Below, one piece after another: positions 1-17,200 of a stretch of 17,200 nt of DNA. The DNA is from Acidobacteriota bacterium (GTDB lineage Bacteria > Acidobacteriota > UBA6911 > JACQSX01). Location: assembly GCA_036507075.1 (NCBI GenBank), contig DASXQR010000049.1:1-17200 (forward strand), in the 5' to 3' direction. The first letter of the stretch is position 1; the number at the start of each line of letters is the position of its first letter. A program made the translations under genes and the position numbers. The notes beneath the pieces were generated by a model, which did not search any database, was not told where the DNA came from, and worked only from the letters and a program-made list of their open reading frames with translations.

Positions 1-120
1 AGCCTCCGTTTCGGCTGGAGGATGGATCGATCGAGAGATGAATTTCAAATCGATAACAAACATTTTTGGACCGAAACTCATGTTAGTTAATAGCTTAAGA
101 GATTTTCGTAAAACCTTAAC

Positions 121-153
121 CGGACAGTAGTGACAACGGACCACTGACAACTG
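121..153. repeat. Short degenerate heptamer tandem repeat (TGACAAC/GGACCAC)
   Basis: CGGACAGTAG-TGACAAC-GGACCAC-TGACAAC-TGA with a 7-nt period. Confidence 0.45.
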
Positions 154-166
154 AAGCCTTTTATTC

Positions 167-196
167 TTGCCCTCTTCAGAAGCGCAAACTTAGAAT
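167..196 (+). promoter_or_regulatory. Putative sigma70 promoter for the accB operon (-35 TTGCCC, 18-bp spacer, -10 TAGAAT)
   Basis: TTGCCC at 167-172 and TAGAAT at 191-196 in an AT-rich spacer about 30 nt upstream of the likely accB start at 228. Confidence 0.45.
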
Positions 197-227
197 GAGC
201 CTTTCAGGCGCCAGCCCAAAAGGGAAG

Positions 228-704
228 ATGAACTTAAAGGAAATCAAGGAGTTGGTTGAATTCGTCGTCAGGCAGGAATTGAACGAATTCGAGTACGAGC
301 AGTCAGGTTTCAAAATAAAGATCCGCCGCGGTTTGCCCGTGGTCGTGTCGCCGGCTCCATTTGCTTCCTCCTCCGAGAATCCGGCAGCAGAAACCTCCGC
401 GCTCCCTGCTGCCACGCGCCCCGCCAGGGAAGCTGCGGGCAAGACCGAGGTGGGTGCGGACGTGTACATCGTCAAATCCCCGATTGTAGGCACCTTTTAC
501 CGGTCTGCAAGCCCGGACGCAGAGGCTTTCTCAAAGGTGGGCGATATGGTGGAGAAAGGATCGGTGCTTTGCATTATTGAAGCCATGAAGCTGATGAACG
601 AAATAGAGTCCGAAGTGGCCGGAGAAGTCGTTGAAATCTATGTCGAAAATGGAAATCCGGTCGAATACGGACAGCCCCTCTTTGCCATCCGCACCCGCTC
701 CTGA
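228..704 (+). CDS. accB: Acetyl-CoA carboxylase biotin carboxyl carrier protein
   Basis: N-terminus [11 protein letters not shown], Ala/Pro-rich linker, [10 protein letters not shown], biotinylation motif [11 protein letters not shown] 228 follows AAAGGGAAG. The ORF-track start at 195 overlaps the predicted -10. Confidence 0.96.
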
Positions 705-2053
705 TGTTTAAGAAAATCCTGATCGCAAACCGGGGTGAAATCGCCCTGCGAGTCATTTCCGCCTGCAAGGAAATGGGCATCGCAACCGTGGCGGTTTATT
801 CCGAAGTCGACCGAAACTCTCTGCATGTCCGGTTCGCCGATGAGGCCGTGTGCATCGGGCCGGCGCACAACTATGACAGTTACCTCAACGTTCCCAGCGT
901 CATCAGCGCAGCCGAGATTACCAACGTGGACGCGATCCATCCCGGGTACGGTTTTCTTGCCGAAAGCGCCTACTTTGCCGAAGTGTGCGAGACCTGTCAC
1001 ATCAGCTTTATCGGTCCGAGCCCGCGAATCATAGACATGATGGGAGAGAAGGCCCAGGCGCGGGAAATCATGCAACAGGCGGGAATTCCCACGTTACCGG
1101 GAACAGGAATCTTAAGCGCAGAGTTAAGCCAGACGACGCGACTGGCGGAGCAAATCGGTTATCCGCTGATCATTAAAGCTTCGGCAGGGGGCGGTGGACG
1201 AGGCATGCGCATCGCGCGCGATGAAACCGACTTGCGCAAGGCGCTCGATCACGCGCAGAGCGAGGCGGCCAGCGCGTTCGGCTCATCACGGGTCTACCTG
1301 GAAAAGTACCTTTCCACGCCGCGCCACATTGAATTTCAGGTGCTGGCCGACAGCCACGGAAACGTCATCCACCTGGGAGAGCGCGAGTGCTCGATCCAGC
1401 GCCGCCATCAAAAACTGCTGGAAGAATCTCCTTCCGTTGTGGTCACCCCCGAAATTCGGCACTCGCTCGGCAAGAAGGTCACTGACGCAATGCGCAAGAT
1501 CGGCTACGTGAGCGCGGGAACGGTCGAATTTCTGTTCGATTCCTCCGGGCAGTTCTATTTCATCGAAATGAATACGCGCGTGCAGGTCGAACACCCCGTA
1601 ACCGAGATGATTACCGGAGTAGACATTGTGAAGGAGCAGATTCGCATCGCCGCGGGCGAGCGACTGCAGTACCATCAGGAAGACATCGAGTGGCGGGGCC
1701 ACAGCCTGGAATGCAGGATTAACGCCGAAGATCCGAAGACGTTTGCGCCCTCTCCCGGCCGCTTATCGGCGTTCAATCCACCGGGCGGACCGGGAGTGCG
1801 TGTGGACACGGCAGCATACTCGGAATATGAGATTCCTCCCCATTATGATTCTTTGATCGCCAAGCTGATCGTGCATACACCGAGCCGGGAAGAGAGCCTG
1901 CGGCGCATGAAGCGCGCCCTGGATATGTTCGTGATTCGGGGAGTGAAGACGACCATTCCCCTTCATCAGGAGATCCTGAGCGACCCGGATTTCATACGCG
2001 GAAATATGAGCACCGCTTTTATGGACGAATTTCGCAAAAACTTCCCAAAGTAG
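704..2053 (+). CDS. accC: Acetyl-CoA carboxylase biotin carboxylase subunit
   Basis: [58 protein letters not shown] and RINAEDP motifs. TGATG overlap with accB. Confidence 0.98.
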
Positions 2054-2673
2054 TGTTACTTCCTCCGGTTTATCCGATCACTGACCCTCTTGTGGCGGGA
2101 GTCCCTACGCACGCAGAACTGATATCCAGGCTGCTGCGCGGAGGCGCCACCTGGATTCAGATCCGCGAAAAGAAACTCTCGGATGATGCGCTGCTGGCGC
2201 AACTGAAGCCGGCCCTGGAGCGGCTGGAATCGGGAATTTCGCTGATCATCAATGATCGCGTGGGACTGGCCGCCACGGCCGGAATCGCCGGAGTGCACCT
2301 GGGGCAGGACGATGCCCCGGTGGCACAGGCCCGAGCGGCGCTGCCCAAAGCCATCATCGGAATTTCGACCCACAGCCTCGAACAGGCCCTCAGGGCCGCG
2401 CAACTGCCGGTGGATTATGTTTCCATCGGCCCGGTTTTTCCCACTACCACTAAGACCGGCAACCCGCCACTGGGGTTGGAAGTGGTTCGCAGGGTGCGCA
2501 GTGTGGTCGCCAAGCCGCTGGTAGCTATAGGGGGCATCTCGCCGGCCAATGCGGCGCAACTCTGGAAGCTGGGAGTTGAAACCGTGGCTGTGGTTTCCGA
2601 CATCATGCGCAGTGCAGACATGGAAGGACGCGTGCGGCGCTATCTTCAACTCTGGAGCGACCTTCATGCTTGA
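2053..2673 (+). CDS. thiE: Thiamine phosphate synthase
   Basis: QIREK, LIINDR, GVHLGQDD, IGISTHS, IGPVFPTTTK and PLVAIGGI motifs. GTG start overlaps the accC stop (TAGTG). Confidence 0.93.
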   Translation: MLLPPVYPITDPLVAGVPTHAELISRLLRGGATWIQIREKKLSDDALLAQLKPALERLESGISLIINDRVGLAATAGIAGVHLGQDDAPVAQARAALPKAIIGISTHSLEQALRAAQLPVDYVSIGPVFPTTTKTGNPPLGLEVVRRVRSVVAKPLVAIGGISPANAAQLWKLGVETVAVVSDIMRSADMEGRVRRYLQLWSDLHA

Positions 2674-3256
2674 TATCGTTCTGCTCGAAAGAGACGGAAA
2701 TCATTTCTTCTACTTCGAGGAGAAGTCCCGCGAAGAGGTAAACGATCCCATCACGCCTAGTTTTAGGGCGCGGGTGAAGCGAAAACTGAAGAAAGCCCAC
2801 CAGGCGGTGGAGCAGCGGCTCTCGCTCGACGAACGCCTCTGCTCGCATTTGCGCTTCCATGATGAAGCTGTCCTTCACGCTCCCACGAGCTTTTCAGAAG
2901 AGCGGACAGCGAAATTATTCTTAAGTTTCGTCGAAGAGTGTGTTAAAAAACATCGTAGATGGGCACTGGCGGATGGGATTCTGGCGGTTTTCGGGACCGC
3001 TCTCGTCTGGGTACCCGGGCCGAACGTCTTCTTTCTGTATCCCGCCCTGCGCGCTTTGGGACACTATCACGCCCAGTCTGGGGGCTCACGGCACCTGAAT
3101 CCAGGCGGGCCGTCAGTGCGATCCTGTTCCTTGCTGGATGACTTTTCGACTTTGGCGCCGGATAAGATGCTGCACAGGGCTGAACTGATTGAAAAGGAGT
3201 TTGGGTTTACACAATTGCGTGACTTTCTGAGAAAAAAATATGCCCTTGTCTTGTGA
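2666..3256 (+). CDS. Hypothetical membrane-associated protein resembling the mitochondrial K+/H+ exchange-related (Mit_KHE1-like) family
   Basis: ATG 2666 overlaps the thiE end by 8 nt. Basic patch KKHRRW, a hydrophobic hairpin, then VPGPNVFFLYPALRALGHYHA..G..HL, similar from memory to the PxxPN.PxFY..YR...H..A..G..HL motif of Mit_KHE1. Confidence 0.6.
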   Translation: MLDIVLLERDGNHFFYFEEKSREEVNDPITPSFRARVKRKLKKAHQAVEQRLSLDERLCSHLRFHDEAVLHAPTSFSEERTAKLFLSFVEECVKKHRRWALADGILAVFGTALVWVPGPNVFFLYPALRALGHYHAQSGGSRHLNPGGPSVRSCSLLDDFSTLAPDKMLHRAELIEKEFGFTQLRDFLRKKYALVL

Positions 3257-3926
3257 ATTCCTTCGTACCGTGTCTCTGTTTGAGAGTCTTTCAGAGCTGG
3301 AACTGAAAGAAGTGATGAAGGTCTTTAAAGAACAGGAGTTCAAAAAAGGCGACATCATCCTGATGGAGGAAGATACCAGCAAATACATGTACATCGTCCT
3401 GGACGGACGCGTTAAAGTTGCCCGGCTCCTGCCGAGCGGCAAGGAAATGATCCTGGCGTTCCACGAAAAGGGCGATTACTTCGGCGAGATGTCTTTGATC
3501 GACGGCGGCACAACTCCGGCCACCGTCACCGCCATGAGTCCCACCAACATCGCATTTGTGGGAAAGAAAGACTTCACGCACAGCCTGCTGATCCACCCGA
3601 AGGTCAACTATGCCATGCTTACCATGCTCTGCACCCGCTGCCGGGATGCGTGGACGCAGATTGAAGTTCTTACCTTTAATAACGCGGATGCCAGAATCCG
3701 TACCGCGCTGTTTCATCTTTGCCAGAAGAAGGGCGAAAGAACCGCCGACGGGGTTCGCATCAGCCTGCATCTGACCCACAAGGAAATCGCGGATATGACC
3801 GGAATATCCCGCGAAACTGCCACTCGCGTGCTCAACAATCTGCAGCACAAGAATGTTCTCACGGTCGAGACAAAGCACTATATCGTCCACGATCCGGAGA
3901 TGCTGATGACGCCGTTCATGGTGTGA
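3240..3926 (+). CDS. Crp/Fnr family transcriptional regulator
   Basis: cNMP-binding fold motifs (MYIVLDGRVKV, GDYFGEMSL) and C-terminal HTH LTHKEIADMTGISRETATRVL. Confidence 0.95.
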   Translation: MPLSCEFLRTVSLFESLSELELKEVMKVFKEQEFKKGDIILMEEDTSKYMYIVLDGRVKVARLLPSGKEMILAFHEKGDYFGEMSLIDGGTTPATVTAMSPTNIAFVGKKDFTHSLLIHPKVNYAMLTMLCTRCRDAWTQIEVLTFNNADARIRTALFHLCQKKGERTADGVRISLHLTHKEIADMTGISRETATRVLNNLQHKNVLTVETKHYIVHDPEMLMTPFMV

Positions 3927-3957
3927 AAACGGCTCCGGCAACATGAAAGTTCGGTAA

Positions 3958-4003
3958 CTTGGTGCCTTGGTGGTTAAAGAATTTCAACCACTAAGGCACC
4001 AAG
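3958..4003. repeat. 18-bp inverted repeat (hairpin) after the Crp gene; possible terminator or palindromic repeat element
   Basis: CTTGGTGCCTTGGTGGTT (3958-3975) and AACCACTAAGGCACCAAG (3986-4003): 17/18 Watson-Crick pairs plus one G-U. No U-tract follows. Confidence 0.8.
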
Positions 4004-4051
4004 CCAGATTCCGAAATCTCTCCTGTAAGTGCCATGGCGGCTGAAGGTTAA

Positions 4052-4066
4052 CGGCAATTTTTGCCG
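4052..4066. promoter_or_regulatory. Palindromic putative regulator site CGGCAATTTTTGCCG
   Basis: CGGCAA-TTT-TTGCCG; same 15-bp pattern as TGACATTTTTTGTCA at 7354-7368. Confidence 0.5.
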
Positions 4067-4085
4067 CTCCAGCTCAGGTGACGTG

Positions 4086-4100
4086 TGGCACCGAATTTGC
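4086..4100 (+). promoter_or_regulatory. Sigma54 (RpoN) -24/-12 promoter for the minor pilin operon
   Basis: TGGCAC-CGAAT-TTGC matches TGGCAC-N5-TTGC with exact GG-N10-GC spacing. Confidence 0.7.
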
Positions 4101-4102
4101 CC

Positions 4103-4118
4103 TGTGAGACACCTCACA
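4103..4118. promoter_or_regulatory. CRP-type binding site TGTGA-N6-TCACA
   Basis: TGTGA-GACACC-TCACA, 10/10 consensus match, directly downstream of a Crp gene with an RE...R recognition helix. Confidence 0.8.
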
Positions 4119-4139
4119 ACGCCGCGCTTGACAAGCCAG

Positions 4140-4145
4140 TAGACT
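4140..4145 (+). promoter_or_regulatory. Sigma70 -10 element (TAGACT) of a putative class II CRP-dependent promoter
   Basis: If the CRP box centre (4110.5) is -41.5, positions -12..-7 fall exactly on TAGACT, retaining the key T-12, A-11 and T-7. Confidence 0.6.
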
Positions 4146-4189
4146 TTTGGCTGCTCGGGGGAGAACCACTCGGGGGAGGACCATGAGAC

Positions 4190-4642
4190 ATGAGAAAAGA
4201 CCGGGGCTTTTCAACAATTGAAATCAGCATTGCCATAGCTATAATCCTGATTTTCTGCGCTATCGCCGTACCGTCCGTCGTTAATCTCACAAAGGAATAT
4301 CGCGTCACAACGGCCGCCGACAGGCTGGCCGGCGAAATTCAGACGGCGCGGCTCCTGGCCGTAAGCCGTAACACGCCTTTTCAACTGGTGATCGACCGCG
4401 CTAATCAGACATTCCAGGTAATCGACCCAGGCGATCCTGCAAATCCGCCGCGCGAACGTAAATCACTCCCGACCGGTGTGACTTTCAAACAGGGTGGCGG
4501 AGGTGACATTCTCACTTTCAACTCTCGAGGAAGCCTTGATCAGCAGAATCCGGCTCTCGTCACGCTAGGCAATGAGGCGCTGGAAATCAACGTTGGTGTG
4601 TCACGCTCGGGCTCGGTAACGACCCGCGCGGCCACCTATTGA
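4190..4642 (+). CDS. Type IV pilus minor pilin, FimT/FimU (GspH-like) family
   Basis: Class III signal peptide RKDRG|FSTIE plus hydrophobic helix, ARLLAVSRN, LTFNSRG, C-terminal VSRSGSV. RBS GGAGGA at 4175-4180. Confidence 0.85.
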   Translation: MRKDRGFSTIEISIAIAIILIFCAIAVPSVVNLTKEYRVTTAADRLAGEIQTARLLAVSRNTPFQLVIDRANQTFQVIDPGDPANPPRERKSLPTGVTFKQGGGGDILTFNSRGSLDQQNPALVTLGNEALEINVGVSRSGSVTTRAATY

Positions 4643-4652
4643 TGGGGAACCC

Positions 4653-5087
4653 ATGAAAACCAAGAAACCCAATTCCAGGGGTTTTACTTTACTGGAATCA
4701 TTAATCGGCATTCTGGTGCTGGCCATCGGACTGCTCGGGCTGGCCCAACTGCTGGGAATCGCCGTTACTCAAAGCGGAGCATCGCGTGAAATGACGATGG
4801 CAACCTCGGTAGCCCTGGACCAGATGGAGCGGCTGAAGGCGCTCTACAACAACGATCTGAAAACCAGCGCCAACTCTGGGGATCTGAGCTCGGGAAACCA
4901 TGGTCCGACGACCGTAAAACTGGTCGCGCCTGCCAACACCAACCAGGGTGATTATGAATTCCTGGTCAGTTGGATCGTGGTGAACAGCGGCCTCGAGAAG
5001 AAAATCACTCTGACGGTGGAACATCCGAGAGTTACGGATGTGGTGCACAACCGCACCGTCCAATTGGTTAATTATTTAGCGCCATGA
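4653..5087 (+). CDS. pilV: Type IV pilus minor pilin, PilV-like
   Basis: SRG|FTLLESLIGILVLAIGLLGLAQL and A...A.DQMERLK, typical of PilV; second in the operon. Confidence 0.8.
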   Translation: MKTKKPNSRGFTLLESLIGILVLAIGLLGLAQLLGIAVTQSGASREMTMATSVALDQMERLKALYNNDLKTSANSGDLSSGNHGPTTVKLVAPANTNQGDYEFLVSWIVVNSGLEKKITLTVEHPRVTDVVHNRTVQLVNYLAP

Positions 5088-5713
5088 AAAATCAAATTCG
5101 TCAACGCGGTTTCACTTTTCTGGAATTGATGGTTTCAATCACTATCCTGGCGATCCTGTCGGGTGGCGTATTTACGTTGTTCAACGCGACCCAGAAGCGC
5201 TACCAGGCCGAAAAAGAGTACGCCGAGACGGTGCAGAACGCCCGTGTCGCGCTGGACCTGCTGAGCCGCTGCATCCGACAGGCGGGAAACAACGAGGATC
5301 CGGCGGCCTTCGCGTTTGAGCCTTTGAGCTACGCGGGAAGCACGCTTACCATCCGCTCCGATCTGACCGGCTCGATTGCCGGAGGCAGCGTGCAACAGGC
5401 GACCGGCGATCCGGACGGCAAGCTGACGGCGGCTTACGAGACGATCACCATCAACTTCAACTCCAGCTCCAAGCAGATCGTGTTGAATGCCGGGTACGGT
5501 GAAGAGATCCTTGCCGAGAATATTAACAAACTGGAATTTAAGTTTTATGACAGCGCTGGAGTGGAAACGGCCACGATGAATGATGTCTCAAAAGTTTCGA
5601 TCACACTGGAGGCTCTGAGCAACGGATCAGATCCTCAATCCGGCAAGCGAAATTCCATTAAGCTGTCATCCAACGTGTATCTTCGCAGTAAAAGCTTTAC
5701 TCCGTTCACATAG
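5084..5713 (+). CDS. pilW: Type IV pilus minor pilin, PilW-like
   Basis: QRG|FTFLELMVSI, QNARVALDLLSRCIRQAG (PilW-type xxR.AG), ILAENI..LEF.FYD. ATGA overlap with pilV. Confidence 0.8.
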   Translation: MKNQIRQRGFTFLELMVSITILAILSGGVFTLFNATQKRYQAEKEYAETVQNARVALDLLSRCIRQAGNNEDPAAFAFEPLSYAGSTLTIRSDLTGSIAGGSVQQATGDPDGKLTAAYETITINFNSSSKQIVLNAGYGEEILAENINKLEFKFYDSAGVETATMNDVSKVSITLEALSNGSDPQSGKRNSIKLSSNVYLRSKSFTPFT

Positions 5714-5727
5714 GACGAGGAGGAAGT

Positions 5728-7182
5728 ATGAATAACCAAAAAGGGGCTGCCCTGATTTTCGTGATGATCGGGCTGGCTCTGCTCACATTAGTGGGGTTGG
5801 CACTGGCTTTTCAGAGCTCCACTGAATACAACATCAGCAATAACTTTATTACTTCGCAGCAGGCCCTGGCCATCGCGGATGGCGGAATCGCCGTCGGCAA
5901 AAGCTACCTGCGCGGAAAAGACTTCAACACCGTGCTGGCCAAGACAACCGATGTTCCGGCATTCGCAAGCGATGCGCAGTCGGAGGAAGGAACTTTCGCG
6001 GGACGCAATCCTATCGGTCGCCTCACCGCCCGCAGCTTCAAATTTGACGCTTACAGCAGCACGCAGACAGCGACCGCCCTTCCCGCGCTCAGTCTTGTAA
6101 CCTCGGCGATTTCGGGTTCAAAGTGGACCGTGCGTGGTTACATCGGCCAGCCCGGCGGGAACGCTTTGGGCGATGGCCTCTATTTTCTTAAGCTTTCGGA
6201 CAACAAAGACGAGGCGGCAATCCAGGATTACACGCATGATATCGACAACAAGGTTTACATGCGATCCGTCGGCGTGCACCGTGTAGACAAGAGCGACAAG
6301 GCGAATGGCTCGGGACGCACCCAGGCTTCTGTGGCTGTGATTGAAGCGCTCTTCAAGCGCGATCAGAGCTTCAACATCCAATCGCCTTTTGCCGTCCAGG
6401 GACCAAGCGTAAATGCCAGGTTTGACGGCAACTCGTTTGATATTGACGGGCGCAATTACAACGGTCTTACGCCGGACCAGATTCGAGCGGGTGGCGGAAA
6501 ACCTTCGGATATTGGCGCAGTGCCGGGCATCGGCGGCATCAACGACACTGGCTCCGGTCCTCTGACCGATTCCATCACTTCGGCCCTCAGCGGCAATCAG
6601 GGAGACAACATCAAGGGTGTGGACGCGAACGGAGTACCCGTCACTCCGGCAGTCGGTGACATTACGTCAGGGGTGAAAAGCGGTGGTGATTCCGCGAATG
6701 TGCTGGATCCGAACTGGATCGGCAATTTTATAGATCTGATTGGGGGCATCGGGGATATCACGTACAACGGCGACACGACCCTGAGCGGTAGCGGCATCAC
6801 TCTAGGTACGGATGCCGACCCAAAGCTCACTATTGTCAACGGTGATCTCCATGTATCCGGCAGTGGCGGCGGCGCTGGTGTTTTGATCGTCACTGGCAAT
6901 ATGGATTACCAGGGATCTTTCGACTTCAACGGCGTCATCATCGTTCTGGGCGAAACTCTGGACATCGGCGGAGCAAACAAGAGCATTATCGGAGGTTTGT
7001 TCTATGCGAACCTGGATAAAGACGGGAGCAACTATTCATGGGGTCCCGCGAGTTTTAACATCCACGGCAACAGCAACTTCTATTACCGCAGCGACTCGAT
7101 CAAGATGGGCTGGAGCCTGCTGCCTTTGAAGGTTCTGAGCTGGAGAGAAGTTCCTCCCGAACTCGACAAAGTGGGAAACTGA
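5728..7182 (+). CDS. pilX: PilX-like minor pilin with a long Gly/beta-rich C-terminal domain (copy 1)
   Basis: NQKG|AALIFVMIGLALLTLVG with no Glu5, as is typical of PilX/GspK; ISNNF...QQALAIADGGI; ends LKVLSWRE. Strong RBS GAGGAGG. Confidence 0.8.
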   Translation: MNNQKGAALIFVMIGLALLTLVGLALAFQSSTEYNISNNFITSQQALAIADGGIAVGKSYLRGKDFNTVLAKTTDVPAFASDAQSEEGTFAGRNPIGRLTARSFKFDAYSSTQTATALPALSLVTSAISGSKWTVRGYIGQPGGNALGDGLYFLKLSDNKDEAAIQDYTHDIDNKVYMRSVGVHRVDKSDKANGSGRTQASVAVIEALFKRDQSFNIQSPFAVQGPSVNARFDGNSFDIDGRNYNGLTPDQIRAGGGKPSDIGAVPGIGGINDTGSGPLTDSITSALSGNQGDNIKGVDANGVPVTPAVGDITSGVKSGGDSANVLDPNWIGNFIDLIGGIGDITYNGDTTLSGSGITLGTDADPKLTIVNGDLHVSGSGGGAGVLIVTGNMDYQGSFDFNGVIIVLGETLDIGGANKSIIGGLFYANLDKDGSNYSWGPASFNIHGNSNFYYRSDSIKMGWSLLPLKVLSWREVPPELDKVGN

Positions 7183-7208
7183 CAGCTCAGCCTGTAATCG
7201 ACCACACA

Positions 7209-7244
7209 GGGCCAGCCATGCAAAATGGCCGGCCCTTTTTTTTT
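7209..7244 (+). terminator. Rho-independent terminator 1 after pilX copy 1
   Basis: GGGCCAGCCAT-GCAAA-ATGGCCGGCCC stem (one mismatch) followed by T9. Confidence 0.85.
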
Positions 7245-7250
7245 GCGTGT

Positions 7251-7291
7251 AATCGACGCCACCGGGCTTGTCCCGGTGGCGTCGATTTTTT
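7251..7291 (+). terminator. Rho-independent terminator 2 (tandem)
   Basis: Perfect 16-bp stem AATCGACGCCACCGGG / CCCGGTGGCGTCGATT running into a T-tract. Confidence 0.8.
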
Positions 7292-7351
7292 CAGAGCGCG
7301 GCTGACGCCCCGCGGTTCTGACGCGTGTGCTGCGAGAGTTGGGGCCGAAGA

Positions 7352-7370
7352 AGTGACATTTTTTGTCACT
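7352..7370. promoter_or_regulatory. Palindromic putative regulator site AGTGACA-TTTTT-TGTCACT upstream of pilX copy 2
   Basis: Perfect 7-bp arms around a T5 spacer; same pattern as 4052-4066. Confidence 0.55.
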
Positions 7371-7602
7371 CGCTTGATGAATTCCCGTCCAACGGATCGG
7401 CTCGATGCGTTGGAACCCATTGACATATATAGAAAATTGTCTTTGGATTCTGAGTTGTCTTATAACCCCGGGTGCCATAAAGATCCACGCCGACGATTTG
7501 TCGTCCGGCTGCGGATCTTGCGGACTAGAATAGACATTGCCAACACCATGGAGACCGGGCAGAACCGTTAGTCGGCTTGCCGCGATCTCCAACGAGTAAA
7601 TT

Positions 7603-9069
7603 ATGATGTATAGAAACTCGGCAAATAACCAAAAGGGCGCGGCGCTGATCTTTGTGATGATCGGCTTGGCGCTTCTCACCCTGGTGGGAATTGCGATGAC
7701 TTTCCAGGCGTCCACTGACTATAACATCAGCAATAACTTCATCACCGCGCAGCAGGCGCTGGCCATCGCGGATGGCGGCATCAACGCGGGCAAGGCGTAC
7801 CTGAAAGGGAAAGACTTTTCCGATGTCCTCGCAAGAACGAGCGATGTTCCCGCGTATACGTCCGAAGCGCAGCCTATAGAAGGAACGCTGGCGGCTCGCA
7901 ACCCCATTACGCGACTGACCGCGCGCACCGCCAAATTCGACAGCTACAGCACCGTGCAATCTCCCACTGCTCTTCCTGTCCTGGGAGGCGCGACGCAGGT
8001 GCTGTCCGGATCCAAGTGGGTCGTCAAAGGCATTATCGGTCAACCGGGAGGCACGCCTTTAGGCGATGGGCTGTTCTTTGCCAAGCTGACTGATAACAAT
8101 GACGAGGTCGGCGTGCAAAACTATAGCGTCGACATCGACCACAAAGTTTTTCTGCGATCGATCGGAGTCCACCGGGTCTTCCAGAGCGACAAGGCGAGTG
8201 CGGCAGGCAAGACCCAGGCGTCTGTGGCCGTTATTGAAGCCCTGTTCAAGCGCGATATGAGCTTCAACATCAAGTCGCCGTTTGCGCTCGAAGGGGAGAA
8301 CGCGGGCGCGACCTTCTCGGGAGACTCGTTCACTATCGATGGCCGCAATTACAACGGCCTCACGCCGGAGCAGGCTCGCTCGGGCGGCGGAAATCCTTCC
8401 TGGGTCGGAGCGGTTCCAGGAATCGGGACCATGTATGACGGCGCCAATGGATTGGCGGACGAATCCATCAAGGGCAGCCTGTCCGGCAACCAGAACGACA
8501 ATGTTAAAGGCGTGGATCCCAACGGAATTCCGGCATCGCCGGCAGTCTCCGATACCACAGACAGCGTAAAGTCCGGAGGGGATTCCGCGCATGTGCTGGA
8601 TCCCAACTGGGTCGGTAATTTCGTCAATCTCGTCAAGGGGATCGCGGATTACAAGTATCCGGGTGGAACCAATTTGAGTGGCTCCGGCGCCGTGCTTGGA
8701 ACGGATGAGGATCCCAAGATCACTTATGTGGATGGCGACCTGAGCATCTCCGGCAGCGGGGGCGGGTCCGGCGTGTTGATCGTTAAAGGGAATCTCGATT
8801 ATCAGGGATCGTTCGATTACACCGGCGTCATCATCGTCCTTGGCGGCAATCTCGATATGGGCGGCGCCAACAAGTCAATCGTCGGCGGACTCTTCCTGGC
8901 AAACTTGCAGAGCAGCGGAAACAACTTCTCCTGGGGTGTCCCTGACTTCACCATCCATGGCAACAGCAACTTTTACTACCGCAGCGACTCGATCAAGCTG
9001 GGCTGGAGCCTGCTTCCCTTGAAGGTCCTGAGCTGGAGAGAAGTTCCTCCTGAGCTGGACAAGAATTAA
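7603..9069 (+). CDS. pilX: PilX-like minor pilin with a long C-terminal domain (copy 2, paralogue of 5728-7182)
   Basis: Colinear with copy 1 along its whole length (NNQKGAALIFVMIGLALLTLVG ... LLPLKVLSWREVPPELDK). An in-frame TAA at 7597 limits the start to 7603 or 7606. RBS is weak. Confidence 0.8.
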   Translation: MMYRNSANNQKGAALIFVMIGLALLTLVGIAMTFQASTDYNISNNFITAQQALAIADGGINAGKAYLKGKDFSDVLARTSDVPAYTSEAQPIEGTLAARNPITRLTARTAKFDSYSTVQSPTALPVLGGATQVLSGSKWVVKGIIGQPGGTPLGDGLFFAKLTDNNDEVGVQNYSVDIDHKVFLRSIGVHRVFQSDKASAAGKTQASVAVIEALFKRDMSFNIKSPFALEGENAGATFSGDSFTIDGRNYNGLTPEQARSGGGNPSWVGAVPGIGTMYDGANGLADESIKGSLSGNQNDNVKGVDPNGIPASPAVSDTTDSVKSGGDSAHVLDPNWVGNFVNLVKGIADYKYPGGTNLSGSGAVLGTDEDPKITYVDGDLSISGSGGGSGVLIVKGNLDYQGSFDYTGVIIVLGGNLDMGGANKSIVGGLFLANLQSSGNNFSWGVPDFTIHGNSNFYYRSDSIKLGWSLLPLKVLSWREVPPELDKN

Positions 9070-9099
9070 AAGATCGCAGCGGAGGTCGTAAATCGATAA

Positions 9100-9139
9100 C
9101 CCCGGGGGCGCGTTTCGCGTCCCCAGGGGCTTTTTGTTT
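9100..9139 (+). terminator. Rho-independent terminator after pilX copy 2
   Basis: CCCCGGGGGCGCG-TTT-CGCGTCCCCAGGGG imperfect GC-rich stem followed by CTTTTTGTTT. Confidence 0.8.
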
Positions 9140-9170
9140 GTACATATCTGCAAGCCGGTCACAATTGCAT

Positions 9171-9210
9171 TCACCGCCGAGGCGCAGAGTACGCTGAGAT
9201 TTCGCAGAGG
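9171..9210. repeat. Degenerate CGCHGAG tandem repeat abutting the ribD stop
   Basis: CGCCGAG (9175), CGCAGAG (9183), CGCTGAG (9192), CGCAGAG (9203). Confidence 0.55.
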
Positions 9211-10272
9211 CTAACGCAGGTAGGCATGGATCCAGATATCGCTTCCGATTCTCTCGGCAGTCATTGAATTTACTTCCAGCGGCGGGCAGAAGCCTTCCCC
9301 CCCCACCGGTCCGATCGTGGTCCGCCCTCCAAGTATTTTCGGCGTATACGCAAACAGGAGCTTGTCGACAATGCCGGCGCCCAGTGCAGAGGCATTGGTC
9401 TCGCCGCCGCCTTCAATCAGCAGATGGTACATCCCCTCTTCCGTCATGCGCTGCAGCACTCGACGCCAGGTCTCTGCGTGGCCAGATTCGGGATGTATCA
9501 GCGTAATGTTGTCCGGGAGAGAAAGCTGCAATGGAGGTCGGACCCACCAGATGGGCGGCGGCTCTTCAAAGAGCCGCCGATCCAGTCCGACTCTGCCATG
9601 CGGGTCCAACAGCACGCGAACCAGCGGGCGCCTTCGCTTTTCAGGGCCCCGATAAGTAAGCAGCGGGTCGTCGGTAAGGACCGAGGCGGAGCCCACGGCG
9701 ATCGCGTCTGCCTGCAAACGCAGTTTCTCGGTCACGGCGTTGCTTTCCGGTCCCGTGAACAGCTCTCTTCCCTGGCGCCGGGCGGAAGTGATTTTCCCGT
9801 CCAGGCTCATGGCCGTTTTGATGGTCACAAAGGGAATGCGTTCGCAAATGAATTTGGTGTACGCCTCGTTCAGTGCTGCCGCTTCGGCTCCGAGTACCCC
9901 GACTTCAACGGCGATGCCGGCCTGCCGCAGGCGCTCAAATCCGCGGCCGGAAACCAGCGGGTTAGGATCCTGCATGGCGCTCACTACCCGCCCGATCTTT
10001 TTCGCAGCCAGATAATCACAGCAGGGAGGGGTTCTTCCCTGATGCGCGCATGGTTCCAGATTGACATAAAGCGTCGCGCGCGAAGCGGCCTCGCCGGCTT
10101 GTTCGCACGCGATTACCTCGGCATGCAGCCGCTGTTCATACTGGTGGAATCCCTCACCTACGATTTTTCCATCTTTAACCAGTACGGCCCCCACCGCCGG
10201 ATTAGGGGACACCTTGCCCGATCCGCGCTCGGCCAGCGAGAGAGCCCGCTGCATGAATTCCAGGTCAGTCAT
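9211..10272 (-). CDS. ribD: Bifunctional diaminohydroxyphosphoribosylaminopyrimidine deaminase / reductase
   Basis: SPNPAVGAV, HAE, LEPCAHQGRTPPC zinc motifs; K.AMSLDGKI, DDPLLT.R and LLIEGG reductase motifs. Confidence 0.97.
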   Translation of the reverse strand: MTDLEFMQRALSLAERGSGKVSPNPAVGAVLVKDGKIVGEGFHQYEQRLHAEVIACEQAGEAASRATLYVNLEPCAHQGRTPPCCDYLAAKKIGRVVSAMQDPNPLVSGRGFERLRQAGIAVEVGVLGAEAAALNEAYTKFICERIPFVTIKTAMSLDGKITSARRQGRELFTGPESNAVTEKLRLQADAIAVGSASVLTDDPLLTYRGPEKRRRPLVRVLLDPHGRVGLDRRLFEEPPPIWWVRPPLQLSLPDNITLIHPESGHAETWRRVLQRMTEEGMYHLLIEGGGETNASALGAGIVDKLLFAYTPKILGGRTTIGPVGGEGFCPPLEVNSMTAERIGSDIWIHAYLR

Positions 10273-10301
10273 CGGGTAGTGACGGCTAACTGTGTGCTAC
10301 T

Positions 10302-10394
10302 GAGTTACGGGTTACGAGTTAACGAGTTACGGGTTACGAGTTAGCGAGTTATGGGTTACGAGTTGAAGATTCAAGATTCAAAATTGAACAGTTC
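10302..10394. repeat. Heptamer tandem arrays: about 9 x GRGTTAC (22-nt higher-order unit x3), then about 4 x AAGATTC-like
   Basis: GAGTTAC GGGTTAC GAGTTAAC repeated three times (10302-10365); AAGATTC AAGATTC AAAATTG AACAGTTC (10366-10394). Confidence 0.85.
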
Positions 10395-10399
10395 AGAAC

Positions 10400-10520
10400 C
10401 GTAGAGACGCGATACATCGCGTCTGAGTTGGGCGCGATAAATCGCGCCCGACGCCGCTTTGCGGCGCTCCGGACGCGACATGTCGCGTCCAACTCAGACG
10501 CGGCATGCCGCGTCTCTACG
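10400..10520. repeat. GTAG-type REP/REPIN-like nested palindromic element
   Basis: Begins GTAGAGACGCGATACATCGCGTCT and ends AGACGCGGCATGCCGCGTCTCTAC. Five internal hairpins lie inside a long imperfect inverted repeat. Confidence 0.8.
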
Positions 10521-10532
10521 TCTGGAAATGTC

Positions 10533-10627
10533 TCTCCCACTCCCCCGCTCTCCCGCTCCCCCGCTCTCCCGCTCTCCCACTCCCCCTCTCTCCCGCTCTC
10601 CATCCCTCATCCCTCCATCCCTCCCTC
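10533..10627. repeat. Octamer tandem repeat of about 12 TCYCCCRC-like units (G-rich on the - strand)
   Basis: TCTCCCAC TCCCCCGC TCTCCCGC TCCCCCGC TCTCCCGC TCTCCCAC TCCCCCTC TCTCCCGC TCTCCATC..., starting right after the upstream gene's stop codon. Confidence 0.85.
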
Positions 10628-11896
10628 TCAACGCCCCATCTCCTTGGGCGCGGTTTCCAGCTTTCGCACGCGCAGGGAATGGATGCGGCGCCGATCGGCA
10701 TGAAGAATCTCGATGCCCAAGCCCTGAATTTCGATTACATCACCCGATTGCGGGACCTTCCCCAGCTTGTTTACCAGCCAGCCGGAAAGTGTCGTAAATT
10801 CGCTGTCACCCACATCGACTTGAAACAGCTTCTCAAAATCGGCCAGCGATATGCCGGCGCGCAACACATAACTGTGGTCGCTTTCCTTGACCACGTCATC
10901 ACGAAGCTGCTCATCTTTGTCGTGTATTTCTCCGACGATCTCTTCCACCAGATCTTCCACAGTGACTAAACCCGCAACCTCGCCATATTCGTTTACCACA
11001 ATGGCCATGTAGTCGCCCGAACTCTGGAGCTCTTTCAGTAATTCCTTCACTGGTTTGGACTCGGGAGTGAATTTCGTGGGAACAACCAGCGGCAGGATCG
11101 GATTGTTGGCAGTTTCCGCGTTGTATTCGGCCAACAACGGCCGGACTGAAACAACACCGATGATCTGTTCAGGAGAGCCGCTGTAGACCGGGATACGGGA
11201 GTGCTTGGAGGCCACGATCAGCTCTTTCAGTTGCTGCAGGGTGGCGTGTTCGGAAATAGTGACCATTTCGGAGCGCGGCGTCATCACCTCGCGCACCAGC
11301 GTATCGCCGAATTCCACCACCGACTGGATCAGCTCTGTATCATCCTCTTCTATGATTCCTTCTTCCTCACCCACATCCAAGAAAGCCTGGATCTCTTCCA
11401 CAGTAGGCTCAGCTTCCTCTTCGGCTTCCTCGCGCAGCGCGTTTTGCCGGCGCATGAAAGAAAGGGGCGCCAGCAACGGCCAGCCAATCCATTGCAACCC
11501 CCTTAAAACCGGTTCCAGCAGCGGCACCACCAGTAGAAAGACCTTTTCCGGATTGATGTGCACGATCAGTTTGGGTACCAGTTGCCGCAACAGCAGCACG
11601 CAGCCGCTCAAAACGAAAAAAGAAATCAGCAGCGGCCGGGGCGTGCCAAGGCCAATGACCACGTAGGTGCCCAGGATTGCCAGAGTGATTTGTGTAAGCT
11701 GAATGGAAAACTGCAGCGGGACCAGCACCTCCCGCCGGTCTTGCACCAGCCGCTGCAGCAGGCTGCCCGGTTTTTCGTTCTTCTCAAGCAGCACCCGCAG
11801 CTCGAACCGGCTCAAGTATGTAATCGCGTTTTCTACCAGCGACAATATGAGCAGGACAAAGGCGAGAAAAACCGCCAGATAGAGCACCAGTGTCAT
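10628..11896 (-). CDS. Hemolysin-family / CNNM (DUF21)-CBS-CorC_HlyC protein (TlyC/CorB-like Mg2+/Co2+ transporter)
   Basis: N-terminal TM segments, VREVMTPRSEM, HSRIPVY, AIVVNEYGEVAGLVTVEDLVEEIVGEI.D, C-terminal TTLSGW...LGKVP. Confidence 0.92.
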   Translation of the reverse strand: MTLVLYLAVFLAFVLLILSLVENAITYLSRFELRVLLEKNEKPGSLLQRLVQDRREVLVPLQFSIQLTQITLAILGTYVVIGLGTPRPLLISFFVLSGCVLLLRQLVPKLIVHINPEKVFLLVVPLLEPVLRGLQWIGWPLLAPLSFMRRQNALREEAEEEAEPTVEEIQAFLDVGEEEGIIEEDDTELIQSVVEFGDTLVREVMTPRSEMVTISEHATLQQLKELIVASKHSRIPVYSGSPEQIIGVVSVRPLLAEYNAETANNPILPLVVPTKFTPESKPVKELLKELQSSGDYMAIVVNEYGEVAGLVTVEDLVEEIVGEIHDKDEQLRDDVVKESDHSYVLRAGISLADFEKLFQVDVGDSEFTTLSGWLVNKLGKVPQSGDVIEIQGLGIEILHADRRRIHSLRVRKLETAPKEMGR

Positions 11897-12327
11897 TGCA
11901 ACCCCAGAGATCGGGCGAATTTTGCTTCCAGACGGTTCATTTCGCCATGATCCGTTTCGTGGTCATAACCGATCAGATGCAGCAGTCCGTGCAGCACCAG
12001 AGATTTGAGCTCTCGCGACAAACGGCGGGAGTTTTCCGCCGCAACTTCAGGGCAAATCACAATGTCGCCAAGATATGCGGGCAATTCTTCCTGATCCCAG
12101 CCATAAAAAGAGAGAACGTCGGTCGGGTAGTCTTTCCCGCGAAATTTCAGATTCAGTCCATTCATCAGTCGCGCGCTCACGAACTTGACAGTGAACTCGC
12201 GCTGCTGCACTCCCGCCAAACGCGCCGCACGGGACGCAAACCGATGAATGGCCGCAACGGAAACCGGGTGGCGTTTCTGACTATTGAATACGTTGATTAG
12301 GTTCCTGGTCTTTCTTTTCTTTTTCAA
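11893..12327 (-). CDS. ybeY: Endoribonuclease YbeY (start uncertain)
   Basis: LN..FRGKDYPTDVLSF, LGDIVIC, HGLLHLIGYDH metal-binding motif. The TTG start overlaps the upstream gene by 47 nt. Confidence 0.93.
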   Translation of the reverse strand: MKKKRKTRNLINVFNSQKRHPVSVAAIHRFASRAARLAGVQQREFTVKFVSARLMNGLNLKFRGKDYPTDVLSFYGWDQEELPAYLGDIVICPEVAAENSRRLSRELKSLVLHGLLHLIGYDHETDHGEMNRLEAKFARSLGLQ

Positions 12328-14644
12328 CCTTGTTGAAATCGAATCCCGGATAGTCGATTCGATGGTGGTGCATCCCGGTCAAAACGCGCGTGAAAGCGTG
12401 GGCGATTGAATCCAGGTCTTTGATGGTGATGTCGCACTCATCAAACTGCCCATCGTTAAAGGTATTGAAAGCAATGCGCTTGACCATTCCCAGAATCTGG
12501 TTCGGCGTCGGATCGCTGAGCGTTCGCGAAGCCGCTTCTACTGCATCGGCCATCATCAGAATGGCCGCCTCGCGAGACTGAGGTTTCGGACCCGGGTAAC
12601 GGAATTCGCTCTCGTTGACCACCTGATCTTTTCCCTCAGCGGCGTCCTTTGCTTTCTGAAAGAAGTAAGTCATCAACCGGGTGCCATGGTGCTGGGGGAT
12701 CAGGTCCCTGATCTTCCGGGGCAACTTGATTTCATCGGCCATCTCGAGCCCGTCACGCACGTGACTGGCAATGATCAGGCTGCTCATGGATGGACTCAGA
12801 TGCTCGTGCTTGTTGGCCGTGAACATCTGGTTTTCCACGTAATACTCGGCCCGCTTCATCTTTCCGATGTCGTGGTAGTAAGAACCGACGCGAACCAGCA
12901 GAGAATTGGCGCCGATCGCCTCGGCGGCGGCCTCCGCCAGCGTCCCCACGATGATACTGTGGTGGTACGTGCCCGGAGCCTCCAGCGCCAGGCGCCGCAA
13001 GATCGGTGTGTTGAGGTTGGAAAGCTCGAGCAGCTTGATGTCCGTTGTGATTCCAAAAAGGCTTTCCAGCAAAGGCAACAACAGGCTGGCCACCATGGCG
13101 GCCAGGATAGCGCTCAGAAAACCGGCCGCCGACTGGACCATTACCGCCGCTGCCGGAAGCGCCGGATGCGACAGGTTGAGGGCGACCACCGTAAAAACAT
13201 TCACCAGCCCTACCAGCCATCCGCAGCGCAGAATGGTGGATCTTTCCTTGTACTGTGTGAGCGTAAAGATGGCCGCGAAACTTCCCAGCAGCGTGAACAG
13301 GACAATTCGATAGTCGTTCACGCACAGTCCCGCCAGGCACGAAATCATCAGCGCGTAAATGACTGCAAGACTGCTGTTGACCAGCAGCACGGCAAGAATC
13401 GCTCCGCACGCGACCGGGGCGGCCAGGTAAAAGATCTCCGGCTGCTTGAGGCTTTCGAAATTGATGCTCTCGGCCAGCACCGATCCGAGCCACACAAATC
13501 CTCGGAACATCAGCAGGTTGATGATCAGCACCAGGATCAGAAGGACGAAGTGGCTGGTTGGCTTCGGTTCGCCCCTCGGGAGCGATCCAAGGTCGCGTGA
13601 TTCAAGCGTCACGGAAAAATGGGCCAGGAACTTCCACAGCACCACCAGAAAAAAGCAGACCAGGGCGAACACTCCGGCCATTTGCGAGAAAGTCCGGTCG
13701 CGGCTCCCGAAAACCCTCAGGCTCTCAAGCTGCGTCAGGTCCCGCTGCGTAATCTCGTCGCCCGCGCGCACGATTACTTTGCCCTTTTTGATCTGCAGCA
13801 GCACCGGATCGATATCGCGGGCCGTCTCGGCCCTGCGGGCCCGGGTCTCACTGCTGTTGTAAAAGGTATTCGCCGTGATCAAGCCTTCCAGATAACTGAC
13901 CACTTTCTGTCTTTCCGAAAAGGGCAGGAGCTGCAGCTTCGCATCGTTCAGCCGCACTTCGTTGCGCGCCAGGTTGAGATCGCGCACAGACGAAACATCG
14001 CGAACGACGGTTTCTTCGCCCGTGTTCATGTCTCGCAGCACGATTCCCTGCCCCTTGAAATTCGCCAGGAAATCGCGATTGTTCGAAACACCCGGGCTCA
14101 TCGCTTTCTGAAGCAGCTCGACCATTTCGTTTTCGAGCTCACGACTGAAACCGTGATTCACGAAAACGCGCAGCGGATCCTCGGGAAACTGCTTTCCCAA
14201 CTTCTGCTGCAGCAGTGACTGGATGCGGGAAAGGTCGGGAGCCCGCCGTGCCCTGGCAGCATTTCCTTCGGGTCGGATCAGTAATCTGCCCTGCGCAAAG
14301 ACGCCGCGTATTTCCGTTTCCAGAGCTGCATTGGTATTCGAGTCCAGGTCAAAAACTGCGGGCACCGCATCCGAAGCGGCGGCTTTCTTCCTGGCCGTCG
14401 CAATCTCGTCGGGCACGGTGATCTCAAACGGCGCCTTGATTGATTCAAGCGCGATATCCCCCAGCTTGTACCTGGGCATGGAGCGGAATTCGAATTTGAT
14501 GGTCAGTGCCGTAATCAGCAGGGCGCCGGCGAGCGGCCAGATGAGGCTCCACAACGGCAAAGAAGTCAAAGCCGACAATAAATTACGGAGTTTTTGCGGC
14601 CGGGCGCCGGGGGAACCCTTGCCCGGACGTTCTTGGTTCTTCAT
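12281..14644 (-). CDS. 7TM-HDIG membrane phosphohydrolase (PgpH/YqfF-like, putative cyclic di-AMP phosphodiesterase)
   Basis: N-terminal TM, large extracytoplasmic domain, multi-TM block, APGTYHHS, YYHDIGK, ENQ, HHGT, FRYPGPKPQ, MMADAVEAASR. Position next to ybeY is the usual context. Confidence 0.9.
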   Translation of the reverse strand: MKNQERPGKGSPGARPQKLRNLLSALTSLPLWSLIWPLAGALLITALTIKFEFRSMPRYKLGDIALESIKAPFEITVPDEIATARKKAAASDAVPAVFDLDSNTNAALETEIRGVFAQGRLLIRPEGNAARARRAPDLSRIQSLLQQKLGKQFPEDPLRVFVNHGFSRELENEMVELLQKAMSPGVSNNRDFLANFKGQGIVLRDMNTGEETVVRDVSSVRDLNLARNEVRLNDAKLQLLPFSERQKVVSYLEGLITANTFYNSSETRARRAETARDIDPVLLQIKKGKVIVRAGDEITQRDLTQLESLRVFGSRDRTFSQMAGVFALVCFFLVVLWKFLAHFSVTLESRDLGSLPRGEPKPTSHFVLLILVLIINLLMFRGFVWLGSVLAESINFESLKQPEIFYLAAPVACGAILAVLLVNSSLAVIYALMISCLAGLCVNDYRIVLFTLLGSFAAIFTLTQYKERSTILRCGWLVGLVNVFTVVALNLSHPALPAAAVMVQSAAGFLSAILAAMVASLLLPLLESLFGITTDIKLLELSNLNTPILRRLALEAPGTYHHSIIVGTLAEAAAEAIGANSLLVRVGSYYHDIGKMKRAEYYVENQMFTANKHEHLSPSMSSLIIASHVRDGLEMADEIKLPRKIRDLIPQHHGTRLMTYFFQKAKDAAEGKDQVVNESEFRYPGPKPQSREAAILMMADAVEAASRTLSDPTPNQILGMVKRIAFNTFNDGQFDECDITIKDLDSIAHAFTRVLTGMHHHRIDYPGFDFNKVEKEKKDQEPNQRIQ

Positions 14645-14749
14645 TAGCGGAGTAACGAGAGCGCTACAGCAGGCGGACCTGGTAATCCAGCGCGAAGTGA
14701 TACCGGTAAAAGGGGAACGACAGAAGGCTTGCCCATCGTGGGGCCGGGG

Positions 14750-15997
14750 TTATCCATCAAATTTCTTAAATATGATACACCCGTTTGTACCGCCAAAGCC
14801 GAAGGAATTTGAAATGGCGCAGGCAATAGGCATCCTGCGGGCCTGGTTGGGGACATAGTCCAGGCTGCACTGCGGATCTGCATTCTCATAATTGATTGTG
14901 GGAGGCGCAATTTGATCCCGGATAGCCAGCACGGTCAGGCCCGCCTCCAGGCCGCCGGCGGCCCCTAAAAGATGGCCTGTCATAGATTTAGTGGAGCTTA
15001 CGGCAACCTGGCGGGCGTGCTCCCCAAAAACCTCGGATATGGCCGCCGACTCGATCCGGTCATTGGCCGGGGTCGAAGTTCCGTGAGCGTTAATGTATTG
15101 AATTTGCGAAGGTTTCAAGCCGGCATCCTTCAGAGCGTTCTTCATGACCCGGATTGCGCCGTCGGCATCTTCTGAGGGAGAAGTGATGTGGTAGGCATCG
15201 CTGGACATGCCGTACCCTATAATTTCCGCCAGAATTCGGGCTCCGCGCCTGCGCGCAAACTCAAGCTCTTCAAGGATCAGTATTCCGGCGCCTTCGCCAA
15301 GAACAAACCCGTCGCGTTGGCTGTCAAACGGGCGGCTGGCTTTTTCCGGCTCGTCATTGCGGGTGGAAAGGGCCCGCATCGAGGCAAATCCGCCTACTCC
15401 CATCGGCGTTATGGCCGATTCGCTCCCCCCGGCAATCATGGCGTCCGCATCGCCATAGGAAATGACGCGAAACGAGTCGCCCAGGGCATGCGTGCTGGTA
15501 GTACAGGCGGTGCAGGGAGCCATGTTGGGCCCCTTGGTTCCGAACCGGATCGAGATCTGACCTGCGGCGAGGTTCACGATGCTGGAAGGAATGAAAAACG
15601 GGCTGATCCTTTTCGGACCTTTCTCCATGAGCGCCGTGTGCTCGCGCTCGATAATGGTGAATCCACCCACCCCTGAACCGACGTTTACCCCCACCCGCTT
15701 GTTGATTTCAGGCGTGATTTTCAATCCGGCGTCCCGCATCGCGAACTCAGACGCGGCGATGGCAAAATGGATGAACATATCCATCTTGCGCGACTCCTTG
15801 AGATCAATGAATTGAAGAACGTCGAAGTTCTTCACTTCACCGGCAATTCTGGTGCTGAAATCCTTGGCATCAAAGTGGGTGATCGGCGCTATCCCGCTTC
15901 GACCGGCCAATATGTTTTTCCAGACCTCGTCAGTTCCGACACCGACTGGCGTAACCAAGCCAATTCCGGTGACAACAACCCTTCTTGTGTTCTGCAA
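14750..15997 (-). CDS. fabF: 3-oxoacyl-ACP synthase II
   Basis: RRVVVTGIG, catalytic TAC, YINAHGTST, STKSMTGHLLGAAG, SNSFGFGGTN. Confidence 0.97.
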   Translation of the reverse strand: MQNTRRVVVTGIGLVTPVGVGTDEVWKNILAGRSGIAPITHFDAKDFSTRIAGEVKNFDVLQFIDLKESRKMDMFIHFAIAASEFAMRDAGLKITPEINKRVGVNVGSGVGGFTIIEREHTALMEKGPKRISPFFIPSSIVNLAAGQISIRFGTKGPNMAPCTACTTSTHALGDSFRVISYGDADAMIAGGSESAITPMGVGGFASMRALSTRNDEPEKASRPFDSQRDGFVLGEGAGILILEELEFARRRGARILAEIIGYGMSSDAYHITSPSEDADGAIRVMKNALKDAGLKPSQIQYINAHGTSTPANDRIESAAISEVFGEHARQVAVSSTKSMTGHLLGAAGGLEAGLTVLAIRDQIAPPTINYENADPQCSLDYVPNQARRMPIACAISNSFGFGGTNGCIIFKKFDG

Positions 15998-16006
15998 TCC
16001 CGGCCC

Positions 16007-16243
16007 TCAGGAAATATGTTCCTTGATGTAGTCCACGGCATCCTGGACCGTGGCGATCTTTTCGGCATCCTCGTCAGGTATTTCGATATCAAAGTCTTCT
16101 TCGAACTTCATGACCAGCTCGACGGTGTCCAGAGAATCCGCGCCCAAATCATCCACGAATGAAGCCGACGGAGTCACTTCCGCTTCAGTCACCTGCAACT
16201 GGTCCATGATGATCGATTTGACTCTCTCCTCGACACTTGCCAT
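16007..16243 (-). CDS. acpP: Acyl carrier protein
   Basis: [12 protein letters not shown] phosphopantetheine motif. ATG at 16243 follows GGAGG, giving 78 aa. Confidence 0.97.
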
Positions 16244-16347
16244 ACCGGGCCTCCAATTAATAGGTTCCTTCTTTGAGTTCAAAATGCAGTATTCTAGTAC
16301 TTAGACAAAAGAATTCGCATAAAACTTTTCCACCCCAAACACCAATC

Positions 16348-16485
16348 AAAGTTGAAAGTCAATCAAGGCAAGTCGAAAGTCAAAGGTCGAAAGTCAAAGG
16401 TCGAAAGACGTTAAGGGACTTTCGACTTTCAAAGGGGCTTTCGACTTTCAGACTTTTGACCTTCGACTTTCGACCTTCGACTTTT
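16348..16485. repeat. Inverted heptamer arrays (RAARGTC)n / (GACYTTY)n between fabG and acpP
   Basis: Left arm GAAAGTC AAAGGTC GAAAGTC AAAGGTC GAAAG; right arm GACTTTC GACTTTC ... GACTTTT GACCTTC GACTTTC GACCTTC GACTTTT. Confidence 0.85.
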
Positions 16486-16486
16486 A

Positions 16487-17200
16487 TCACCCGCCCATAT
16501 ACATTCCGCCATTCACGTTCAGAACGTGCCCCGTGATATAGCCCGCTTCGTCGGACAGCAGGAATTTTACACTGGCCGCCACATCGGCCGCCGTTCCGAT
16601 GCGCCGCAGCGGAATCATCGCCAGCAGGCTCTGCCGGGCCGCTTCGGGAAGCGCCTGGGTCATTTCCGTGTCTATGTAGCCTGGCGCCACAGCGTTTACG
16701 GTGATGTTTCGGGACGCCACTTCCCGGGCAATGGCGCGCGTAAATCCGATCACTCCCGCCTTGGACGCGATATAGTTGGACTGGCCCGCATTTCCCGTCT
16801 GCGCCACCACACTGGTGATATTCACGATTCTTCCGAAGCGGTTTCGCACCATGGACTGAAGCGCTTCGCGAGTACAGTGAAACACACCGGTCAGGTTGAT
16901 GTTGAGAACCGCGTCCCAGTCTGCGCGCTTCATTCTCAACAGCAGACCGTCGCGCGTCACGCCTGCGTTATTGACCAGATAATCAACCCTTCCCCAGCGT
17001 TCCAGCACCGTCTTGAAAAGCATGCGGACCTGCTGCTCGTCGGATATATCTGCTGCTTGAGCAAAATAATTGACGCTTTCGGCTTCAATCAAAGCGCTGC
17101 TTTTGTCCAGCGCCTCGCGCGAGCGCGCGACCATGGCCACGCGGCAGCCCTGCCGGATCAGGACGCGCGCAATCTCATAGCCAATGCCACGCGATGCGCC
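16487..17200 (-). CDS. fabG: 3-oxoacyl-ACP reductase (5' end outside the window)
   Basis: Frame is open to the window edge, reading GASRGIGYEIA (Rossmann motif); LVNNAGVTRD, YIASK (YxxxK), VAPGYIDTEMT, YITGHVLNVNGG. Lies upstream of acpP-fabF. Confidence 0.96.
   Translation of the reverse strand, partial: GASRGIGYEIARVLIRQGCRVAMVARSREALDKSSALIEAESVNYFAQAADISDEQQVRMLFKTVLERWGRVDYLVNNAGVTRDGLLLRMKRADWDAVLNINLTGVFHCTREALQSMVRNRFGRIVNITSVVAQTGNAGQSNYIASKAGVIGFTRAIAREVASRNITVNAVAPGYIDTEMTQALPEAARQSLLAMIPLRRIGTAADVAASVKFLLSDEAGYITGHVLNVNGGMYMGG

Follow-up and report, generated by a model that had tools for sequence, protein, structure and literature searches.

The spacer between a crp gene and a minor-pilin operon in the genome of an uncultured Acidobacteriota bacterium is best explained as a Crp-box class II sigma70 promoter, which would form part of a type IV pilus regulon and be bound by the Crp/Fnr-family regulator encoded next to it, in response to a signal that is likely not cAMP; an overlapping sigma54 consensus match is likely incidental. 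We put the probability of this reading, taken as a whole, at roughly 0.7.

The window, that is, the whole stretch of 17,200 nucleotides that was analysed, is the entire contig C49 of genome G000 (6.1 Mb, 233 contigs). Its plus strand reads accB, accC, thiE, a hypothetical gene, crp, a fimT-like gene, a PilV-like gene, a gene in PilW position and two PilX-like genes (Table 1), such that four kinds of minor pilin lie 3' of crp, namely FimT/GspH-like, PilV-like, PilW-position and PilX-like. The hypothetical gene (2666-3256, start uncertain, in an ORF that opens at 2549) has a weak match to PF10173 and lies immediately 5' of crp, which it overlaps. This arrangement is kept in nearly all loci examined, and G007 and G027 retain the hypothetical gene although they lack crp. 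Elsewhere in the comparison set, pilW has no pilX after it in G001-G003, and at locus L459 (G004:C251) fimT and pilX point away from each other, and the spacer between them has two boxes at a distance of 68 bp. Relative to L041, a metagenome locus that is the closest relative (Crp 93% identical), the leader at 4154-4196 carries short tandem duplications, namely two copies of a purine-rich ribosome site and two of ATGAGA; the first ATG of this leader (4183) starts an out-of-frame ORF of 12 codons.

Table 1. Features of the crp-minor pilin region, in coordinates of the window.
Feature	Position	Strand	Basis or remark
Crp/Fnr-family regulator, 228 aa	3240..3926	+	profile matches cNMP_binding and HTH_Crp_2
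REP-like dispersed hairpin repeat after crp	3958..4003		about 165 similar loci genome-wide
Decayed second Crp box, GGTGA-N6-GCACC	4077..4092		centre -67.5
Putative sigma54 -24/-12 consensus match, TGGCAC-N5-TTGC	4086..4100	+	at this position in G000 only; -11 is C
Main Crp box, TGTGA-N6-TCACA	4103..4118		conserved; centre -41.5 relative to the predicted sigma70 start
Predicted sigma70 -10 hexamer, TAGACT	4140..4145	+	predicted +1 about 4152
FimT/GspH-like minor pilin, first gene of the operon	4190..4642	+	profile matches
PilV-like minor pilin	4653..5087	+	TIGR02523, 46 bits, under its cut-off of 52
Minor pilin, PilW position	5084..5713	+	label by gene order; N-methyl motif only
PilX-like protein 1	5728..7182	+	PilX_N match
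PilX-like protein 2	7603..9069	+	PilX_N match

A direct read of the sequence found, where the sequence-only reading had placed them, all four motifs on which it had built a promoter switch: the perfect main box, the weaker box-like element upstream, the sigma54 pattern (GG at 4087-88, GC at 4099-4100, predicted +1 at about 4112) and TAGACT, 21 nt past the main box. With up to one mismatch, the box pattern has two matches in the window against 0.34 expected, and the sigma54 pattern two against 1.38. The perfect box occurs seven times in the 6.1 Mb genome, and ten other spacings of the same half-sites 0 to 5 times each. No sigma70 -35 consensus is present at 4117-4122, and a sigma70 consensus scan returned no promoter in the spacer; its hits were one within fimT (4218-4245) and another that lies on the minus strand. 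Three further candidates in the spacer were discarded. First, TTGACA at 4128-4133 has no -10 element at 17 nt to make it a -35, and is found in L041 too but not in G001-G003. Second, a palindrome at 4052-4066, considered as an enhancer, is not conserved in L041 and lies too near the -24 element. Third, an IHF-like site matches the consensus only at two mismatches and within the REP-like repeat. This hairpin lies outside the promoter, which it may insulate from read-through, and was the only match when the spacer was used as a DNA query against 41 genomes. The sequencing runs listed for this sequence include no RNA run. Among eight runs, the stretch is identical in X1, which may be the one of origin, and lies in one contig of X2 with seven differing letters in 701, none of them listed in 4077-4145, which is too close to test conservation; X3-X8 are without coverage of the promoter.

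The evidence that carries our reading comes from orthologous spacers. We compared 14 fimT regions including that of G000, namely the best 13 of 30 fimT loci together with L041. A box (score of at least 15) followed at 21-22 nt by TAnnnT was found in ten of the 14 (G000, L041, G001-G004, G013, G015, G021 and G035); the box score fixes the core letters by construction, and the genomes are kin, so that such counts overstate independence. The hexamer is TAGACT in G000, L041, G001 and G003, TAAACT in G002 and TATAAT in G015, and takes the forms TATGCT, TAGCGT, TACTAT and TAAGGT in the other box-bearing regions. No box with hexamer precedes fimT in G007, G023, G031 or G010, the last of which contributes a fimT-like match. 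The intervening sequence is poorly conserved, which suggests that selection acts on the spacing itself. The proposal that the box sits at -41.5 and places the -10 on TAGACT is borne out by this constancy, and a class II Crp-activated sigma70 promoter is supported, with the pairing of sites and the start point as predictions. In E. coli, class II promoters are described as having the box at -41.5, over the -35 region, with the same consensus as here (PMC5957442).

The same spacing bears on a most improbable alternative, in which Crp would only repress: the box would serve as an operator, placed either on the sigma54 start or on a promoter that works without Crp, and TAGACT would not be an activated -10. 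It could draw on two facts: the box does cover the predicted sigma54 start in G000, and in the pilB-pilT spacer (L247-L250 and L252; G000-G004) GATAAT lies just 11-12 nt past the box in 5/5 family f1 genomes, which would put the box over the -35, a repressing geometry at pilT. Against it, at fimT the 21-22 nt spacing is maintained in 10/14 regions among letters that are otherwise unlike, nine of the ten box-bearing regions have no sigma54 site to repress, and the -35 position is without consensus. At the pilT genes of G013, G015, G021, G025 and G035, TAnnnT lies 21-22 nt past the box.

The sigma54 element fared differently from the box and the -10. A strict sigma54 match in G000 is not usually noise, since 7 of 17 such matches lie between genes and point towards one, whereas eight control spacings gave 1 of 84. 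A single rpoN is present, and the 25 matches to sigma54-activator domains include 21 strong ones. We therefore weighed a lineage-limited toggle, in which G000 would have gained a working sigma54 promoter (+1 about 4112) atop an ancestral Crp/sigma70 promoter; Crp on the main box, which spans -9 to +7 around this sigma54 +1, would block the former and activate the start at 4152. The geometry would make the two complexes mutually exclusive, so any sigma54 holoenzyme that binds 4086-4100 in G000 would be unable to share the spacer with Crp. This alternative also gains from the fimT orthologs of G007 (L462:2378) and G023 (L463:1257), which have a sigma54-type motif and no Crp box, and from the spacer at G000:C210:12056-12091 and its counterpart L354 (G001:C66), where, in front of orthologous genes, 4 nt separate the end of a Crp box from the -24 element of a sigma54 motif. 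Hence both a sigma54 wiring of the operon and a contact between Crp and sigma54 sites occur in the class; the minor-pilin operon appears, from these motifs, to swap promoter type across it. The C210/L354 arrangement is a conserved juxtaposition and, judged by sequence, a better candidate for a Crp-controlled sigma54 promoter than the fimT spacer.

Nevertheless, the comparison with relatives speaks against the toggle, which we consider unlikely. Using a scoring matrix built from the intergenic matches of G000 itself, the motif scores 17.0 at G000 fimT, whereas the in-register scores in the nine other box-bearing fimT promoters run from -41.8 to +1.1, with none above 1.4 anywhere within -150 to +60; in L041, GG stands in place of the -12 GC, and the -24 GG is not in register. 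The G000 match ranks 16th of the 24 intergenic matches, inside the range of in-gene scores (10.4-17.6), and has C at -11. It shares this base with 9 of 15 in-gene matches, whereas A/T is found there in 15 of the 24 intergenic ones. The sigma54 promoter of pilA served as a control, sought with a looser pattern at nine loci, two of them without pilA: it was kept in all seven loci with pilA beside pilR, always with A/T at -11. In G000 this locus (L202, G000:C213:18339-27010) comprises pilB with an MshE-type c-di-GMP domain, pilT, pilC, pilS, a convergent pilR and two near-identical pilA genes, and the conserved sigma54 promoter 5' of pilA comes with paired TGAC/TAAC-N7-GTCA sites. The derived PilR-type enhancer pattern TRAC-N7-GTCR has no match with up to one mismatch at 883-4368, with the proviso that the sites of the other 20 activators may differ. 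As a side observation, the spacer between the two PilX-like genes (7354-7397) contains a perfect TGAC-N7-GTCA and a second look-alike, which resemble the sites 5' of pilA; no correctly spaced sigma54 motif was found 3' of them. A cross-genus check of 60 sigma54 sites (30 of 53 in G001 and 30 of 33 in G002) gave 15 with a nearby G000 ortholog, of which five had the motif in G000. Strict sigma54 matches are thus only partly conserved, and pilA is the cleaner control.

The origin of the G000 motif may lie in the weaker CRP-like site at its upstream edge. Such a site is indeed present, as the sequence-only reading had it, but rather than simply weak it is the decayed copy of a second box (NGTGA-N6-TCACN) that is intact in G001, G003 and G002, at 26, 26 and 28 bp from the main box, respectively. 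It has decayed in G000 (GCACC) and in L041 (ATACC), and the decay is what gives the GCAC of the G000 -24 element. In G003, seven of the ten fixed sigma54 letters already exist, belonging to the second box and the spacer, which also counts against the toggle. In the family ancestor, the promoter was probably tuned by the second box at -67.5, which would then have decayed in the lineage of G000 and L041, and in G000 the decayed half-box together with conserved spacer letters would now happen to spell the sigma54 consensus. The second box lies at -67.5 to -70.5, compared with the usual -61.5 or -93.5 described for E. coli (PMC5957442), and our search of the literature found no paper on Crp boxes 26 bp apart. 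Overall, of the two-polymerase switch that had been proposed, the Crp/sigma70 half is upheld by the shared box and -10, and the sigma54 half fails as a conserved design, being found in 0/9 other box-bearing promoters, L041 included. We regard the match at 4086-4100 as peculiar to G000 at this spot and likely incidental.

The logic of such a toggle is already known. At E. coli glnAp1/glnAp2 and glnHp1/glnHp2, CRP is described as activating the sigma70 promoter and repressing the sigma54 promoter of one operon (PMC1865078). There, the promoters are in tandem, with glnAp1 115 bp upstream, and repression is attributed to a site at -51.5 and DNA bending (PMC1865078), whereas in the window the box would directly cover the sigma54 start, and the sigma54 site is not conserved.

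Returning to the Crp/sigma70 promoter, its best candidate binder, judged from protein sequence, is the neighbouring Crp. The product of 3240-3926 does contain SRETATR, and its base-reading residues R191, E192 and R196 are conserved in 120, 119 and 120 of the 120 homologs, respectively, in agreement with what had been claimed for its recognition helix; their counterparts in E. coli CRP are given as R180, E181 and R185 (PMC1635313). The pattern SRET..R occurs in just one of the nine Crp-HTH matches of G000, namely this protein; the other eight are all without the Glu/Arg pattern, and five of them read TTR[PS]RV. In G021 and G035, the genes form a single cluster, pilMNOPQ-peptidase-accBC-thiE-(hypothetical)-crp-fimT-pilV-pilW-pilX. 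Conversely, crp is missing from G027 (a single contig) and G007, in which ribD directly follows the hypothetical gene, and no boxes were found before pilM or pilT in G027, G007 or G006, where this crp was not found either (threshold 14.5 for pilM of G027 and 14 otherwise).

That the boxes are real but read by another regulator, be it a Crp-family protein or a Rex-like repressor, with the neighbouring crp a bystander, seems very unlikely to us. What speaks for it are G004 (77% complete) and G005 (92%), which have boxes and no detected ortholog of this Crp, G005 having no Crp-HTH match over cut-off at all; and the reverse case of G023, which has the ortholog and no box at fimT or pilM. G031, too, has the Crp and no box before fimT. 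In G004 and G005, thiE and the hypothetical gene are missing together with crp, which suggests, but does not prove, an assembly gap. Weighing against another reader are the lack of the Glu/Arg pattern in the other eight G000 proteins and the absence of boxes where crp is cleanly missing from its locus. Rex half-sites have an A directly after GTGA. This A occurs in 0 of 78 half-sites here, and PF06971 was not found in G000-G003 or G027, so Rex was dismissed as the reader.

The box likely marks, on sequence grounds, a predicted type IV pilus regulon in related Acidobacteriota. In G000, strong intergenic boxes precede pilM (a perfect box, with TACCCT at +21), pilT and a small GTPase that we take to be mglA, since it adjoins mglB and resembles MglA; others precede two single-domain response regulators, an FHA-GAF-HD-GYP protein and a PleD-type diguanylate cyclase (TACACT at +21). 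After the strong boxes of this genome, TAnnnT peaks at an offset of 21 (5/52, with 0-2 at every other offset), and with a looser box score the same offset has 12/204. Boxes scoring at least 14 were found in relatives at 18 of 30 pilM, 11 of 30 pilT and 6 of 30 mglA loci. At a score of at least 15, sets of 11 genomes per gene, chosen for close kinship or for having this Crp type, gave nine boxes for pilM, nine for pilT and five for mglA, against 0.08, 0.12 and 0.2 in shuffles, figures that, among kin, do not amount to statistical tests; these sets left out G023, with no pilM box, G031, with a weak one (14.0) and none at pilT, and G037, with no pilM match at the threshold. In families f5 and f6, whose Crp is 40-45% identical, a box precedes pilM in 7/18 and pilT in 0/18. 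The positions of the G000 boxes at the diguanylate cyclase (G000:C13:39866) and the FHA-GAF-HD-GYP gene (C192:3532) suggest a link between the regulon and c-di-GMP turnover.

The place of crp relative to these targets was also considered. Contig C116 ends just past pilQ and C49 starts just before accB; a peptidase gene bridges the two sides in G013, G021, G025, G027 and G035, and in G000 only a 44% paralog of it was found. The two contigs are probably adjacent in G000, an order in which crp would lie 3' of the pilM promoter that it is predicted to activate, with possible positive feedback. In the mechanism that we favour, a Crp dimer on the main box would contact sigma70 polymerase as at class II promoters, and the minor-pilin transcript would start near 4152, in step with pilMNOPQ and mglA, the major pilin meanwhile being under sigma54 and PilR.

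The signal to which this Crp responds is probably not cAMP. With both PF00027 and PF13545 over cut-off, the protein belongs to the Crp/Fnr superfamily, and its predicted structure (pLDDT 87.5) has GlxR, NtcA, M. tuberculosis CRP and Clr as top fold matches. Its score against the CRP equivalog NF008732 is 95.8 bits, far below the cut-off of 266. In E. coli CRP, Arg82-Ser83 and Thr127-Ser128 are described as holding cAMP (PMC11253593). The equivalents of these pairs here are T92-P93 and A137-W138, which align with Arg-Ser/Arg-Thr and Thr-Thr/Thr-Asn, respectively, in Clr and M. tuberculosis CRP; E83, equivalent to Glu72, is retained and the other four pocket positions are replaced, such that the protein lacks most of the usual cAMP-holding residues. 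The replacements are largely shared by the 120 homologs: P93 is Pro or Ala in 120/120, T92 is Thr, Ser or Ala in 116/120, W138 and C134 are invariant, and C131, which forms a C131-x-x-C134 motif with the latter within the dimerisation helix (C-helix), is found in 113/120. The Thr/Pro in place of the cAMP-binding Arg/Ser, the invariant Trp and the near-invariant CxxC all point away from cAMP. This is, by score and pocket, not a cAMP-activated CRP/Vfr, though the Arg/Glu/Arg helix is kept. We infer that it would act independently of cAMP, either constitutively or through another ligand or its own cysteines, control by c-di-GMP, as in Clp, and a thiol switch being candidates. Counting against a cAMP-blind regulator, three class III cyclase domains are encoded in G000, and the cell may therefore contain cAMP.

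Regulators with comparable properties are known. DdrI of Deinococcus and SdrP of Thermus are described as cAMP-independent CRPs; DdrI has a bulky aromatic residue, Tyr113, at the position of Ser128, as does the present protein with Trp138, and this tyrosine is said to help fill the pocket, classical CRP sites being bound without cAMP (PMC11253593). Trp138 may fill the pocket of this Crp in a similar manner. DdrI is described as keeping the equivalent of Arg82 (PMC11253593), whereas the clade studied here has lost it and adds the CxxC of the C-helix.

The nearest functional parallel is with Clp of Lysobacter enzymogenes and Xanthomonas, a likeness by description: in a review, this CRP-family protein is described as binding and activating the pilA and pilMNOPQ promoters, with effects on twitching motility, without use of cAMP, and as inhibited by c-di-GMP (PMC8246147). 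Here, in contrast, crp lies inside the pilus locus, with the minor-pilin operon, pilM, pilT and mglA as predicted targets, and pilA keeps a sigma54/PilR promoter. In Synechocystis, SyCRP1 and SyCRP2 provide a second parallel, in that CRP-family proteins are reported to control the minor-pilin operon pilA9-pilA12, SyCRP2 being also without cAMP-binding residues; there, a cAMP-binding and a non-binding paralog are described as acting jointly with a c-di-GMP receptor (bioRxiv 10.64898/2026.03.27.713163), whereas G000 has a single Crp candidate for TGTGA-type sites. Transformation in A. baumannii is reported to require crp (PMC8811193), and the fimU operon of P. aeruginosa to be activated by AlgR (PMC4064291). 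By analogy, the system would be a Crp-activated pilus promoter and regulon comparable to those of Lysobacter Clp and SyCRP1/2. Our literature search, with subscription papers largely outside its reach, found no report of this pilus regulon in Acidobacteriota.

It is tempting to speculate that the Crp clade, with its Trp-filled pocket and CxxC, is a cAMP-blind and possibly thiol-sensing master switch of a Myxococcus-like surface motility, with pilMNOPQ, the tip operon, mglA and the diguanylate cyclase turned on and the internal pilT promoter damped; the operon would swap between Crp/sigma70 and sigma54 control across the class, with sigma54 only in G007 and G023, and G000 would be an intermediate in which both are interlocked. 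Taken together, we hold this scenario to be distinctly unlikely. At the level of our preferred reading, the analysis offers a concrete predicted pair of regulator and site for the type IV pilus genes of uncultured Acidobacteriota. It would split pilus control into two arms, with sigma54 and PilR in charge of the major pilin, and Crp in charge of the assembly machine and the tip. In addition, it draws attention to a Crp clade with at least 120 members, and the altered effector pocket of this clade is the most interesting feature.
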